Made by a program: the position numbers and the translations under genes
In this document: positions 1 through 64,000 of the stretch, in pieces
How positions within the stretch are numbered: the stretch's first letter is position 1
Layout: every line of letters begins with the position of its first letter
DNA from: a virus
Lineage: Duplodnaviria > Caudoviricetes
Reading direction: 5' to 3' (one strand)
Virus record (IMG/VR): IMGVR_UViG_3300013368_000005
Span: 1-64,000 of that record
Length of the DNA stretch: 64,000 nucleotides
Notes under the pieces: model-generated
Seen by the model: only the letters and a program-made list of their open reading frames with translations
The model's database searches: none
What the model was told of the DNA's origin: nothing

Positions 1-765
1 ATGATGAGAGATTATCAACAAGCAACTAATACTAATAAGGCGAATACTGAGGTAAACCAAAATTCAAAGAAAGAGGACGATTACAAAATCGATATCGAAC
101 CAATTGAATTCGATGGATTATTAAAGACTAAACTAACAACTACAATGACATTAGGTGCAGATATAAATAGATTATTCAGAACATTATTTAGTGATTATGA
201 AGGCTGTGTTATTGCACCAAACAATTACAATGGAGCTTTAGAGGCAGTATTATACTTCAAAGACAAAGCAAAAATTGCTAGAGCAGACGGTAAATTCACT
301 GCGGTAATTCCAAGAATGGAAAAAGTAAGAAGCAGAGAGAATACATCATTCTCACAAATTCAAGTATTCAATGCAAGAACAAACACTAAGCAATATGATG
401 TAACAGAAGAATTCAAAGGCTTAATGGCTCAGTTCGTAAATAATCACGGTAAGAAACCAGATTGGAATAGTATGGTATTCGAATTAAAGAATACAATAAA
501 CCAAATGGGTGCTTATGATATCTTAGTTGAAGTTAGAGGATTAGACCTATACAGAATATTAAAGAAAGTATATGGTGACAAAAATGGAGATACTAAAGTA
601 GACTACAATATATCTCTAATCAGATCTATTGGAGCTGGAGATGTAGGAGCTTTCAAAAACTTCTTAATCAGCATTCAACAATTAGATTCTAAAGAACTAG
701 AAAAACTAGCTTATGAAGTTGGAATGATTCCATCAATGGGTTCAGTTCCAATGATAAGAGGATAA
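1..765 (+). CDS. hypothetical phage protein (5' end may lie outside the window)
   Basis: 254-aa ORF followed by a hairpin terminator; no recognised motif. Confidence 0.75.
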   Translation: MMRDYQQATNTNKANTEVNQNSKKEDDYKIDIEPIEFDGLLKTKLTTTMTLGADINRLFRTLFSDYEGCVIAPNNYNGALEAVLYFKDKAKIARADGKFTAVIPRMEKVRSRENTSFSQIQVFNARTNTKQYDVTEEFKGLMAQFVNNHGKKPDWNSMVFELKNTINQMGAYDILVEVRGLDLYRILKKVYGDKNGDTKVDYNISLIRSIGAGDVGAFKNFLISIQQLDSKELEKLAYEVGMIPSMGSVPMIRG

Positions 766-771
766 ATTAAT

Positions 772-809
772 TAGAGTGTAGATTTTCTACACTCTACTTT
801 TTATTTTTT
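772..809 (+). terminator. intrinsic terminator
   Basis: TAGAGTGTAGA-ttt-TCTACACTCTA followed by a T-tract. Confidence 0.75.
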
Positions 810-829
810 AATTTTAGGAGGTATTTAAA

Positions 830-1231
830 ATGGCAGAAGGAAAAACAATAAATTATAATATAATAGATGAATTTGATCATATATTTGATGAGAAAGGAAA
901 TACATTTTTATCTCTAAGAAAAATACAATGGGGAGAGAAAGGTGGAGTAAAGTTAGATTTAAGAAAATGGTATAATAATTCAGATGGAGGAGAAACTGTT
1001 GGTAAAGGATTCAGCTTTTTAACAGAAGAAGGACCCCATGAATTAACTAGAATATTAGTTGGTAATAACTTTGGTGATACTAAAGAAATATTAGACTCTG
1101 TGAAGGAAAGAGAAGATTTTATACCTGCTTTAAAAGCTTCAATAGGAGGAGAGCCAGAAACTTATAAAGATGCATTCAGTGGGCAGGATTATTATGATCC
1201 TTCTGAGATATTTGGAGAGGATGAGGAATAA
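830..1231 (+). CDS. PC4/YdbC-family ssDNA-binding protein
   Basis: LRKIQWG...KLDLRKWY...GKGFSFLTEE matches the PC4/YdbC pattern; acidic C-terminal tail; SD AGGAGG. Confidence 0.75.
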   Translation: MAEGKTINYNIIDEFDHIFDEKGNTFLSLRKIQWGEKGGVKLDLRKWYNNSDGGETVGKGFSFLTEEGPHELTRILVGNNFGDTKEILDSVKEREDFIPALKASIGGEPETYKDAFSGQDYYDPSEIFGEDEE

Positions 1232-2283
1232 TGTTTAAAATATCTTTAGAACAACTATTGTATACAAATTATATAAAATATGATAGATTAACTCTATTGA
1301 TTAATGAAGCATTTAAAGGTTCAAATGCTAATACTGTTAATGTATATATAGATTTATATTCTATATTAAAGGGATTATATGTAAATAATTCATATAATAT
1401 AGAAGACTATTCTATAGTAACATCTTCTATAATAAATCTAGTAGCACACATGAGAGAATTCTTTAAAACTAGATATAGAGTTTATAGTAAATTTTTCATA
1501 GTATATTCTAAAAATTGTCCGTATGTAAATAAACAATTTTATATAGGATATAATAATAAACATGAGTTATCATTTAATGCTAATAAATTAGTAGATGATA
1601 TGATAGCTAATAATATTGAACTTTTAAACACTTTATGTCCATACCTGCCAGATATACACTTCATACAAGGTACGTTTGAGACAGGTGTAATTATGTATGA
1701 CTTAATATGTAGGAATGAGACAGTAGACAGTAGCCCACATATTATATTATCGAAAGATATGTATAATTATCAATTAGCAGCTATGAGAGATAATATAACA
1801 ATCCTACGTCCTAAAAAAGTAAATAAACAAGATGTATCTTATTTTATTAATAAGAATAATTTAATAAATATGTATCTATGGGATAAGAAATCTGATTATC
1901 AAAATACAATACTTATGCCAGGATTGATAAGTTATATTATGGCTTTATCTTCAGTGCCAGAAAGAAACATTAAATCTGCTTTCGGAATCAAAAAGACAAT
2001 GAAGACAATAGAACAAGCAGTTAGTAAATACAAGATAGTCAATGGATATAATTCAGATCCTTTAGGATTCTTTTTCAATCTAGATATTGATAAAATTAAA
2101 ATATGTGATAAGGAATTTGAATGTAGGTTTAAGGCTATAGATATACTGTTCCAGCATAATATATTTATTAATACACCAGAATGTCAGTCTATAGAATTGA
2201 AAGATTTATATGATCCTGAAACAGTTAAAGAAATCAACAATAAATATTTTGTAAAGAATCCATTAGACTTAAATAGATTATAG
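1231..2283 (+). CDS. degenerate 5'-3' flap exonuclease / T4 RNase H-like protein
   Basis: N-terminal YIDLYS, IILSKDMYNYQL (cf. IxSxDxDxxQL), MALSSVPERNIKSAFGIKKT (H3TH-like); several catalytic Asp residues absent. Confidence 0.5.
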   Translation: MFKISLEQLLYTNYIKYDRLTLLINEAFKGSNANTVNVYIDLYSILKGLYVNNSYNIEDYSIVTSSIINLVAHMREFFKTRYRVYSKFFIVYSKNCPYVNKQFYIGYNNKHELSFNANKLVDDMIANNIELLNTLCPYLPDIHFIQGTFETGVIMYDLICRNETVDSSPHIILSKDMYNYQLAAMRDNITILRPKKVNKQDVSYFINKNNLINMYLWDKKSDYQNTILMPGLISYIMALSSVPERNIKSAFGIKKTMKTIEQAVSKYKIVNGYNSDPLGFFFNLDIDKIKICDKEFECRFKAIDILFQHNIFINTPECQSIELKDLYDPETVKEINNKYFVKNPLDLNRL

Positions 2284-2340
2284 AAAACATAGTAGTAAGG
2301 TGTTACCCTTACTACTATTTTATTTTTTGGAGGTTATATT

Positions 2341-3522
2341 ATGGATACAAATAGATATAGATATTCAATTGAGCTAAGATATATGAAAGACAAAACAGAA
2401 TGTGTATTGGATACAACTAATATACACTATATGCTGATAGATTACGATTATGATAACAAAAATATGCCTGTTATTATAATGAAACTAGCAATAGATAAAA
2501 ATTTATTAGACGATATGATAAAAAATTCGTCTAATAAAACAGTAACCCTTATTATCCAAAAATATATATATGATTCCTCTCCATCGATTAAAGAGGATTA
2601 TATTAGAAAAGAGTTCATTTATTTTTTATCAGATAATATCAATTATACAAAAGACTTAGATTATAGTGGAGAAAATACAGATAGAGAGGATATTCATAGA
2701 ATTGTCGAAATAGGACTTATGGATCAAGATATGATAAATAGTAATAAGAAAGTTATAAATACTGTTGTTCAATCTGGGAATCTTTCTAGTTTATTATTAA
2801 TGTATTTAGGAGATTCTAGAATATTAATGGAGCCTGTAAACAATATAAATATTAATAATTTTATAGTTCCTCCTTTAAATAGCAAAACCCAATTTATAAG
2901 GTATATTGATAATTGCTTTAATTTGTACAACAGTAGATATAGATTGTTTTATGATTTTGATAAGACTTATTTATTAGGCTCTACTGGAAATGCTATACCG
3001 TCTAAAGAGGAGAAGGCAACATCTATTTTTATTAATGTAGACAATACTGCAGTCCCAGAGTCTAAAACACAGGGTATGTATATAGATTATAAAAAAAGAG
3101 CTTATATACTAGAAGTAGATACTCAGAATATAGCTATAGCCGAAGATAAAGCCACCCATAGAAGTGTAACAAAGATAATTGGAGTAGGTAGCGATGGGAA
3201 TACTTCGGAAGCTGATATAGCCAATTCTAAAAATAATAAAAGCACAAATATAGAAATTAGAAGGATGATAAATAATAATACCGATAATGTATCTAATATA
3301 AAATCAGATATTGATAATTATTCTACTATGGTTAGTATAACAAAAACAGAACTGGACAGCAGTATATTTACTATAAACAAAGAATATACTATAAACAACT
3401 ATGATCAATTAAAAGATAAAACAGGCAGATTTTTGTTATCTAGAAAAAGAGAGATATATACAAGAGATGATCATAACTATATTCTTACAAGTATTTTAAG
3501 TTTAAGGAAAGTAATATCCTAG
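2341..3522 (+). CDS. putative baseplate hub-like virion protein
   Basis: late promoter AACA-TAGTAG-TA at 2286; beta-rich pattern and structural context; inference. Confidence 0.4.
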   Translation: MDTNRYRYSIELRYMKDKTECVLDTTNIHYMLIDYDYDNKNMPVIIMKLAIDKNLLDDMIKNSSNKTVTLIIQKYIYDSSPSIKEDYIRKEFIYFLSDNINYTKDLDYSGENTDREDIHRIVEIGLMDQDMINSNKKVINTVVQSGNLSSLLLMYLGDSRILMEPVNNININNFIVPPLNSKTQFIRYIDNCFNLYNSRYRLFYDFDKTYLLGSTGNAIPSKEEKATSIFINVDNTAVPESKTQGMYIDYKKRAYILEVDTQNIAIAEDKATHRSVTKIIGVGSDGNTSEADIANSKNNKSTNIEIRRMINNNTDNVSNIKSDIDNYSTMVSITKTELDSSIFTINKEYTINNYDQLKDKTGRFLLSRKREIYTRDDHNYILTSILSLRKVIS

Positions 3523-3556
3523 TACAATACGTACTAGGATATCTTTTTATTTTTTT
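3514..3556. terminator. terminator between convergent genes
   Basis: ATATCCTAGTAC-aatac-GTACTAGGATAT. Confidence 0.75.
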
Positions 3557-4770
3557 GAAATTTTATCAGTTGCATTTTTAACGCCTTTAGATACTTTATC
3601 GAAGAATGAATCCATATTGTCATCATTATTGCCAGATGATTTATCTTTGTTATCATTATAATTGGAACCATTATCCTTGGCTTTGGTATCTGAAGCGTCA
3701 TTTTTTACTCCTACATAATCTCTTACATGGAGTTTAATTAACGACATGTATTCTTTATATATCTCTTCAGATATAGTCAATTTAGCAGCCAAGAAATCAC
3801 CACATATTTTAAGATATCTATTTAATCTGTCCCCATCTTCTTTAGCATTAGAAGCATTATTTTTAATATCGTCTTCATTACTAGCATTGTCTTTATTTGA
3901 AATATTAGTATTAGCCTTAGCTGGATTTGTTTCTTTTGTTTGTTGTTGATTATTACCAGTCGTATTTGTATTATTATTCTGGTTATTACTTGTACCATTA
4001 GGTTCTACCTTTTGTACTTGAAGTTCATTTATGGATATATACCCTTCATTAATATGAGAATAATATTTAGCATCTTCAAATATATTAGTAGATTCTTGTA
4101 TCTCTCCGTCTCTAGCCATCTTATTTATAACTTCTATTGCAGTATTTCCTGCAACTCTTATAGCTCCTATATCTTTTTCTAAGCTTCTTCTTATTTGATC
4201 ATAATTATAGCAATAGTTAAAAATATCTGTCATATTTATTTTATTAGAATCCATTTCAATTGGTTCAGAAGAACCCCTAAATTTAGTTTTCACTTGATCA
4301 ACAAAAGATGCTTTTGAACTAGGGTTTGTATAATTATTAAAATATGCTGATATAAATGTTTCATCAGAAGATAATTTGTCTCTCATTGAACCATAATTCA
4401 ATGCAGGCACTGATGCATTTACCAGTGTTTTTACATCGTATTTATACATAGTTAATTTATAATCTTTCATCTTTTTCTTTAATATAGTTTCTCTATATTT
4501 ATCTAGATAGTTCTTATCGGCTTTTACAAGGTTATTCATACCTTCTAAGAATTTACCCCACATTCTAGCTATTGCCGCTATTAATTTTTTTATTCCATTT
4601 TTAAGAGAATCTACAAATGATTCGTTTATAGCTTTAATATTTACTATATTATTATTTCCTTCAGCTATAAGAAGGCATTCATTTAAATATCTAGTCATTT
4701 TAGCATTTTCTACTACTTCTTCTGCTAAGAACATAGAATATTTTACTAATTCTAAATTATTATTTTCCAT
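3547..4770 (-). CDS. internal head-like virion protein, paralog 1
   Basis: INES followed by amphipathic helix FVDSLKNGIKKLIAAIARMWGKF and DKNYLDKY, shared with the next three ORFs. Confidence 0.55.
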   Translation of the reverse strand: MENNNLELVKYSMFLAEEVVENAKMTRYLNECLLIAEGNNNIVNIKAINESFVDSLKNGIKKLIAAIARMWGKFLEGMNNLVKADKNYLDKYRETILKKKMKDYKLTMYKYDVKTLVNASVPALNYGSMRDKLSSDETFISAYFNNYTNPSSKASFVDQVKTKFRGSSEPIEMDSNKINMTDIFNYCYNYDQIRRSLEKDIGAIRVAGNTAIEVINKMARDGEIQESTNIFEDAKYYSHINEGYISINELQVQKVEPNGTSNNQNNNTNTTGNNQQQTKETNPAKANTNISNKDNASNEDDIKNNASNAKEDGDRLNRYLKICGDFLAAKLTISEEIYKEYMSLIKLHVRDYVGVKNDASDTKAKDNGSNYNDNKDKSSGNNDDNMDSFFDKVSKGVKNATDKISKK

Positions 4771-4783
4771 AATTTATTCACCT

Positions 4784-5863
4784 CTAATTTTGTTTATTTA
4801 ATTTATTACTGTTTACTCTTTGTAAAGATTTATATAATAGTATTTTATCTTGTTTATAGCATTGAGTTATAGCATCTAATTTAGCAGAAAATGCTAAACT
4901 ATGAATAGTAGACATTTCTATAACTTGATTTGCTTTGGTCTTAATAAATAAATCTATTCTAGTCATAGTTTCATTATTAACAGTAATGTTTTTAGTAGGG
5001 CTATCATATTTATCATCAACAGTTATTCCTAATAATTTACCAGCATCTAAATCTCTATTTCTATAAATCATAGACTGAATTTGTTTCTTAATTTGTTCAT
5101 AATCTAATTCTATCTTCCCTTTAGTATTCTTTGTTTGTTTTTCTATATCCTTATAGTTTTGGAATCTTCCTAGACACGTCATTACATAATCAGCTGTTGC
5201 TGTAATAGTATCTTTAGATGATTTTCCATTTCTATATATAGCAAATAACTCATTTGCAAAATCAGATTGAGGAATAGTAATTCCATCTTTACCTATTACT
5301 TCTCCTCTAAATCTATCATACCATTCATAATTTAAATCTTGTTTTAAACTACCATGTGCTTTATCAACTGCATTTTTTATATTTTCACTATTAGATAGTT
5401 CTTCAAATTTTAAACCAACAAATTTCTCATTAAATGAAGCTAAAGCATCAATAACTGGAATTTGTGGTTCTATAGTAAATTCGTATCCTTCAAAATCAAA
5501 TTCATGAATCTTATCAAATGTTGATAATTGATCTTTATGCTTATTAATAAATTTATCAGATGATACCATTTTATTTAGATTAATTATAAATCTATTTACT
5601 AGATTTTTTATATATTGCAAGAATCTGTCTATTATATCTTTTATTTTACCAAAGAAATCTCCAAATGATTCATTTACAATATTATATTCTTGTCCACCTT
5701 CTAATATGGACTTATAAAGTATCTTGCTTTCTTCTCTAACTTGATTTTTCATTTCAGAAAGATATTCTAGTGTTGAAAAGAAAAAAGTTTCTTCTGTTAT
5801 TGAAACATCTATAGCATTTTTTGTATTTAAATTTTCAGTAAGTAAATTGTTAACTGTAAACAT
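4784..5863 (-). CDS. internal head-like virion protein, paralog 2
   Basis: VNES-FGDFFGKIKDIIDRFLQYIKNL...DKFINKH. Confidence 0.55.
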   Translation of the reverse strand: MFTVNNLLTENLNTKNAIDVSITEETFFFSTLEYLSEMKNQVREESKILYKSILEGGQEYNIVNESFGDFFGKIKDIIDRFLQYIKNLVNRFIINLNKMVSSDKFINKHKDQLSTFDKIHEFDFEGYEFTIEPQIPVIDALASFNEKFVGLKFEELSNSENIKNAVDKAHGSLKQDLNYEWYDRFRGEVIGKDGITIPQSDFANELFAIYRNGKSSKDTITATADYVMTCLGRFQNYKDIEKQTKNTKGKIELDYEQIKKQIQSMIYRNRDLDAGKLLGITVDDKYDSPTKNITVNNETMTRIDLFIKTKANQVIEMSTIHSLAFSAKLDAITQCYKQDKILLYKSLQRVNSNKLNKQN

Positions 5864-5892
5864 TATTACACCTCCATAATTAATAAAAAATA

Positions 5893-5918
5893 ATGGGATT
5901 ACCTAATGGTAATCCCAT
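5893..5918 (-). terminator. intrinsic terminator
   Basis: ATGGGATTACC-taat-GGTAATCCCAT with a minus-strand U-tract. Confidence 0.7.
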
Positions 5919-5941
5919 CTTAATCACCTTTAGGTAATCTA

Positions 5942-6967
5942 TTAGATAAATTTAACAGTATCAAAGAATGTTCCTGATTCATTAACACTTGCATTTTCTT
6001 TAACTGCTTTATGAGTTATAACTCTAGCACAAATAGCTTTGGCTTGTCTGTTATTATCTTTAATAGCAGTTAGGATAGAACCATTAACAACTTGAAGTAT
6101 AGCTAACTTCTCTTTTAAGAAGTAAACTCTATTATTAGCATGTCTAATTTGTTTGCTTCTTAATTCTCTTCCATCTGCATTTGTAGTTGCATTTAATAAT
6201 TCTTTTTCTATAGCTTCTATAAATTTAATATCTTCTTTTATAGCTGTTTCTAGTTGCTTATAAGCTTCTTCAGCTTTTTTCTTACCATCTTTAGTACCAG
6301 ATATGATACTAATTTGGTCAGAAATATTAACACCTTCAATTTCTTTCTTAGAATCTTCCCCAGATCTTAATTTGCTATAAAGTTCTTTATTAAATTCAGT
6401 AGCAGTAAGTTTTCCACCACCAAATACTTGACCTCTCATTTTTTCAACTGAATCAACTTTATCTTTAGCTTTGTCCAATTCAGTATCAATAGCAGGCTCA
6501 TTTAATTTTATAGTTGCTGATACAGGAATATCTATATTTCCATTTGCTTTAGCAATAGTCACAGCATCTAGATTGTATTTGAATCCTTTATATTTAAATC
6601 CAGCTGTTTCAGCCATCATTAAATCTCTCTTATATTTCTTTAAGAAAGCTTCGTCGGATTTAATATATCCATTAAACATAGCGAAGAATTTCTTAAATAA
6701 TCCTCTTATTTTTTCTAAAATATTCATGAAAAAGTTTTTAGCTTTTCCTAAAAAGCCCTTTACGTCAGCAGCTTCATATACCATTTCATGTCCATTCTTT
6801 TCGAAATAACTTAATTCATTAATACCTATAGTTTGCATTAATAAATTATAGTTTACCTCGGACTCAGCAATTATAGCACAAGCACCTTCCATACATGGTT
6901 CATATTGGCACTCTATAACATTTTGATTTTCTAAATTTATTTGATTATTTGCAGTAAAAACTCCCAT
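5942..6967 (-). CDS. internal head-like virion protein, paralog 3
   Basis: VYEA-ADVKGFLGKAKNFFMNILEKIRGLF...DEAFLKKY. Confidence 0.55.
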   Translation of the reverse strand: MGVFTANNQINLENQNVIECQYEPCMEGACAIIAESEVNYNLLMQTIGINELSYFEKNGHEMVYEAADVKGFLGKAKNFFMNILEKIRGLFKKFFAMFNGYIKSDEAFLKKYKRDLMMAETAGFKYKGFKYNLDAVTIAKANGNIDIPVSATIKLNEPAIDTELDKAKDKVDSVEKMRGQVFGGGKLTATEFNKELYSKLRSGEDSKKEIEGVNISDQISIISGTKDGKKKAEEAYKQLETAIKEDIKFIEAIEKELLNATTNADGRELRSKQIRHANNRVYFLKEKLAILQVVNGSILTAIKDNNRQAKAICARVITHKAVKENASVNESGTFFDTVKFI

Positions 6968-7027
6968 TTTACATCCTCCTTAAAAATTAATTTGGGAAGG
7001 CTCTACAATATAATAGAGCCTAATTTT

Positions 7028-8119
7028 TTATACAGTTTCATATGAAGCAAAAGAACTTTCTATTTCAAACTCTGCAGCTTCACCTACAGCTTGAAGTAAT
7101 TCTGCTCCTTCATTTACAGATTTATTAAATGTAACTGCTTGTTGGAATACTCTTCTACATTGTTTAATGTGGAATTTACAAGCATCTATTAGTCCAGCAC
7201 TAGTTTTGTTAGCAACTGTTTGTTGAGCAGACATAAGTTTATAATAAACATTACATCTTTTCATAGTTAATCTATCAGCCTTAGAGCTTTCTTCATCTTT
7301 GAACTTAAGATCTGCTTTTAATTTATCAGTATCTTTTAATGCTTTACTGAATGCTTCATCAACTTTCTTTTCATATGATTTAACATTTTTAAGAATAGTT
7401 GAGCTTTCAGTTAATATAGACATTATATGATTAAGATCTGAATCTTTTAAACCTTCAACTTCTTTTTCTTCAGCAAATGCTTTTTCATGCATTTGTTTAG
7501 AAAACTCAGACGCAGTGATGGAACTACCTTCACCTACTGTTTTAGCATATAATTTTTCCATGAAATCTGAACTACTTACTTCTTTCATAACGCTGTCTAA
7601 TTCTGTTTCTGAATCCTTGAATACATCAGTTTTAGTTGAATCTATAACAGCAACAGCTGCTGCTAACCTCTTATCTACTTCAATATTAAAGCTTCTATCC
7701 GCAGGTTCAGCCCATTTGTATTTCATTTTGTGTAAGTTAGTTTTTTGTAAAACTTGTTTCTTATACTTTTCAACAAATTTTTTATTATCTCTTATGATAA
7801 TACCAGTAAATTTGTCTACAAAAGATTTTAATAATCCTTTAATTTTAGCCCAAGCCTTTTTAACGAATTCTTTAATTTTGTCTACAAAACTTGAAACTCC
7901 TGCTTCTGTTACTGCTTCGAACTCCATATTTTCATGCATTGCAGCAACTTCTGCAAAATCTTGAGATATTACAGCATCAAATACTGCTTGGTCGTTTTGA
8001 CAACCTTCTACTACCATTTGGAAAGAACCGAACTCTCCAAAATAATTTTCATTTGCTACGATATCTTCTCCATCGTAGTTTCCTAATCCTGTTCTATTTC
8101 CTGAATAAAAAACTGACAC
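7028..8119 (-). CDS. internal head-like virion protein, paralog 4
   Basis: VTEA-GVSSFVDKIKEFVKKAWAKIKGLL...NKKFVEKY; late promoter upstream. Confidence 0.55.
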   Translation of the reverse strand: MSVFYSGNRTGLGNYDGEDIVANENYFGEFGSFQMVVEGCQNDQAVFDAVISQDFAEVAAMHENMEFEAVTEAGVSSFVDKIKEFVKKAWAKIKGLLKSFVDKFTGIIIRDNKKFVEKYKKQVLQKTNLHKMKYKWAEPADRSFNIEVDKRLAAAVAVIDSTKTDVFKDSETELDSVMKEVSSSDFMEKLYAKTVGEGSSITASEFSKQMHEKAFAEEKEVEGLKDSDLNHIMSILTESSTILKNVKSYEKKVDEAFSKALKDTDKLKADLKFKDEESSKADRLTMKRCNVYYKLMSAQQTVANKTSAGLIDACKFHIKQCRRVFQQAVTFNKSVNEGAELLQAVGEAAEFEIESSFASYETV

Positions 8120-8177
8120 AATTAATCATCCTTTCTCAAATTATTTTTAATTAAATTGTATTTTTTATTTAAATATT

Positions 8178-8199
8178 TACTTGTATGTTCATACAAGTA
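8178..8199 (-). promoter_or_regulatory. late promoter AACA-TACAAG-TA embedded in a perfect 10-bp inverted repeat
   Basis: TACTTGTATG-tt-CATACAAGTA. Confidence 0.6.
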
Positions 8200-8234
8200 C
8201 TTTACTAATATGGCTATTTATTTTGATATAGCCA

Positions 8235-9251
8235 TTAAAATAAAGCAGAGGATGCAGAATCTGGTACACTATCAAATACTTCATCTGCTTTATACTTCTT
8301 ATTGTTACTTGTTATTTCTTTAGTTGCCTTTGTTTCAGATTCCTTGTTAGATATAGCTAATTTATTAGAAATTTTTCTGAATAACTCAACTATCTTCATT
8401 TGTTTGTTAGTAATTCTTTTCTTCTCGTCTTTATTTAAAGTGGAATTACTTTCAACATTGTAAGCATTCATTTGTAATAAATCAGCTTGTATATCGAAAT
8501 AATCTGATACTCTTACTCTTGAATAATAAAAAAAGAATACGAGTTCTCTCATTATAGGTAATATATTTAGTATAAGCCCAACTAAAGCAATACTACCAGC
8601 TATTATACCTATATCATCTATACCTGTTAATTGTTTAATATTTTTCTTTATAACCATTTCGAAACAAGTATCTATCTGTCCAGCATCACAAGCTTTATTA
8701 AATCTCTGTAAATTAGAGAATAATAGATTTTGTTTAGTTTTATTTAAGGCAACTTTATCTAGTATTATTCCAAACTCTTCTTCAGTTGGAGTTTTAATAA
8801 ACTCTATACAAGTAGCTACTAAAAAAGATGTACTGCTTATAATTGATAAACATATTGTAGAATACATAACTATTGGCATTTCCACATTTAACTTAAATGC
8901 TTTTTCAAACAGCTCTCTTCTAGAAACAATGTTTTTTAAAGCTTCCTCTATTATTAGTACTGGTTTAGGGTCTTGTTTATATTCTATAAGCAATGATTTT
9001 AATACACCAATACAGTCTGTGAGTTTTTCATAATTATATAATTTAGTAATATCACCTTTTGTACTAGGGATATCACCATAATCTATATCATCAACTTTAT
9101 CAACTATATGATTATATAATTTAGAAGTTAGTACTGATAATGCTTGATTTTGATCTGCCTCATTTAAAGAAATCATTATTTTTCTAGTATCTTTATCCAT
9201 TATATTGAAATTTTCATATACTATTTTATCATAGTCTTGTTTAAATCCCAT
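8235..9251 (-). CDS. virion-associated hypothetical protein with hydrophobic segments
   Basis: 338 aa; IGIIAGSIALVGLILNILPI; late operon. Confidence 0.6.
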   Translation of the reverse strand: MGFKQDYDKIVYENFNIMDKDTRKIMISLNEADQNQALSVLTSKLYNHIVDKVDDIDYGDIPSTKGDITKLYNYEKLTDCIGVLKSLLIEYKQDPKPVLIIEEALKNIVSRRELFEKAFKLNVEMPIVMYSTICLSIISSTSFLVATCIEFIKTPTEEEFGIILDKVALNKTKQNLLFSNLQRFNKACDAGQIDTCFEMVIKKNIKQLTGIDDIGIIAGSIALVGLILNILPIMRELVFFFYYSRVRVSDYFDIQADLLQMNAYNVESNSTLNKDEKKRITNKQMKIVELFRKISNKLAISNKESETKATKEITSNNKKYKADEVFDSVPDSASSALF

Positions 9252-9267
9252 TTATATCCCCTCCTTT

Positions 9268-10545
9268 TTATCTAGACATTTTAGTCATAAGATTGATTAC
9301 TTTCTTATAGCTATTATCGCCTGATTCTCTTTCTAACTGTGAAAATGAAACATGCTCATATATGTCGTCACCAGTATCGAAAATAAATTTAGCAACTTCC
9401 ATAGATTCGTCCATAATACATACACCCATTAAATTATAAGCTTCCATTATTGGTCTTATCACTTTAGGGCTTTCTATATTTATATTTTCTGTTTTTTTAA
9501 GATACTCTACTTCTTCTTGTGAAATTAGTAGAGTTGTAATTGCACTTGCATCATTTGTCTGTCCTAATACTCTTCTTATTTTACTTTTTGTTCCTCTTCT
9601 TTCTAATATCTTCCATAATTTAGAAGATGAACCTTTTTTAGATTGAGATAGTGCATCAACTTTGGCTTTATCCAAAGCAAATAGAAAATCTCTGCAGAAA
9701 CTTATTTCTCTTGTTGTCGCTCTTATTAATTTTAAGAATCCATTATTGTCTTCATTCTTAACAATGATTCTATTTAGTATATCAGCAGAATCTATTGGGT
9801 ATAGTTTAGCTTTAACCCCTATAACAGCCTGCTGAGCAATTGCTTGACCAGAATCTTGACTTACAAAGTTAATAACCATCATGCTTGGTATTAATTCATT
9901 AGCCTTCTTTACATCTGAATCTAATAATTGAGTTTTAAACACATCATTCATATTTTTTAGAGATGAAGTATAATTTTGTCTATCTTTATAAGTGTCTTCT
10001 TGTATAATAGTATTTTTTCCCATAACTGATTCAGGATAAATTTTAAAGTCTCCTATAGAACTTTCTGATATGCTATCTGGTAATACATATGATAAATTTT
10101 TTATATCTTTTTTTACTTGTTCATATAATATAGAATCTGTTATTGCTTGTACACCAGATTCTTGTGCAGTTATAACAAATTTATCTAGAGCATTCATGAA
10201 TTGATCTACATTCATACTATCATCTATCTTTAGATTAGTATGGAATTGAGATATATATTCTATTGCATCTTTTGCAGTTGTGATATTGATAGCACTAAAT
10301 AACATTTGAAGCATGGTCATTGCTTTTCTCTCTACTGCCTTAGTAGCCATTGCAGAATTATCTATAGATGTATTTCTACTTGCTCCTACAGGAAATACAA
10401 GTGTTAAATTAGAAGATGCTTGAGCTATAGATCTAAAGCTCCCTTTCCTATTTGTTATTCCAGCTATTGCTTCTGAGTTTTTTACATCTGATATTATATC
10501 AATTACATCACGAATAATGGTTTCATGTACTATTTCACATCCCAT
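9268..10545 (-). CDS. putative virion structural protein
   Basis: 425 aa; late promoter AACA-TAAAAT-TA near 10574-10585; SD AAGGAGG. Confidence 0.6.
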   Translation of the reverse strand: MGCEIVHETIIRDVIDIISDVKNSEAIAGITNRKGSFRSIAQASSNLTLVFPVGASRNTSIDNSAMATKAVERKAMTMLQMLFSAINITTAKDAIEYISQFHTNLKIDDSMNVDQFMNALDKFVITAQESGVQAITDSILYEQVKKDIKNLSYVLPDSISESSIGDFKIYPESVMGKNTIIQEDTYKDRQNYTSSLKNMNDVFKTQLLDSDVKKANELIPSMMVINFVSQDSGQAIAQQAVIGVKAKLYPIDSADILNRIIVKNEDNNGFLKLIRATTREISFCRDFLFALDKAKVDALSQSKKGSSSKLWKILERRGTKSKIRRVLGQTNDASAITTLLISQEEVEYLKKTENINIESPKVIRPIMEAYNLMGVCIMDESMEVAKFIFDTGDDIYEHVSFSQLERESGDNSYKKVINLMTKMSR

Positions 10546-10624
10546 TTTAAATCCTCCTTTATAATGATTATTTAATTTTATGTTAAATGATAAAAAAATA
10601 AAGACTTATAGCAATTCAGTCACT

Positions 10625-10810
10625 TTAGAATAAAAATTCTACCATACGTTTTTTAGGTTCGTTTTTAGAATTTTTCTGGTTTTCTGAATTTATATTTATA
10701 GTAATATTTAATGAAACATTATTATTTAAATCGGTATGTTCATATCTCCCCTCTAATGAAATTGGAAATAATGGACCTATACCTTTAAATAATGTATCTT
10801 TAATGAACAT
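10625..10810 (-). CDS. small early protein in a structured transcript
   Basis: SD AAGGGGG; early motif at 10915-10922. Confidence 0.55.
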   Translation of the reverse strand: MFIKDTLFKGIGPLFPISLEGRYEHTDLNNNVSLNITININSENQKNSKNEPKKRMVEFLF

Positions 10811-10986
10811 AATAAATTCCCCCTTAATTAAAATCTATTTTATCTAAAAACCCTCAAATGTGGAGGAAGGAATTTAAGCTTATTATTCATTATTACTATA
10901 AGTCTTTCATAGTAATAATATATAATTAAAATATTCTTTAGTTAGTTTCAACATATTTATAAGAGTGCAAGAAAGGAGAGATTAAT

Positions 10987-11958
10987 ATGTCAATATTATC
11001 TAATTCTAATGTAAAAATTACCGATGATTATGTTAAGCAACTAGTACAAGGTGCTACAATGTATAATAGGCATGAAATAGAATGGTATGATAAATTTAAT
11101 AGATTTGGATGTTTAGATCCATACAACTCGGTTAAAGGTTCTAGAGAATATATATTTATTACCAAACCAGATTTGCATATTTTTAAAAATGGAAATATAA
11201 ATGCATTAAATGATCAACTTGCGGCTATGCCCTTTTGGAGAGAAGCACATGAGAGATATTTTAATGTATTAAGACAGTTACAGATATCTCATATAAACAA
11301 TAATAGTCCATTTATAAACTTAATTAGTAACGCTGTAAAAAATACACTAGAATTACCAGGGGTAACTGCATCTGAAATGGATACTGCTGCTACAATTTAT
11401 GGAGATGCAGTTACGTATAGATGGAGTTCAGTTTCATCTGATACTAATCACGAATTTCAATTAGATTTTGAAGATACTAAATATCTTGAAGTATATATGC
11501 TATTTAAAATATACGATGAATATGAGAAATTAAAGTCTGAGGGAGGCATAACACCTCCTAATCCAAATTACAGATTAAATAAAGTTCTTCATGATCAAAG
11601 TTGTGCATATAAAATAATTGTAGGAGAAGATGGAGAAACTATATTATACTATGCTAAATTATGGGGAGTATATCCTAAGTCAGTACCTAGGGAGGCATTT
11701 TCTAGTTTAGATAAAGCAGGGGGTTTAGAATTTAATGTATCATTTCATTCTGAATTTGTTGATGATATGGACCCATTAATATTATCTGAATTTAATGATT
11801 TAACTTCAAGATATATGGCTGGAAAAACACATTCTCCTATATATAATACAAGAACTAAATCTATTAATGGAATATGGGTAGGAATGCCTTATGTTACTTA
11901 TGAAAGAAAACCAATGTTTGATCCACTACCACAATATAAACTGAAATGGAGGAGTTAA
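10987..11958 (+). CDS. tail tube-like (T4 gp19/gp54 fold) baseplate protein
   Basis: YIFITKPD...LWGVYPKSVP...LEFNVSF pattern; late promoter AACA-TATTTA-TA near 10950. Confidence 0.5.
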   Translation: MSILSNSNVKITDDYVKQLVQGATMYNRHEIEWYDKFNRFGCLDPYNSVKGSREYIFITKPDLHIFKNGNINALNDQLAAMPFWREAHERYFNVLRQLQISHINNNSPFINLISNAVKNTLELPGVTASEMDTAATIYGDAVTYRWSSVSSDTNHEFQLDFEDTKYLEVYMLFKIYDEYEKLKSEGGITPPNPNYRLNKVLHDQSCAYKIIVGEDGETILYYAKLWGVYPKSVPREAFSSLDKAGGLEFNVSFHSEFVDDMDPLILSEFNDLTSRYMAGKTHSPIYNTRTKSINGIWVGMPYVTYERKPMFDPLPQYKLKWRS

Positions 11959-11959
11959 T

Positions 11960-14557
11960 ATGGATACTAATAATACCACATTTTTACCAGACATTTACGA
12001 TATTACAGATGTAGTAAATAATTTACAAAAGAAATATAATGAAGACTTATCTGATGAAACTCTTAGTATGAGTATGTACGGATGGAATACAGAATTATTT
12101 GCTAATAGTCTTCAGAATAGTATTGTTATGGCAGCGGAATGGGGTAATGAAGCGTTCCCTATAAGATCTAAATTTGAAAAAAATATATTAACAAATGCAG
12201 TTACCTATAATGTAGACGATATAAATGCTATACCAGCTCAAATGGATGTAATGATCGGATTTGTTGAAAAAGAATTGGAAGCTCAATTAGTTAACGATAA
12301 ATTTACATTATATAGCGATTGTAAATTTAATATAGGAGGGTTTGAATTCCATTTAGATTACGATATAATTATAACAAAAGCTTTATCTCCACAAAATGAG
12401 TATGTATATGCAGCTAGATATGATATTGGAAGATTAAATGCTTTATCTGATATAAAAAATCCTTATTTACAACCTCCTATCAAATTGACGATGCATAATA
12501 GTAAATGGATATTTATTACTTGTACAATAAGACAAGTACAATATGAGCAACGATATAGTAAAATCATAACAAATAATATTTTAGATCATAAAACTTTTGA
12601 TTTTGAGTTTGAAGATCAATTAGCAGCTTTCGATGTTGTCGTTACAGAAGGGAATAAAACTACTTATTTAACTCCTATATTTGAAGGTATGCCTTTAGAA
12701 GGGGAACAATTATACTGCTTCTATACATTTTTAAATGCCAATACTATACGGATAAAATTTGATAGAAATTCTTATGAACCTAAATTAAACTGTAACATGA
12801 CTATAGATCTCAAAACTACTAAAGGTTCTGGAGGTAACTTTAATTATAATCTTAAAAGAGAGATAATCAATTCATTGGAATCTGAAAAAACTAACTATAG
12901 AAATCTATCAGTATTGATACAACCTATAACGGTTTCTAGATATGGCATAGATAGAAAATCTATAGAGGATTTAAAACAAATTATTCCTAAAGAAATATTA
13001 TCTAGAGGAAATATTACGAATAATAAAGATTTAGAAAATTTCTTTAATACATTAGATGGGAATAGATTAATGTTTTATAGAAGACGTGATAATCAAAGGG
13101 AGAGATTATTCTATGCATATTTATTAGTAAAAGATATGTATGATAATATAATTCCTACAAATACTTTAAATATGGTAATTAAAGAAACTGAATTTAATGA
13201 AAATAAAAATCAAAGATATATAATTAATCCAGGAAATAAGATTAAATTAATTGATAAAAATACTGCTATCATAGATAACACTATTCCTACAGAAAATATT
13301 TATAATGAAGAACAAAAGGGGTTTATATATAGTACACCATTTATATGCGTAGTAAATAAACATCCTTTATCTGTATCGTATTATATGAATAATATAAATA
13401 AAGATTTTTATTTTAAGTTTGGTTTTATAAATACAAATTCTAGTTTACAGTTTATATCTACATCATTAAATTGTAGTAGAAACTATATAGATACAAACAA
13501 TTATAAGATATCTTTAAAGGCAACTCAAAACATGAACTTAGATAGAGATATAGTTCAGTTGGATCAATTTGGGAATATAATATCTTGTAATATAAAACCA
13601 GTATTAGTAATAAGGACTGAAAAATATAATTATTATGTATACGGTAAAGTAGTTTCTGTTGATCAAGATTTATATCAATATAATATTGAATTTGAATTAG
13701 AAACAGATAATATTATAAATCAGGATAATCAAATAAAAATAAATAATGTATATATAGGAGGTTCATCTTCTATAGAAAAGGAATATATTTATTTGAATGA
13801 TTCTGTAGACATTTCTGTATACATGACTGTAAAATTCCCAGATGGTGTATATGGTCGAGATGATTTAGATTCTATAATTCCTACAGGAATGGAAGAATAT
13901 ACAGTATGTAACAGATATGATACTATAGGGAAAATGGATCTATTTTATAACTATTCTCATATAATGAAATCTACTGTAAAAGTTATCGGTAGGACTGAAG
14001 AAGAAAAAGAATATATATTCCAAATAAAAGGCGTACCGATGGTTAGATACTCTTATTTAAGTGATGTAGAAAGATGTATGTCTATTATAGATTACTTGCA
14101 ATATAGAAAAGTATATATTGATAGTGCTTTAGAAGTATTAGAAGATTCATTTACTGTAGACCTTAAATTCTTTAATACGTATGGTCCATCCAAGATGTTT
14201 GAGATAGGTCATAATGATGATATACTAGATAAAGTGAATTTATCATTAACGTTTAAAACAAAATTAAAAGTTGGTGCTGATAAAAAAACAGTAGATAAAT
14301 TAACAGCATCTATAAAAGAATATGTGGAAAATATTAATGATATAAGAAGCATACACATTTCTAACCTTATAACGGAATTGACCAATACTTATAAGGCAGA
14401 TATAGAATTTATTGAATTCTTGGGGGCAAATAACTATAATGCATTATATCAATATATTAAAAAAGTAGAGACAGAAATATTAGATGATGTTCCAGAGTTT
14501 GTAAATATAAACTTAAAGGAAGATTTAAAACCAGACATCAATATTATTTTAGCTTAA
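11960..14557 (+). CDS. baseplate wedge protein (T4 gp6-like)
   Basis: IRIKFD...TTKGSGGN...DRKSIEDLK...ITNNKDLE resembles the gp6/baseplate-J core. Confidence 0.6.
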   Translation: MDTNNTTFLPDIYDITDVVNNLQKKYNEDLSDETLSMSMYGWNTELFANSLQNSIVMAAEWGNEAFPIRSKFEKNILTNAVTYNVDDINAIPAQMDVMIGFVEKELEAQLVNDKFTLYSDCKFNIGGFEFHLDYDIIITKALSPQNEYVYAARYDIGRLNALSDIKNPYLQPPIKLTMHNSKWIFITCTIRQVQYEQRYSKIITNNILDHKTFDFEFEDQLAAFDVVVTEGNKTTYLTPIFEGMPLEGEQLYCFYTFLNANTIRIKFDRNSYEPKLNCNMTIDLKTTKGSGGNFNYNLKREIINSLESEKTNYRNLSVLIQPITVSRYGIDRKSIEDLKQIIPKEILSRGNITNNKDLENFFNTLDGNRLMFYRRRDNQRERLFYAYLLVKDMYDNIIPTNTLNMVIKETEFNENKNQRYIINPGNKIKLIDKNTAIIDNTIPTENIYNEEQKGFIYSTPFICVVNKHPLSVSYYMNNINKDFYFKFGFINTNSSLQFISTSLNCSRNYIDTNNYKISLKATQNMNLDRDIVQLDQFGNIISCNIKPVLVIRTEKYNYYVYGKVVSVDQDLYQYNIEFELETDNIINQDNQIKINNVYIGGSSSIEKEYIYLNDSVDISVYMTVKFPDGVYGRDDLDSIIPTGMEEYTVCNRYDTIGKMDLFYNYSHIMKSTVKVIGRTEEEKEYIFQIKGVPMVRYSYLSDVERCMSIIDYLQYRKVYIDSALEVLEDSFTVDLKFFNTYGPSKMFEIGHNDDILDKVNLSLTFKTKLKVGADKKTVDKLTASIKEYVENINDIRSIHISNLITELTNTYKADIEFIEFLGANNYNALYQYIKKVETEILDDVPEFVNINLKEDLKPDINIILA

Positions 14558-14593
14558 CATCAAAGTAATTAAATTAAAGGAGGAATAGGTAAT

Positions 14594-15520
14594 ATGGCAT
14601 ATTGCAGTGGAAAAAAATATGTAGAACTTCTTATCAAAGATAAAGAAGCATCTATGAATAGAGTAAATGCTAAAAAATCTGGAATTATGGAGCAACAAGA
14701 CAATTTGAATTCAGTTGCTAATAATATCAAAACTTTAAAAGAAAATAGAATATCATTGGAAGGCAAATATAGGAAATTTACAAAAGAATTAAAGGAAAGT
14801 TTAATATCCGAATGTATTATGAGCCTATATAATAAATCTTTAGGTGTTCAATTAGAGAACGCTCATCAAGATGCTATCAAAAGAAATTTAGTAAATCAGT
14901 TTGTAGAGGAAAATGGTGCTGATAATCTTCTACGTTCATTTAAGAAAAATTCATTTTTGTTAGCAGAATATGCTAGAATATCTGAAAAATATTATAATAT
15001 AGTAATCGAAGGCTGTGATAAAAAAAATGAAAATACATTTATTATGGATCCTGCAGACAAAGATGATTTCTATGCAGATCTTGAAATACCTGAAAGTGAT
15101 GAAGTTGCCAGTGTTATAAAATTAAGGGTTTCATCAGCTATAAATCATTTTAACGATGCTTATCAAACAGATAGAGCGGAGATTAAAAATATTCTACAAG
15201 ATTCTCAAGAGAAGATACAATCTGCAGATAGTGAATCTATGAAAGAATCATATGAATTAGCTGCTAAAAGAAAAATAAATAGTGTACGAAATAAAAGAGT
15301 ACAAAATGTATTTGAAAATATGGTAATAAAAACTGCTAAAGCTGCTATGGATAATGATAATGCAAAAAATGTCTATCTAAATGAATCTGGTAAATTAGAT
15401 ATGGATACTATTGTAGATAACTGTTCTATTATGTATACATTCTTAGAGGTTTTAAATACTGCTAAGATTCAAAAAATAGATGAGTCTTATATAACAAATT
15501 TATTGGATAATTTTTCATAA
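14594..15520 (+). CDS. late hypothetical (virion) protein
   Basis: late promoter AACA-TCAAAG-TA near 14556; SD AAGGAGG. Confidence 0.65.
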   Translation: MAYCSGKKYVELLIKDKEASMNRVNAKKSGIMEQQDNLNSVANNIKTLKENRISLEGKYRKFTKELKESLISECIMSLYNKSLGVQLENAHQDAIKRNLVNQFVEENGADNLLRSFKKNSFLLAEYARISEKYYNIVIEGCDKKNENTFIMDPADKDDFYADLEIPESDEVASVIKLRVSSAINHFNDAYQTDRAEIKNILQDSQEKIQSADSESMKESYELAAKRKINSVRNKRVQNVFENMVIKTAKAAMDNDNAKNVYLNESGKLDMDTIVDNCSIMYTFLEVLNTAKIQKIDESYITNLLDNFS

Positions 15521-15525
15521 AAAAT

Positions 15526-15553
15526 ACCCCTATAGGAGAAATCCTATAGGGGT
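15526..15553. terminator. bidirectional terminator
   Basis: ACCCCTATAGGA-gaaa-TCCTATAGGGGT between convergent genes. Confidence 0.8.
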
Positions 15554-15578
15554 TTATAATTTATAAAAATATTCTTTT

Positions 15579-16013
15579 CTATAAATATATAACAACTATA
15601 TTGTCTGATAATGTTGTTATATTATAAATCATAGATATGCAATTATAGTTATATAAATATTTTGTATTTATATTTAAATTAGCACATCTATTCAATGTAC
15701 TCTCAATAAACATTTTGTTCTGACTAAATACATTACATAATATATTATTAATTATTTGATAGTAAAAACTAGAATTATGTTCAAATGATTGAGTTTTTTT
15801 CATATCTGTTTTTTTTATTTTCATTGTTATATTTTTTTGTTCATTTGAATAATCTAGGGTAAATAAGTTGAAATTATCGCTTATTTCTTTAAGTATTTGT
15901 TGAAGAATGAACCCACAGTTAGCATCATATATATGCTCATGTAAGAATATTTTTAAGTTTTTTGCTTCCTCTAGTTCCGTTGTAGATATTTGTTGTGTTG
16001 GTTGTGTTAGCAT
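15579..16013 (-). CDS. hypothetical protein
   Basis: 144 aa; SD AAGGGGG within the end of rusA. Confidence 0.65.
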   Translation of the reverse strand: MLTQPTQQISTTELEEAKNLKIFLHEHIYDANCGFILQQILKEISDNFNLFTLDYSNEQKNITMKIKKTDMKKTQSFEHNSSFYYQIINNILCNVFSQNKMFIESTLNRCANLNINTKYLYNYNCISMIYNITTLSDNIVVIYL

Positions 16014-16016
16014 AAT

Positions 16017-16724
16017 TTATTCCCCCTTGAAATATTGTATTTCCTGATCTTCAATTTTTTTAACCATAGAATTATATTGATATTTGTTGTATAAACAATT
16101 TAAATATCTTAGCTTTATCTCTACTCTGGGTAATATGGAATAGAACCTGTTTACAGTTCCTGATATTACTAGAGTATCGTCTAACCATATGTTGTGATTA
16201 AACATATCCGAATACTTTTTCCCTAGGTTGTCCCAATCTGGTTTTGATATAGGTCTTATTAAACCTATTTCAGATAGGAATACATCGGTTGTGTTAAATG
16301 CTGATGGCGTTTTCATATATGCATTAAATTCGACTACGCATGGTGTATAAATCATACTTTGTAATTGAACCAATTCCTGATCTACCATTCTCCTCATAAA
16401 CACATTATCTTCTTTTGCATTTAGACTATATACATGAACAAAACTTCCATTATTTATAGCTTCATTCATGAAATTACTCCTATTAATTAACCTAAACCTC
16501 GGTCTTGGAGTACCTTCTGGTTCTTCAAATAAGATTATATTTAAGTCATTATAATATAAACTATTTTGCATCTCAAATTTCTTTGTAGCTATCTCCATTG
16601 CTTTCTTATCTGTTATATTATATTTATCATACATCCAATTTAATCTCTCATAATAATCTACTGGTATTTCACCATATTTATTTTGATATTCTTCTTGTTT
16701 TTGTTTTCTATTTTTTCTTGTCAT
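16017..16724 (-). CDS. rusA: RusA-family Holliday junction resolvase
   Basis: PRPR...KPDWDNLGKKYSD...WLDDTLV matches the RusA DxDNxxK..D..DD motif. Confidence 0.8.
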   Translation of the reverse strand: MTRKNRKQKQEEYQNKYGEIPVDYYERLNWMYDKYNITDKKAMEIATKKFEMQNSLYYNDLNIILFEEPEGTPRPRFRLINRSNFMNEAINNGSFVHVYSLNAKEDNVFMRRMVDQELVQLQSMIYTPCVVEFNAYMKTPSAFNTTDVFLSEIGLIRPISKPDWDNLGKKYSDMFNHNIWLDDTLVISGTVNRFYSILPRVEIKLRYLNCLYNKYQYNSMVKKIEDQEIQYFKGE

Positions 16725-16746
16725 ATTATCATCACCTTAAAAATAT

Positions 16747-16780
16747 AATTAAGATACGTACGATATTACGTATCTTAATT
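16747..16780 (-). terminator. hairpin/terminator overlapping the rusA late promoter
   Basis: AATTAAGATACGTA-cgatat-TACGTATCTTAATT; AACA-CTAAAT-TA overlaps it. Confidence 0.6.
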
Positions 16781-16797
16781 TAGTGTTATAGTGTTTG

Positions 16798-18441
16798 TTA
16801 TTTTTTATATAATGAGCTGGCTAAATTTGACACCCATTGTCTTACACCTAAAAAACTGTCAAACGTCACAGCATCTATTGCCTTATTAGTAAATTGAGTA
16901 TAATAGATATCAATTGTTCTTAATATATCGGGTTTATTGATATTTATACCACACAGATTCGCTGGTTAGTCTAATAATATAGTATTTGCCAATAAGTCTA
17001 TTTTACTTTTATCACTAGTAATAGTCATTATTTGGTATAAATCTTTCATATCTATAGATACATCTACTTCTGTAGGTAGTCCTTTTAATGTCCACTTACC
17101 TTTATCACCTTTTGAAATATTCATACTAGTTATTATTCCCATATCACAATTGAAAAAACCTTTATAATATCCTCTTACTAAAAATGGAGAATTAAATCCA
17201 TTTGGTCCCATTTGTTGTGGTGCAACTAATGCTATTAAATGTAATAAAGGTACTGCTATATTCATATACCAACTAAAATCATCAGCATCTGGGCTTCTTA
17301 ACTTAATATTTATATTATATGAACGAGAAAACTGGGAATCATTGTATATTTCAGGAAATATCATTTTACCTCCAGTTGCTACTGTCATAAATCCTTGAGT
17401 AAGATTTTTCATTAATTTATCTGGTAAAAACGAGGTATATTTAGATGTGAATTTATCAAATTCTGCTAAAGACGCTTCATAATTTTCTTTTTTCAATTTA
17501 TCAAATTCTATACCAGCCGCTCCTCCTAATAAAAATTGCATCTCTCTACCCATATCTGATATAGAGTTTACACTACTGGATAACATACTTTCTCCAGTAC
17601 TATTAGAAAATGATTCAGATATTTGAGTCTCAGAATCTATATAAAAGGCTACAGATTCGGCACTAGATATAAATCCTTTCATTTCACTATTAGTGAAATT
17701 TTCCCATTGGAATCTATCCAATTTTTTTCCATCAATCATCTCATTTTGTATTCCTAAAAATCTAGCAACACTTTGACACATAGGATTTACATACGAATAA
17801 TATCTTTGATAGTCAAATTTAAATGAATAAAATTTTCCTTCATCCTTGTTTAATAGTTGTTGCAATAGTGTCTGTTCCGTATTTTTATTTAATGCATATT
17901 TTATAATGTCTTTTTTTTCTGCAGCTGAATATCCATTCATAAATTTAGGAGTTCCTGGAGTTAATAGTAACATCGGCATTTTAGTTATTATTTTTTCAGC
18001 ATATTTCCTTCCAAATGTACTTCCAGGAAGTCTTGTATCTGCAGATGGCATGTATTGGTATGGCATACCATGAATACCTCTAACATTTTTTAAAAATAGT
18101 TCTGATGCCTTAGATGCATTGAATTTTGCATCTGAATTATTTAAATATGGTGTATAATCTGTAGGTATTGGTTTTTGGGCACTTGCTGGAGCTGACGGTT
18201 TCTTACTAGTAGTAACTGTAGTGTCTGGTTTAAAGTCTATTATCTTTGTTCCATCAGCTTCTAATGTAGAACTCCATCCTCCTTTATTATGTCTAATCCA
18301 CCATTTACTTTGTTCATAAACTTCTAATACTTCTCCTCTTTGTACAGTTCTCACTTTACGTCCTGAAGAGATTGTTGGTCCTGTCCATACCCAAACAGCC
18401 CCTGCAGTAACTGTAGCTTTACCTATTATTTTCTCAGCCAT
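16798..18441 (-). CDS. SH3b-domain baseplate tail-tube-cap-like protein with an in-frame TAA at 16966-16968
   Basis: N-terminal SH3b-like segment (VRTVQRGEVLEVYEQSKWWIRHNKGGW); C-terminal gp48/54-like segment; frame continues 55 codons past the TAA to a stop just before the hairpin. Confidence 0.6.
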
Positions 18442-18467
18442 ATTATCACCTCTCCTTTACAATAATG

Positions 18468-18497
18468 TTCAGATAGGTACAAGAGTACCTATCTGAA
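18468..18497 (-). terminator. hairpin/terminator after the tape-measure gene, overlapping the next late promoter
   Basis: TTCAGATAGGTAC-aaga-GTACCTATCTGAA; AACA-TTATTG-TA. Confidence 0.65.
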
Positions 18498-18505
18498 ACT
18501 ATTTA

Positions 18506-21500
18506 TTATTCTATTGCTAATTTGTTTAATATACTTAACAAAGAGCTATCATCTAATGTACCACCATTTGCTTTAGTGCTTTCATTAATTATATTTATCA
18601 TAGAACGAGCATTTTTAGCATTTTTAGTAACTTTATCGGTTTGTTGTGAAACATCGACTCCTAATTTGCCACTCAATATACTAACAATTTGAGCCATACT
18701 TGCCGTATCACTAGTACTATTGTCAACAAGTTTACTTAATAACTGAATAATACTCATAAGTAAATTGTTATAACTAGAGGATTCCCCACCTTTATTATTT
18801 CTAATTCTTGCTTGGTCTTTCTCTCTAATTCTATTTGCACCTGCCTTTGTTTCTATTCTATGATATTCGTACTCTTCATCTCTTGGTAATAAATCTCTAG
18901 GAGGTTGTTTCATTCTGTTGTCTGCCCCATAATTGTCTACACCACTTGATGCTGAAGCATTTCTTCTCTGATTTATTTCATTCACAGAAGTTTGAACTGA
19001 AGAATTTTTATAAATCTTAGATAGATATTGGTTAGGTTCATACCTAGTAGACCAATCACCATTTTTCCTAATTTCATAGTGTAAGTGAGGTCCAGTAGAT
19101 CTACCTGTGCTACCAACTTTACCCACAGATTGTCCAACAGAAACTCTACTTCCTACTGATAATGGGCTTCTATTTTGCATATGTCCAAATATATGGTCTG
19201 CACCATTATTATCTGTAATAGCTACATAATTTCCAAATCCAGCACCTTCAAATGTATTTTGGAACACTTTACCTGCAATAGGAGATTTGATATCTTTTCC
19301 AAGTATTCCGCCAGCACTATAATCTATACCAGTGTGTTTAGCTTGTTGTCCTGTTATAGGATCTACTCTGTCTGCATATGGAGATGTAACAGTAGCTCCT
19401 AAAGTATCTAAATACCATTTATCGGAAATTTTAGCTGCTGATGTATCCAAAGAACCAGTGCCTCCATCAACACCTGCTACTGAAGCTGAAGATTCATCAG
19501 AATTTTCGAATCCAAATAATCTATTAAATGCGTTTGAGCCTGCACTTGCTAAATCACTAAAGAAATTCCAAATAGATGGTTTTTCTGCTTCTGCTGTTCC
19601 TGCTTCGCCTTCTTCCCCATTTGCTGAATAACTTCCCGATGCTGATAATTTACCAGAATTTCCATTACCAGCTCCTGGAGTGTCCATCATAATAGAACTT
19701 ATTCCACTTATCCAACTTTCACTAGGTTTACCGTTATTATCAACTGCATAAGTATGTCCAGGTTTTCCATATTGCATTAAATGTAAACTATCTTGACCTC
19801 CATCTACAAAGTTTTCTTTAATCCATTTAGCTCCAGCAATAATTCCATCTCTAGGCGTACTAAATGATTTAGCACTTGAATAAGGACTATCGTTAAATGC
19901 AGCTATACCAAAGAAGTTATTTTTATCACGAACTATTTGGGATGTTCCCCAACCAGATTCCCACGCTGCATGTGCAGCAATATATCTAGGATCTAATCCA
20001 GTAATTCTTCCAGCTTCGATAAATGCCGCTCCTTGTCCTCGCATTAATCCTTTATTTCCACTTGGTTTAGATGCTATCCAAGAGTTTAATTGATCAGCAG
20101 TAACACTAGAACCTAAAGAAGAAGTTACTTTATAGTTTCTTATATTAGATTTATTTATAGTTTGTGAAGCTCCACCGCTAGCACTGTTACCTGAAGAACT
20201 CATACCGTCTATAATCGAACTAGAGCCTCCCATACCTAATGACATAACTTTAGGTTTATAATTAGCTCCACTGTATATAGCAGTTTTTACATTACTATTT
20301 ATAGGTTCATATTGTCCTCCTCTAACGCCATGCTTTTGTCTTCTACTCTCAGCTGTATAATTTCTATTAGTCCATCTTGATGAATTAGAGTAAGAGGATG
20401 ATTTAACTGAACTATTATTATATCCACTACTTTTATTCTTACTGTTTGTAGTCGCACCAGATTTACTTGGTGTATTTCCTTTAAATACAGATTGAACTTT
20501 ATTAGAAACTTTCTTGAAGAAACCTACATCACCTTTAACTTCTGTATTATATTCTTTTACACTATAATCTGTACCATTCTTTTTATTATATTCGCTTACA
20601 GTTTTATCAGCTTCGTCCCTGAGTTTCTGTATATTACTATCTTCTTCTCCAAATATAGGTAATATAAAGTCAAAGAATAAATTAGCCCAAGTGCTTTCTG
20701 GAATAAATGATGTGACTATAAATAAACCACTTAGAGCCTTGAGTAATCCACAACATACCTTTTGTCCAAAAGTAGGTTCTTCTATTATACCTAATGTAGT
20801 CTTAGCATCATTAAATCCAGTTATAAAATCTGCAGCAGCAAATGCTATATTAAGTAATCCTCCTGTAGATACGAGTGCACCAACTTTAGCTGCTAATTTT
20901 CCACCAGCTTTAGCTAAACTTTCAGATGCTTCTTTTAATAATTTAGGTATGAAAGTTTCAATTATAGTATCTGCTTTTTTACCTATAATGCTCCTTACAG
21001 TTGCATTATTAAGAAGTTTTTCCATCGTACCTTGTAATGTATTTAATGCAGCTTTTATTAATTGATTATCAGATGTAATCGCATTCAATGCTTTACCAGC
21101 AATATTATCAGCATTTGAGGCAAGTTTTTTAGTTATTCCTCCAGATATATCAGAAATAGATCTTTTACCTATCTTTAAAACATCATCTATTTTATTATAC
21201 TGTTTTCCTATTCCCTCTGCAGTTTCTGTTATAGCAGTTCCTGCAGTCTTAGTAGTAGACCATATACTTTTACTAGTATATTTTAAAGATTTAAATGCTT
21301 TAGGTTTGAATGAACCATTTAATCCAGGTATCATTTGCCTTGCAGCTTTAAGACCATATTTTCCTGAATTTTTTGCACCTTGAAGTAATCCTACGCCACC
21401 CTTAAGTTTTGGTAGGAATTTAGCCGATGTTTTTCCTCCAGTAATTAAATGTCTAAATATTCCTTTACCAACTCTTCCAGCAATGTTTTCACTATTAATG

Positions 21501-24500
21501 CTTTTTACTTCAGCTTGTGCTGGAATTTGTTCTATATCCACTGGCTCATATAATCCATCTACCAATATATACATTTGACCATTTTCATCTTGAACATATT
21601 CTCCTGTAGGAGGTAATTCAACCTGAGGTTGCTGAACATTTGTTGGCAAAGATTGCTGTTGTTCATCTATTACAGGAGTAGTTGCTATAGAATAATTGTT
21701 ATATGATGAAGGATCATTATATATATTTTGTACAGCAGAGTCACTTACTCCAGAGATTTCTGAACTTATGTCGTATCCTGCAATGCTTCCTGTGGAGACA
21801 GATTCATCTTCTTTTTTACTAAATAAACTAAACTTAGATTTTTTCTTTTCTTGTTGTATCGGAGCCGTATTATTATATGATGTTCCATTAGCTTGATTAG
21901 TGAAATAATCTTCATAATTGTTATAGTCGGTGTTTTGTGAGTCTTTTTTTCCAGTTACACCACCTACTATTTTACCATTAACAATTTTTTGTCCAGCTGC
22001 TAATTGTTTTACATTGGTATCATTTTTAACAGTGATTGGATCTTTAAACCAATTTATTGCACTCTTAGCAACTTCTACTACACCCTCTCCTAATGATGCA
22101 ACTATTTTTCCACTATTTTTAACTAATTCTGGTAATAAATCTGTAATAGCCCATCCTAATGCTGTTCCTAATAATTTTCCGAGTTCAGGTATTAATTTAA
22201 CTACACCATCAATTATATATGGAACAACTGATGACATACCTTCTGTTATTTTTGGTAATATAGATTGGAATGCACCTACTAATGTAGGAAGCCCTTTGTC
22301 AAATACCCATTTTAAACCATCTGTTATAGCTGGCACAACTTTATCAGTTACAAATGGAATTGCGGTGTCATTTATCCATGGTTTAACATGTTCTTCCCAT
22401 GTCTGTCCAAGCATTGGAGTAACATTACCATTTATGAGACCTAATAACTTAGAGCCTAAGAACATCCCTGCTACTAATTTAGCTCCTGTTCCTAAAATAC
22501 TCTTTCCAGAAAAGAAACCTTTTATTCCTCCGCCTACTCCACCTAAGAAGTTTTTTATTTTTCCAAAGAAACCAGTTTCCTCTTCTTCATCTTCATCTTT
22601 CTTTTTAAATTTAGAAAAGAATTTAGCCATAAATCCTGTATTTTCAGCTGATTGTTCAGCAGTCTCTTTTTCAGCATTGGCTTCTTTAATAGCTTGTCTT
22701 GTAGATCTATCAGTCTTATCTACCTCTAAACCGTCTCTGCCTTTCTTTAATTTGATCTCATTACCGAATTTATCTACGATAACTTTAGAAGCTTGTTTAT
22801 CAGGATTAGCAATAACCTCTAAAGATGCATTAGCCATAGATAATAAGTCTACGATTTTATTATGTCTCTTCTCTGTTGCCATTTCTTGACTTTTAGCTAT
22901 TCTTTCTGCTTCGGTTGTAGTATCCATCTTATTTCTGAAATCTTTTTCTTTTCCAAATAATCCTAAATATTTTTTGGCATTGGTTTCATCAAAATCTTTA
23001 AATCCTAATCGTCTAAGTCTTTTAGCTGTATCAGATTTAATTTTTGATACACCTTCTTTACTAGCGTCAACCTGTTCATATTCTTTATATTTTATATCTA
23101 AATAACTAACAAGTTCATCTTGTTGTTCTGCTGTAAGTCCTGATTTTTTACTATAAATATAATCTACAGCAGATTGGTAATCCATGTTTGTTACAGCCTT
23201 CATTACTTTTTTAGCCTTATTATAATGCATGTCCTGAGAAACTCTAGCACCCATGTCATTAGTTAATTCTTTACGTTTATTAGAAAGCTTATCTTTGACA
23301 TTAACAAATTCATCTAACTGTCCATATATTTCATCTATTTGTTCTGGTGATAATCCTTCCATAAAAGAATCCAATTGTCTAAATTTATCCCTACCAAATA
23401 CGCCCATTGAATTTACACCTTTTTTACGTCTAAATTCATTTCTTTCCTTAGCAGACATATAATCAGCATTACCTTCTCTAATTTGTTTTTTTCTATAATG
23501 TGTACCAATGGCACCTACTAATTTAAATGGAGTAGCAGCTACAGCTTTAACTGGGAACATTACAGTTTTAAATATAGTTTTAAATATATTACTTGCTGGT
23601 GTTAGAACTTTATCTTCTAAGAATTTGTGCAATGGTATCCCTAAACTAGATTCAAACATTTTATTTAGGAAACCTCCAATTTTATCAAACATGCCTTTCA
23701 TCATTAATTCTACCTGTTTTTTTAATGGCTCGAATGCTTCTTTTAAAGGTTTAAGCATGTGTTCTTGAACAAAATCAAACACATTATTCTTCATAGTACC
23801 CATGAACTTTTTAAGAGGATCTACGACTACTTTTCTAGCTGCAGGTAAGAACCCACCTTCATATTCACCAGTTTTTTCATTATATTTTCCTAATATCATT
23901 TCTTTAAACTTATCTGTACTTGCTAATAATCCTACTCCAGAACCTAATAATGCATTTCCTAGCAATCCAAATGGACCTGCAATCATAGCAGCAGCTGCTC
24001 CTACTCCCATCTTAGGAAGTGCTTTATTCAGTTTTTGTTTAAATTCAGGTTTAAACAAGCCTTCTTCTCCAAATAAACTTTTTTGAACTGAATCATTATT
24101 CTTAGCAAATGCAACAGCAGAACCTAGCATTAATCCACCAACTGGTCCAAAAGGTATAAATGGTATTAATCCTGATACTCCACCTACTATTCCATAAGTT
24201 TTTAAATCTGGTGCATATTTATCAATAGAACCCATTAGCTTTTTATTAACTAATCCACCTTTACGTCCATCTTCGGTCATTTCTCCAAATAACCAATTTT
24301 GAACCTTCTCACTATTTTTGGCTAAAGATATTCCAGCACCAACAGCAGCTCCTACTAAAGGACCTCCTATAGCACCTGTTAATATAGATACACCACCACC
24401 TAATAACCCAGTTGCTATCATACCAGGAGCATATTGAGATACATTTCCCATTACATCATCTAAAGCTTCTCCAAAGTTTTTCTTTTCCTGAGAAGATGAC

Positions 24501-27500
24501 TTTCCAAATAAAGATTCTTTGGTTATACTAAATGCAGATTTCGTCTCTTCAAGCATCTGTTTGATTAATGGTTGAGTCTCTAAGAATATAGCCTTCTTTA
24601 CAGGGTCTACAGGCATTCCATTATTATCTACTTCACCATAATTTAATTTTTCAGATTCTACTTTACCAATTATTTTATTTAATTGTTCAGGATGAGCAGA
24701 TTTTAATATATTCATAAAATCTTCAGCATTCATATTCCCAAATTCTCTTTGAAGATATTGTGGTGAATTTTTTCTCATACTTCCATATGCAGAACGCAAT
24801 GATTTATCAGCTAAATTTAAATCCTTTTCACCTTTAACTAATTCAGTTAACTCAGTCAAAGCATTTATAAGTTTATCCTTATCCTCTACAGATAATACCA
24901 TTTCACCTTTAGATAAAGATGCTATTTGAGTCTTATCTACAGATTTACCTCCCGTACCTTCAGCATATTTAGGTAGACTTCCAAACATAAAGTTCGCTAT
25001 ATGATTTGATAATTGATTTGAAAGATCTGTATATGCTTGACCTTCAGGATGCTTCATTACATTAGGATTTAATCCGACTATAGGAGTTTTAGAACTTGTC
25101 ATTGAATTAGCAAATAAAAGGTTTCTTATATCATGAATATCACTACTTATTGATTTAAATATATTCGCTGTAGGTAATACAGATTTCATACTTGTTGTAT
25201 TTTCTGCAGAATCTTGTAACAACTTCTTTCTATTTAATTTAGAGCCTCTGAATATATTTGAATATCTTAATCGGGAACTTCTCCGTTCACCCTCACTTTC
25301 ACCAGAAGGTATTGTATTTTCAGATGACATTTTTGAAACAAAGTTACCAGTTACAATATCATTCATAGTTGCTGTAGGAGCTATTGATGCTAATTCAGCT
25401 AAAGTCATATCGTATTCATTTTCTTGTAATAAGAATTGTGGAGCTAACCTTTTTTTATTAGCCATCTTATCTTTTATTTTTCCTACTAAAGGTCCAAAGG
25501 CATCTTTAAACGCATCTTTAATAGTATCTCCAGCCGATTTAAAGGTATTTTTTATTTCTTCATTTATTTTACTAAATATTCCTTTTTCATTCTCATCTCC
25601 AACTAGGAAAGTTTTTAACTTTTTGCTTAATTCATCAACATCTAAACCGAACATACCGAAAAACTTCTTACCTACATCTTTAAAATTTTCTACATTAAGT
25701 TTATCTTTTACAGGATTTAATATAGTTTCATCTAACCAATTGTTAAATTTGCTAAATGTTTGATTTAAATTATATGTCAATGAATCTATAAATCCCATGT
25801 GTTTATTCTCTTCAGGTTTGCCATAAATAGCTTCATACAGTTTTTGATCAACCTTATCAAGTGTTCTAGCAAAGAATTCTACTGGTTTCTTACTTATTTG
25901 ATCCATTTGATCTATAAATACTTTAGTTTTCTCAGATAAATTAGTCGCATTTAATAATTTATCTATTAAACTAACAGATTTATTTTCTTTTTCTTTTAAT
26001 TTAGAATTTATATTTCTAACCTCTAGCATATTGTCTAATGATGATACTACATCATCACTGTCCATATTTGAGTAATCAACATATCCCAGTCTACTTTTTT
26101 CCATCCTAGATTTTTGTTCCCTTAAAAATCTCTCGTTATCTCTTTGATATTGTTCTCTTTGTTTAATATCATTAGTTTTATTATTTGCATTAGAACTCGG
26201 TATTTGAATAGAGTTGAAATCTAATATTTCTCCATTGCCTCCAAACATTATTCCAGCTTGTCTTATATAAGTAAGCTCTTTATACATATTTTGAAGATAG
26301 AAAAATATATTACGCCCTTTATCATCTATCGATTTTAATATAGAATTACTGGATAGACCTGTAACTATTTGATCTTTTTCTTTATTATTGAAGCCAAAAT
26401 TATTAAATAGATGTCTATACATGGAATCAGATTGTTCTATATCTTTTATAGCAGCATCTTCTCTTTCACGTCCTTGCATTATACTAGTATTTATTCCATG
26501 TTTCATATGCCTAGGAGCATTTTTAAACATACCTCTAATATATTGATAATTTTTTGTACTTACTCCATATTTAATTGCTTCAGAAGTCCAGTCATCACTC
26601 TTAGCATTTATATTAAATAACTCCTGGTTATTATATAAGTAAGAGAGAATAGTATCTATATCTTTCTCTAATTCATCCCTATCTTTTTTAGATTCAAAAG
26701 CAATTGCTTTCATATATTCTAGGAACTGATCTTTCATCTCTGAAGTAGAATCTTTGGCAAAGTTATCTCTCATTTTTCTATATTCTTGACTCAGAATGTT
26801 ACTGCTTACGAATTTACCAGATTTATAATCAAATATTTGAGGGGCTTGACCAGATAATAATGAAATTATTTTACTCATTTGCATAGGTAACACTTCAGTT
26901 AAGGCTTTACGAGATATTCCATCCCAATCTACCTTTCCTTTATTATATAATCCAGTATCTGCTTCACCCTTAACATTATTTCTAATTCCTAATATTCTTC
27001 CTATTGCAGACGCAATCATATTATCGTCATTAGCCATAGAATTAAATTTAGTCATTAATGAACCAAAGAACCCATTTATAGATTTATCTAAGTTGGCAGC
27101 TGATTTTTCTATAACCTTAGGTGTAAGTTTATTTATAATGGCATTAGGAATAAACTTTAATGGAGACGATGCAAATGCTAAAAGTAAATTACTATCCTCT
27201 CCAAACATATCGTTCATAGAACTAACTGCACCTAATTCGCCAGATAGATTTCTTTTTACCTGGGTCGCATATTTTTTTATATCAAACCCTCCAAGAGATA
27301 TATCCGAATAAGAAAGTGACTTACTACCTCCACTTTCTTTTTTCTGTTGTTCATTATCATTTTTAGTCATAGACTCAGCTATTTGTCTTAAAAGTGCTAC
27401 TTGATCTTGCTGTAATTTAACTGACTCTTCATAAAATATTTTTGAGTTAGATGCATGAGATTGTATAGTGCTTGTAGAGAATTGTAATAGATTAACTATA

Positions 27501-28087
27501 TTATTATTAATAGAAAATAAATTACTATTAAATTTATTAAATGCTCTTATATTTTGAGTATATAAGATATTCGTATTAGATTTTTGATTTTCTACTATAT
27601 ATTCTCCTGTTTTTACTAATGCCATAGAAACTGCATCAGCTGAAGACCTTGATGATTCGCCTATCATACTTGCTATAGCTTTTTCGCCACTAGTTATATC
27701 AGTATTATCATCAAAACCACCAAAATCTGAGTCACCATCATTAAAATCAGATTCAAAGTCCCAATCGTCTCCATCTAATCCCATAACTTTTCTATCTAAT
27801 TCGTCTTCTCGTTGTTTATTATAGAATTTACCAGATTTTATATCTTCTATAATTGAAGTTTTTAATTGATCCCCAGCTTCATATATTTTAGAACCTGCAA
27901 ATACAGATTTTGCTCTGAGGAATGTTCCTCTATAGTCTCTAATAGAATGATGAACATCTTTAAATAATTCTGCATTGGTTTCTACGAACTCTGCCGTAGA
28001 AGGTGTCATCTTTTTTATTTTATCCACTGCTGAATAGCTTACAGACTTTCCTAAGTTGCTTATATATCCCGCTATATTAGTTGCCAT
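18506..28087 (-). CDS. tape-measure-like protein with C-terminal GH73 glucosaminidase and M23 endopeptidase
   Basis: 3193 aa; tape-measure motif PKYAEG...LSKGEMVL; Gly-rich hydrophobic repeats; AHAAWESGWG..KNNFFGI (GH73); HTGID...GPHLHYE (M23). Confidence 0.8.
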   Translation of the reverse strand: MATNIAGYISNLGKSVSYSAVDKIKKMTPSTAEFVETNAELFKDVHHSIRDYRGTFLRAKSVFAGSKIYEAGDQLKTSIIEDIKSGKFYNKQREDELDRKVMGLDGDDWDFESDFNDGDSDFGGFDDNTDITSGEKAIASMIGESSRSSADAVSMALVKTGEYIVENQKSNTNILYTQNIRAFNKFNSNLFSINNNIVNLLQFSTSTIQSHASNSKIFYEESVKLQQDQVALLRQIAESMTKNDNEQQKKESGGSKSLSYSDISLGGFDIKKYATQVKRNLSGELGAVSSMNDMFGEDSNLLLAFASSPLKFIPNAIINKLTPKVIEKSAANLDKSINGFFGSLMTKFNSMANDDNMIASAIGRILGIRNNVKGEADTGLYNKGKVDWDGISRKALTEVLPMQMSKIISLLSGQAPQIFDYKSGKFVSSNILSQEYRKMRDNFAKDSTSEMKDQFLEYMKAIAFESKKDRDELEKDIDTILSYLYNNQELFNINAKSDDWTSEAIKYGVSTKNYQYIRGMFKNAPRHMKHGINTSIMQGREREDAAIKDIEQSDSMYRHLFNNFGFNNKEKDQIVTGLSSNSILKSIDDKGRNIFFYLQNMYKELTYIRQAGIMFGGNGEILDFNSIQIPSSNANNKTNDIKQREQYQRDNERFLREQKSRMEKSRLGYVDYSNMDSDDVVSSLDNMLEVRNINSKLKEKENKSVSLIDKLLNATNLSEKTKVFIDQMDQISKKPVEFFARTLDKVDQKLYEAIYGKPEENKHMGFIDSLTYNLNQTFSKFNNWLDETILNPVKDKLNVENFKDVGKKFFGMFGLDVDELSKKLKTFLVGDENEKGIFSKINEEIKNTFKSAGDTIKDAFKDAFGPLVGKIKDKMANKKRLAPQFLLQENEYDMTLAELASIAPTATMNDIVTGNFVSKMSSENTIPSGESEGERRSSRLRYSNIFRGSKLNRKKLLQDSAENTTSMKSVLPTANIFKSISSDIHDIRNLLFANSMTSSKTPIVGLNPNVMKHPEGQAYTDLSNQLSNHIANFMFGSLPKYAEGTGGKSVDKTQIASLSKGEMVLSVEDKDKLINALTELTELVKGEKDLNLADKSLRSAYGSMRKNSPQYLQREFGNMNAEDFMNILKSAHPEQLNKIIGKVESEKLNYGEVDNNGMPVDPVKKAIFLETQPLIKQMLEETKSAFSITKESLFGKSSSQEKKNFGEALDDVMGNVSQYAPGMIATGLLGGGVSILTGAIGGPLVGAAVGAGISLAKNSEKVQNWLFGEMTEDGRKGGLVNKKLMGSIDKYAPDLKTYGIVGGVSGLIPFIPFGPVGGLMLGSAVAFAKNNDSVQKSLFGEEGLFKPEFKQKLNKALPKMGVGAAAAMIAGPFGLLGNALLGSGVGLLASTDKFKEMILGKYNEKTGEYEGGFLPAARKVVVDPLKKFMGTMKNNVFDFVQEHMLKPLKEAFEPLKKQVELMMKGMFDKIGGFLNKMFESSLGIPLHKFLEDKVLTPASNIFKTIFKTVMFPVKAVAATPFKLVGAIGTHYRKKQIREGNADYMSAKERNEFRRKKGVNSMGVFGRDKFRQLDSFMEGLSPEQIDEIYGQLDEFVNVKDKLSNKRKELTNDMGARVSQDMHYNKAKKVMKAVTNMDYQSAVDYIYSKKSGLTAEQQDELVSYLDIKYKEYEQVDASKEGVSKIKSDTAKRLRRLGFKDFDETNAKKYLGLFGKEKDFRNKMDTTTEAERIAKSQEMATEKRHNKIVDLLSMANASLEVIANPDKQASKVIVDKFGNEIKLKKGRDGLEVDKTDRSTRQAIKEANAEKETAEQSAENTGFMAKFFSKFKKKDEDEEEETGFFGKIKNFLGGVGGGIKGFFSGKSILGTGAKLVAGMFLGSKLLGLINGNVTPMLGQTWEEHVKPWINDTAIPFVTDKVVPAITDGLKWVFDKGLPTLVGAFQSILPKITEGMSSVVPYIIDGVVKLIPELGKLLGTALGWAITDLLPELVKNSGKIVASLGEGVVEVAKSAINWFKDPITVKNDTNVKQLAAGQKIVNGKIVGGVTGKKDSQNTDYNNYEDYFTNQANGTSYNNTAPIQQEKKKSKFSLFSKKEDESVSTGSIAGYDISSEISGVSDSAVQNIYNDPSSYNNYSIATTPVIDEQQQSLPTNVQQPQVELPPTGEYVQDENGQMYILVDGLYEPVDIEQIPAQAEVKSINSENIAGRVGKGIFRHLITGGKTSAKFLPKLKGGVGLLQGAKNSGKYGLKAARQMIPGLNGSFKPKAFKSLKYTSKSIWSTTKTAGTAITETAEGIGKQYNKIDDVLKIGKRSISDISGGITKKLASNADNIAGKALNAITSDNQLIKAALNTLQGTMEKLLNNATVRSIIGKKADTIIETFIPKLLKEASESLAKAGGKLAAKVGALVSTGGLLNIAFAAADFITGFNDAKTTLGIIEEPTFGQKVCCGLLKALSGLFIVTSFIPESTWANLFFDFILPIFGEEDSNIQKLRDEADKTVSEYNKKNGTDYSVKEYNTEVKGDVGFFKKVSNKVQSVFKGNTPSKSGATTNSKNKSSGYNNSSVKSSSYSNSSRWTNRNYTAESRRQKHGVRGGQYEPINSNVKTAIYSGANYKPKVMSLGMGGSSSIIDGMSSSGNSASGGASQTINKSNIRNYKVTSSLGSSVTADQLNSWIASKPSGNKGLMRGQGAAFIEAGRITGLDPRYIAAHAAWESGWGTSQIVRDKNNFFGIAAFNDSPYSSAKSFSTPRDGIIAGAKWIKENFVDGGQDSLHLMQYGKPGHTYAVDNNGKPSESWISGISSIMMDTPGAGNGNSGKLSASGSYSANGEEGEAGTAEAEKPSIWNFFSDLASAGSNAFNRLFGFENSDESSASVAGVDGGTGSLDTSAAKISDKWYLDTLGATVTSPYADRVDPITGQQAKHTGIDYSAGGILGKDIKSPIAGKVFQNTFEGAGFGNYVAITDNNGADHIFGHMQNRSPLSVGSRVSVGQSVGKVGSTGRSTGPHLHYEIRKNGDWSTRYEPNQYLSKIYKNSSVQTSVNEINQRRNASASSGVDNYGADNRMKQPPRDLLPRDEEYEYHRIETKAGANRIREKDQARIRNNKGGESSSYNNLLMSIIQLLSKLVDNSTSDTASMAQIVSILSGKLGVDVSQQTDKVTKNAKNARSMINIINESTKANGGTLDDSSLLSILNKLAIE

Positions 28088-28140
28088 AATTGTGACCTCC
28101 TTTACTATTTAATTATATTTATGTTAAGGAGACAAAAAAC

Positions 28141-28170
28141 AAAGGTATGAGTATTTAAACTCATACCTTT
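28141..28170 (-). terminator. intrinsic terminator
   Basis: AAAGGTATGAGT-atttaa-ACTCATACCTTT. Confidence 0.75.
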
Positions 28171-28191
28171 ATTAAAAATTTATTATTATAA

Positions 28192-28716
28192 TTATTTAAG
28201 CCATTCTGGGCAAGAACCTATTACTCTAGCACTTGTATGTGCTTTTGTAGTAGTCTCAGCTGGTACATATATACCTTTACCATTATCATCTACTCCAACT
28301 TTTTGAGGATAAGTTCTCTTAGTTTCCTCAACATCTTTTTTAATTAAAGAAATGTTCGAAGTTGCTCTTCCTCCTAATGGAAGCTTTCTTCCTGTTTGAA
28401 GATAAGTATTAACGAATTCTTTACTTACACCTACAAGTGTAACAGCATCTGATTTTTTGAAATCATATTCGTCTGCTAATTTTTGTGCTTCTGCACTTGG
28501 AATTTTTGCTGCTGAAGATATTACATTTCCTACCATTGATCTAATGTCTTCTGCTGGACAATATTCTCCTTCTTTTCCATTCTTGCTGTAAATATCTACT
28601 TTGAATTCTCTGTCGTTTACCATAGCTTTCATTACTGATATTTCATCCTTCTGAGATGAAGATTCCTGTGTTCTGTTCTCGTTTATAGTTTTTACTAACT
28701 CTAATACTTTTTCCAT
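28192..28716 (-). CDS. hypothetical protein, possibly HU-like DNA-binding
   Basis: helical region then beta-arm-like KLPLGG...KRTYPQ...TTKAH; late promoter; functional call weak. Confidence 0.5.
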   Translation of the reverse strand: MEKVLELVKTINENRTQESSSQKDEISVMKAMVNDREFKVDIYSKNGKEGEYCPAEDIRSMVGNVISSAAKIPSAEAQKLADEYDFKKSDAVTLVGVSKEFVNTYLQTGRKLPLGGRATSNISLIKKDVEETKRTYPQKVGVDDNGKGIYVPAETTTKAHTSARVIGSCPEWLK

Positions 28717-28785
28717 TTTTTATTTCCTCCCTTAATTAAGTAAAATATTTATTTTTTATTTATTTGTTATAGTAATAATAATTTA

Positions 28786-28923
28786 TTACTTTAAGAACGA
28801 TACTAATTTAACTGGTTTCGGTTTCTTTCCTTTTTGTTCTATTAAATCGTTTATTTCTTTAGGTTTTAATTGTGTTAAAAACTCTATAAAATTTTGTTTT
28901 TTCTTTTCTTTTTCTAAACTCAA
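28786..28923 (-). CDS. small basic protein (45 aa, TTG start; not in the ORF track)
   Basis: MSLEKEKKKQNFIEFLTQLKPKEINDLIEQKGKKPKPVKLVSFLK; SD AGGAAGGAAGG; own late promoter AACA-TATAAG-TA near 28945-28956. Confidence 0.65.
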   Translation of the reverse strand: MSLEKEKKKQNFIEFLTQLKPKEINDLIEQKGKKPKPVKLVSFLK

Positions 28924-28998
28924 TTATATTCGCCTTCCTTCCTATACTTATATGTTTAGATGTTGTTAAAAAATAATTTCTAGAGTAAGCTAAAATGC

Positions 28999-29304
28999 TT
29001 ACTCTAGATTATCTTCTAATTTAATAGAAAAGTTTCTACTTAAATTTTTAGTATCTTTTATGATTAACATGTTATTAGTTATGGTGATTATAGCACCGTT
29101 TGCTATTTTTGCTACATTCAAATCCTCACCTGGTTTATTATTTTCTATAACAATGGTATTATTTGGATATCTTCTTACTGCTAAATCATTTGGTTTTCCT
29201 ATACATCTTCCAGCTACATAAACATTTTTATTACCTGATAAAAACTGTCTTATATATTTTAAAACTGATGTCATATTTGTTGGATTTGATTGAATATCGA
29301 TCAT
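28999..29304 (-). CDS. hypothetical protein
   Basis: SD AAGGGGG; late promoter AACA-TAGTAG-TA near 29330-29341. Confidence 0.65.
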   Translation of the reverse strand: MIDIQSNPTNMTSVLKYIRQFLSGNKNVYVAGRCIGKPNDLAVRRYPNNTIVIENNKPGEDLNVAKIANGAIITITNNMLIIKDTKNLSRNFSIKLEDNLE

Positions 29305-29413
29305 TATATTATCCCCCTTATAAGTTATTTACTACTATGTTTATTATAAATTGTTTTAAGATTATTTATACTTGTTTAACAATCTATTATTAATATAATA
29401 GGAGGTAGTTACT

Positions 29414-32400
29414 ATGATCTTTTTAGATGAATTAAATTATATGATGCTATATAAAAAGAAATTTCATTTACCGATAAATGAAAAAGATAAAAGAAAAGGA
29501 AGTGCTATATTTCTTTTAACACCAAATTTTGAATCATCAATAAAAATAATAAATAATCCTTTATTAGTAAATAATAGATACTTTGAATCTTACTATATTG
29601 AAAAAAGTGTTACTTATTATATAACTAGTGAAGGATATGTAATAGATGTGTCAGATGCATCTTTTAAAAATGTGCTTAATGAAAATAGATTAATCACAAA
29701 TACAGAATTAATATTGTCTGAAGCTTCCGATGAAGTTTTAAATGATCCTAAGAGATACGTTAGATCTCTAAAGCTTAAAATGAATAGACCTAAATATAAA
29801 TTAAATCAATTGTCTGATAAAGAAAGAAACGATGTTGGAATTACTAAGGATAATTCAGGTAGCCCTAATAATGTTTCTGGTCCTCAAATGCCTAATCCGC
29901 AAATACCCCAACTCCCACCTAAACCTGTAATTACTGAAAATGCGGAATATTTTGGTAGTACTTATAAAGATTATATGATAGAGCAAGATTTTATAAGATA
30001 TAAGATAGATGAAGAAGGAAATTCATTAATGACCGTATTTTCTGAAGGGTCTAACGCAGTATTTAATCAAAAATTACAAAGATTATTATATAAAGAGAGA
30101 TTAAAAACTAATGCAGATGTAATAGAAATATATAATAGGGTTAGAGATCTGTGTCCGTTTATAACTAAAACGTTTATTGATATAAACAAATATAAATCAC
30201 GTAACGTATTTATAGATCTATCTTATTACAATCAGACTTTCTTTAATAATAATATATATAAGAAGGATTTAGCTGTTAATCTATATTTTGAACTTATGGA
30301 TAGATTCATAAGAGATACTAGAATCAGTGATGATATATATAATAAAAAAACAGTATTTGTACCACTATTAGACTGGATTAGTGATTCTAAACAATCTTTA
30401 GATTTTAATTATTCTATTAACCCATTATCTATTATTTATAGATTACTTAGAAAAAACAGTACTGAACTTAAGAAATGGGATGGAATAGATTTCGTATTTT
30501 TAACCGACTATGGATATTTTAAGATAGATTTTGGTAAAATAGATAAAAAAGATATGTTTAAAATAACTTTATTAATAGAAAAAATTCTAAGTAAAGAGCC
30601 TATACAAGATTTAGATAATAATAAAGAATCTACTAAATCTATCATAGCAAATATAGTAAGTAAAATAGAGGATAGTCAAAAAATAAAAGTTGATAATCTT
30701 ACAGGTAAAAGCGGAGAAATAGATAAAGATGAACTTGTTCATAAGATAGAAAAAGCTGCTGCAGTTTCAACAGATACAGATGAAACATTAAATGAGTTAG
30801 ATAATGATGATTATATGAAACGTATAATCGATACTTTAGCTGCTGAAGAGGAAGGTAATATAAAAATTAATGCAGCAAGAGCTAGTAGAATGAATGCATT
30901 GCAACAAGATTTTCTAGGAAAATCTTTAAAAGGTACTACAGTAAGAGATATGATTGATCCAAAAAATTCAGATAAAGAATTACCAGTCACCTCTCTAAAG
31001 ATTGATACTGTAAATGAAGAATGGAAAGATTTAAAATATGTAAACTTCGAAAAAACCTATAATATAGATGAAGATATTATGCTTATATTAAATTCTTTCT
31101 CTAAAAAATCAATGCCATTATCAGTTCGTAATATTAAAGTAGAGGATACCTCCACTTCTGAAGATTTGATTGAAACTTATATAGTAAATATGGAAGACTC
31201 TAATGGACAGAGATTTACTGTTAAATTCGATGTACCTAAATTTAGAGATAATAAATTTATGCTGCTAAGAGGTAATGATAAAACAATAAATGGTCAATCT
31301 ATGTTGTTGCCGATAATTAAAACAGATGAAGATACGGTTCAAATTGTTTCAAACCGTAATAAAATATTTATTAGAAGATTTGGAACAACATCTGGTAAAT
31401 CTTTACCTTCTGTAGATAGAATTATGAAAACATTTAAAAAATATGATGGTAATAAAATAAAAATATCTCTAGGGGATAACACAAAAATCTGTTCTAAATA
31501 TGAACTACCTATAGACTATATAGATCTAGCATCAGTTTATAATAAGATAGAAACTAGTAATACAATATATTACTTTAATCAAGATGAAATTAGGGAAAAA
31601 TATAATAATTATGATAAAACTAAAATACCGATAGGAGTTTTAAAAAATGGAAAACAAGATTTAATATATTTATCAGATTATTCAATATCTCCATTTAGCT
31701 CTACCTTAGCGACAGATCTACGAGTTTCTGATACTAAATTTGCAGATATATACGATAAAACATCTTTATCAACAAGATATACGTATTCTAAGGCAAGTAT
31801 ACTAAATACCCAAATTCCTTTAATAGTAATTATGGGATATAATGAAGGTTTAATAAAAAGTCTAAATAAAGCTAATATTCATTACACAATACAAGAAAAA
31901 CGACCATCTATAAATAAAGATGTATCTGATATGATTAAATTTAAAGATGGATATTTATTATATGATTTAGATTACAATTCAAGTTTATTATTAAATGGAC
32001 TTAAAGAATGTAATACTGAGGATTACTCCATTTCAGAAATTAATAACAAATCAATGTATTTAGATTTCTTGGATCTATTTGGAGGAAGAATATTAGCAGA
32101 TGGTTTGGATAACTTCTGGGATACAATGATAGATCCTATGACAGAAGATGTCTTAAGAAAATATAAACTTCCTACAGATTATATAGAAATTTTAGCTTAT
32201 GCTAATATGCTATTATCAGATAATAAATACTTTAAGCATACTGATTATAGAAGTAAGAGATATCGTTCAAATGAGATAGTTGCTGGTTACTTATATAAGG
32301 CATTAGCGGAGGCTTATGGTGATTATGTAAGAGATGTAAGAAGAGGTAAAAAGGCAACGTTAACAATGAAACAAAGTAAAGTAATTGATAATGTTTTATT

Positions 32401-33919
32401 AGATCCTACATGTTCAGATTTATCTTCATTAAATGCATTAACAGAAGCAGAAGCTATAAATGCTGTATCTACTAAAGGTTTATCAGGAATGAACTCAGAT
32501 AGAAGTTATAGTCTAGATAAACGTACGTATGACGAATCTATGATAAACGTATTAGCATTGTCAACAGGATTTGCAGGAAATGTTGGTATAACCAGACAGT
32601 CTACAATAGATATGAATATTGAAGGTAAAAGAGGATATATTAAAGTAGATCCAGATCCAAATAAATTAAGTGTAACTAAAACATTTGCAGTTACTGAAGC
32701 TTTGACCCCTTATGGAACCACAAGAGATGACCCATTCAGATCTGCTATGACGTTTATACAAACATCTAAACATGGTATGAGAATACAGGAAGGCACACCA
32801 TTATTGATAACAAATGGTGCAGATCAAGCTTTACCATATATTGGTTCTAATACTTTCTCATTTAAAGCAAAACAAAATGGAAAGGTAATAGAAAAAACAG
32901 ATGATTACGTGATCGTTGAGTATTCCAATGGACAACACGATTTTGTAGATTTAAGAAGTACAATTAAGAAAAACTCTAATGGTGGATTCTTTATTACTAT
33001 TAAACTTGATACGGATTTAAAACTAGGCTCCGTAGTAAAAAAAGATCAAATTTTAGCATATGATAAATTATCTTTTTCTGATAAAATAGGGGATGGCTCT
33101 AATATAGCTTATAATTTAGGATGTCTCACCAAAATAGCTATCCTTAATACTGATGAAGGATTTGAAGATAGTGCTATTATATCAGAATATTTATCAAACG
33201 CTATGGCTTCGGAAGTCGTAGTAAAGAAAGAAGTTGTATTACCTAAAAATACTAATATATATAACATGGTCAAGAAAGGACAACCAATTCAAGAAGGTGA
33301 TCCTTTACTAATATTCCAAAATGCGTTTGAAGAAGACGATGTAAATACTCTATTAAAGAATTTAGTAGATGATGAGAAGGAGATATCAGACTTAGGAAGG
33401 ATACGTTTAAAATCTAAAATTACTGGATTTGTAGAAGATATTAAAGTATATAGAACAGTAGAAAAAGATGAGTTATCAGATTCTTTAAGAAAGACAGTAA
33501 ATGAATTAGAAAAACCTAATAATAATATTAAAAAATCTATGGCTAAGTATTCTGATTTAAATTCTAATGTAATACAATCTACTGATAAACTAGAAGCTAC
33601 AGGAAAATTAAAAAATGCTAAAGATGGAGTATTAATAGAATTTTATTTAAAATATTTAGATCAAATGTCTATAGGAGATAAATTAATCTATTATTCTGCA
33701 TTAAAAGGTGTAACTAAAACTATTTTCCCTTTAGATAAAGAGCCACATACTGATTTTAGACCAAAAGAAAAAATACATTCGTTATTATCAATGGGTTCTG
33801 TTTCAGGACGTATGGTGTGTAGTATTAAGCTTAACTTAGGTTTAAATAAAGTATTAGTAGAAATGGATAGAAAAATTAAAGATAAACTTGGAATTAAATG
33901 GACAAATTTAGATGAATAG
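29414..33919 (+). CDS. phage multisubunit RNA polymerase beta-like subunit (probably virion RNAP)
   Basis: FDVPKF..FMLLRGND, RSAMTFIQTSKH, GFEDSAIIS, IGDKL...LKGV, SGRM; long N-terminal extension; late promoter AACA-ATCTAT-TA near 29378. Confidence 0.85.
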   Translation: MIFLDELNYMMLYKKKFHLPINEKDKRKGSAIFLLTPNFESSIKIINNPLLVNNRYFESYYIEKSVTYYITSEGYVIDVSDASFKNVLNENRLITNTELILSEASDEVLNDPKRYVRSLKLKMNRPKYKLNQLSDKERNDVGITKDNSGSPNNVSGPQMPNPQIPQLPPKPVITENAEYFGSTYKDYMIEQDFIRYKIDEEGNSLMTVFSEGSNAVFNQKLQRLLYKERLKTNADVIEIYNRVRDLCPFITKTFIDINKYKSRNVFIDLSYYNQTFFNNNIYKKDLAVNLYFELMDRFIRDTRISDDIYNKKTVFVPLLDWISDSKQSLDFNYSINPLSIIYRLLRKNSTELKKWDGIDFVFLTDYGYFKIDFGKIDKKDMFKITLLIEKILSKEPIQDLDNNKESTKSIIANIVSKIEDSQKIKVDNLTGKSGEIDKDELVHKIEKAAAVSTDTDETLNELDNDDYMKRIIDTLAAEEEGNIKINAARASRMNALQQDFLGKSLKGTTVRDMIDPKNSDKELPVTSLKIDTVNEEWKDLKYVNFEKTYNIDEDIMLILNSFSKKSMPLSVRNIKVEDTSTSEDLIETYIVNMEDSNGQRFTVKFDVPKFRDNKFMLLRGNDKTINGQSMLLPIIKTDEDTVQIVSNRNKIFIRRFGTTSGKSLPSVDRIMKTFKKYDGNKIKISLGDNTKICSKYELPIDYIDLASVYNKIETSNTIYYFNQDEIREKYNNYDKTKIPIGVLKNGKQDLIYLSDYSISPFSSTLATDLRVSDTKFADIYDKTSLSTRYTYSKASILNTQIPLIVIMGYNEGLIKSLNKANIHYTIQEKRPSINKDVSDMIKFKDGYLLYDLDYNSSLLLNGLKECNTEDYSISEINNKSMYLDFLDLFGGRILADGLDNFWDTMIDPMTEDVLRKYKLPTDYIEILAYANMLLSDNKYFKHTDYRSKRYRSNEIVAGYLYKALAEAYGDYVRDVRRGKKATLTMKQSKVIDNVLLDPTCSDLSSLNALTEAEAINAVSTKGLSGMNSDRSYSLDKRTYDESMINVLALSTGFAGNVGITRQSTIDMNIEGKRGYIKVDPDPNKLSVTKTFAVTEALTPYGTTRDDPFRSAMTFIQTSKHGMRIQEGTPLLITNGADQALPYIGSNTFSFKAKQNGKVIEKTDDYVIVEYSNGQHDFVDLRSTIKKNSNGGFFITIKLDTDLKLGSVVKKDQILAYDKLSFSDKIGDGSNIAYNLGCLTKIAILNTDEGFEDSAIISEYLSNAMASEVVVKKEVVLPKNTNIYNMVKKGQPIQEGDPLLIFQNAFEEDDVNTLLKNLVDDEKEISDLGRIRLKSKITGFVEDIKVYRTVEKDELSDSLRKTVNELEKPNNNIKKSMAKYSDLNSNVIQSTDKLEATGKLKNAKDGVLIEFYLKYLDQMSIGDKLIYYSALKGVTKTIFPLDKEPHTDFRPKEKIHSLLSMGSVSGRMVCSIKLNLGLNKVLVEMDRKIKDKLGIKWTNLDE

Positions 33920-33931
33920 ACAAAAAAAAAT

Positions 33932-33958
33932 AAAGAAGATGCATTATGCATCTTCTTT
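33932..33958. terminator. bidirectional terminator
   Basis: AAAGAAGATGCA-tta-TGCATCTTCTTT flanked by A and T tracts. Confidence 0.8.
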
Positions 33959-33971
33959 TTACTTTAACAAA

Positions 33972-34250
33972 TTATTTTGCTACTTGATTTAAATCTTCAC
34001 TATAATAATTATATACTAATTGTAATGTTTTCTTTTCTTTATCTCTAGCAATTTTATCTAATTTAACATTTGCCATAACGTTTAATATTATTTCTATTCC
34101 AAGTATAGCTAAGAATACTACTATTGTTTTAATAGATATATATTCATGTCTAATAAAGTCTCCGAATGAATCTGCTAATACCCAGAATATAAACATAGTT
34201 GTTATAGCTATAACTTTCCCTGTTAAATTTCTAAACTTTCTTATTGACAT
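33972..34250 (-). CDS. small membrane protein with two predicted TM helices (early)
   Basis: two hydrophobic stretches; ATG 34250 with SD GAGAGGATGG; early motif at 34326-34333. Confidence 0.65.
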   Translation of the reverse strand: MSIRKFRNLTGKVIAITTMFIFWVLADSFGDFIRHEYISIKTIVVFLAILGIEIILNVMANVKLDKIARDKEKKTLQLVYNYYSEDLNQVAK

Positions 34251-34352
34251 ATTAATCCATCCTCTCAAAATAAGTTTTATAATTTTATATTAAATAAAGA
34301 TAACTTATAACTTTATTCTATTAATATAATATATAACTTATTTTATTAACTT

Positions 34353-35660
34353 TTACATATCTTCTTCTATAGTATACTCTTCTAGTACTTCATCCACAGA
34401 TTCTTCTTCTGGATTTTGAATATTATAGTATACAGGTTCTAAATAACTGATCATTTCTTTTATAGGCATTTCCGAAATGTTTATAAAATCATCCCTCAGT
34501 GATAATGCTAATATCCTTACCTCTGCCTGTGCTGCACTATCAGTTCTGAGTTCTAAAAACTTAATGAAACTTTTAAATGTAAATGTCATATATAAAGATG
34601 TAGTGCTATTATTAGGCAAATATGCTCTTGCATCTTCTTTTAATAATGCCTTATTTTCTGTTAATTGAGGATATATATTCATCATAATATCACCCAATTC
34701 TTGAAGCGTAAACATTTTGTATGATTTAGCAGAAGTGGCTGGGATATCAAAAGATATTTTATATTTCTTTGTGTTATCATATTTCTCAGGTTTAAATTTA
34801 CCAGGTGAATTAAATTTAAATTCACCTGAAGAATAATCTACATATCTTTGTGATAATTGAGTTATTCCAACCCTGTGTCTTGTTAATTGTTGAGATATTA
34901 TTCTAGATACATCTTTTATTAAAATAGTAATTGAACACATGCTAAGAATATCCCTTTTTGTGAATATATCTGGAATTACATCTCTTATTTTATATAACGG
35001 ATCAGCATTCAATATATTATAACTATCTCTTATTAATGGTTCAAATCTTTGGGTTATACCTAATTCTCTCTCCGAAGGTTCTATAGAAATTTTACTTTGT
35101 AATTCCCCTTCATTTAGTATCCAATCATCTGGTTCTGTATCCAATGGAAATTTCCTCTGATCCATTATACCAGCTTCTATAAAGTCCATAAAATAACAAC
35201 TACTTGTACCATATAATAAATTTAATATTTCCCTGGATATTTTATTTTCTGCGTTCTGTATTTCCCTAAAGATATGTTTGTATGCCCTAATACTCCCTCC
35301 TATTAAAAGATATCCTATACCGTCTTTTTCCTTATATTTAGTTTCCAGATATCTGCATACATCTAATACTTCAACTAAATCTTCAGACATATCTTTAGAA
35401 AATTCCAATAGCATAACAATATTAGAATGTTCTAAAATAGATTCATGTCCTGATTTTAATCTAGTAGCTATATATTTAGCTTTATTTTCATAAGTGTCTT
35501 TATTATCCTTATTATAACATATTTTGCATGCATCATGTACTAAATTTACATGATCATTCATATGTATAATAGCACCTTTTACTATTCCTGTTAGTTTACT
35601 CTCCTCTTTATTTTTATTAAAAATCCTATTAAATATTGCTTTGATATTATTTTTATTCAT
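34353..35660 (-). CDS. thyX: FAD-dependent thymidylate synthase, elongated
   Basis: GHESILEH; VSRIISQQLTRHR...LSQRYV; EDARAYLP; LRTDSAAQAEVR. Confidence 0.85.
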   Translation of the reverse strand: MNKNNIKAIFNRIFNKNKEESKLTGIVKGAIIHMNDHVNLVHDACKICYNKDNKDTYENKAKYIATRLKSGHESILEHSNIVMLLEFSKDMSEDLVEVLDVCRYLETKYKEKDGIGYLLIGGSIRAYKHIFREIQNAENKISREILNLLYGTSSCYFMDFIEAGIMDQRKFPLDTEPDDWILNEGELQSKISIEPSERELGITQRFEPLIRDSYNILNADPLYKIRDVIPDIFTKRDILSMCSITILIKDVSRIISQQLTRHRVGITQLSQRYVDYSSGEFKFNSPGKFKPEKYDNTKKYKISFDIPATSAKSYKMFTLQELGDIMMNIYPQLTENKALLKEDARAYLPNNSTTSLYMTFTFKSFIKFLELRTDSAAQAEVRILALSLRDDFINISEMPIKEMISYLEPVYYNIQNPEEESVDEVLEEYTIEEDM

Positions 35661-35710
35661 TATCCTTACCTCCAAATTATTTATATTTATTATAAAGTTA
35701 CATAGACAGT

Positions 35711-35795
35711 AAAAAGGTAGTACAACTATGTGTACTACCTTTTTGGCAACTTGCGATTTAAATTTAATATAAATGTAGACGGGGTAATATTATTT
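35711..35795 (-). ncRNA. candidate late small RNA (about 85 nt)
   Basis: AACA-ATATAA-TA at 35806-35795 reading into terminator AAAAAGGTAGTACA-catagt-TGTACTACCTTTTT; no ORF. Confidence 0.4.
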
Positions 35796-35816
35796 ATTAT
35801 ATTGTTATTTGATTAA

Positions 35817-36626
35817 TTATTTAAATATGTTATTATATTCACATATTGTTAAAATGTCATTAAAAATTTCTTCTTCTGTTCTAATACTATTATTATCAGT
35901 ACATTTTACTACTTCATAACCCATAATATCTATTACTGTTTTTGAACTTTCTTCTACTAATTTCATAAAATTATAATTATTTTCATGTTCATCTTTCTTA
36001 CCATTAGTTTTCAATTTTCTTTTTTGCATCAATTCATAAGAGATGTCTATAGGCATATCCATAAATATACATAAATCTTCTTTTGGAAGGTCTAAGTGGA
36101 AATATTCAACCTTACAAATATTTTGAATAAAATCATGTTCATTATACTCCTTCTTGAAGATATTATAATCCATTTTATAATATTTATCATACTCTGGTAC
36201 TTTTTCATAATCTAATTTATAAAGATCAGTCTCTATACCATATAGCATTCGTCTATAATTATAAACATGTTTTGCTATTTCTTTAACTTTTGCAGTCTGA
36301 AATGTTAAATTTGAACCTATATATCTATCAAATATAATATACCATCCTTTTTCTAATAATTTATTTATTTCTAATTTAATTATAGAGTCCATTCTGTCTA
36401 AAGAATAGCAGTATGAAGCTTTATATGGATCAATATAAGATGCATTTCCATATGCCCCTGCTAAATACTCTTTTATAAAAAATGAAGATGGTGAATGATA
36501 ATTTGGAAATGAAAAATGTAATACTTTATTAGTTATATTACTATTTATATAGTGTTCTAATTTAATTGAATTTGTTTCTTTGAAGGAATAATCTAATCCC
36601 TCGAATACTATTAATTTACCTTTCAT
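35817..36626 (-). CDS. tmk: thymidylate kinase-like dNMP kinase with divergent P-loop
   Basis: GKLIVFEGLDYSFKET, FSFP, IFDRY; late promoter AACA-ATAAAG-TA. Confidence 0.75.
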   Translation of the reverse strand: MKGKLIVFEGLDYSFKETNSIKLEHYINSNITNKVLHFSFPNYHSPSSFFIKEYLAGAYGNASYIDPYKASYCYSLDRMDSIIKLEINKLLEKGWYIIFDRYIGSNLTFQTAKVKEIAKHVYNYRRMLYGIETDLYKLDYEKVPEYDKYYKMDYNIFKKEYNEHDFIQNICKVEYFHLDLPKEDLCIFMDMPIDISYELMQKRKLKTNGKKDEHENNYNFMKLVEESSKTVIDIMGYEVVKCTDNNSIRTEEEIFNDILTICEYNNIFK

Positions 36627-36734
36627 AGTTAAATCCCCCTTTTGGTTTTAAATAATTACTTTATTGTTTTACTATGAATAAAAAATAAAAAAAAATAAAG
36701 ATAGGTTCCAAGCCTATCTTTAATCTTTCTATTT

Positions 36735-37370
36735 TTACAGATATAGAAAATTCGATCCTTTATAACTATTTTTATAATATAAAGGCATTATTGTAATCTT
36801 TCTATCTGATTCTTTATCATTCATTTGTATGATGGTATCTCGTGCTTCACAGATGTCTACATTATTTTTAAAATCTATTTTAAAAATATCTAGTATATCA
36901 TTATTCACATATTCTATAGTTAATGCGGATTGGGCTAATTCAATTTTTGTTATTAACCAATCTCTTCCTGTACTTATTCCACGTGAACGTATATCAACAT
37001 ATACTTTATTATTATCTTTAGGCATTATTACTTTGAGTATATAATAATATGCAAAAGAAGCTTTAATTTCTGCACTTGATAATTCTGTTGAAAAATTATC
37101 TCTATTTATTTCAAATCTAGATAGTGCATATTTTTTATGAGATAATAGTGATGATAATAACGATAAAAACATATATTTATTAGTATCATTAGAATTATCA
37201 TTTATATCTTGTAACATATGTTCTAATTTGCCTAAAATACTTTTTATCTCTAAATCTGTTATATTATCATGATCTAAAGTACTAGAGATAGATATATATC
37301 CGTTTATAAAATCACTTATTTTATCTAAATCATATTCCCTTTCATCATAATGCAATTTGTTGTTATTCAT
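36735..37370 (-). CDS. early hypothetical protein (YxxxxYD/N paralog family)
   Basis: ATG 37370 with SD GAAGGGTGG; early motif at 37432-37439; terminator at 36696-36722. Confidence 0.65.
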   Translation of the reverse strand: MNNNKLHYDEREYDLDKISDFINGYISISSTLDHDNITDLEIKSILGKLEHMLQDINDNSNDTNKYMFLSLLSSLLSHKKYALSRFEINRDNFSTELSSAEIKASFAYYYILKVIMPKDNNKVYVDIRSRGISTGRDWLITKIELAQSALTIEYVNNDILDIFKIDFKNNVDICEARDTIIQMNDKESDRKITIMPLYYKNSYKGSNFLYL

Positions 37371-37473
37371 AAATATTGCCACCCTTCAATAAAAAATTAT
37401 ATATTTGAAATAGAATATCCTATTCTAATATATAATATATAATTTAGATATCGTAATTTAGCAATGTATATTT

Positions 37474-37782
37474 TTAATCTATTATTATCTTCTTTATATT
37501 TAAACTTTTCTTAAGTTGTTCTAATTCATCGTCTGGTATTATAAAATTAGATTCCTTATATTCACCGAATATTATATCTTTAGGAACATAGAAAAGTTTT
37601 ACGTGCAATATATTATCTTCTATATGTACTTTCTTAATACTTTTATTTTCTAAAACTGTTATAATTTCAGATACTTGCTCTCCTAAAACATTTTGATGTT
37701 CATTAATTGTCATTATATACCCTGTGCAAAAAGATACTAAAGCACATACGACAATAATAACTATAATTAATTTTTTTTTCAT
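37474..37782 (-). CDS. small protein with N-terminal signal/TM helix
   Basis: MKKKLIIVIIVVCALVSFC; late promoter AACA-AAATAA-TA. Confidence 0.7.
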   Translation of the reverse strand: MKKKLIIVIIVVCALVSFCTGYIMTINEHQNVLGEQVSEIITVLENKSIKKVHIEDNILHVKLFYVPKDIIFGEYKESNFIIPDDELEQLKKSLNIKKIIID

Positions 37783-37916
37783 ATTTTTTCCTCCTTTTAG
37801 ATATTATTATTTTGTTTTATGCCTTTTATTAAATAACCAAATTACCATTATTTTATAAATTTGGTTATTATAAAAAATAAACTAGAGGTTAGCCTCTAGT
37901 TTAGATTATTTGATAT

Positions 37917-38375
37917 TTATTTTATTTCATATACTATATATTCGTTCTCTTTAATTAAATTTATTTTCTGTTCAATTGCTAAATTTTCTAAATTATTTAA
38001 TGTTACACAATTTTTACATTTCATTTTATTATCTTCTTTATCTAATACAAGATATTCTTTATTATCACATTCGCATTGTCCATTCAACAACATTTTTAAT
38101 ATTCCATCCAAATCATCAAAGTTTTTATTAAATTCTTCTGTTTGCATGTCATAAAATTTATATTTCTTTTCATTTTCTCTTTGTTTACGACTTCCATAAT
38201 AATATTCACTATCATGAGCTATAGCATAAGTAGTGCCTTTATTGTCGTAATATAGTTCTATATTTCCTACATCAGCGGATGTAGAACCAATGATTTCTAA
38301 ATCATTTATCAATGTACCTAATTCTTCTACTTCCATCCCGTCTATTTCTCTAAATACACCTATTAATTTTTCCAT
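37917..38375 (-). CDS. early hypothetical protein with a Cys cluster
   Basis: likely start ATG 38375 (GGGAGAGATTAATTATG); early motif at 38410-38417; CEC...CKNC. Confidence 0.7.
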   Translation of the reverse strand: MEKLIGVFREIDGMEVEELGTLINDLEIIGSTSADVGNIELYYDNKGTTYAIAHDSEYYYGSRKQRENEKKYKFYDMQTEEFNKNFDDLDGILKMLLNGQCECDNKEYLVLDKEDNKMKCKNCVTLNNLENLAIEQKINLIKENEYIVYEIK

Positions 38376-38451
38376 AATTAATCTCTCCCTTTTATTTTTA
38401 TTCAATATTATAATATATAATTATAAATATATTTATCCTATCTGCTTATAA

Positions 38452-39111
38452 TTATATATTTCCATTATGATATACACTAGTACAAGAACAAGATATAATT
38501 TTACTATTTTGAGAGTATAAAATTATATCTGAAGGATCAGAAATACAAATGCAAATTATTTGATTATCAATCTTTTTGTGTATAGTTATTTTCTCAGTAA
38601 TTGATATTATATTGTCTTCTGTTGATATATTAATTGAATAAGGTGTTGTACCTGGTATATTATCATGTATAATAATTACAATAGATTTTTTGTCTGGTGA
38701 TACTACATATTCTATTCTTGGAGCTAATGAAAATGAAAAATAATTATATTTATATAAATCACCTATATTGTGTACTATAGTTAAAAAATGATCTTTTTTA
38801 CCATTAATGCGTATAAACTTATCTATTATAGCTATTATATCTTCAGCACGTTTCGATAATATCATTTCTATATTAAATTTACTATTCATACTTTGCATGA
38901 CTAATTCTATATTCATCATCAATCCTTTACATAATTCACTATCATTTTCTAACTCTGAAAAGTTATTTTCATACATACATAATTGTTTGTATATATTTTT
39001 TATTAGTAAAACGCCAAAGGTTCCTTCCCATTCTATAATACTATCTTTTAGAAAATCCTTTATTATATTATAATTATATTCTTTTCCTTGATAGCTTATT
39101 ACTTTTTCCAT
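38452..39111 (-). CDS. hypothetical protein (paralog family)
   Basis: ISYQGKEYNY; SD AAGGAG. Confidence 0.7.
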   Translation of the reverse strand: MEKVISYQGKEYNYNIIKDFLKDSIIEWEGTFGVLLIKNIYKQLCMYENNFSELENDSELCKGLMMNIELVMQSMNSKFNIEMILSKRAEDIIAIIDKFIRINGKKDHFLTIVHNIGDLYKYNYFSFSLAPRIEYVVSPDKKSIVIIIHDNIPGTTPYSINISTEDNIISITEKITIHKKIDNQIICICISDPSDIILYSQNSKIISCSCTSVYHNGNI

Positions 39112-39135
39112 AATTAAATCTCTCCTTTTTATTTT

Positions 39136-39762
39136 CTATATAAGTTCCATATCTAATTTAATAGTGCATGTAGATAATTCATTTTCATAATACTCTTCCA
39201 GTAACTTTTCTATTGTCATTGGTATTATTTTAACTTGAAATTTATCTGAGATTATTTCAAGTATATCATCAGTTATTTCAATTCTAGAATTGAAAAACGA
39301 TATATTAACAATCCTCTGTGCAGAAAATTGATTTCTACTGAATAATGATATAAAATTATTTATATCAATGTCTATCATTGGAGATATAAATAATTTATAA
39401 CTAGTTGAATCTTTTGTTGTATATCGTATAAATAAACATTTACCATCTAAATGTTGCTTATGGTTACTTATCTTAAGATAATTATTTTCTTCCTCATTAT
39501 AAATACAAGAATCTATGTCTACATTATTAGAAACTCTATTTAAAGAATTTATTATTGTATTCATATATGCATTTATCATTATTTCATCACCTTTGATTAT
39601 ATCAAAATTATGAAGTCTTATAAATTTAATTATAGCATTTATGTTATTTTCGGTTTGTTGATGTTCGAATCTCCAATCTATTTTTTCTAAATCCTCTATC
39701 AATTTGTTTAAGTCATAATTCTTTCCTTTATAATTTATTATTTGTAATTTTGGTTTCTCCAT
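39136..39762 (-). CDS. hypothetical protein (paralog family)
   Basis: INYKGKNYDL; GGAGAGATTAATTATG. Confidence 0.7.
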   Translation of the reverse strand: MEKPKLQIINYKGKNYDLNKLIEDLEKIDWRFEHQQTENNINAIIKFIRLHNFDIIKGDEIMINAYMNTIINSLNRVSNNVDIDSCIYNEEENNYLKISNHKQHLDGKCLFIRYTTKDSTSYKLFISPMIDIDINNFISLFSRNQFSAQRIVNISFFNSRIEITDDILEIISDKFQVKIIPMTIEKLLEEYYENELSTCTIKLDMELI

Positions 39763-39782
39763 AATTAATCTCTCCTTTTATT

Positions 39783-40280
39783 TTAAAAATAAAATTTACC
39801 TTTATCTCTCATTAAATTTAATTTATTTATATATTTAACACTATGACTATATTGTCTTTGCAGTAGTTTTAATTCGCCTTTAATTTGATTATAATAAACC
39901 CTCATATCTTTTCTACTACCTTTAGGTAATGAATTTAATATTTTATATATTTCAAATTCATTTATCATTTTTTCTTTTATTAATATAGCCTTTATTTTTG
40001 CTTGTTCTTTCTGAATTAAAACTGTATAAGTTAAGAAATATAAAATATTTGCTATTTCGTCTTTTACAAATATTTTATATTTAATCATAAAAATTTGTTT
40101 CTTTCTATTTTTACACCATACAATAATATAATTTCCTTTTTCATTATACTCATAATGGATAGCATTTTTTGAATGATGTTTATCATTCAAATCTATCCAG
40201 AATGTTTTTACGATATGTGGTTTATAATTTTGTAAAGTATCAAATAATACTTTAAAATCAGATATGTTTCCATCAACCAT
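39783..40280 (-). CDS. hypothetical protein
   Basis: GGAGAGATTAATTATG start signature. Confidence 0.7.
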   Translation of the reverse strand: MVDGNISDFKVLFDTLQNYKPHIVKTFWIDLNDKHHSKNAIHYEYNEKGNYIIVWCKNRKKQIFMIKYKIFVKDEIANILYFLTYTVLIQKEQAKIKAILIKEKMINEFEIYKILNSLPKGSRKDMRVYYNQIKGELKLLQRQYSHSVKYINKLNLMRDKGKFYF

Positions 40281-40355
40281 AATTAATCTCTCCTTTTTTA
40301 TTTTTTAGAAATGTATTAGAAGATTAGAAATAATCTAATCTTCTTTTTAAATAAA

Positions 40356-40492
40356 TTAAAATCTCACGAAGTGAGATTTATCAGCCTCCCCTTCATGTCT
40401 TCTAAAACATGAATAATTTACATTTATATTGTATTTATAATAATGAATTATAAATTAATTCAATGTTTTATACTTTGTAAAAATGTACAAGC
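40356..40492 (-). repeat. left copy of a ~140-bp inverted repeat (late promoter + structured RNA)
   Basis: reverse complement shares GCTTGTACATTTTTACAAAGTAYAAAACATT and AAATCTCACTTCGTGAGATTTT with 42071-42216. Confidence 0.85.
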
Positions 40493-40496
40493 TCCC

Positions 40497-41288
40497 TTAT
40501 TTATAAAAGTCCATAGAGAAGACATAGCAATCTTCTCTATCTACAAGAACATAATCGTTCATAGATATCAGTACTCTATTTTCGTCAAATAATAACTTAC
40601 GTATTATATTATTTAATATTTGGCTATTAGTATTAAATTCACCATGAAGTTTTAAATACTCAAATGTATTTGGTTCTATATTGCTTTTTATTATTATATT
40701 AAACGATTCTTTCATAGCAGTTATAGCATCATCATCTGTAAATAATAAATCAGTAACCTTTCTAATATAAAAGTTTTCAATAGTTTCTTCCTCATATATA
40801 ATTGTATCTATATCTAATTTAGTCATAGGTTTTTTTATGTATAACCTATCTGAATCCATTAATGTCGTTAAAAGATTAGTATTATCATCCATATATTTTA
40901 ATGCTAAATTATATGCTATATTTTTTATATCTGCATTATTTTTTTGTCTATCATATTTATAATTTAAAAAGTATAATCCAGATATAATCTCGTTTATTAT
41001 AATTGATTTAATTAAAATCATTTTTTCATATTCGCTATGAATATTATGTGCATGATCAATAATATTATTTATATCTATTACTATAGTATTTACAAATATA
41101 CATGATAAATTTTTACACATATCATAATCTTTTTCATTAAATAATAGCTGTATTGGAATTGCTATATTTAATTCGTCCTTCACTGTTCTAAATACCTTTT
41201 GTGCTAATATTTTTAAATTGAACATAATATCCTCGTTCAATTTAAGTCTAGTTGCCTTTTCATGCTTAAGTTTAATAATGTTATTCAT
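40497..41288 (-). CDS. early hypothetical protein
   Basis: 263 aa; early motif at 41329-41336. Confidence 0.7.
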   Translation of the reverse strand: MNNIIKLKHEKATRLKLNEDIMFNLKILAQKVFRTVKDELNIAIPIQLLFNEKDYDMCKNLSCIFVNTIVIDINNIIDHAHNIHSEYEKMILIKSIIINEIISGLYFLNYKYDRQKNNADIKNIAYNLALKYMDDNTNLLTTLMDSDRLYIKKPMTKLDIDTIIYEEETIENFYIRKVTDLLFTDDDAITAMKESFNIIIKSNIEPNTFEYLKLHGEFNTNSQILNNIIRKLLFDENRVLISMNDYVLVDREDCYVFSMDFYK

Positions 41289-41441
41289 TTGTAATCCCCC
41301 TCAAAAATATATTTTTTTATTCAATATTATAATATATCATTGTATTATGCTTTACCATTTTTTCTATGTTCCTAGAAAAATGGTTATAATTATATATTAT
41401 AGTAATGAATAAATATAGAAAATATTAAAGGAGAGATTAAT

Positions 41442-42062
41442 ATGAATAAATTAATAGTAGATCCAAATAACTATAGTATAGTATCAATTTCAAATGAGAC
41501 ATCCTTTGAAGAAACAGAGACTGATAAACTATGTAGACATATACTAGGTTTATTTAGTGATCTTAAAGATTTAGAGATAGAAATTGATGTGGATAAATAT
41601 AACAATTTTGAAGCATGTTTTCGTACAGAAAAAATAAATAATAAAAAAAGACAATATAAATATATTATAAATCTTAGACCATTTCAAGACTGTTTTAAAA
41701 AGGGAAGCATTTGTAGAAATAGTAGAGAAATTATAGAAGGTTTGGAGATAGATGAACTTTTAAGAATAAATAGTATTGATGAAAAATATAAATTTAAAGT
41801 TTACTATTTATTTTATATATTACATGAAATTGGACATATTAAGCATTTTAATATAAATGAACGATATATCAATAAATTAAAATTGGCAGATGTGTCTCTA
41901 GATTGTTCATTGCGTCAAACTTATTATAATGCTAATAAGAAACATTCTTATACGATATATCAATATGGATTATTCGAATCCCAAGCAAATTTATTTGCAT
42001 TTAAATATTTCACATATATTTGGAATAATGTATTAAAAAATACAAATTTTCTTAATATGTAA
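41442..42062 (+). CDS. HExxH zinc-metallopeptidase-like protein (ImmA/IrrE-like)
   Basis: ILHEIGH...FESQANLFA; early motif at 41393-41400. Confidence 0.6.
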   Translation: MNKLIVDPNNYSIVSISNETSFEETETDKLCRHILGLFSDLKDLEIEIDVDKYNNFEACFRTEKINNKKRQYKYIINLRPFQDCFKKGSICRNSREIIEGLEIDELLRINSIDEKYKFKVYYLFYILHEIGHIKHFNINERYINKLKLADVSLDCSLRQTYYNANKKHSYTIYQYGLFESQANLFAFKYFTYIWNNVLKNTNFLNM

Positions 42063-42070
42063 AAATATAG

Positions 42071-42216
42071 GCTTGTACATTTTTACAAAGTACAAAACAT
42101 TTAAATATTTATATTTAAATTATATAAATTTAATATATAAGTATAATGATGTAAATATTCATGTTTCTACAATACATGATGAGAGGATTGTCAAATCTCA
42201 CTTCGTGAGATTTTAA
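42071..42216 (+). repeat. right copy of the ~140-bp inverted repeat
   Basis: see left copy; AACA-TTTAAA-TA at 42096-42107; hairpin at 42193-42214. Confidence 0.85.
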
Positions 42217-42230
42217 AGGAGGAATAAAAA

Positions 42231-42407
42231 ATGAAAGATTCTAAAATAAATCTAAATAATAAGTGGTTTACTATAGAACGAGATCATTACAAATGTAAAT
42301 TATGTAAATTCTATTATAAAATATACAATGAAACTGAACCCAGTAAATGTCCTAATTATAATCATAGTACTAAAGATGAACAAAAGAATATCAATAAAAA
42401 TAAATAA
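42231..42407 (+). CDS. 58-aa zinc-ribbon-like protein (not in the ORF track)
   Basis: SD AAGGAGG; YKCKLCKF...SKCPNYNH; terminator near 42416-42449. Confidence 0.6.
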   Translation: MKDSKINLNNKWFTIERDHYKCKLCKFYYKIYNETEPSKCPNYNHSTKDEQKNINKNK

Positions 42408-42498
42408 TATATTAAATAAACTAGGGAAACAATCTCTAGTTTATTTTTTGTGTATTTACATAAGATAACATTCATATAATTATGAAAGGAGTGATACT

Positions 42499-43311
42499 AT
42501 GAGAGATCCACAAAATATTCAACAAGTCGAATATAATGGAAATAAAATAAGTATAGTTAAAATGGACGATATACCTCCATTTGATATTCCAGACTATGAC
42601 CTATTAGATAGTAAAGAACTTAGTAAATATTTTGATGATATTGAAAGAAAAATAATAAGAAATTCATTTGAATATAGACAAATGGTGAATTTCTTAAGAG
42701 AAAATTTAGATATGAATAAATGTAGTTTCTATCAGAATGTAAATAATATAGATACATTTAAAATAAAAATACATTTACATCATGAACCATTTACATTATA
42801 TGATTTAGTTACTATAGTGTATAATAAGAGATTATTTTTCCATGAATGTTTAGAAGCAGAATTAGTAGCTAAAGAAGTTATGTACCTACATTACAAATTA
42901 ATGGTAGGTCTTATACCTTTAGCAGAAACTGTACATGAATTAGTACACAATAGCTATTTATTTGTTCCTATGGATAAAGTATTTGGAAATGTACAAGAAT
43001 TTATAAACATGTATGAAGATTTTATGTCTCCAGAACAATTAGATTTACTAGAAAGAAATCGACAATATACTAAAACTTACTGTGAAGAATTATCAAATAA
43101 CCATATCCTAAATAAAAACTATATATATTTAGATTTAACAGGTGCATATGATATTCCTACATTAGAAGAAGTAGTAGATTCTATGAATGCGAAGATAAAG
43201 GAGATAAAAGGGGATACCTCATCTATATATGTAGAAGAGAAGCCAAAAAAACAATTACAGCAGATGGTATCTTTTGGACAAGCACCTGATAGTGTTTTAC
43301 CTGATAAATAA
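42499..43311 (+). CDS. HNH-like protein, paralog A
   Basis: IHLHHEP...LIPLAETVHELVH; late promoter AACA-TTCATA-TA. Confidence 0.5.
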   Translation: MRDPQNIQQVEYNGNKISIVKMDDIPPFDIPDYDLLDSKELSKYFDDIERKIIRNSFEYRQMVNFLRENLDMNKCSFYQNVNNIDTFKIKIHLHHEPFTLYDLVTIVYNKRLFFHECLEAELVAKEVMYLHYKLMVGLIPLAETVHELVHNSYLFVPMDKVFGNVQEFINMYEDFMSPEQLDLLERNRQYTKTYCEELSNNHILNKNYIYLDLTGAYDIPTLEEVVDSMNAKIKEIKGDTSSIYVEEKPKKQLQQMVSFGQAPDSVLPDK

Positions 43312-43449
43312 AATCTTAAACTATTTATTATTATGCACCTATATATTATTTATATTTATTATTTTTTATATATTTTTTTACATGAATATAGATGACTAAA
43401 ATAGATATAATAAACATTATATTAATTAATCTATAAAGGAGGAATAAAA

Positions 43450-43947
43450 ATGGCAGATTTATTTACTAAAAGTATAATTGATATTTTAAATGAAGCATCA
43501 GATTGTGAAGCTTGTTCTAATGAAGAATTAGAACTTGATGGGGAATTAGAAGATGAATACGATGATGTAGAAGAATTAGAAGACGATATAGAATATACTG
43601 AAGAAATGGTTAATGTAATATTACAAGAATCAAATTCACAAACTAAATATTTGATAGAATATGATAATCTTTGCAAATTGATGGAGTCTAAACGCATGGA
43701 TATAAAGGAGGCTATGATATCAGTTTGTGAGCATAACCAAATTTCATTCAGTCACGCATACCTTGTATTAGAATCCGATGAAACTTTCGCAGAAGCATTA
43801 AATGAAGCAAAAGCATCAATAAAATATGCAAATAACCCGATAGATAAAACAAAAAATAAAAAGAAAGTAGGAAAGGTTTACGATACTTTCAAGGATATAA
43901 AGAATAAAGGAATAAAAGTATTAAAGAAAAAATCTAAGAAAAAATAA
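43450..43947 (+). CDS. acidic/basic late protein (prohead core or scaffold-like)
   Basis: LNEA/LQES motifs, acidic N-terminus, Lys-rich C-terminus; late promoter AACA-TTATAT-TA. Confidence 0.5.
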   Translation: MADLFTKSIIDILNEASDCEACSNEELELDGELEDEYDDVEELEDDIEYTEEMVNVILQESNSQTKYLIEYDNLCKLMESKRMDIKEAMISVCEHNQISFSHAYLVLESDETFAEALNEAKASIKYANNPIDKTKNKKKVGKVYDTFKDIKNKGIKVLKKKSKKK

Positions 43948-43964
43948 TTATATAACATATATTT

Positions 43965-44058
43965 AAAAAATATAATATTTTTTTATTTTCCTTTCTAAGT
44001 TATATTTAAACCAGATATATAAATGAATATAGTTTTCTATATTCATTTATATTATTTT
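43965..44058 (+). ncRNA. candidate small RNA 1
   Basis: AACA-TATATT-TA (43954-43965); anti-SD TTTCCTTTCT; 16-bp hairpin 44017-44052 with T-rich tail. Confidence 0.5.
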
Positions 44059-44080
44059 AATATCAATATAACAATAAAGT

Positions 44081-44166
44081 GAATTAGAAATTATTCATTT
44101 ATTCTATTTCATAATTAATCTCACTTCGGTAAAGTAGTATATCGTTATGATATACTACTTTTTATT
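44081..44166 (+). ncRNA. candidate small RNA 2 (anti-initiation-site)
   Basis: AACA-ATAAAG-TG (44070-44081); seed CATAATTAATCTC; 13-bp terminator 44131-44161. Confidence 0.55.
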
Positions 44167-44195
44167 ATTAAATAATAATGCTATAACATATAATT

Positions 44196-44287
44196 GAATA
44201 GCAAGTTTCATACTTAACCTCACCCTAAAGTTTTTATGATTTGAAATCAAATATAAAAGATAGAGATTAGTTTCTCTATCTTTTATA
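44196..44287 (+). ncRNA. candidate small RNA 3 (anti-initiation-site)
   Basis: AACA-TATAAT-TG (44185-44196); TTTCATACTTAACCTCACCCT; 15-bp terminator 44252-44287. Confidence 0.55.
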
Positions 44288-44310
44288 CTGTCTAAATATA
44301 TACATAATTA

Positions 44311-44318
44311 TATATTAT
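44311..44318 (+). promoter_or_regulatory. early promoter motif TATATTAT
   Basis: the same motif precedes about ten non-structural transcription units. Confidence 0.7.
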
Positions 44319-44371
44319 AATAATGAAATAAACAATAAATTAATATTAAAAAATTTAAAGGAGGAATAAGT

Positions 44372-44968
44372 ATGAAGTTTTATTTCGATACAGAATTTAC
44401 ACAATTAAGAAAAGAAACAACATTAATCTCTGTAGGTATATTATCAGAAGATTATTCATGTTCTTTTTATGCAGAATTAACAGATTTTAATCAATCTTTA
44501 TGTGATGATTGGATAAACAAAAACGTTATAGATAATTGTATCTATATATCTAGAAAAGGAAAACAACAATATATATTTAATAGAACTATAGAAAGCTCTG
44601 AAACAAATAATATATCAATATGTGGAAATAGAGAAGAGGTTTCGAAAGAATTAGTAAGATGGCTTTCGAGATTTAGTGAAATTCAATTTGTAGCAGATGT
44701 ATGTAATTATGATTTCGTATTATTAATAGATCTAATCACAAATGGTGGTACCGCATTCGACTTACCAGCGAAAATATCACCATATTGTCATGATATAAAT
44801 CAAGATATCGCTGATTTTCTATCTATATCTGATAGTGCAGCATTTGATGTAAATAGAGAAGAATTGGCTTTGAAAATAAATCCATATTTAAAATTAAATG
44901 AAAAGTCTAAACATAATGCATTATACGATGCAAGAATGTGTGCTATTGTTTACAAATCAATAAAATAA
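44372..44968 (+). CDS. DEDDh 3'-5' exo(ribo)nuclease (Rv2179c-like)
   Basis: YFDTEF, YDFVLL, HNALYDA. Confidence 0.8.
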   Translation: MKFYFDTEFTQLRKETTLISVGILSEDYSCSFYAELTDFNQSLCDDWINKNVIDNCIYISRKGKQQYIFNRTIESSETNNISICGNREEVSKELVRWLSRFSEIQFVADVCNYDFVLLIDLITNGGTAFDLPAKISPYCHDINQDIADFLSISDSAAFDVNREELALKINPYLKLNEKSKHNALYDARMCAIVYKSIK

Positions 44969-44988
44969 TATATAGGAAGTGAATCTAA

Positions 44989-45318
44989 ATGGGAATGTAT
45001 TTTTATAAAGGTGTACCTTTATTTAATTATCATACAAGATTTAAAGACACTGACATTACTGTATATAATGGATATATGGGTCATAACATAAAATGGTTAA
45101 TAAATGATTTAGAACAACAATTTACAAAATATAATAATAAAAATACAATATTAATTAATCCAGATAATGGAGAGATATGTGTATATGATAAAAATGAAAA
45201 ACAAGAATTAAAATTTCAAATAGAAGATAGCAAAGATTATCAAAATTTGAAAAATATTATTATAAATAATATGAATACAGTATGTATAGATCATACTGAA
45301 AATTATCAGCTATGTTAA
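44989..45318 (+). CDS. hypothetical protein
   Basis: 109 aa within an operon. Confidence 0.6.
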   Translation: MGMYFYKGVPLFNYHTRFKDTDITVYNGYMGHNIKWLINDLEQQFTKYNNKNTILINPDNGEICVYDKNEKQELKFQIEDSKDYQNLKNIIINNMNTVCIDHTENYQLC

Positions 45319-45371
45319 ATAAAGAACTTTAAGTTCTTTAATATAAAAAATGAAAATAGGGGGAGAAGGAA

Positions 45372-45683
45372 ATGAAAATATTTAATTGTCAAATCGTAAA
45401 AGGAGAAATAGTAGATATGTATGGAAGCGGTGTTGGTGAAGCACCCCAATATTTACTATTAGTGGAAGATAATGAGCATGAAGGATTAGACATAGAACCT
45501 TCAAAAATAATCTATTTAACAGAAGATTTAGCAGATGATGTAAAAGATATACATTATCAAATAATCGATGCTATGATAGATATGCTATCAGAAACAGAAG
45601 TAAATAATATAAGAATTAATAACTCTGAGTCAGCAATTGTTATAGGAGGTGCTGAAATTACGAGGAGGAAAAGTATTCTGTAA
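45372..45683 (+). CDS. hypothetical protein
   Basis: SD AGGGGGAG. Confidence 0.65.
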   Translation: MKIFNCQIVKGEIVDMYGSGVGEAPQYLLLVEDNEHEGLDIEPSKIIYLTEDLADDVKDIHYQIIDAMIDMLSETEVNNIRINNSESAIVIGGAEITRRKSIL

Positions 45684-45693
45684 GGAGAAAAAT

Positions 45694-46389
45694 ATGAATT
45701 ATGAAGACATATTTAATAAAAATACATTAAATATATTTACTGATGCTTCAATCAGTAAAATAGGAAATGAAACAGTTGGTTGTAGTGGTTGTATAGCCAC
45801 TACAACTGATAATTATGGAAAATCGATAATAGTAGATGAATTTTATTTTATAAATAGAGATACTACTAATAATGATTCAGAATTAAAAGCTATACATGCT
45901 GGTATATATAAAGCTATACAGTATAGAAATAATTATAAACAAATTAATTTATTCTCTGATTCTCTTGTTTCAGTTAAGGGATTAAAAGAATGGATATTTA
46001 ATTGGATTAATAATATGAAACTAGGAGTATTATACGGAAGTTCTGGAGAAGTGAAAAATCAAGAATTAATAAAATCTATTATATCGGATATAATAACTTC
46101 TCAATTACAAATTAAAATTTATCACCAAAAAGGTCATATAAAAATCAATGATTATGATGATTTATTAAAAGCTCAAAGAATATTTTTAAGGGAGAACAAT
46201 ATTACTGCTCCTTTAGAATTAATTAAAGATTTATGCTATTACAATGATATTGTAGATAATACAAGTAGACAACGATTATTAATATATGTAAGTGACAAAA
46301 CCCAATCACTTCAGTTACAAAAAAATCCTATAAGTCATCTTATAGATACAACAAGAATAAGGAATGAATATAGAATATTGGTTAAGTAA
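45694..46389 (+). CDS. rnhA: ribonuclease HI
   Basis: IFTDAS, TNNDSELKAI, LFSDS, HQKGH, NDIVD; ATG 45694 with SD AAGGAG. Confidence 0.85.
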   Translation: MNYEDIFNKNTLNIFTDASISKIGNETVGCSGCIATTTDNYGKSIIVDEFYFINRDTTNNDSELKAIHAGIYKAIQYRNNYKQINLFSDSLVSVKGLKEWIFNWINNMKLGVLYGSSGEVKNQELIKSIISDIITSQLQIKIYHQKGHIKINDYDDLLKAQRIFLRENNITAPLELIKDLCYYNDIVDNTSRQRLLIYVSDKTQSLQLQKNPISHLIDTTRIRNEYRILVK

Positions 46390-46403
46390 AGGAGATTTTT
46401 ATT

Positions 46404-46814
46404 ATGAAATCAGAAGACTTATATAAAATGGATAAAGCCTATGAATTATTAGAAGAATGTGAACCAACATATAAGAGCTTAGATATACTTATATGCTTAA
46501 ACAAACCATTATTTATTATGTATTTTTCTAGTATTGATATCTTATTAAATAATGATGAAAAATATAATCGGTTTAACACTGCTATTGATAATTTAACTAA
46601 ACCAATGTATGATATTTTATCAACAGTAGAGCATAGTATTGATAAAGAAAAAATAATGAATATGAAAGAACTTTTAAAGATATGTATAATACATGAAGTA
46701 TTATGTTTAGTATCATCTGAAGAAGTATTCGATAAGCCATCTTCTATGAATTGTTTAGATAATTTAGTAAATAGTATTTTTACTGGGTTTAGTAAAATAA
46801 AAGGTTATTTTTAG
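46404..46814 (+). CDS. hypothetical protein
   Basis: SD AAGGAG; hairpin at 46844-46871 downstream. Confidence 0.65.
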   Translation: MKSEDLYKMDKAYELLEECEPTYKSLDILICLNKPLFIMYFSSIDILLNNDEKYNRFNTAIDNLTKPMYDILSTVEHSIDKEKIMNMKELLKICIIHEVLCLVSSEEVFDKPSSMNCLDNLVNSIFTGFSKIKGYF

Positions 46815-46904
46815 CTTATATATATTTAAGAGAAATGTAAAATATAGGTTACTACAAAAGTAGTAACCTATTATTAATATTAAAAATAAAGGGAGAGATT
46901 AATT

Positions 46905-47726
46905 ATGAATAAACAACAATTAAAGCCGATGGTAAAATTTGAAGATAATTTACAGTATAAGAATACAACTTATACAGCAGAAACAATGTATAGTAAAATA
47001 GCACAAATTTATACTAATGAGAGATTATTAGAAAGTGGTTATCCAGAAAATGAATTAATGTTAAACCACAGGAGAATGTGTTTAGAACAAACTTTTAGAA
47101 ATAGAGTTCAATTTTTATTAATGCAAGTTATTGAGAGCTTTAATAATAAGGTATATGAAGTGAACTCTTTATTAGAAAAAACAAAAAGTGGATTCACAAT
47201 CTATAGGTCACATACAGGAACATTAAATGGATATATAGAGTCTAAATTTGATTATATATATGATGTATATAGTTATATGCATATATTAAATAATCCGATA
47301 ACAATTAGTGACATATCATTAACTTTATCTACACTGATGTATAATGCAATAAATATATCAGTGCAAATACCTGAAGACATGAGAGATATCTATTATAATG
47401 AGATGTATGAGGTTAAGTTTGATAAATATATGCATAATGTAGATCCAAATATATTATTATCATTTGAGCAATATAGGACAAACTTAAGTAAATACTTTAC
47501 AATGCTAATAATGAAAATGTTCGAGCAATTATGTGGAGAAGTAAAAACAATTTATTTAGATGCAGGATATCCTAGATATGCGGAACCTTGTAAGTTCTGT
47601 TCAGAAGAAGAACCATCTAGGGCAATACAATTACATCAACCAGTAAAAACAATTGAAGCAACAGAAGGAAAAAAACGTAGATATAGAAAACTAGATATTC
47701 CATTATTTGAAGAATTGGAAAAATAA
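46905..47726 (+). CDS. hypothetical protein
   Basis: GGGAGAGATTAATTATG start signature. Confidence 0.7.
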   Translation: MNKQQLKPMVKFEDNLQYKNTTYTAETMYSKIAQIYTNERLLESGYPENELMLNHRRMCLEQTFRNRVQFLLMQVIESFNNKVYEVNSLLEKTKSGFTIYRSHTGTLNGYIESKFDYIYDVYSYMHILNNPITISDISLTLSTLMYNAINISVQIPEDMRDIYYNEMYEVKFDKYMHNVDPNILLSFEQYRTNLSKYFTMLIMKMFEQLCGEVKTIYLDAGYPRYAEPCKFCSEEEPSRAIQLHQPVKTIEATEGKKRRYRKLDIPLFEELEK

Positions 47727-47759
47727 TTATCTGAATTTATTAAGGAGAATTAATTTACT

Positions 47760-48269
47760 ATGAATACACAAGTTTTATTTTCTAGTAATGATCAAACTTG
47801 GGAAACACCTTTAGAGGTGTTTTCCAAATTAAATAATGAGTTTAATTTCACATTAGATGTATGCTGCACCATGTATACTACTAAATGTAAAAAATTTTTT
47901 ACCCCAGAACAAAATGGATTAATTCAAGATTGGAGTAATAATGTATGTTGGATGAATCCACCTTACGGAACGGAGATACCTATTTGGATAGAAAAAGCTT
48001 ATAATGAAAGTTTAAAAGGAGCTATCGTGGTTTGCTTAATTCCAGCTAGAACAGATACAAAGTATTGGCATAATTTTTGTATGAAATCAGCTGAAATTAG
48101 ATTTATAAAAGGTAGATTAAAATTTGGTAATTCAAAAAATTCTGCACCATTTCCAAGTGCAATTGTGATTTTTAATAATAAAATAAATGAATTAACTGTA
48201 TCTAGTTATACAGTATATGGTAGATTAATTAATTTTAAGCTTCCAAAAATGGTAAGATACTTATATTAA
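47760..48269 (+). CDS. phage DNA N6-adenine methyltransferase (Dam-like)
   Basis: WETP, FTLDVC, WMNPPYG, LIPARTDT, RFIKGRLKF. Confidence 0.85.
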   Translation: MNTQVLFSSNDQTWETPLEVFSKLNNEFNFTLDVCCTMYTTKCKKFFTPEQNGLIQDWSNNVCWMNPPYGTEIPIWIEKAYNESLKGAIVVCLIPARTDTKYWHNFCMKSAEIRFIKGRLKFGNSKNSAPFPSAIVIFNNKINELTVSSYTVYGRLINFKLPKMVRYLY

Positions 48270-48338
48270 TTTATATTATAATCATATATTATATATGTAG
48301 GAAATAAATATAAATTTAATATAAATGGAGGGGATTAA

Positions 48339-49103
48339 ATGTTTTATCAACAATCTCCTATAGCTATGAATATGGGTGGTAATATGAATCAAGGATTTAT
48401 ACCACCCAATCCAATTAGTAATGTAGCAATAGGTAGTAACGGGTATAATGGAATAGGAAATATGGGTTCTTATTATACAGGAACTTATAATAATTATTAT
48501 AATCCATATATGGCAATGAAACAGCAAGAAGCAATGAAAGCTGTATATATGGAAGAACAAAGACAACAAGTTGATATTATGAAAACAATATCAAAAAATG
48601 TAAATAAATCTTATGGGACAGAAGTTGATGATATATTTCTAAAACGCTATGATCCTGTCGATATAATTCAACAGAATAGAGATCCTGAAATAGATATAAA
48701 TATAAGATTAGCCAATGCACGTGCTGAAGCACAGTATGGAAGAAATCCAGAAGTAGAAGGGTACATTTACGCAATTAATACGATGTATGATAAATCTAAA
48801 GAAATGTATCCAGATAGTATGGGTATATATGAATTTAATAAGATATCTTCTGAAATAAATTTACAATATTTAGAAGAAGAATATAGAGAGAAACAAAGAA
48901 ATGTTGGGACACTATATAATAGATCTCAATATAATCAGCTTATATCAGAACATAGCAAAGCAAATAATTCATTTAGTAATGTTTTTGGAAATACAAAAAA
49001 CATTAATTCTATAGATGATTTAGAAGTTACATTACCAAGTCATTTAAGTAATGAACTTGCAGCTCGAAGAGAAATGTTTATGAAAAGTATAATGGGTAAA
49101 TAA
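48339..49103 (+). CDS. protein with N/G/Y/M/Q-rich low-complexity N-terminus
   Basis: early motif at 48285-48292; charge-free first ~60 aa. Confidence 0.7.
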   Translation: MFYQQSPIAMNMGGNMNQGFIPPNPISNVAIGSNGYNGIGNMGSYYTGTYNNYYNPYMAMKQQEAMKAVYMEEQRQQVDIMKTISKNVNKSYGTEVDDIFLKRYDPVDIIQQNRDPEIDINIRLANARAEAQYGRNPEVEGYIYAINTMYDKSKEMYPDSMGIYEFNKISSEINLQYLEEEYREKQRNVGTLYNRSQYNQLISEHSKANNSFSNVFGNTKNINSIDDLEVTLPSHLSNELAARREMFMKSIMGK

Positions 49104-49116
49104 GGGGGAATATAAT

Positions 49117-50454
49117 ATGGCAAGAGTAGATTTATTAAGTGTATTATATTCTAAAGAAAAATCACCATTAGAATTTAAATTCGATTCAATGTGGATGCCA
49201 TCAATGTATAATTATCTTACGCAACAGGATATACAAGCATTGTATAATATAGCATCCTCTATTAGATATAGTTCTAAGATAGAATTAAAATATAAACTCA
49301 TAGATGATATTATGACAGTAAGAGGATTTAAGAAATTTGCCTCTGGAACTAATAGAGTAGTTTATAGTTATTTAGAAGACCAATCATTTTTAGTAAAAAT
49401 AGCAATAGATAGAGTTGGTCTTGGAGATAATCCAGCAGAATATAAAAATCAATTTTTATTAAAACCTTTTGTATCTAAAATGTTTGAATGTAGTCCATGT
49501 GGGACTGTAGCATTTGTAGAAAGATTAGAGCCCATAACATCTAGACAAGAATTTTTATCTATAGGCGAAGATATATTTAATTTATTAAATGAATTTATTA
49601 TAGGTAAATATGTATTAGAAGATATAGGAAGTAAATATTTTATGAACTATGGATTGCGTAAAGGATTTGGTGTATGTCTCTTAGACTATCCTTATGTGTA
49701 TGAATTGGATGGAAATAAACTGTATTGTAATAAGCAAGAACTTGAAACAAAGAATCTTTGTGGAGGAGAAATAGATTATGATGCAGGATTCAACAATTTA
49801 ATATGTAGTAAGTGTGGCAAAAGATTCAAAGCCAAAGATTTACAACAGTCTGTTCAAAATAAATTAATTTTATTAAAAAATGAAGGAGAGATTGATATGA
49901 AAATTAAAGTTAGTTATCGTGGAGAAGTAATAAGAGAATTTAATTCATCTGATGAAAGTGATGTTATTGTTAGAAAGCAAAAACAGCAATCACAACCAAC
50001 AATGAATGTAAAAGTAAATGGAGTTCCGATAGGGGGTCCAAAAACTCCGATTAACAATGTAAGAGAGTCTGCTTTTATCAATAAAAATAGACACGATATA
50101 AAGGGAGATAAAAAAAGATATGCAGAAATGGGAAACGCTAAATCAGTTCAAAAAGATAATACACAAGAAATAAAAAATCAAGTATCCCAGGCAGATTCTA
50201 AACCTGAAACTATAGAAAAAACAGATAATATATATACTATTGCGGTCAAATCTGATCCTCTTAAAGTTCCTACAATAGATGCAGCAACTTTAAATTCTAT
50301 AGGATTATTAGATAAAGATTTTGAAGAAGAGGACTCATCGAATAAAGAAGAAGATAAAGACTTAGCAGCTAAATATTACGATGAGTATAAAGATTTTGAA
50401 GAAGAGGATAATTTTCAAAAAATTAAAAAGAATAAAATTATAGATAGATATTAA
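49117..50454 (+). CDS. protein-kinase-like fold + Zn ribbon + disordered tail
   Basis: ASGTNRVVY, LVKIA, NPAE, EDIGSKYFMNYG, LLDYP; C...CGG...CSKCG. Confidence 0.6.
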   Translation: MARVDLLSVLYSKEKSPLEFKFDSMWMPSMYNYLTQQDIQALYNIASSIRYSSKIELKYKLIDDIMTVRGFKKFASGTNRVVYSYLEDQSFLVKIAIDRVGLGDNPAEYKNQFLLKPFVSKMFECSPCGTVAFVERLEPITSRQEFLSIGEDIFNLLNEFIIGKYVLEDIGSKYFMNYGLRKGFGVCLLDYPYVYELDGNKLYCNKQELETKNLCGGEIDYDAGFNNLICSKCGKRFKAKDLQQSVQNKLILLKNEGEIDMKIKVSYRGEVIREFNSSDESDVIVRKQKQQSQPTMNVKVNGVPIGGPKTPINNVRESAFINKNRHDIKGDKKRYAEMGNAKSVQKDNTQEIKNQVSQADSKPETIEKTDNIYTIAVKSDPLKVPTIDAATLNSIGLLDKDFEEEDSSNKEEDKDLAAKYYDEYKDFEEEDNFQKIKKNKIIDRY

Positions 50455-50467
50455 TGGGGGGATCATT

Positions 50468-51130
50468 ATGTTATTCAATGGATCTATCTTTGTAACGACA
50501 GATTTAAATGTTGTTAGAAATAATTTTACAACAAGTAAAGTCGTTGTAATTGGAGATAATCAGCCAAGCAACCAAGAATTAGTAACATCGGTTGGCGGAG
50601 TATTAGCAAGTGTATTGCTACCTCCATATCAATCTATGGAAGCATATTTAGATAATAGAAAAGAAGATTTTATAAATCTATACTATGCATACTTATTTAG
50701 TCGAGAAACATTGGCGTTATTAGCAGCTCTGGTGAGAGCTATAATGAATGGTACAAACATTCTTATCTATATTAATGCGGATGAATATAATATGTATTTT
50801 GAAGCATTGTATAATTTTATAGCAATAAATTTTGGAATATTTATTGGAACTGGAACAAACCAATTTGGATTTTCAAACAATCCAATTCACATTAAATTTA
50901 TTTGTGATACTTTATATTTAAATGAATTTTTAAGTATACCAGAATTATTTGCATTATATCCTGCAGATGCAGATTTTCTTCAAGAAGTTGTTGTTAAATT
51001 AATAAATGAGTTAAATCCATATGTTGCAGATACTTCTTTTGAAGGTTATTGTAATTATTTTAGAAACTATAGAAATCAAATGTTAGCGAATAATGGTTCG
51101 TTCTTAAAACCATTGGTGCATAAATGTTAG
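50468..51130 (+). CDS. hypothetical protein (paralog of the next ORF)
   Basis: LLPP...FINLYYAYL...IMNGTNILIY. Confidence 0.65.
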   Translation: MLFNGSIFVTTDLNVVRNNFTTSKVVVIGDNQPSNQELVTSVGGVLASVLLPPYQSMEAYLDNRKEDFINLYYAYLFSRETLALLAALVRAIMNGTNILIYINADEYNMYFEALYNFIAINFGIFIGTGTNQFGFSNNPIHIKFICDTLYLNEFLSIPELFALYPADADFLQEVVVKLINELNPYVADTSFEGYCNYFRNYRNQMLANNGSFLKPLVHKC

Positions 51131-51591
51131 TATTTGGTGACTATACATGTTTGAAGCCAGTAATGAAGAATTTCTTTATATTTAATCTGGCTTCTTCATT
51201 AGAAGGTTTCGAAAGGGTAGATATAATACCAAGATTTCAAATGGAATATTCAAATAGAGATTTTGATGTGCTATATGCAAAATATATAATGGAAACAGAT
51301 TCAGTGTTTTATGAATTTATGAAAATAATAATTTCATTATATAATGGATTTGATGTATTTATATTAACTAATAGAAGCGGATTTTATGAGGATATTATAG
51401 AATCCCTTCAAAAGTTAATTCAGCAACGATATGGTATAATATCTAATATTATAAATGAACCAGATGATTGGAATTATGTCCAAGAATCTTGTTTTAATAT
51501 TAATGGTTTATATAATTTAGATATAGACAAAGAAAGATATGCAGTGATGTTTACAAATTTAAATTTAGATACTATACTAAAGTCATTGTAA
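51124..51591 (+). CDS. hypothetical protein (paralog of the previous ORF)
   Basis: IIPR...FDVLYAKYI...LYNGFDVFIL. Confidence 0.65.
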   Translation: MLVFGDYTCLKPVMKNFFIFNLASSLEGFERVDIIPRFQMEYSNRDFDVLYAKYIMETDSVFYEFMKIIISLYNGFDVFILTNRSGFYEDIIESLQKLIQQRYGIISNIINEPDDWNYVQESCFNINGLYNLDIDKERYAVMFTNLNLDTILKSL

Positions 51592-51643
51592 AATTAATAA
51601 AGTTAGAGATTATCTCTAACTTTATTTTTTCGGAGGTTTTTAA

Positions 51644-52465
51644 ATGAGTAATTTATTATGGAATAAAGTAAATTATACTGCAGATATAGAATATATAATA
51701 TCTAGTTATATTAGAGAATATGATATAAAAAAGGCAAATATAAATATTTTATATAATAAAGGAGTATTGACTAAGAATCAATATGAATATTATCATAGTT
51801 TAGAAAAGAAAAAAAGAGAAGTTAGTATAGGTTGTTTATTAAGAGATAATCCTCAATATAATAAAGTATTAATTGATGGTATAAAAGAATATAAACAGAA
51901 ATTCTTTGAAGCCAATAATATTAAATTTGAGGAAGTATTATCAATAAAAAATGATGCTGTATTTATAATAAATAAAATCCCTAATATAACTGTATTTGAT
52001 AATAATGTAGAATTTGTAAATAAAAATATATTTACGTCTTATTATAAATTAGGTCCAAATAAATCTGATATTGAAGCTTATTATTATTATGATATGGTTA
52101 ATAATACTGAAAAAATAGATATTAAAGGTATCAAAGATGAAAAAATATATTTACATGAAGATTACTTTTTAGAATTTTTAAAAGTATGTTTTTGTTCTGC
52201 TCAATCTGAAGGCATAAAACCTACTATAGATTTAATATCATCATTTTATAATAGATATATTAATTTGCAATTAGATATAGGATATTATAGAGAATTTAGA
52301 TCAGATTGTTGTTACACATTAAAAGGATTAAGCCAATATAGTATATTTAAATCTTTTAATTTGGAAGAACATAATAAACAATATGTAAATATTATAGTTA
52401 ATTTAAATATAATTAGACAACTTCATAAATACTTTTCTCAAATTTATTTTTCTAATAGTAGATAA
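51644..52465 (+). CDS. family-B DNA polymerase palm-like fragment
   Basis: IREYDIKKAN (motif A-like), LSIKNDAVF (motif C-like), DIKGI. Confidence 0.5.
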   Translation: MSNLLWNKVNYTADIEYIISSYIREYDIKKANINILYNKGVLTKNQYEYYHSLEKKKREVSIGCLLRDNPQYNKVLIDGIKEYKQKFFEANNIKFEEVLSIKNDAVFIINKIPNITVFDNNVEFVNKNIFTSYYKLGPNKSDIEAYYYYDMVNNTEKIDIKGIKDEKIYLHEDYFLEFLKVCFCSAQSEGIKPTIDLISSFYNRYINLQLDIGYYREFRSDCCYTLKGLSQYSIFKSFNLEEHNKQYVNIIVNLNIIRQLHKYFSQIYFSNSR

Positions 52466-52466
52466 A

Positions 52467-52494
52467 AAAGGATAGCGTTAAATCGCTATCCTTT
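52467..52494. terminator. bidirectional terminator
   Basis: AAAGGATAGCG-ttaaat-CGCTATCCTTT. Confidence 0.8.
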
Positions 52495-52942
52495 ATTTTT
52501 TATATGTTGCAACTTCCTGTCCATTGTTATTTTCAATAACATATTGCATTACTCTTAAATATACCTTCTCATTTATAAGTTCACCTAAACCGTCTTTATT
52601 ATAAATTAATGATAATTTATCGATCATAGCAGGTGATATTGTATTCAGTATCTTATAAGATACATGTTTAACTATTTCTGCTTCTGATTTAGAATCTATA
52701 TAATGTGTATCTTTAAATGCTTCATTCAAAGCCAAATATTCTAAAAAACATTCTTCTATTAAAGAAGGTAATAATGCAAAGTCTTCAGGTGTGATTTTAT
52801 AATTTACATTTATCATATAATAATCCTGTCTGATTTTTTTACTCTCATTTCTTGATGATACTATTAAATACCATGAAAAAGTTAATATAAAAATAATTGA
52901 AGTTATTAAAGCTAAAAATAATAATTGTTCTAAAATATTCAT
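52493..52942 (-). CDS. membrane-anchored late protein
   Basis: N-terminal TM helix. Confidence 0.65.
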   Translation of the reverse strand: MNILEQLLFLALITSIIFILTFSWYLIVSSRNESKKIRQDYYMINVNYKITPEDFALLPSLIEECFLEYLALNEAFKDTHYIDSKSEAEIVKHVSYKILNTISPAMIDKLSLIYNKDGLGELINEKVYLRVMQYVIENNNGQEVATYKK

Positions 52943-52971
52943 AAATAAATTCCTCCTAAATATATATATTA

Positions 52972-53625
52972 TTATCTATTTAAACAAGACCAGTCCAATA
53001 TTCTATCCCTTACTTGAAGAAGATCTGCATCTACTGAACCACCGTTTTGTATTGCTCTTTTAATATAAAATAATATTTTAAATGCTATATCCTGTGTTAA
53101 ACCTGTATTATATCTTAATAGAAAATCATACCAATTTCCAAAACACATATCTGGATGTATAAAGAAATCGGGATTATTATGATATAATTGATGTGGCGTT
53201 AGTGATAGCATTACCAATTGTATACGATTATTGATATGTTCATGTTTTAAAAGAGTAACTAAATCAAAGGTAGTTATTTTGCCTTTAGTATTTAAAACAT
53301 GTTCTGTGATAATTACAGCTATATCAAATATGGTAATCATATTATGATGCATTTCTACTTTAGCCATTGTATCTGCAACTATGCTAGAATGGAATTGGCA
53401 TCTATCGAATCCTAATCCATAAAGGTAACCCTTATAATGTTTATAAGTCCTACTATGCCTAAATCTAGCTATTGCATTTTCTATAAATCTTTTATAAGAT
53501 TCGACATCTAATAAGGTATCTCTAGTTTGAGCAAAAGGCAATTCATATGGACTGTTCGGTGAGGATATTGTTGGGTTTTCATCATTATACGAATCAATAT
53601 CTGGTAATTTATTATAGTCTTCCAT
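52972..53625 (-). CDS. HNH-like protein, paralog B
   Basis: VEMHHNM...LVMLSLTPHQLYH; late promoter AACA-TCTAAA-TA. Confidence 0.5.
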   Translation of the reverse strand: MEDYNKLPDIDSYNDENPTISSPNSPYELPFAQTRDTLLDVESYKRFIENAIARFRHSRTYKHYKGYLYGLGFDRCQFHSSIVADTMAKVEMHHNMITIFDIAVIITEHVLNTKGKITTFDLVTLLKHEHINNRIQLVMLSLTPHQLYHNNPDFFIHPDMCFGNWYDFLLRYNTGLTQDIAFKILFYIKRAIQNGGSVDADLLQVRDRILDWSCLNR

Positions 53626-53798
53626 TTTAAAGACCTCCTCTTATTTGTTGTTATTTAGATGTTATTCTCCAATATTTGGCAATTATACATAATTGTATAT
53701 CTTTAGAATTTAAATTATATATTATAATAATGTAATAAAGTTTGTAAGTTCTTTATATAGAAATAAAAATATTAAACTTACAGAAGGGGTTAAATATA

Positions 53799-54479
53799 AT
53801 GTCAAGAATATGTGTAAAAGTTGAAGAAAAGGATGGGAAGTTATTTATAACTTCTATAGAGGGTAATGTGGATAAATTTTACTTAACTGTATATAATCCA
53901 CTAGAACCTAATATTATAGGTATATTTGAAGATGGGGATAGCTTCATTCATACCAATCAATTTAAAGAATGGACTGTTAAAAAAGTATCAGAGGGAGAAT
54001 GGAGATTTGAGCATTCTACATTTAAAGATAAATTAATCAAATCGGGAAATTTATATTTATTAGCTACAAGTTCTGGAGCAGCTAGAAATGGAATAATGCA
54101 TAATTATAAAGAACCTGAAAATATATTAGATGTTTTAATGCAATCGTCTAAAGGTAAAATAAAGTATAGGAAAGCTCGTCTAAACGAGAGTGATATTTAT
54201 ATTTCAGGGGATACATTATTAGGAGATCGTTCTTATAAAATTACGAGATGTATTTCTGATGGTAGACCAATAGAAATATCTCAAAAGGATAAATATACTA
54301 TATGTAAATATGACAATGCATCTGTAGTCATTTATATAACTATACAAAATCTTTATGATAATTATAATATAACTTTAGAGCTATATACTAATATGAGTAT
54401 AGAGGAAGTATGTAACAAAAGTAATTTAATCAATGATACTATAACCATAATAAAAGAAAATACAGAAGGGGTATTATAG
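53799..54479 (+). CDS. early hypothetical protein
   Basis: early motif at 53718-53725; leader hairpin. Confidence 0.7.
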   Translation: MSRICVKVEEKDGKLFITSIEGNVDKFYLTVYNPLEPNIIGIFEDGDSFIHTNQFKEWTVKKVSEGEWRFEHSTFKDKLIKSGNLYLLATSSGAARNGIMHNYKEPENILDVLMQSSKGKIKYRKARLNESDIYISGDTLLGDRSYKITRCISDGRPIEISQKDKYTICKYDNASVVIYITIQNLYDNYNITLELYTNMSIEEVCNKSNLINDTITIIKENTEGVL

Positions 54480-54482
54480 AAA

Positions 54483-54779
54483 ATGGAGGAAAATAATTAT
54501 ACTGTAACCACCAAACAATTTAAATGTAAAAGCGAGGCAATGTTAGATGTCACATTAGATGATGAAAAAATATCTATTCCTGTATCCGAATTATTAAATT
54601 GTCAAATAGGATATTCATATAATATATCGTCTAATGATAATTCAAACAGAAAAATACTTACATTAACAAATAAAGCTTTATATGGATGCGAGTTATCACT
54701 AATATATTATGAAATTAATACATTGAAATCTATTACAATTATAAAAATTACTATTGAATCGAGTTCTATAGTAATATAG
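54483..54779 (+). CDS. hypothetical protein (paralog of the next ORF)
   Basis: ISIPVSELLNCQIG versus LDITGWQLFDLPIG. Confidence 0.6.
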   Translation: MEENNYTVTTKQFKCKSEAMLDVTLDDEKISIPVSELLNCQIGYSYNISSNDNSNRKILTLTNKALYGCELSLIYYEINTLKSITIIKITIESSSIVI

Positions 54780-54793
54780 GAGATTAAAGAAAT

Positions 54794-55072
54794 ATGTTTG
54801 TCAAAAATAAGAAAAATACTGTTGATATTTATAATTCTGATATAATTACTCTAAAGGCAGGACATCGAGAATTAGATATAACTGGGTGGCAATTATTTGA
54901 TTTACCAATTGGCGGCACGATAGGAATTATAGATGGAGCATATTCTCATTTTATATTTGTAAATGAAATAGATATAAAAAGGAAGAGATGTGTTGTTACA
55001 ATGTCAAAAAGAAACATTGATAATCCATCTTATAGCAATATAATAAAAATAACATATAATATTAAAGATTAG
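54794..55072 (+). CDS. hypothetical protein
   Basis: SD AGGAG; terminator at 55073-55104. Confidence 0.6.
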   Translation: MFVKNKKNTVDIYNSDIITLKAGHRELDITGWQLFDLPIGGTIGIIDGAYSHFIFVNEIDIKRKRCVVTMSKRNIDNPSYSNIIKITYNIKD

Positions 55073-55165
55073 AATAAACCAGGCTCTCCCCTGGTTTATT
55101 TTTTCTCTATTACATTTATTTTTTAACTACATATAAGTAATAATAGAAGGGAGATGTGATTAGTT

Positions 55166-57661
55166 ATGGCATATAACGTGGAAAATATTAAAACTGATAA
55201 TATACCTTTATTGGATGAATTAATATTTAATTTAAAAAAATTGCTATATGATTCTGTAATGAAGGATGAAGAAGCAGCTTTAAATAATGAAACTTTAGAA
55301 TCACAAAAAGAATCAGATGTCTATATATCTTGTTTACAAGACAGGGCTAATTTAAATATGTTTGATTATAAAATGCAGGAATTAATAAATCTTGGAATAC
55401 CTGATTATTTAATAAATGATATCTTATTAGATCCGAGTAATACTCCAGATAGTTTTAAGAAACCTTTATTAAAGTTTAAAACACAACAATTTATAGATAA
55501 TTATGTAGAAAAAAATAATTATTATCGTATGTTGAATGGTATACCCGATATAGGAGATTCTGGTATTAAAATACCAGAAGAATATTTAGATATTCAATTA
55601 AGAGGTATAATAGATACTAATATTTATGTACATCAAATGAGGGATACAGAAATAGATGTATTATATACATTTAATATAATCAATAGACTCATTCAGGAAA
55701 ATCCTACAAAGAAATACCTAGAGCATATGGGATCTAAGAGTATACCTATTATTGATGCTAGAACATCAAAGAAATTTGAATTGTTATATACAACTATTGA
55801 TTGCCCTAGAGAAGTATTAGTTAGATTTAGAGAAAAATTCGAACAAAATAGAATTTATACTTTAAAGGTGTTATATTCTGATGCATTTAAATTTGGTTCA
55901 GATTATTACGATAATTTTATGCAAGTTCTTATTCTTATCGAAACAGCTAAAGATATGTTAGCTGAGTTACCAGATTTTATTATTAAAAAGGATATCTTTG
56001 ATTTTAGAATGATAGAATTAATATTTCAATCTAACGGTATAGATTTTTTTCCAGAGATTCCTTTTAGATATCAAATAGCTATGGTAAGAAATTTAAATAG
56101 GTTAATTAAATTTAAATCCACTACAAAGAATATAATAGATATTTGTTCACTATTTGGGTTTGAAAACATACAAGTATTCAAATACTATCTACTCAGAGAT
56201 AGGAAATATGATAAGTTTGGAAACTATGAATTCAATTTTAAAGAAATTGTAAATGATGATAGTGGAGAGATAGAAATAGTAGAGGATGTTGCCGAGAATT
56301 ATGATTTAAAATTCTTAAAAGTACCAATTCAGGATAAAGCTGACGATTACTTATATGATAGAAGTAAATATCTAGATTATGATGAAATAGCTCTTGGAGA
56401 TAAATATTGGAATGGTGATTTAGATCATAATGATGTAAAAAGAGCAATATTGGAAGATGAATTTAATTATTTACAGTCTAAATATATTTCTATAGATACA
56501 ATATATAGTATGACAGAATTATCTTTTCAATTATGCTATTTTTATAATATATTATTTGATGAATATAAACTTGAAGATAAATTATTCGTAAGAGTTCCCA
56601 CTATAAATGGATTAGCTAAATTTAAATTGGTAGATCTAATAAGCTATCTTTATTCTTTAATGTATGAATACAATGGAGTGGTGGATGATTTAATGGATAC
56701 CCCTACTAAAATACTTTATATTAAAGGATTTAATTTTTCTGTAGATATGACTGCATTGGCGGCGTATGTTCAAGAACAAGGATTTACTATGGAAGAATTA
56801 GGAGTAGGTGGATTTATAATTCCAGAAACAGGTCTTTTATCTTACGAACAGTTAATACATGTATATACTAATAATAAAAATATGCATGATCATATTGTTA
56901 AGCAATTATATAAAGCTGATAATAAGAAGATATATGATATATATAAGAAAATATATGATAGTTTAATGATAATGGAATTAAGTATGAAATTTTTTACTTT
57001 AAAAGATGGTACTATTGCAAAAACGTATACCCAGTTTCTAAAAGAAAGAGATGTTATTCTTTATCAATCGCTTATAACAGTAAGGGCAACTGATAACAAT
57101 AGAGTTAAACAACAAAAGATAACAGAACTTATAGATGCTGTAATATACGCAATAGAAGAATATTTAGATGATGAACAGTTTAAGTTTATTTTTTCATTCT
57201 TACCTTCTGCTTCATCTGAAGCTGTAAAAAGATATATATATAAAGTAGTTAATTTCTTTAAATCTTATAAAGTAGATATACTTAGTATTAATACTATATA
57301 TAAATTTGATGATAAGTTAGAAAATAAAATAAATATTATAGATGATATATTTATCAAATATTTTTATACAAAACATGAGACTATAGATGCAATTTCTAAA
57401 TTAAGGAATAATGTAAATTTAACCAAAAAGGATATGCAGAAAATAATTGAGAAAATATATTTTGAAACCACTTTCTGGATGGATTTATTTAATTCGGATA
57501 ATATTACTACAAAAGATATAATGAATTTATTATCTACATTAAATCCTAAATCGTATGTTGATATCGGTGAAACAATAAGTACAATTGTAACTAAAAGACT
57601 TGAAAAGGAAAGTTTAAATATTAATGATAAGATTAGTATAACACCATTTACTGAAATCTAA
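55166..57661 (+). CDS. baseplate wedge-like virion protein
   Basis: LIKFKSTTKNIIDICSLFGF resembles the P2 gpI / T4 gp7-type KGT motif; variant late promoter TACA-TATAAG-TA. Confidence 0.45.
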   Translation: MAYNVENIKTDNIPLLDELIFNLKKLLYDSVMKDEEAALNNETLESQKESDVYISCLQDRANLNMFDYKMQELINLGIPDYLINDILLDPSNTPDSFKKPLLKFKTQQFIDNYVEKNNYYRMLNGIPDIGDSGIKIPEEYLDIQLRGIIDTNIYVHQMRDTEIDVLYTFNIINRLIQENPTKKYLEHMGSKSIPIIDARTSKKFELLYTTIDCPREVLVRFREKFEQNRIYTLKVLYSDAFKFGSDYYDNFMQVLILIETAKDMLAELPDFIIKKDIFDFRMIELIFQSNGIDFFPEIPFRYQIAMVRNLNRLIKFKSTTKNIIDICSLFGFENIQVFKYYLLRDRKYDKFGNYEFNFKEIVNDDSGEIEIVEDVAENYDLKFLKVPIQDKADDYLYDRSKYLDYDEIALGDKYWNGDLDHNDVKRAILEDEFNYLQSKYISIDTIYSMTELSFQLCYFYNILFDEYKLEDKLFVRVPTINGLAKFKLVDLISYLYSLMYEYNGVVDDLMDTPTKILYIKGFNFSVDMTALAAYVQEQGFTMEELGVGGFIIPETGLLSYEQLIHVYTNNKNMHDHIVKQLYKADNKKIYDIYKKIYDSLMIMELSMKFFTLKDGTIAKTYTQFLKERDVILYQSLITVRATDNNRVKQQKITELIDAVIYAIEEYLDDEQFKFIFSFLPSASSEAVKRYIYKVVNFFKSYKVDILSINTIYKFDDKLENKINIIDDIFIKYFYTKHETIDAISKLRNNVNLTKKDMQKIIEKIYFETTFWMDLFNSDNITTKDIMNLLSTLNPKSYVDIGETISTIVTKRLEKESLNINDKISITPFTEI

Positions 57662-57724
57662 TTATAACGTTTACTTTGTAAACATATATATAATTATGAG
57701 TAAATTAAGATAGGAGGAAATAGA

Positions 57725-58534
57725 ATGAAAAATAAAATTCTTCCTTTATTTGATAAAGGAAAAAATTACGATTCATGTTCAGTTCATAGAACTAATATAG
57801 TTATAAAGAATGAGTTTACTGGAGAAGAAGTTTTCAGGGGTTCTAATAAAGTAATAATTGGAGGTTCAGCATTTACAGCTGCCAAGCATTGGAATATAGC
57901 ACCACCAGTTTTTACGCCAACATATAATACTATAATGGGATTAGATAATTCTGTTATAGAACCTTATTCGGGTGATGGTATTAGAAAAGAAGAACAGGTA
58001 TTTTTATTTGCAGTAGGTACAGATGGCTGTGGACAAGAAAACTCACAAGTATTCGATGTAAATTATACTAAATGGATAGCTCCAGAAAATTTAGTTCCAT
58101 TTAGATATCAATTAGAAACAAATGATATCGCAGGACATTTAAGAGATAAATATTTTGGAAGAAAAACAACAACAAATAGAATAGCTTATTATTTTAAAGC
58201 ATTCGAGATGCCACCTCTATTTAAACAGCAATATGTAGATGGGACACCAATAGATGAAAATATTTATACATCAAGCAGAATAGAAGAAGTTGAATCTTTT
58301 GTAGAAATAAATTTAAAAATAACTAAAGAAGATTGCAGAGACTTCTTTTTAGCAACAACAGGTATAAACGATGCTAGAATTAACACTATATCTCTATTGA
58401 CAGCATGGAAAAAAGAAATAGATGGTTATGTTTATTATCAAGATATTAGACCATTAACAAAGCTAAACTTTCCTAACGAGTCATTGATTGATATGTCAAA
58501 AGGATTAGACATTATATACGATATATATTATTAA
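57725..58534 (+). CDS. putative baseplate/tail virion protein
   Basis: late promoter AACA-TATATA-TA near 57681; FAVGTDG. Confidence 0.5.
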   Translation: MKNKILPLFDKGKNYDSCSVHRTNIVIKNEFTGEEVFRGSNKVIIGGSAFTAAKHWNIAPPVFTPTYNTIMGLDNSVIEPYSGDGIRKEEQVFLFAVGTDGCGQENSQVFDVNYTKWIAPENLVPFRYQLETNDIAGHLRDKYFGRKTTTNRIAYYFKAFEMPPLFKQQYVDGTPIDENIYTSSRIEEVESFVEINLKITKEDCRDFFLATTGINDARINTISLLTAWKKEIDGYVYYQDIRPLTKLNFPNESLIDMSKGLDIIYDIYY

Positions 58535-58588
58535 AATAATAAAGAGGAGGTATAATCTCCTCTTTATTTTTTAGAGGAGGAATTAAAT

Positions 58589-59833
58589 ATGGCACAGAAA
58601 AGACAAATAAGAACAGCAAGAGCTGTTACTAAAAAAGAAGATATTGATTATTTAGTTAATATAAAAGAAGAAGATATTACAACAAGTTTTATAATGGATA
58701 CATTTGCAGAATTTAATGGTAAAACTAGATTTGATCCATATGATACTATAACTATACCTCCTGGTTCTTATGGTCCAGAAGGAAAAAAGAATAAAAATTC
58801 ATTTGACACAACAGTAGGATTATGGATTTTTAATAAATATTTTATAGAGAAAGATTTATTTAATTTATTTTTACCAAGTGGATATATAAATAAGTCTATA
58901 GATAAGAAAACTTTTGGAATGATAAATACCAAATTATCCAGGGCGATATTAGAAGATGATATAGAATTAGAAGCATCAAAAAGATATTTAATGAAAACAC
59001 AAAAGAGTATGCCTTATGTTAGTATATTATCTCCTAGCCATACATTAAGTTTATTATTAAGTCCTAAAGAAATAGAAAAAAAGAAAAAAGAACTAGCTAA
59101 AAAATATGCTAAAGAGTTAGAAGCAGGAGACGAAATAGTAGCGGAAAAAATAGAAACAGAGTTATTAGAATTTGCTAAGAGTTTTCTGGCAGGAGACCCT
59201 TCTATGGATTTCTATAATTCAGGAGCCAGAGGCTCATTTGGAAATAACTTTAAAAATATGTATGTAATGAAGGGTGCAATCAAAGATCCAGATCCAAACA
59301 AAGGTTATAATATCGCAATGTCAAATTATATGAATGGCATATCTAGAGAAGAATATGCAACATTCGCAAACTCATTAGCAGCTGGTCCTTATGCTAGAGG
59401 AAAGAAAACAGAAATCGGTGGTTATATGGAAAAACTATATTTATCGGCATTTCAACATATCACTTTAGACAAGCCTGGTTCAGATTGTCATACTGATCAA
59501 TATATAGAAGTTTTATTAGAAGGAAAATCAATAGATGATTATATGTATTCATATGTAATAGACGGAAATAATCTTGTAGAATTAACTTCTAAGACTATAG
59601 ATAAATATAAAGGAAAGAAAGTTAAATTGAGATTCTCTTCTTTATGTAAGAGTAAAACAGGTATTTGTAATAAATGTGCTGGGACTTTATTATATAGATT
59701 AGGATTAAAAAATGCAGGTATGACTTTACCAATAATACCTTCTACCCTAAAGAATTTAAGTATGAAAAGTTTCCATGATAGTAGCGTAGTAACAATAGAA
59801 ATGGACCCTATGAAGGCATTTGGTTTAAAATAA
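58589..59833 (+). CDS. RNA polymerase beta-prime-like subunit fragment (funnel, bridge helix, trigger loop)
   Basis: TTVGLWIFN, SGARGS, NYMNG, ARGKKTEIGGY, DC...LCKSKTGICNKCAG, SMKSFH. Confidence 0.85.
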   Translation: MAQKRQIRTARAVTKKEDIDYLVNIKEEDITTSFIMDTFAEFNGKTRFDPYDTITIPPGSYGPEGKKNKNSFDTTVGLWIFNKYFIEKDLFNLFLPSGYINKSIDKKTFGMINTKLSRAILEDDIELEASKRYLMKTQKSMPYVSILSPSHTLSLLLSPKEIEKKKKELAKKYAKELEAGDEIVAEKIETELLEFAKSFLAGDPSMDFYNSGARGSFGNNFKNMYVMKGAIKDPDPNKGYNIAMSNYMNGISREEYATFANSLAAGPYARGKKTEIGGYMEKLYLSAFQHITLDKPGSDCHTDQYIEVLLEGKSIDDYMYSYVIDGNNLVELTSKTIDKYKGKKVKLRFSSLCKSKTGICNKCAGTLLYRLGLKNAGMTLPIIPSTLKNLSMKSFHDSSVVTIEMDPMKAFGLK

Positions 59834-59954
59834 CTAAATATATCAAAAGAATATTTATTTTAATCAAGCTATACCATAACTGGTATAGCTTGTCTTTTTT
59901 GTTTTATACATAATATCAAACTATAATATAATAAATAATAAGGGAGAGATTAAT

Positions 59955-60626
59955 ATGACAAATGAATGGATTGAAAATGAATTAGACTTATATGAAAACG
60001 CACATAATATCAAACTTAATAAAGAAGAAATAAAAGGTGTTATAGAAATCTTTAAAGCACAAGGACACAGCGGTTTTAGTGCTAGTTATGTTATTGGTTA
60101 CATTAAGCGTCTTATATTAACTTATGATGAAACAAAAAGAGATTTAGAGAAAATGTTAAAATCAGAGGATAAAGATGGAATGCAAACACTTATAACAGAT
60201 AATATATTTGATATATACAATGCATGTGAAAATCTGAATGTATCTGAGACAGGATTAATACTATCCTTATTAGAGCATAAACCCCTTACTCCATTGACAG
60301 GCGAAGACAATGAATGGGGCGAATCATTTGATGATGATAATTTACAACAAAATAACAGATGCTCTGCAGTTTTTAGAGAGAAATATGATAATGGTCTTAT
60401 AATACCATATTATCTAGATGATACAGTATATTCTGATGATGGAGGATTATCATTTTATAGTACTAATAAATTTGGTAGAAAAGAAATATCTTTTCCGTTT
60501 ACAGTACCAGAAAAATCTGAATATGTATATTTGTATTATAGTGATGAAGAAACAAGACCTATAATATTAACTAATGCAGAGACTATTAAAAAATTACGTA
60601 ATATAAAAGAAACTGATTCAAAATAA
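59955..60626 (+). CDS. phage protein, PLTPLTGEDNEW family, paralog A
   Basis: strong similarity to 60962-61525. Confidence 0.7.
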   Translation: MTNEWIENELDLYENAHNIKLNKEEIKGVIEIFKAQGHSGFSASYVIGYIKRLILTYDETKRDLEKMLKSEDKDGMQTLITDNIFDIYNACENLNVSETGLILSLLEHKPLTPLTGEDNEWGESFDDDNLQQNNRCSAVFREKYDNGLIIPYYLDDTVYSDDGGLSFYSTNKFGRKEISFPFTVPEKSEYVYLYYSDEETRPIILTNAETIKKLRNIKETDSK

Positions 60627-60653
60627 TTAGATTATAAAAAGGAGAGATTTAAT

Positions 60654-60938
60654 ATGTATTGTGAAGAAAAAAAACATGAAATCGATAAGGCTATTAAAGA
60701 TATAGAAGATAAAGGTGGTATTACATGGAAAGCTGATGGAACCATGGATATACCAGATATACTACAAGTTAAAAAAGAATTTTATGAAAATGGTAATATC
60801 AAATCTAAAGAACACATGGGTACAAGAATAGAATATGATGAAGAAGGAAAACAAACTTATTTTAAAGATTTAGATGGCAATGAACTGTTTTTTGATAAAG
60901 AAGGAAATATCGTTAAACACAATCCAGCTGTAAAGTGA
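60654..60938 (+). CDS. small MORN/YD-repeat-like protein
   Basis: FYENGNIKS, EYDEEGK, FDKEGN. Confidence 0.55.
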   Translation: MYCEEKKHEIDKAIKDIEDKGGITWKADGTMDIPDILQVKKEFYENGNIKSKEHMGTRIEYDEEGKQTYFKDLDGNELFFDKEGNIVKHNPAVK

Positions 60939-60961
60939 ATAATATAAAGAGGGGAATAGAT

Positions 60962-61525
60962 ATGACAGATCAATGGATTAAAAATGAATTAGATCTATAT
61001 GAGAAAACTCATAATATAAAACTTAATAGAAATAATATATTAAAAGTATTAGAAAAAATACCTGAAGATGAACAATATTCTTTATATCTAAAAGATAGAG
61101 ATTATATTAATCTTAACCTTACGCAAAAAGAAATGGAACTTATAATGCCATTAATGACTAGAATTCCTATTACTCCTTTAACTGGAGATAACAATGAATG
61201 GATTATGGTAACTCGTGGTAATAGTTCATTAAAATTTTATGCTAACAAAAGATCTATTAATACTTATAAAAAGGAATTTGAAAACGGTATAACGATATAT
61301 TATCATAAATTTTATGTAGAAAATGCATTAGACCTATATAGAAGTGGTTCTAGAATAGAAAATAGAGAGATAAAGTTTCCATTTATAGTACCTTTTCATA
61401 ATGAATATATTTATGAATATATACATGAGTTTAATGGTCTATCAGAATCTGTATTATTAACAAATGAGGAAACTATTAAAAAAATAAAAAGTATTATGAA
61501 ATCTAATATAATATGCAATGAGTAA
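60962..61525 (+). CDS. phage protein, paralog B
   Basis: MTDQWIKNELDLYE...PITPLTGDNNEW; ATG 60962 with SD GAGGGG. Confidence 0.7.
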   Translation: MTDQWIKNELDLYEKTHNIKLNRNNILKVLEKIPEDEQYSLYLKDRDYINLNLTQKEMELIMPLMTRIPITPLTGDNNEWIMVTRGNSSLKFYANKRSINTYKKEFENGITIYYHKFYVENALDLYRSGSRIENREIKFPFIVPFHNEYIYEYIHEFNGLSESVLLTNEETIKKIKSIMKSNIICNE

Positions 61526-61700
61526 ATATAAAGGTTATACCATTTGGTATAACCTTTTAACTTATTTTATAACCATATATTATACATATGAATATAAACC
61601 AAGAAAGGAGTTGAAAACAGTAATGAAAATAGCAGCAATAGTTATATCGCTATGTGCAATAATTTTAAATATAATTACTTTATTTATTAGAAGAAAATAA
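61518..61700 (+). CDS. small hydrophobic peptide (start uncertain, possibly the internal MKIAA)
   Basis: TM-like C-terminus; internal SD AAGGAG. Confidence 0.35.
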   Translation: MSKYKGYTIWYNLLTYFITIYYTYEYKPRKELKTVMKIAAIVISLCAIILNIITLFIRRK

Positions 61701-61716
61701 AAGGAGATGTTTTATT

Positions 61717-61935
61717 ATGGATAACTTTATTGTTCAAAAAAACCTCGCAAAAGATTTGGAACTATTCCAGAAGGAAAATATATGTAACTACGCTTCAAAT
61801 CAATGTAAGTCATGTGTTTTTAATATTGAAAATGGATGTGCATATAATTTAGTTATAAATGTATTATCTAATAACTTGAGTTTTAATAAAGAAATAAGTA
61901 AAAAACAATATAGGGAGATTATGGGATTTAAATAA
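61717..61935 (+). CDS. small Cys-rich protein
   Basis: C-x5-CKSC...GC; SD AAGGAG. Confidence 0.6.
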   Translation: MDNFIVQKNLAKDLELFQKENICNYASNQCKSCVFNIENGCAYNLVINVLSNNLSFNKEISKKQYREIMGFK

Positions 61936-61994
61936 TTAATTTATAGAAGTAAAAATAATAGTATAATAAATAATATTTTTTAGGGGGAAATAAT

Positions 61995-63101
61995 ATGAAA
62001 AAAATTAAAAATCAAATAATGAAAATACTAAACAATTCAGAAGTAGAAGGTGCTAATTCTATAGAATATGGTACATGCAACAATGAGTTAATATGGTTTA
62101 AAGCATTAGATAGTAAAGGAAGACTATTACTAATTAATGATAATGAAAAAACTGAACAAGTAATTATATATTGCGATGAGATAAATATGGTTATAGTTAA
62201 AAACTTAGTAACAGGTCTCATAACGTCTACTGTATATAATAAACTTAATCTTAAAACATCTACATCTATTGATATTATATCGAATGATGAAGATGTTCGT
62301 AGTATGTTAAAAGATAAGAATGCGGTATCACGTACTAGCTATAAATATAATAGAAATAGAAAAGTTAAATGGTCACAACAAATTTCAAGTTTTAATACAA
62401 TTACAACTAAATATATTTATGAAGGTAATAAATTAGTAAAAGAAATTGAAGAAACCGAATATAAATTAGAAAAAGAAATTTGTAAAAATACTATTAAAGT
62501 AAGAATATTAGAATATTTTGAAGGTTCAGACATTCCAAAAAGAGATTATACTATGGTAAATGACAAAATAAAATCAGAGATTGTATACAATGAGAAAGGT
62601 GAAATTCTACATTCTTTAGATAACTATTGTATACAACATGATTATTTATATGAAAATAATTTATTATCTAATCTTATAGTATCAAATAAAGAAACAGGAA
62701 AAGTATTACAGGTATGTGATTATGAATACAATAAAAATGGTAATCAAATATGTGTGAACACATATGCTGATGGAAGTAACTATTGTAATTATTATGAATA
62801 TGATGATCAAAATAGACGTACTAAAATTATATCATATGCAGAAGGTGAATTAACCTCTGCTATGTATTATGAATATTATATTATTAATGGTAATAATATA
62901 ATTAAACAAACTGAAAGAACTAAAGGGTTCATAAGTGTAACCATATCCGCTAATAATAAATATCTTAGCCAGTTAACGCATTTCTTCGATACTATAAACC
63001 CTTCAATGGTATTTACTAGTTATGATGAAGACGGACGAGAAATACAAAGAATAGAAGATGGTAAAATTGAGATACTAGAATATAATACTATAAAACTATA
63101 A
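61995..63101 (+). CDS. YD/RHS-repeat-like protein
   Basis: YEYNKNG, YEYDDQNR, SYDEDGR repeats. Confidence 0.6.
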   Translation: MKKIKNQIMKILNNSEVEGANSIEYGTCNNELIWFKALDSKGRLLLINDNEKTEQVIIYCDEINMVIVKNLVTGLITSTVYNKLNLKTSTSIDIISNDEDVRSMLKDKNAVSRTSYKYNRNRKVKWSQQISSFNTITTKYIYEGNKLVKEIEETEYKLEKEICKNTIKVRILEYFEGSDIPKRDYTMVNDKIKSEIVYNEKGEILHSLDNYCIQHDYLYENNLLSNLIVSNKETGKVLQVCDYEYNKNGNQICVNTYADGSNYCNYYEYDDQNRRTKIISYAEGELTSAMYYEYYIINGNNIIKQTERTKGFISVTISANNKYLSQLTHFFDTINPSMVFTSYDEDGREIQRIEDGKIEILEYNTIKL

Positions 63102-63142
63102 TTAAAAGGAGATAAAAATAATTAAGTATAGGGGATTAATTT

Positions 63143-63682
63143 ATGAAAGTAAATGTTATTTTGGCAAAATGTAAAGATAATTCAGTAGAATGTGTTGCAA
63201 TATTAGCAACAAATGTAGAGATTGAGAAATATATTTCTCATAATGATGATAAATATGTATATTTATGGTTAGAGAGAGATATAGAAGTCGCAATGGCAAA
63301 TATATGTCCTGATATTATTACAGAACTAGACATATATTTAGCATATAATCATAATTGTGAATATCATATATTAGGTATAACTCCTAAAGGTGCGTTAAAA
63401 ATGCATTATTTTTATGGTAAAGCATTGGATGAGTCATTTGTAGTTACGGTACAAACGCTTACAATTAATACTGTTCAGAAAGTAGAATTACCAATAATAT
63501 GCCCTAATTGTTATAATAAAGTAGACATTATAACAAAATCAGAACACGATAATTATATATGTGAATTTATATCATGTAGTAAATGTAATACACATGGTGT
63601 TAGTTTATATAATAATAAACAGGAACAAAATAGAGGCAAAATTCATTGGCTGTTAGATAAATCAGAATTAACTAGATTATAA
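63143..63682 (+). CDS. hypothetical protein with C-terminal Zn ribbon
   Basis: CPNC...CSKC; terminator at 63696-63728. Confidence 0.65.
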   Translation: MKVNVILAKCKDNSVECVAILATNVEIEKYISHNDDKYVYLWLERDIEVAMANICPDIITELDIYLAYNHNCEYHILGITPKGALKMHYFYGKALDESFVVTVQTLTINTVQKVELPIICPNCYNKVDIITKSEHDNYICEFISCSKCNTHGVSLYNNKQEQNRGKIHWLLDKSELTRL

Positions 63683-63828
63683 ATATAATTTTACAATAAA
63701 GGGTAGTTAACACCCTTTATTTTTTTTTGTAAAAGTATTATTTTTTAGGTATATATTATAAATATGTATAGAAGTTGATAGTAATCTTTTATATAAATAA
63801 AATATAAAACTATCAGAAGGAGATAATT

Positions 63829-64000
63829 ATGAAAAAATATACTAAACAACAAATCTTAAATATTCTCAAATATGAATTAAGTAAGACAGAGTTAGAAAAA
63901 CTATGTAACAGTTTAGAAGAAGGATACTATACTTTCGATAAAACTTCAGATATACATATGTTTAAGGAAAGATATGTATATATAAAAGATATTTATCATG
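63829..64000 (+). CDS. early hypothetical protein, truncated by the window end
   Basis: early motif at 63752-63759; SD GAAGGAG; MKKYTKQQILNILKY. Confidence 0.6.
   Translation, partial: MKKYTKQQILNILKYELSKTELEKLCNSLEEGYYTFDKTSDIHMFKERYVYIKDIYH

Follow-up and report, generated by a model that had tools for sequence, protein, structure and literature searches.

Organization of the ORF-free gap

The window analysed here, a stretch of 64,000 nt (positions 1 to 64,000 of IMG/VR record IMGVR_UViG_3300013368_000005), comes from a phage that belongs to the AR9/PBS1 group of jumbo phages. Between gene 43450-43947 and gene 44372, whose product is DEDDh exonuclease-like, positions 43948-44371 lack a credible ORF: no plus-strand ORF of 25 aa or more is found in the gap, and ORFs on the minus strand are limited to three of 27, 31, and 29 aa. 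Inside lie three head-to-tail units of about 115 nt, each composed of an AACA-N6-T(A/G) motif (AACA at 43954, 44070, and 44185) and a strong hairpin 61-67 nt downstream (n = 3). This layout, including the positions of the motifs and hairpins, had been described in an earlier note on this DNA and was reproduced in full. The features of the gap and of the start of gene 44372 are as follows.

43951..43965, plus strand: late promoter P1, TATAACATATATTTA, canonical TA type, predicted +1 at A43965
43965..44060, plus strand: unit 1 RNA (predicted), about 96 nt, fold z -4.83; also the 3' UTR of the upstream late operon
43987..43999, plus strand: CU-rich patch TTTCCTTTCTAAG, unique in the genome
44017..44052, plus strand: hairpin 1, 16-bp perfect stem, loop TTTT, tail TATTTTAA, -15.5 kcal/mol
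44067..44081, plus strand: late promoter P2, TATAACAATAAAGTG, G-start type, predicted +1 at G44081
44081..44170, plus strand: unit 2 RNA (predicted), about 90 nt, fold z -4.55, seed unpaired in MFE and centroid structures
44107..44127, plus strand: unit 2 seed TTTCATAATTAATCTCACTTC, complementary to GAGATTAATTATG(AAA), an SD-spacer-AUG signature found at seven or more phage genes
44131..44161, plus strand: hairpin 2, 13-bp perfect stem, tail TTATTATT, clearly plus-oriented
44155..44211, minus strand: candidate SD (AGGGTGAGG) followed by an 18-codon ORF, MKLAIQLYVIALLFNNKK, in the unit 3 region (a rival reading, see below)
44182..44196, plus strand: late promoter P3, TATAACATATAATTG, G-start type, predicted +1 at G44196
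44196..44294, plus strand: unit 3 RNA (predicted), about 99 nt, fold z -3.81
44207..44241, plus strand: unit 3 body, imperfect inverted repeat (25/35) of the leader and start region of gene 44372
44252..44287, plus strand: hairpin 3, 15-bp perfect stem, tail usable in both directions
44306..44325, plus strand: early promoter of gene 44372, AATTATATATTAT-N6-G, this phage's early consensus, +1 at G44325
44331..44342, plus strand: canonical late promoter of gene 44372, AACAATAAATTA, a gene-proximal late motif
44342..44376, plus strand: leader of gene 44372 with its SD and AUG, the second arm of the inverted repeat formed with unit 3

The units are regularly spaced at 115-116 nt and share the longer promoter form TATAACA, which is their best-kept block, the remaining sequence, stems included, having diverged to near-random identity. 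Such a pattern, with the signals kept and the rest diverged, fits selection on the signals and not on the sequence. None of 200 shuffles folded as well as the unit RNAs. The CU-rich segments (43987-43999, 44110-44127, and 44206-44226) are all unpaired in the MFE structures, and the seeds of units 1 and 2 are unpaired in the centroid as well.

Searches for known RNA classes gave no match to Rfam 15 covariance models at gathering score in the window and none at E<=1 over 42440-45800, ARAGORN found no tRNA or tmRNA, and no coding remnant was recovered when the gap was compared by blastx with about 950 proteins from four related phages. Readings of the array as a CRISPR mimic, a ToxI-like locus, a tRNA-like element, or a retron were rejected for want of the repeats, Rfam matches, or partner genes, as were tandem-repeat RNA antitoxins, since near-identical short direct repeats are absent.

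The direct repeats in the gap are confined to the promoter blocks (76-83% identity), and the three stems are unrelated in sequence. This bears on a DNA-level explanation in which the AT-rich gap would be a replication origin with priming or opening transcripts, or another replication or packaging site, and the sequence of the RNA would be irrelevant. The gap does lie 2.6 kb from a strand switch and from the cumulative GC-skew minimum at about 41 kb, and origin-associated promoters are known in T4 and T7; the GC skew here tracks gene direction, though, iterons are absent, and no complementarity is explained, which leaves this explanation hardly credible.

Late promoters

In AR9, dRNA-seq maps transcription start sites (TSSs) to the final A or G of the late promoter AACA-N6-T(A/G) (PMC5312081), and the AACA element is essential in vitro, with consensus and mutational data available in two studies (PMC5312081, PMC5449584). 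All three sites in the gap match the late-promoter sequence of the AR9-type non-virion RNA polymerase (nvRNAP), as the earlier note had proposed: AACA occupies -11 to -8, a T precedes the start site, and +1 is A or G. The motif is clearly the late promoter of this phage in its AACA-N6-TA form, found at -44 to -30 from 43 start codons and enriched 5.5-fold in intergenic sequence (2.66 vs 0.48 per kb-strand), although across the whole window the motif by itself is no commoner than expected (180 occurrences vs 172). P1, which begins 4 nt past the stop codon of gene 43450-43947, also fits the form AACA-W-N3-A-N-TAA derived from the 43 gene-proximal promoters.

The TG form of P2 and P3 behaves differently. 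As a bare motif it shows no overall intergenic enrichment (0.25 vs 0.24), and no credible gene-proximal late promoter uses it, either here or in the relative G001. Extended to TAACA-N6-TGA, it is enriched 6-fold in intergenic sequence here and 25-fold in G001, and every intergenic case in the two phages sits in an ORF-free setting. Because TG motifs overall are not intergenic-enriched in this phage, promoters 2 and 3 rest on the AR9 precedent and on the extended motif. A sigma-70 promoter scan, which is not relevant to this phage group, showed no excess over shuffles.

Terminators and the upstream operon

The three hairpins have stem energies of -14.2 to -17.6 kcal/mol, and by sequence they have the form of intrinsic terminators, a stable stem-loop with a U-rich tract directly after it. 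The U-rich tails that had been attributed to all three differ in quality: within 8 nt past the stem, hairpin 2 has six Ts, hairpin 1 has five, and hairpin 3 has three, or five if its AAAA:UUUU stem end is taken as tail. In direction, hairpin 2 accordingly favours plus-strand termination, hairpin 1 does so less strongly, and hairpin 3 is ambiguous; under a stricter G+C-based scan hairpin 2 alone passes. As hairpin 1 starts 70 nt past the upstream stop codon, it likely also terminates the upstream operon. Taken with the promoters, these signals suggest that the three mini-units probably make late RNAs of about 90 nt, and the promoter-body-terminator layout recurs in this genome at 35795 and 120158, both on the minus strand.

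The same arrangement could arise if the gap were an operon-boundary insulator, with terminators stacked between the late operon 42499-43947 and the early-plus-late operon from 44306, the AACA motifs being weak or passenger promoters copied by tandem duplication and the short RNAs having no function in trans. Nearly every gene or operon end in this genome has such a hairpin, hairpin 1 is the sole terminator available to gene 43450-43947, a promoter also precedes a terminator at 35795(-), and the regular spacing fits duplication. Three terminators occur at no other operon boundary here, however, and insulation leaves unexplained why TATAACA is the best-kept block of otherwise diverged units and why TG motifs cluster in ORF-free units of two phages. 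It likewise accounts neither for the exact 13-mer anti-signature of unit 2 nor for the 35-nt inverted copy of the neighbouring leader in unit 3 (both described below), and we regard it as rather unlikely.

The complementarity of unit 1 to initiation regions did not exceed control windows (k-mer p 0.02-0.09; energy p 0.3), and unit 1 is probably a 3'-UTR and terminator-associated RNA of the upstream late operon, no target having been found. The CU-rich patch bears a 10-11-nt resemblance to the Firmicute 16S/ITS 3' end, and is not counted as a 16S mimic.

Unit 2 and a shared initiation signature

The exact 13-mer GAGATTAATTATG occurs at seven real gene starts, and the leaders of genes 46905, 39762, and 142117 are among those that carry this signature. 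Unit 2 is predicted to form duplexes of 13-17 contiguous pairs with its candidate targets at -17.5 to -23.8 kcal/mol. Complementary 8-mers are present in 45 of the 182 initiation regions and 12-mers in 8 of the 182, counts that were equalled by at most 1 of 5000 control windows (p<=0.0002); by duplex energy, evaluated with a smaller-scale control set, unit 2 falls in the top 3% (p 0.03). The targets are only weakly biased towards early genes (Mann-Whitney p 0.047; Fisher p 0.17).

The earlier note had assigned an anti-initiation segment to every unit and had named seed matches no better than controls as grounds for abandoning its interpretation. That assignment survives for unit 2 (p<=0.0002, 5000 control windows) and fails for unit 1 and, as far as multi-gene targeting is concerned, for unit 3: with k-mer p values of 0.02-0.09 for unit 1 and p values of 0.3-0.9 for unit 3, the seeds of these two units match no better than controls. 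The lack of above-chance multi-gene targets in units 1 and 3 is also what insulation would predict.

Two further observations concern the seed sequences. The unit 2/3 seed pattern TTTCATAMTTAAYCTCAC matched 23 unrelated viral contigs; these matches are most simply ordinary opposite-strand gene starts, and we take the result as uninformative. Separately, a 140-nt repeated element (42096+, 40456-, 163354+) has AATCTCACTTCG in common with unit 2 and shows no further alignment with the units.

Unit 3 and gene 44372

Beyond the claims of the earlier note, unit 3 is an inverted copy of the adjacent leader. The pairing between unit 3 and the leader of gene 44372 is the top inverted repeat in the region, with 10 Watson-Crick pairs and one G:U over the AUG, and gene 44372 is the sole 10-mer match of unit 3 among the 182 initiation regions; by duplex energy, however, it ranks only 3rd to 5th of 182. 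The surroundings of P3 (44172-44200) also repeat, in direct orientation and at 76% identity, the sequence around the gene 44372 promoter (44317-44345). Complementarity of unit 3 to multiple genes is not above controls (p 0.3-0.9), and its match to the neighbouring leader suggests that the target is local, whether reached in cis or in trans, and not general. Relative to unit 2, unit 3 carries an A to C difference (CATAATT/CATACTT), and the start of the neighbouring gene departs from the signature correspondingly (AATTATG to AAGTATG), the one case seen within this genome in which a change in a unit is mirrored in its putative target.

The early promoter of gene 44372 lies 3' of all three units and follows this phage's early consensus; that of AR9 is AAATATATATTAT-N6-G. 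Since the gene also has its own canonical late promoter, late shut-off of gene 44372 by unit 3 fits poorly.

A purely cis-acting silencer is one way to read this arrangement: unit 3 would be the 5' part of read-through late transcripts that fold onto the SD and AUG of gene 44372, leaving translation to transcripts from the gene's own promoters (44325, 44342). The partner arm is indeed the adjacent leader, RNA 44196-44400 forms a long-range helix in both MFE and centroid structures (z -5.04), and the U-tail of hairpin 3 is the weakest of the three. Hairpin 3 is nevertheless strong (-17.6 kcal/mol, with CUUUUAUA on its 3' side), and such hairpins terminate AR9 phage RNAPs; the silenced gene has a late promoter of its own 135 nt downstream, so that the gain is not clear, and unit 3 alone is accounted for. 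We consider silencing exclusively in cis very unlikely.

Minus-strand gene starts as an alternative

Judged from sequence, a mirror image of an initiation region is equally expected from a real or decayed gene start on the minus strand. The anti-SD and anti-AUG segments could then be the initiation regions of mini-genes or their relics, unit 3 encoding an 18-aa hydrophobic peptide and unit 2 a dead copy, possibly as a type-I-toxin-like pair with the plus-strand RNA as antisense. Units 2 and 3 space SD and AUG as this phage's genes typically do, the peptide MKLAIQLYVIALLFNNKK combines a hydrophobic core with a basic tail, ordinary opposite-strand gene starts would yield seed matches like those in the 23 viral contigs, and the AR9 75478(-) RNA described below likewise lies opposite an SD and short ORF.

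Several features speak against this reading, which we judge unlikely. All flanking genes from 41442 to 52465 are on the plus strand, neither start has an early or late phage promoter motif upstream on the minus strand, and hairpin 2 lacks a U-tail in that direction. The homologous unit 2 site (44104-44112, minus strand) reads ATG AAA TAG, an ORF of two codons, and AT-rich DNA is expected to yield by chance an 18-aa ORF of the composition seen in unit 3 (I, L, K, N, Y, and F). The similarity of unit 2 to real initiation regions has sharp edges at GAGATTAATTATG, where it ends abruptly without the fading expected of a decaying relic, and the blastx search, as noted, recovered no coding remnant. 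Type I toxin-antitoxin loci of B. subtilis prophages (bsrG/SR4, txpA/RatA) resemble the gap in having a short hydrophobic ORF opposite an antisense RNA over SD and AUG; here, unlike there, the putative toxin strand has no early or late promoter motif, the peptide is no longer than 18 aa, and its second copy is dead (MK-stop). On these points the gap does not fit the class.

Proposed cassette of late antisense RNAs

From the motifs, hairpins, complementarity, and statistics we infer transcription, its ending at the hairpins, and translational repression by pairing, and we assign a probability of about 0.5 to the reading of the gap units as late antisense small RNAs. The gap would be a cassette of three short non-coding transcription units, read late by the phage nvRNAP from A43965, G44081, and G44196, each ended by its own intrinsic terminator, giving RNAs about 90-100 nt long. 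Units 2 and 3 would be antisense regulators derived from inverted copies of translation-initiation regions. An unpaired stretch of 13-17 nt in unit 2 may pair across the SD, spacer, and AUG of at least seven phage genes, most of them in early-promoter operons, whose common signature is (G)GAGATTAATTATG, blocking 30S ribosome loading in trans. Unit 3 may pair with the leader and AUG of the exonuclease-like gene 44372, acting in trans or, where transcription continues past hairpin 3, in cis.

A broader version of this antisense reading is speculative, though with an appreciable chance of being right: a subclade of AR9-like jumbo phages would use the G-initiating TAACA-N6-TGA promoter solely for non-coding RNAs, and unit 2 would be a late master antisense repressor of a regulon of at least seven genes, mostly in early operons, that arose by inverted duplication, as unit 3 would have done for a single neighbour. 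Unit 2 would then be an RNA counterpart of T4 RegA and RegB. RegA is a translational repressor and RegB an SD-cleaving endoribonuclease, and both shut off a group of earlier mRNAs at their initiation regions; the analogy is functional only, as the T4 effectors are proteins and the effector proposed here is an RNA.

Relatives and comparable phage RNAs

No close relatives were found in the phages collection (blastn), in viral contigs, or in metagenome contigs, the best relatives found having about 50% aa identity. The locus is carried by no relative found, the syntenic place in G001 has no gap, and seed/target conservation or covariation across genomes was not seen. G001 does possess an ORF-free tandem array elsewhere (82090-82863, minus strand) with 3-4 promoter-hairpin units. 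Like the gap, it consists of tandem (A/T)ATAACA-N6-TGA units, each with a strong terminal hairpin and no credible ORF; unlike the gap, its units are highly structured and 150-280 nt long, it is located after the RNAP beta gene, and there is no sequence similarity, nhmmer finding no match for the gap in G001 or for the G001 array in G000. No anti-initiation enrichment was detected in the G001 array, and the seed is therefore not a conserved feature of such arrays. In G002 (254 kb) late-motif enrichment is weaker and TG-type orphan units are absent. Of the promoter-seed-terminator layout that the earlier note expected in relatives, promoter and hairpin recur in this genome, in the G001 array, and at two AR9 late TSSs; the anti-initiation seed is missing from the G001 array.

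Small phage-encoded RNAs that prevent translation of a phage mRNA by pairing around its ribosome-binding site include c4 of P1/P7, sar of P22, and lambda OOP. Of these, c4 has its gene immediately 5' of the target and on the same strand (PMC12197685), a position like that of unit 3 relative to gene 44372. These RNAs belong to temperate phages, serve immunity or lysogeny control, and depend on host RNAP, c4 being processed from a longer transcript. The gap, in contrast, lies in a lytic-type jumbo phage, has late promoters for the phage's own multisubunit RNAP and three tandem units, and unit 2 would be directed at a signature common to at least seven dispersed genes. No kinship of the gap units to c4, sar, or OOP was found by sequence or Rfam.

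Large lytic phages are almost unexplored for regulatory RNAs: our literature search found no description of sRNAs in AR9-like phages, and the words "jumbo" and "lytic phage" are absent from a 2025 review of phage sRNAs. Were the antisense reading true, a class of non-coding genes would be under the control of the phage's own RNA polymerase, one small RNA could silence a set of phage genes through their common ribosome-loading signature, and such regulators could arise from a flipped leader copy behind a copied promoter.

Close parallels are two AR9 late TSSs, 75478(-) and 115851(+), which have the same promoter type and layout as the gap units and no ORF; a C-rich or anti-SD patch lies no more than about 20 nt from +1, and a strong hairpin comes after it. 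They differ from the gap in being single units on the strand opposite to the flanking genes, with no shared sequence and with 5' ends alone mapped. Lavysh et al. (2017) list both only as antisense to g090 and g142, and give 75478(-) a step height of 3757, the third-highest listed (PMC5312081, Table S3). The intergenic RNA from 75478(-), predicted at roughly 70 nt, begins AAUGUCCUCCUG... and carries a CCUCC patch ahead of its strong hairpin. AR9 on Bacillus subtilis offers a culturable model in which this late RNA, very strong and unannotated, shares the design of the gap units. The 5' part of the RNA has complementary 6-mers in 110 and complementary 7-mers in 57 of the 263 initiation regions of AR9 (p 0.004 for 6-mers and 0.001 for 7-mers).

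Placement of the phage and its promoters

The IMG/VR record is 186.6 kb long with an estimated completeness of 75%, and the window, its first 64 kb, has a G+C content of 22–35%. It encodes an RNA polymerase beta-like protein of 1501 aa (PHROG E 2.5e-138) and a homolog of g242 from the mapped jumbo phage AR9, whose relatives in the phage collection are restricted to the AR9/PBS1, Staphylococcus S6-type, Yersinia phiR1-37 and Listeria LPJP1 jumbo phages. For these two reasons the phage belongs, as a distant member, to the group whose late genes are transcribed by a non-virion multisubunit RNA polymerase.

The AR9 late promoter, defined by dRNA-seq, is AACA-(6N)-T-A/G, transcription starting at its last base (PMC5312081), and both AACA and +1 are needed in vitro (PMC5449584). 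AACA-N6-TW is not enriched across the window (180 found, 172 expected); 43 late-promoter occurrences lie 30–44 nt upstream of start codons with the consensus AACA-W-N3-A-N-TAA, and the density of AACA-N6-TA is 5.5 times higher in intergenic DNA than within genes. The early promoter of this phage, AATTATATATTAT-N6-G, is near that of AR9, AAATATATATTAT-N6-G. Its consensus, AATTATATATTAT-(AATAAT)-G, departs from AR9's at position 3; sites include 41388, 44306 and 53713 in the window and 67232, 125021 and 134207 in the whole record, among others, often directly upstream of a canonical late promoter, an arrangement of dual early-plus-late control.

Anatomy of the three-unit gap

43948–44371, plus strand: ORF-free gap
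43965–44060, plus strand: predicted RNA of unit 1 (CU-rich segment 43987–43999)
44081–44170, plus strand: predicted RNA of unit 2 (CU-rich segment 44110–44127)
44196–44294, plus strand: predicted RNA of unit 3 (CU-rich segment 44206–44226)
44306–44318, +1 at G44325, plus strand: early promoter of gene 44372, downstream of the three units
44331, plus strand: canonical late promoter of gene 44372, downstream of the three units

This is the second-largest ORF-poor gap in the record, with no plus-strand ORF of at least 25 aa, and the coordinates assigned within it by an earlier note were all correct when the sequence was re-checked. Its three AACA-N6-T(A/G) sites share a longer TATAACA (43951, 44067 and 44182; spacing 116 and 115 nt), each promoter is followed 61–67 nt downstream by a perfect 13–16-bp stem, and the predicted RNAs of units 1, 2 and 3 have folding z-scores of −4.8, −4.6 and −3.8, leaving all three CU-rich segments unpaired. 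Away from the promoter block, alignments between the units are at the level of AT-rich noise, and the stem sequences are unrelated among the three; such retention of signals and structure without sequence is the pattern that would be expected of functional transcription units. The U-tail of hairpin 2 exists on the plus strand only, hairpin 1 is mildly plus in orientation, and hairpin 3 is usable in either direction. The anatomy of the gap is real and non-random, and the gap most likely encodes, as a cassette, three late non-coding RNAs that are each bounded by a terminator; we put the probability that the units are transcribed as such at about 0.65.

The promoter of unit 1 is of the canonical TA form and those of units 2 and 3 are of the TG form, which was found at none of the credible gene-proximal late promoters of this genome, at 0/37 in G001 (a complete related phage genome of 222.7 kb, ~50% aa identity) and at 9/65 in AR9, where several mapped TG promoters are strong. 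The bare TG motif is not enriched in the intergenic DNA of this phage; the extended form, TAACA-N6-TGA, is enriched there 6-fold and in G001 25-fold, and each intergenic case in the two genomes stands in an ORF-free setting. In this subclade the G-start form seems to mark non-coding units. A third intergenic site of the extended form (ATAACAATAAAATGA; record 114170–114212, minus strand) has its +1 within the terminator hairpin of gene 113242–114162, which is on the plus strand, and could be the source of a very short RNA or a chance match.

Complementarity to initiation regions

The single-stranded body of each unit was compared with the −16 to +6 regions of 182 genes with a recognisable SD, using 5000 random genomic windows, excluding those opposite a gene start, as controls. 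The claim of the earlier note that each unit carries an anti-initiation segment held for unit 2, which has 8-mer complementarity with 45 genes, 10-mer with 14 and 12-mer with 8, counts reached by at most one of the control windows; unit 1 was marginal (p 0.02–0.09), and the multi-gene complementarity of unit 3 was at chance against the same regions and controls (p 0.3–0.9). The core of unit 2, CATAATTAATCTC, complements GAGATTAATTATG exactly; the record has eight copies of the latter, seven at real gene starts and one at the unit 2 site. Contiguous pairing extends over 17 nt with gene 142117, 16 nt with 104445, 15 nt with 46905 and 13 nt with 37917, 39136, 39783 and 67316, at target duplex energies of −17.5 to −23.8 kcal/mol, and only unit 2 reached the top 3% of controls by energy. 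Its targets, mostly proteins of unknown function with one HTH regulator, lean weakly to early-promoter operons (Mann–Whitney p 0.047; Fisher p 0.17).

A serious rival explanation is that these SD-spacer-AUG complements are the opposite strand of real gene starts: the minus strand reads AGGGTGAGGTTAAGT-ATG plus 18 codons (MKLAIQLYVIALLFNNKK) in unit 3 and ...GAGATTAATT-ATG-AAA-TAG in unit 2. However, no minus-facing early or late promoter motif was found, every gene nearby, from 41442 to 52465, is on the plus strand, hairpin 2 lacks a U-tail in the minus direction, the likeness of unit 2 to real gene starts stops sharply at the 13-mer without decay, and blastx of the gap against ~950 proteins of four related phages gave no match (best E 6.6). 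Antisense action by the predicted RNAs has a good basis in sequence in the case of unit 2, is plausible in a local form in that of unit 3 and lacks support in that of unit 1; for the combined statement, a late non-coding RNA cassette with antisense action, the odds are about even.

A repeated intergenic cassette occurs upstream of unrelated genes at window 46844–46907 and record 144837–144898, in the order near-identical terminator hairpin (ATAGGTTACTAC...GTAGTAACCTAT), TATTAATATTAAAA and the GAGATTAATTATG start signature; the target signature of unit 2 partly moves with it.

Unit 3 and its neighbour gene

The top inverted repeat of the region joins the unit 3 body (44207–44241) to 44342–44376 (25/35 positions complementary), the latter arm being the leader, SD and AUG of gene 44372, the DEDDh exonuclease-like gene next to the unit; the first ten bases of the repeat pair perfectly over the start codon. 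The promoter 3 block (44172–44200) is in turn a 76% direct repeat of the gene 44372 promoter block (44317–44345), and from these two repeats unit 3 looks like a copied promoter ahead of an inverted leader copy. Among the 182 initiation regions, only that of gene 44372 exceeds 7 contiguous pairs with unit 3, and it ranks 3rd to 5th by energy; the proposed pairing is argued from contiguity, adjacency and repeat structure. Because the anti-initiation stretch pairs with the SD and AUG in the MFE and centroid folds of a read-through RNA (44196–44400; z −5.0), unit 3 could act in cis on read-through transcripts as well as in trans.

Similar units elsewhere

35690–35825, promoter 35795, minus strand (window): single orphan unit with canonical late promoter, C-rich patch and strong hairpin
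120055–120185, promoter 120158, minus strand (whole record): single orphan unit with canonical late promoter, C-rich patch and strong hairpin

Each orphan unit has one C-rich patch (UUACCCCGUCU or GUCCCCUUAAU) and a hairpin 62–69 nt downstream; their complementarity to initiation regions was not above controls. No close relative carrying the three-unit locus was found, the syntenic place in G001 is tightly gene-packed, and TG-type units are absent from G002, a more distant relative of 254 kb. G001 has a 774-bp ORF-free gap after its RNA polymerase beta gene (82090–82863, minus strand), with three to four TAACA-N6-TGA promoters and a strong hairpin downstream of each, and a tandem ORF-less promoter-terminator array is therefore not unique to the window. 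Three tandem late units of 148–281 nt can be delimited there, with (A/T)ATAACA-N6-TGA promoters and MFEs of −36 to −62 kcal/mol, two of them ending in near-identical CCCGTATGG...CCATACGGG terminators; these units gave no Rfam hit and no anti-initiation signal.

In AR9, the late start site 75478 (minus strand), labelled 'antisense g090', has a step height of 3757, the third highest in Table S3 (PMC5312081). The sequence there runs AACATATTAATA, AAUGUCCUCCUGUAAUUUUAAUA and a 16-bp hairpin with a U-rich tail, all within the g090–g091 intergenic region (KU878088.1, about 75400–75489; unannotated, with a CCUCC patch), and would give an RNA of ~70 nt designed as in the three-unit gap. Its 5′ part matches 6-mers of 110/263 and 7-mers of 57/263 initiation regions (p 0.004 and 0.001). 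The RNA from start site 115851 (plus strand; step height 278, PMC5312081) has a CCCCUC patch, whose complementarity to AR9 initiation regions was not above chance, and a hairpin of −21 kcal/mol.

Rfam and tRNA scans of the three-unit gap gave no match, no account of small RNAs from AR9-like phages turned up in the literature searched, and a 2025 phage sRNA review contains neither 'jumbo' nor 'lytic phage'. P1 c4 and other phage antisense RNAs that block ribosome-binding sites are a known kind, of which the proposed three-unit cassette is a variant that differs in polymerase, timing and tandem layout and, for unit 2, in its multi-gene target.

Directly after g242, AR9 has a relatively G+C-rich ORF-free stretch of 560 bp (207908–208469) without an Rfam match, driven by late start site 207979, given as 'tRNA' in the paper (PMC5312081); a tRNA-Asn lies ~925 nt beyond, past g243. 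A ~140-nt element occurs in three copies (window 42085–42235, plus, and 40325–40475, minus; record 163343–163500, plus), comprising a late promoter AAAACATT(T/G)AA(A/T)TA, an AT-rich spacer, a TTCATGT...ACATGA stem and a GAGG-rich tract, with an identical hairpin, AAATCTCAC-TTCG-GTGAGATTT. At the 42096 copy this hairpin adjoins the SD of a 58-aa gene, and the element could act as a leader or attenuator, or else represent a further family of non-coding units.

What the first reader, a model, noticed from the sequence alone, without database searches (positions are those of the whole stretch)
44106..44128. sRNA 2 seed is the exact complement of the phage's shared initiation signature GAGATTAATTATG
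Seen: CATAATTAATCTC (44110-44122) pairs 13/13 with the SD-spacer-AUG of four genes here: 46905(+), 40280(-), 39762(-), 38375(-). Pairing extends to 15-16 nt for 46905, 39762 and 38375 (G-U pairs in the last two). One-base variants precede 39111, 41442, 59955, 60654 and 10987. Inference: one late sRNA could silence a cohort of mostly non-structural genes by reading a common RBS barcode, giving an RNA-based early-to-late switch and explaining the conserved spacer.
Basis: partly seen in the sequence, partly recalled or inferred. Interest (0 to 1): 0.85.

Follow-up and report, generated by a model that had tools for sequence, protein, structure and literature searches.

The report
Candidate anti-start-site RNA in jumbo phage
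In a gene-free gap of an uncultured AR9-like giant phage, a short stretch just before a transcription terminator is the exact mirror image of the ribosome-landing site shared by at least seven phage genes; it may be a small RNA that blocks their translation, but no transcript has been seen and a recombination scar remains about as likely.

Summary
CATAATTAATCTC (44110-44122, +) is the exact reverse complement of GAGATTAATTATG. That 13-mer occurs 8 times in the 186.6-kb genome (0.06 expected): 7 at gene starts and once here.

For a small RNA:
- The complement reaches 15-17 nt for some targets.
- It lies 8 nt before a strong + strand terminator and is predicted unpaired.
- Duplexes with signature start sites are 8-12 kcal/mol stronger than with neighbouring genes' start sites.
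- The gap holds three promoter-like motif/hairpin units with regular spacing.
- Mirror-image start sites are enriched in same-direction gaps (4 seen, 0.09 expected).

Against:
- The proposed late promoter ends in TG. All 49 well-placed late promoters here end in TA, although AR9 itself uses both.
- The only relatives found are near-identical or about 46% identical. Neither keeps the seed or the signature.
- The 19-mer reads as two repeated sequences overlapping in AATCTC, which fits a recombination junction.
- The target genes are not cleanly early.
- No RNA data exist.

Verdict: a translation-blocking RNA is the best single reading (about 0.38), with a non-functional scar close behind (about 0.33). 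This scan has noted similar unverified candidates in other jumbo phages.

The parts
44110..44122 (+). Seed CATAATTAATCTC, the exact reverse complement of the shared start signature GAGATTAATTATG
44106..44130 (+). Stretch between a weak 5' hairpin and the terminator. The 13-nt seed within it has a mean unpaired probability of 0.86 in the 90-nt RNA, 0.70 in the 206-nt RNA and 0.42 as the tail of the upstream gene's mRNA
44131..44170 (+). Intrinsic terminator: 13-14 bp stem, 3-5 nt loop, then TTTTTATTATT. There is no U-run on the minus strand, so it works for the + strand only
44070..44081 (+). AACAATAAAGTG, an AR9-type late-promoter-like motif with G at the predicted start. It fits the AR9 consensus but not this genome's own TA-only usage
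44117..44128 (+). 12-mer AATCTCACTTCG, shared with the 5' arm and loop of the terminal hairpin of a four-copy element. It overlaps the seed by AATCTC
43954..43965 (+). Consensus late promoter AACATATATTTA (next base A) 7 nt after the stop of the upstream gene (unit 1). A transcript reading through hairpin 1 would carry the seed
44017..44052 (+). Hairpin 1: perfect 16-bp A/T stem. Its loop is flipped (TTTT to AAAA) in a 99.5% identical strain
44185..44196 (+). Unit 3 promoter-like motif AACATATAATTG, again ending in TG
44206..44223 (+). Unit 3 mirror-image start site TTTCATACTTAACCTCAC, 16/18 identical to the unit 2 seed region. Its best complement is 10 nt, to the start site of the adjacent gene 44372
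44252..44287 (+). Hairpin 3: perfect 15-bp stem, usable on either strand
44104..44112 (-). Minus-strand reading of the seed's 5' end: ATG-AAA-TAG, a two-codon frame behind a weakened ribosome-binding sequence (start-site score 11.4; median for genes 15.2)
44155..44211 (-). Minus-strand 18-codon frame (MKLAIQLYVIALLFNNKK) with a start-site score of 15.1. It is antisense to unit 3 and its stop lies in hairpin 2
46895..46907 (+). Target signature at gene 46905-47726 (15 nt contiguous complement)
40278..40290 (-). Target signature at gene 39783-40280
39760..39772 (-). Target signature at gene 39136-39762
38373..38385 (-). Target signature at gene 37917-38375. An early promoter starts transcription 28 nt upstream

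Best explanation
The 424-nt gene-free gap is transcribed on the + strand. One RNA ends at the terminator at 44131-44161. It is either a roughly 90-nt RNA starting at G44081 behind AACAATAAAGTG, or a roughly 205-nt RNA from the consensus late promoter at 43954 that reads through hairpin 1. Just 5' of its terminator this RNA exposes CAUAAUUAAUCUC.

That stretch pairs without a mismatch with the last three bases of the ribosome-binding sequence, the spacer, the AUG and up to four more bases of seven phage mRNAs. It pairs with a one-base bulge with four or five others. Pairing would cover the start codon, keep the 30S subunit off and so lower translation of that set of genes once the RNA accumulates.

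Shown: the complementarity, its specificity, the terminator, the predicted open state of the seed, and that the phage uses AR9-type promoters. Inferred: that the RNA is made, when it is made, and that pairing represses translation.

The exact 13-17 nt match looks like a copy of a start region in inverted orientation rather than slow convergence. The RNA would then have arisen by inverted duplication of its target site.
For: - Eight exact copies of the 13-mer against 0.057 expected. This is the only one not at a gene start.
- Contiguous complement of 13-17 nt to 7 start sites. Sixteen start sites reach 10 nt or more, against 7 of 606 windows inside genes.
- Duplex energy separates signature from non-signature start sites by 8-12 kcal/mol.
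- The seed is 8 nt from a + strand-only terminator and mostly unpaired.
- Late promoter motifs are real here, peaking 30-49 nt before start codons. The RNA polymerase beta subunit is about 32-35% identical to those of AR9/PBS1-type phages.
- All three hairpins have an AACA-N6-T-purine motif 61-67 nt upstream. Two of the genome's five intergenic TG-type motifs sit at exactly these positions. AR9 late starts use A or G (PMC5312081).
- No other large gap in the genome has three perfect hairpins of 13 bp or more.
- Mirror-image start sites are enriched in same-direction gaps: 4 observed, 0.09 expected.
- A second gene-free unit with a consensus late promoter (G000 141543-141725) carries a 14-nt contiguous complement to another gene's start site.
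- A distant syntenic relative (L017) has a consensus late promoter, about 65 nt and a strong terminator in the same gap.
- No sign of a decayed gene.
Against: - G at the predicted start occurs in 0 of 49 well-placed late promoters here, while 27% of all motif hits genome-wide end in TG. TG motifs are not enriched in intergenic DNA (ratio 0.66, against 5.0 for TA).
- No relative of intermediate distance was found. The 99.5-100% identical strains are uninformative, and the roughly 46% relatives have a gap of only 186-193 nt or less, no seed and no signature start site.
- By position, L017's unit matches unit 1, not unit 2.
- The 19-mer is two repeated sequences overlapping by AATCTC: the start signature and the 12-mer of a four-copy element. 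That is what a microhomology junction looks like.
- Pairing stops before the GGAG core of the ribosome-binding sequence.
- Start-site 13-mers in general recur about 157 times elsewhere in this A/T-rich genome, so only the specific multi-copy match is significant.
- The target genes are a mix of temporal classes.
- No Rfam family matches.
Confidence: 0.38

Rival explanations
1. Non-functional scar. The 19-mer is a junction left by recombination between two repeated sequences that share GAGATT/AATCTC: a signature start region in inverted orientation and the hairpin of the four-copy element. The three hairpins are stacked terminators insulating the upstream operon from the promoters of gene 44372. 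Any pairing with start sites is a by-product.
For: - The identity to the start signature and the identity to the element 12-mer overlap exactly in the shared hexamer.
- A 13-17 nt perfect match is more typical of copying than of an evolved seed.
- This gap is about 230 nt longer than in relatives, so units 2 and 3 are lineage-specific additions.
- The promoter is off the genome's own consensus.
- No conservation is seen.
- A hairpin loop flip between strains shows these palindromes do rearrange.
Against: - Both patches of identity are very short (17 and 12 nt) and no donor is identifiable beyond them, so two junctions within 20 nt would be needed.
- It does not explain the regular spacing of motif to hairpin in all three units.
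- It does not explain the enrichment of mirror-image start sites in gaps.
- It does not explain why the copy sits unpaired right before a + strand-only terminator.
Confidence: 0.33
2. The minus strand is the functional one. The site is the start of a tiny minus-strand frame (ATG-AAA-TAG, a lambda bar-like two-codon minigene). Alternatively, together with the neighbouring 18-codon hydrophobic frame, it is part of a small antisense gene cassette or a type I toxin-antitoxin-like pair in which the + strand RNAs are cis-antisense partners.
For: - The minus-strand site at 44211 scores 15.1, the median of real gene starts, and opens an 18-codon hydrophobic frame. The site at 44112 scores 11.4.
- A third mirror-image site at G000 141634 opens a 20-codon frame.
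- 'Hairpin, then start site' is the usual gene junction in this genome.
Against: - There is no early or late phage promoter motif on the minus strand of the gap. Only a weak sigma-70-like match was found.
- Hairpin 2 has no U-run on the minus strand.
- The GGAG core is missing at 44112 and the frame has two codons.
- An open frame of 18 codons has a chance probability of about 0.2 in this composition (my estimate).
- No homologues were found in relatives.
Confidence: 0.12
3. Cis-acting element. The seed acts only within long + strand transcripts, pairing with a start site on the same mRNA. One candidate is the variant signature of gene 41442 at the head of the operon that ends here. For unit 3, the candidate is the start site of the adjacent gene 44372 in read-through RNA, as with the long early transcripts of T4 gene e.
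For: - Gene 41442, first gene of the + strand cluster ending in this gap, carries the one-base-deleted signature behind an early promoter.
- Unit 3 and the 44372 start region form a 35-nt, 71% complementary inverted repeat.
Against: - Complementarity between upstream regions and their own start sites is no more frequent than in shuffled gene pairings.
- The cis partner pairs more weakly (-14.8 kcal/mol) than the trans targets (-19 to -22).
- The partners are 2.7 kb apart.
Confidence: 0.07

Closest known systems
c4 antisense RNA of phages P1/P7 and sar RNA of phage P22 (as reviewed in PMC12197685)
   Same: A short phage-encoded RNA that pairs around the ribosome-binding site of a phage mRNA and blocks translation initiation. 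c4 and sar are listed there as trans-acting, 77 and 68/69 nt.
   Different: Those RNAs act on one gene (ant) in temperate phages and control immunity or lysogeny. Here one seed would match a start region shared by 7-12 otherwise unrelated genes of a lytic AR9-like jumbo phage. There is no sequence or structural similarity, and no Rfam match.
C/U-rich-seed small RNAs of low-GC Gram-positive bacteria that mask ribosome-binding sequences (RsaE/RoxS, LhrC; from my own knowledge)
   Same: An unpaired pyrimidine-containing seed next to a terminator, targeting translation start regions of several mRNAs.
   Different: Those seeds pair with the G-rich core shared by nearly all genes. This one avoids the GGAG core and pairs with the spacer and AUG, which would give it class specificity. 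It is phage-encoded and aimed at phage genes.
Late transcription units and late antisense RNAs of Bacillus phage AR9 (PMC5312081, PMC5449584)
   Same: The same promoter grammar: early ATATATTAT-N6-G and late AACA-N6-T(A/G) with the start at the last base. AR9 also has late promoters that drive antisense RNAs.
   Different: The AR9 antisense RNAs reported are cis-antisense to genes. No trans-acting RNA mirroring start sites is described there. In this genome G-starts are otherwise unused.
Lambda bar minigenes (two-codon frames behind a ribosome-binding sequence; from my own knowledge)
   Same: The minus strand reads a ribosome-binding-like sequence, then ATG, one sense codon and a stop.
   Different: No minus-strand promoter, a weakened ribosome-binding sequence, and no evidence of expression.

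Membership tests
AR9-type late (non-virion RNA polymerase) transcription unit | Promoter AACA-N6-T(A/G) with the start at the last base (PMC5312081) | tested here: inconclusive
   AACAATAAAGTG at 44070-44081 fits the AR9 consensus. In this genome, however, 49/49 well-placed late promoters end in TA and TG motifs are not enriched in intergenic DNA. A fully consensus promoter lies 116 nt further upstream at 43954.
AR9-type late (non-virion RNA polymerase) transcription unit | The phage encodes the multisubunit RNA polymerase and uses these motifs genome-wide | tested here: met
   The beta-subunit homologue is 32-35% identical to those of PBS1, Staphylococcus S6 and Listeria LPJP1. The late motif peaks 30-49 nt before starts: 44 hits against 6 in the opposite-strand control. 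Early ATTATATATTAT-N6-G motifs are present.
Trans-acting RNA that masks ribosome-binding sites (c4/sar-like in mechanism) | A discrete, stable, non-coding transcript exists | not testable with these tools
   No sequencing run was listed. Only the predicted terminator and the absence of a + strand reading frame are available.
Trans-acting RNA that masks ribosome-binding sites (c4/sar-like in mechanism) | Accessible seed complementary to the translation start region of target mRNAs | tested here: met
   13-17 nt perfect complement covering the AUG in 7 genes. Mean unpaired probability of the seed is 0.86. Duplexes are -19 to -22 kcal/mol.
Trans-acting RNA that masks ribosome-binding sites (c4/sar-like in mechanism) | Seed and target conserved or co-varying in relatives | tested here: inconclusive
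   Only 99.5-100% identical strains and relatives about 46% identical, lacking both seed and signature, could be found.
Trans-acting RNA that masks ribosome-binding sites (c4/sar-like in mechanism) | Seed-dependent repression of translation | not testable with these tools
   Needs an experiment.
Decayed 5' end of a minus-strand gene | Intact minus-strand orthologue at the same place in relatives, or residual protein similarity | tested here: not met
   The matching gaps in L017, L018, L019, L021, L022, L026 and L027 hold no minus-strand gene. A blastx of the gap against all phage and relative frames gives nothing below E = 1.
Type I toxin-antitoxin pair (Ibs/Sib-like layout) | Small hydrophobic frame with its own promoter on one strand and an overlapping antisense RNA on the other | tested here: inconclusive
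   For unit 3, an 18-codon hydrophobic frame with a good start site lies antisense to the + strand unit, but there is no minus-strand phage promoter motif and no homologue. For unit 2, the finding itself, the frame has two codons, so the feature is not met.

The most novel reading that the evidence does not exclude
An AR9-like jumbo phage tags a set of its genes with a private 13-25 nt translation start 'barcode'. It also makes a small late RNA, one of an array of three, whose exposed seed reads that barcode and shuts the whole set off at once. That would be an RNA-based temporal switch acting on translation rather than transcription. The seed would have arisen by inverted duplication of the target site, much as plant microRNA genes arise.
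Probability: 0.3. Interest if true: 0.8.

Novelty: new variant of a known kind. Interest (0 to 1): 0.55.

Why it matters
Jumbo phages of the AR9/phiKZ type are thought to time their gene expression through two phage RNA polymerases and their promoters. Control of phage genes by phage small RNAs at the translation step is almost unexplored in lytic phages.

A single RNA that recognises a start-site tag shared by a set of genes would add a layer of temporal control. It would explain why unrelated genes keep an identical 20-25 nt start region. It would also give a natural template for programmable silencing of phage genes.

If the site is only a recombination scar, it still shows that conserved start regions and repeated hairpins act as recombination substrates in these genomes.

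Tried and rejected
- **Rfam:** no match at gathering thresholds over the window, and only noise at E up to 5 over the gap. No tRNA genes.
- **DNA searches for relatives:** nothing in the phage collection. No exact matches in viral contigs for the seed-plus-flank or the element hairpin.
- **Protein-guided searches with the RNase-like neighbour:** viral and metagenome contigs gave only relatives 26-49% identical, in different contexts.
- **Sequencing runs:** none was listed for 40000-48000 and no RNA holder was listed, so expression could not be examined.
- **Tandem duplication of the three units:** TRF found nothing. Local alignments of unit 2 with unit 3, and of unit 2 with the four-copy element, are collinear but no better than shuffles. 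Only unit 1 against unit 3 is marginal (3/500).
- **General cis mirror-image start sites upstream of genes:** no enrichment over shuffled pairings, so a genome-wide cis mechanism was rejected.
- **Energy test with mononucleotide-shuffled seeds:** weakly discriminating, with 89 start sites at -12 kcal/mol or better against a mean of 48 and a maximum of 112. It was not used as evidence.
- **Units 1 and 3:** they show no exceptional complementarity to start sites, so the 'three anti-start-site RNAs' reading is firm only for unit 2.
- **Earlier scan notes:** look-ups by place among relatives and by sequence returned nothing relevant.

Full report
**What the window is.** The window is the first 64 kb of a 186,590-bp viral record with 26.7% G+C. 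Its large RNA polymerase beta-like protein is 32-35% identical to those of Bacillus PBS1/AR9-type, Staphylococcus S6-type and Listeria LPJP1 jumbo phages.

The genome uses AR9-type promoter grammar. AACA-N6-TA peaks sharply 30-49 nt before start codons on the coding strand, with 44 hits against 6 in the opposite-strand control. It is 5-fold enriched in intergenic DNA. Motifs of the type ATTATATATTAT-N6-G precede another set of genes. These match the AR9 early consensus AAATATATATTAT-N6-G and late consensus AACA-N6-T(A/G), in which the last base is the start (PMC5312081; PMC5449584).

**The observation.** CATAATTAATCTC at 44110-44122(+) is the exact reverse complement of GAGATTAATTATG. The window holds five exact copies, and no further matches appear when one substitution is allowed. 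Shuffles give 0.64. The genome holds eight copies against 0.057 expected, or 0.005 in intergenic DNA.

Seven copies end in the ATG of a gene. They are the 3' part of a longer shared start region, AAATAAAAGGAGAGATTAAT(T)ATG. This region also occurs with single-base insertions or deletions at 39111, 41442, 59955 and 10987, and with two changes at 60654. Every genomic match to the 18-nt consensus with up to 3 mismatches is a gene start except 44112(-).

Contiguous complementarity reaches 15 nt at 46905 and 16-17 nt at two genes outside the window, 105203(-) and 142117(+). By hand-reading, G-U pairs extend 39762 and 38375 to 16. The one correction is that the 'one-base variants' are insertions or deletions, not substitutions.

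**Anatomy of the gap.** The stretch 43948-44371 is the second longest gene-free gap my gene calls leave in the genome and the longest between two same-strand genes. Among the gaps examined it is the only one with three perfect hairpins of 13 bp or more, at 44017-44052, 44131-44161 and 44252-44287.

Hairpin 2 is a textbook terminator for the + strand only. It is followed by TTTTTATTATT and has no U-run on the other strand. The seed lies 8 nt before it.

In a 90-nt RNA (44081-44170) the fold is a weak 5' hairpin, an open stretch containing the seed, then the terminator. The mean unpaired probability of the seed is 0.86. It is 0.70 in a 206-nt RNA from 43965 and 0.42 as the tail of the upstream gene's mRNA.

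Duplexes with signature start sites are -19 to -22 kcal/mol. With the indel variants they are -10.7 to -16. With the two neighbouring genes' start sites they are -6.8 and -11.7.

**Promoters.** Each hairpin has an AACA-N6-T-purine motif 61-67 nt upstream, at 43954, 44070 and 44185.

Only the first is a consensus promoter for this genome. All 49 well-placed late promoters end in TA, usually TAA. TG makes up 27% of all motif hits genome-wide yet none of the well-placed ones, and TG motifs are not enriched in intergenic DNA.

On the other hand, two of the genome's five intergenic TG motifs sit exactly here, at the same distance from a hairpin as the consensus motif of unit 1. AR9 itself starts late RNAs with A or G.

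So a discrete unit 2 transcript is plausible but not established. Failing that, the seed would still be transcribed in RNA from 43954 or from the upstream gene, if hairpin 1 (a pure A/T stem) leaks.

**Is there a wider pattern?** Mirror-image start sites, scored with a matrix built from all gene starts, are enriched in gaps between same-direction genes. Four are seen against 0.09 expected from shuffles. They are at 44112, 44211, G000 141634 and G000 161637. The last is simply a terminator stem and tail.

The one at 141634 lies in a second gene-free unit. A consensus late promoter at 141543 is followed by about 135 nt and then a strong terminator. Its mirror-image stretch has a 14-nt contiguous complement, about 20 of 22 overall, to the start site of gene 52493-52942(-).

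Several other orphan consensus late promoters are followed by hairpins. The phage therefore seems to have a set of gene-free late units.

By contrast, units 1 and 3 of this gap show nothing exceptional against start sites. Complementarity between a gene's upstream region and its own start site is at background level.

**Origin.** The seed overlaps by AATCTC a 12-mer, AATCTCACTTCG (44117-44128). That 12-mer is otherwise found only as the 5' arm plus loop of the terminal hairpin of a four-copy element with a late promoter. It is expected 0.008 times and seen 5 times.

The 19-mer thus reads as start signature (inverted) plus element hairpin, joined in a shared hexamer. That is the pattern of a microhomology junction, and it favours an origin by copying. 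It does not settle function. Both identity patches are very short, no donor continues beyond them, and a copied inverted target site is also a good way to create an antisense seed.

**Relatives.** The upstream gene product has an identical copy on two Logan contigs. One is 100% identical and one 99.5% over 6-8 kb. In the gap, the latter differs only by a flipped loop in hairpin 1 and one base at 44180, the same density of change as in the flanks.

The next relatives are about 46% identical in protein. They are syntenic but have gaps of 186-193 nt or less. They contain no minus-strand gene, no seed and no signature start site.

L017 has a consensus late promoter, about 65 nt and a strong terminator in the gap. 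By position this corresponds to unit 1. Units 2 and 3 are therefore lineage-specific additions, and conservation cannot be tested with the data at hand.

A blastx of the gap also finds nothing.

**Targets.**
- 38375, 41442 (variant) and 144442 (variant) sit directly behind early promoters.
- The 41288-to-38375 minus-strand cluster is headed by an early promoter.
- 10987, a virion structural protein, follows a late promoter.
- 40280 follows the late-promoter element.
- 142117 follows a late-promoter gene.
- Of the eight signature and variant genes I scanned, only 10987 and 59955 matched a family; 59955 is Tad3-like.

'Mostly early, non-structural' is therefore only loosely supported.

**Verdict.** The feature is real and non-random. 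The best single explanation is a + strand small RNA, or an RNA tail, that masks the start codon region of genes carrying the signature (about 0.38). A non-functional recombination scar among stacked terminators follows at about 0.33. Minus-strand tiny frames or a toxin-antitoxin-like layout come next at about 0.12, and a purely cis role at about 0.07.

In mechanism it resembles c4 of P1/P7 and sar of P22 (PMC12197685) and the anti-ribosome-site small RNAs of Gram-positive bacteria. It differs in being aimed at a private tag shared by many genes of a lytic jumbo phage.

Earlier notes of this scan describe similar, equally unverified candidates in other jumbo phages. I treat those as leads, not evidence.

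Noticed in passing
window 42096-42225(+) and 40350-40467(-); L030 126-246; L031 155-286: A four-copy element: a late promoter (AACATTnAAnTA), about 95 nt, an internal hairpin, a purine tract and a terminal hairpin AAATCTCA-CTTCG-TGAGATTT. All four copies keep one open frame ending ...L(S/I)NLTS-stop inside the hairpin. It has no ribosome-binding sequence, so it may be an RNA element rather than a peptide gene. The two Logan contigs carrying this region begin inside the 42194 copy.
   Followed up: partly
L029 144-326 (G000 141543-141725): A second gene-free unit with a consensus late promoter and a strong bidirectional terminator. Its + strand carries CATAAATAAATTTCCACCTTAAA, a 14-nt contiguous (about 20/22) complement of the start site of window gene 52493-52942(-). 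The minus strand opens a 20-codon frame.
   Followed up: partly
window 44155-44211 (-): An 18-codon hydrophobic frame (MKLAIQLYVIALLFNNKK) with a start site as good as a median gene. It is antisense to 'unit 3' and its stop lies inside hairpin 2. This could be a small antisense gene, a type I toxin-like peptide, or chance.
   Followed up: partly
window 44033-44036 vs L015 1843-1846: The loop of hairpin 1 is TTTT here and AAAA in a 99.5% identical strain. That is a loop flip of the palindrome, which shows these hairpins rearrange in nature.
   Followed up: no
whole genome (49 sites listed): Late promoters in this phage are strictly AACA-N6-TA, mostly TAA, 25-50 nt before start codons. The G-start allowed in AR9 is never used at genes.
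   Followed up: yes
window 59955-60626 (+): The protein matches Pfam Tad3 (a type I Thoeris inhibitor, E = 2.5e-23), and the gene carries the one-base-deleted signature start site.
   Followed up: no
window 44342-44376 with 44207-44241: The start region of gene 44372 and the unit 3 segment form a 35-nt, 71% complementary inverted repeat 100 nt apart. A 10-nt exact core of this kind occurs by chance in about 3% of such pairs.
   Followed up: yes
L019 5634-5760: In one distant relative, the gap before the RNase-like gene holds a + strand 30-codon hydrophobic frame behind AAGGAGG. The content of this gap is evolutionarily fluid.
   Followed up: no
window 44372-44968 (+): The gene just after the gap is a PHROG 'RNase H' and weak Rv2179c-like 3'-5' exoribonuclease homologue. 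It has both an early and a late promoter directly upstream.
   Followed up: no
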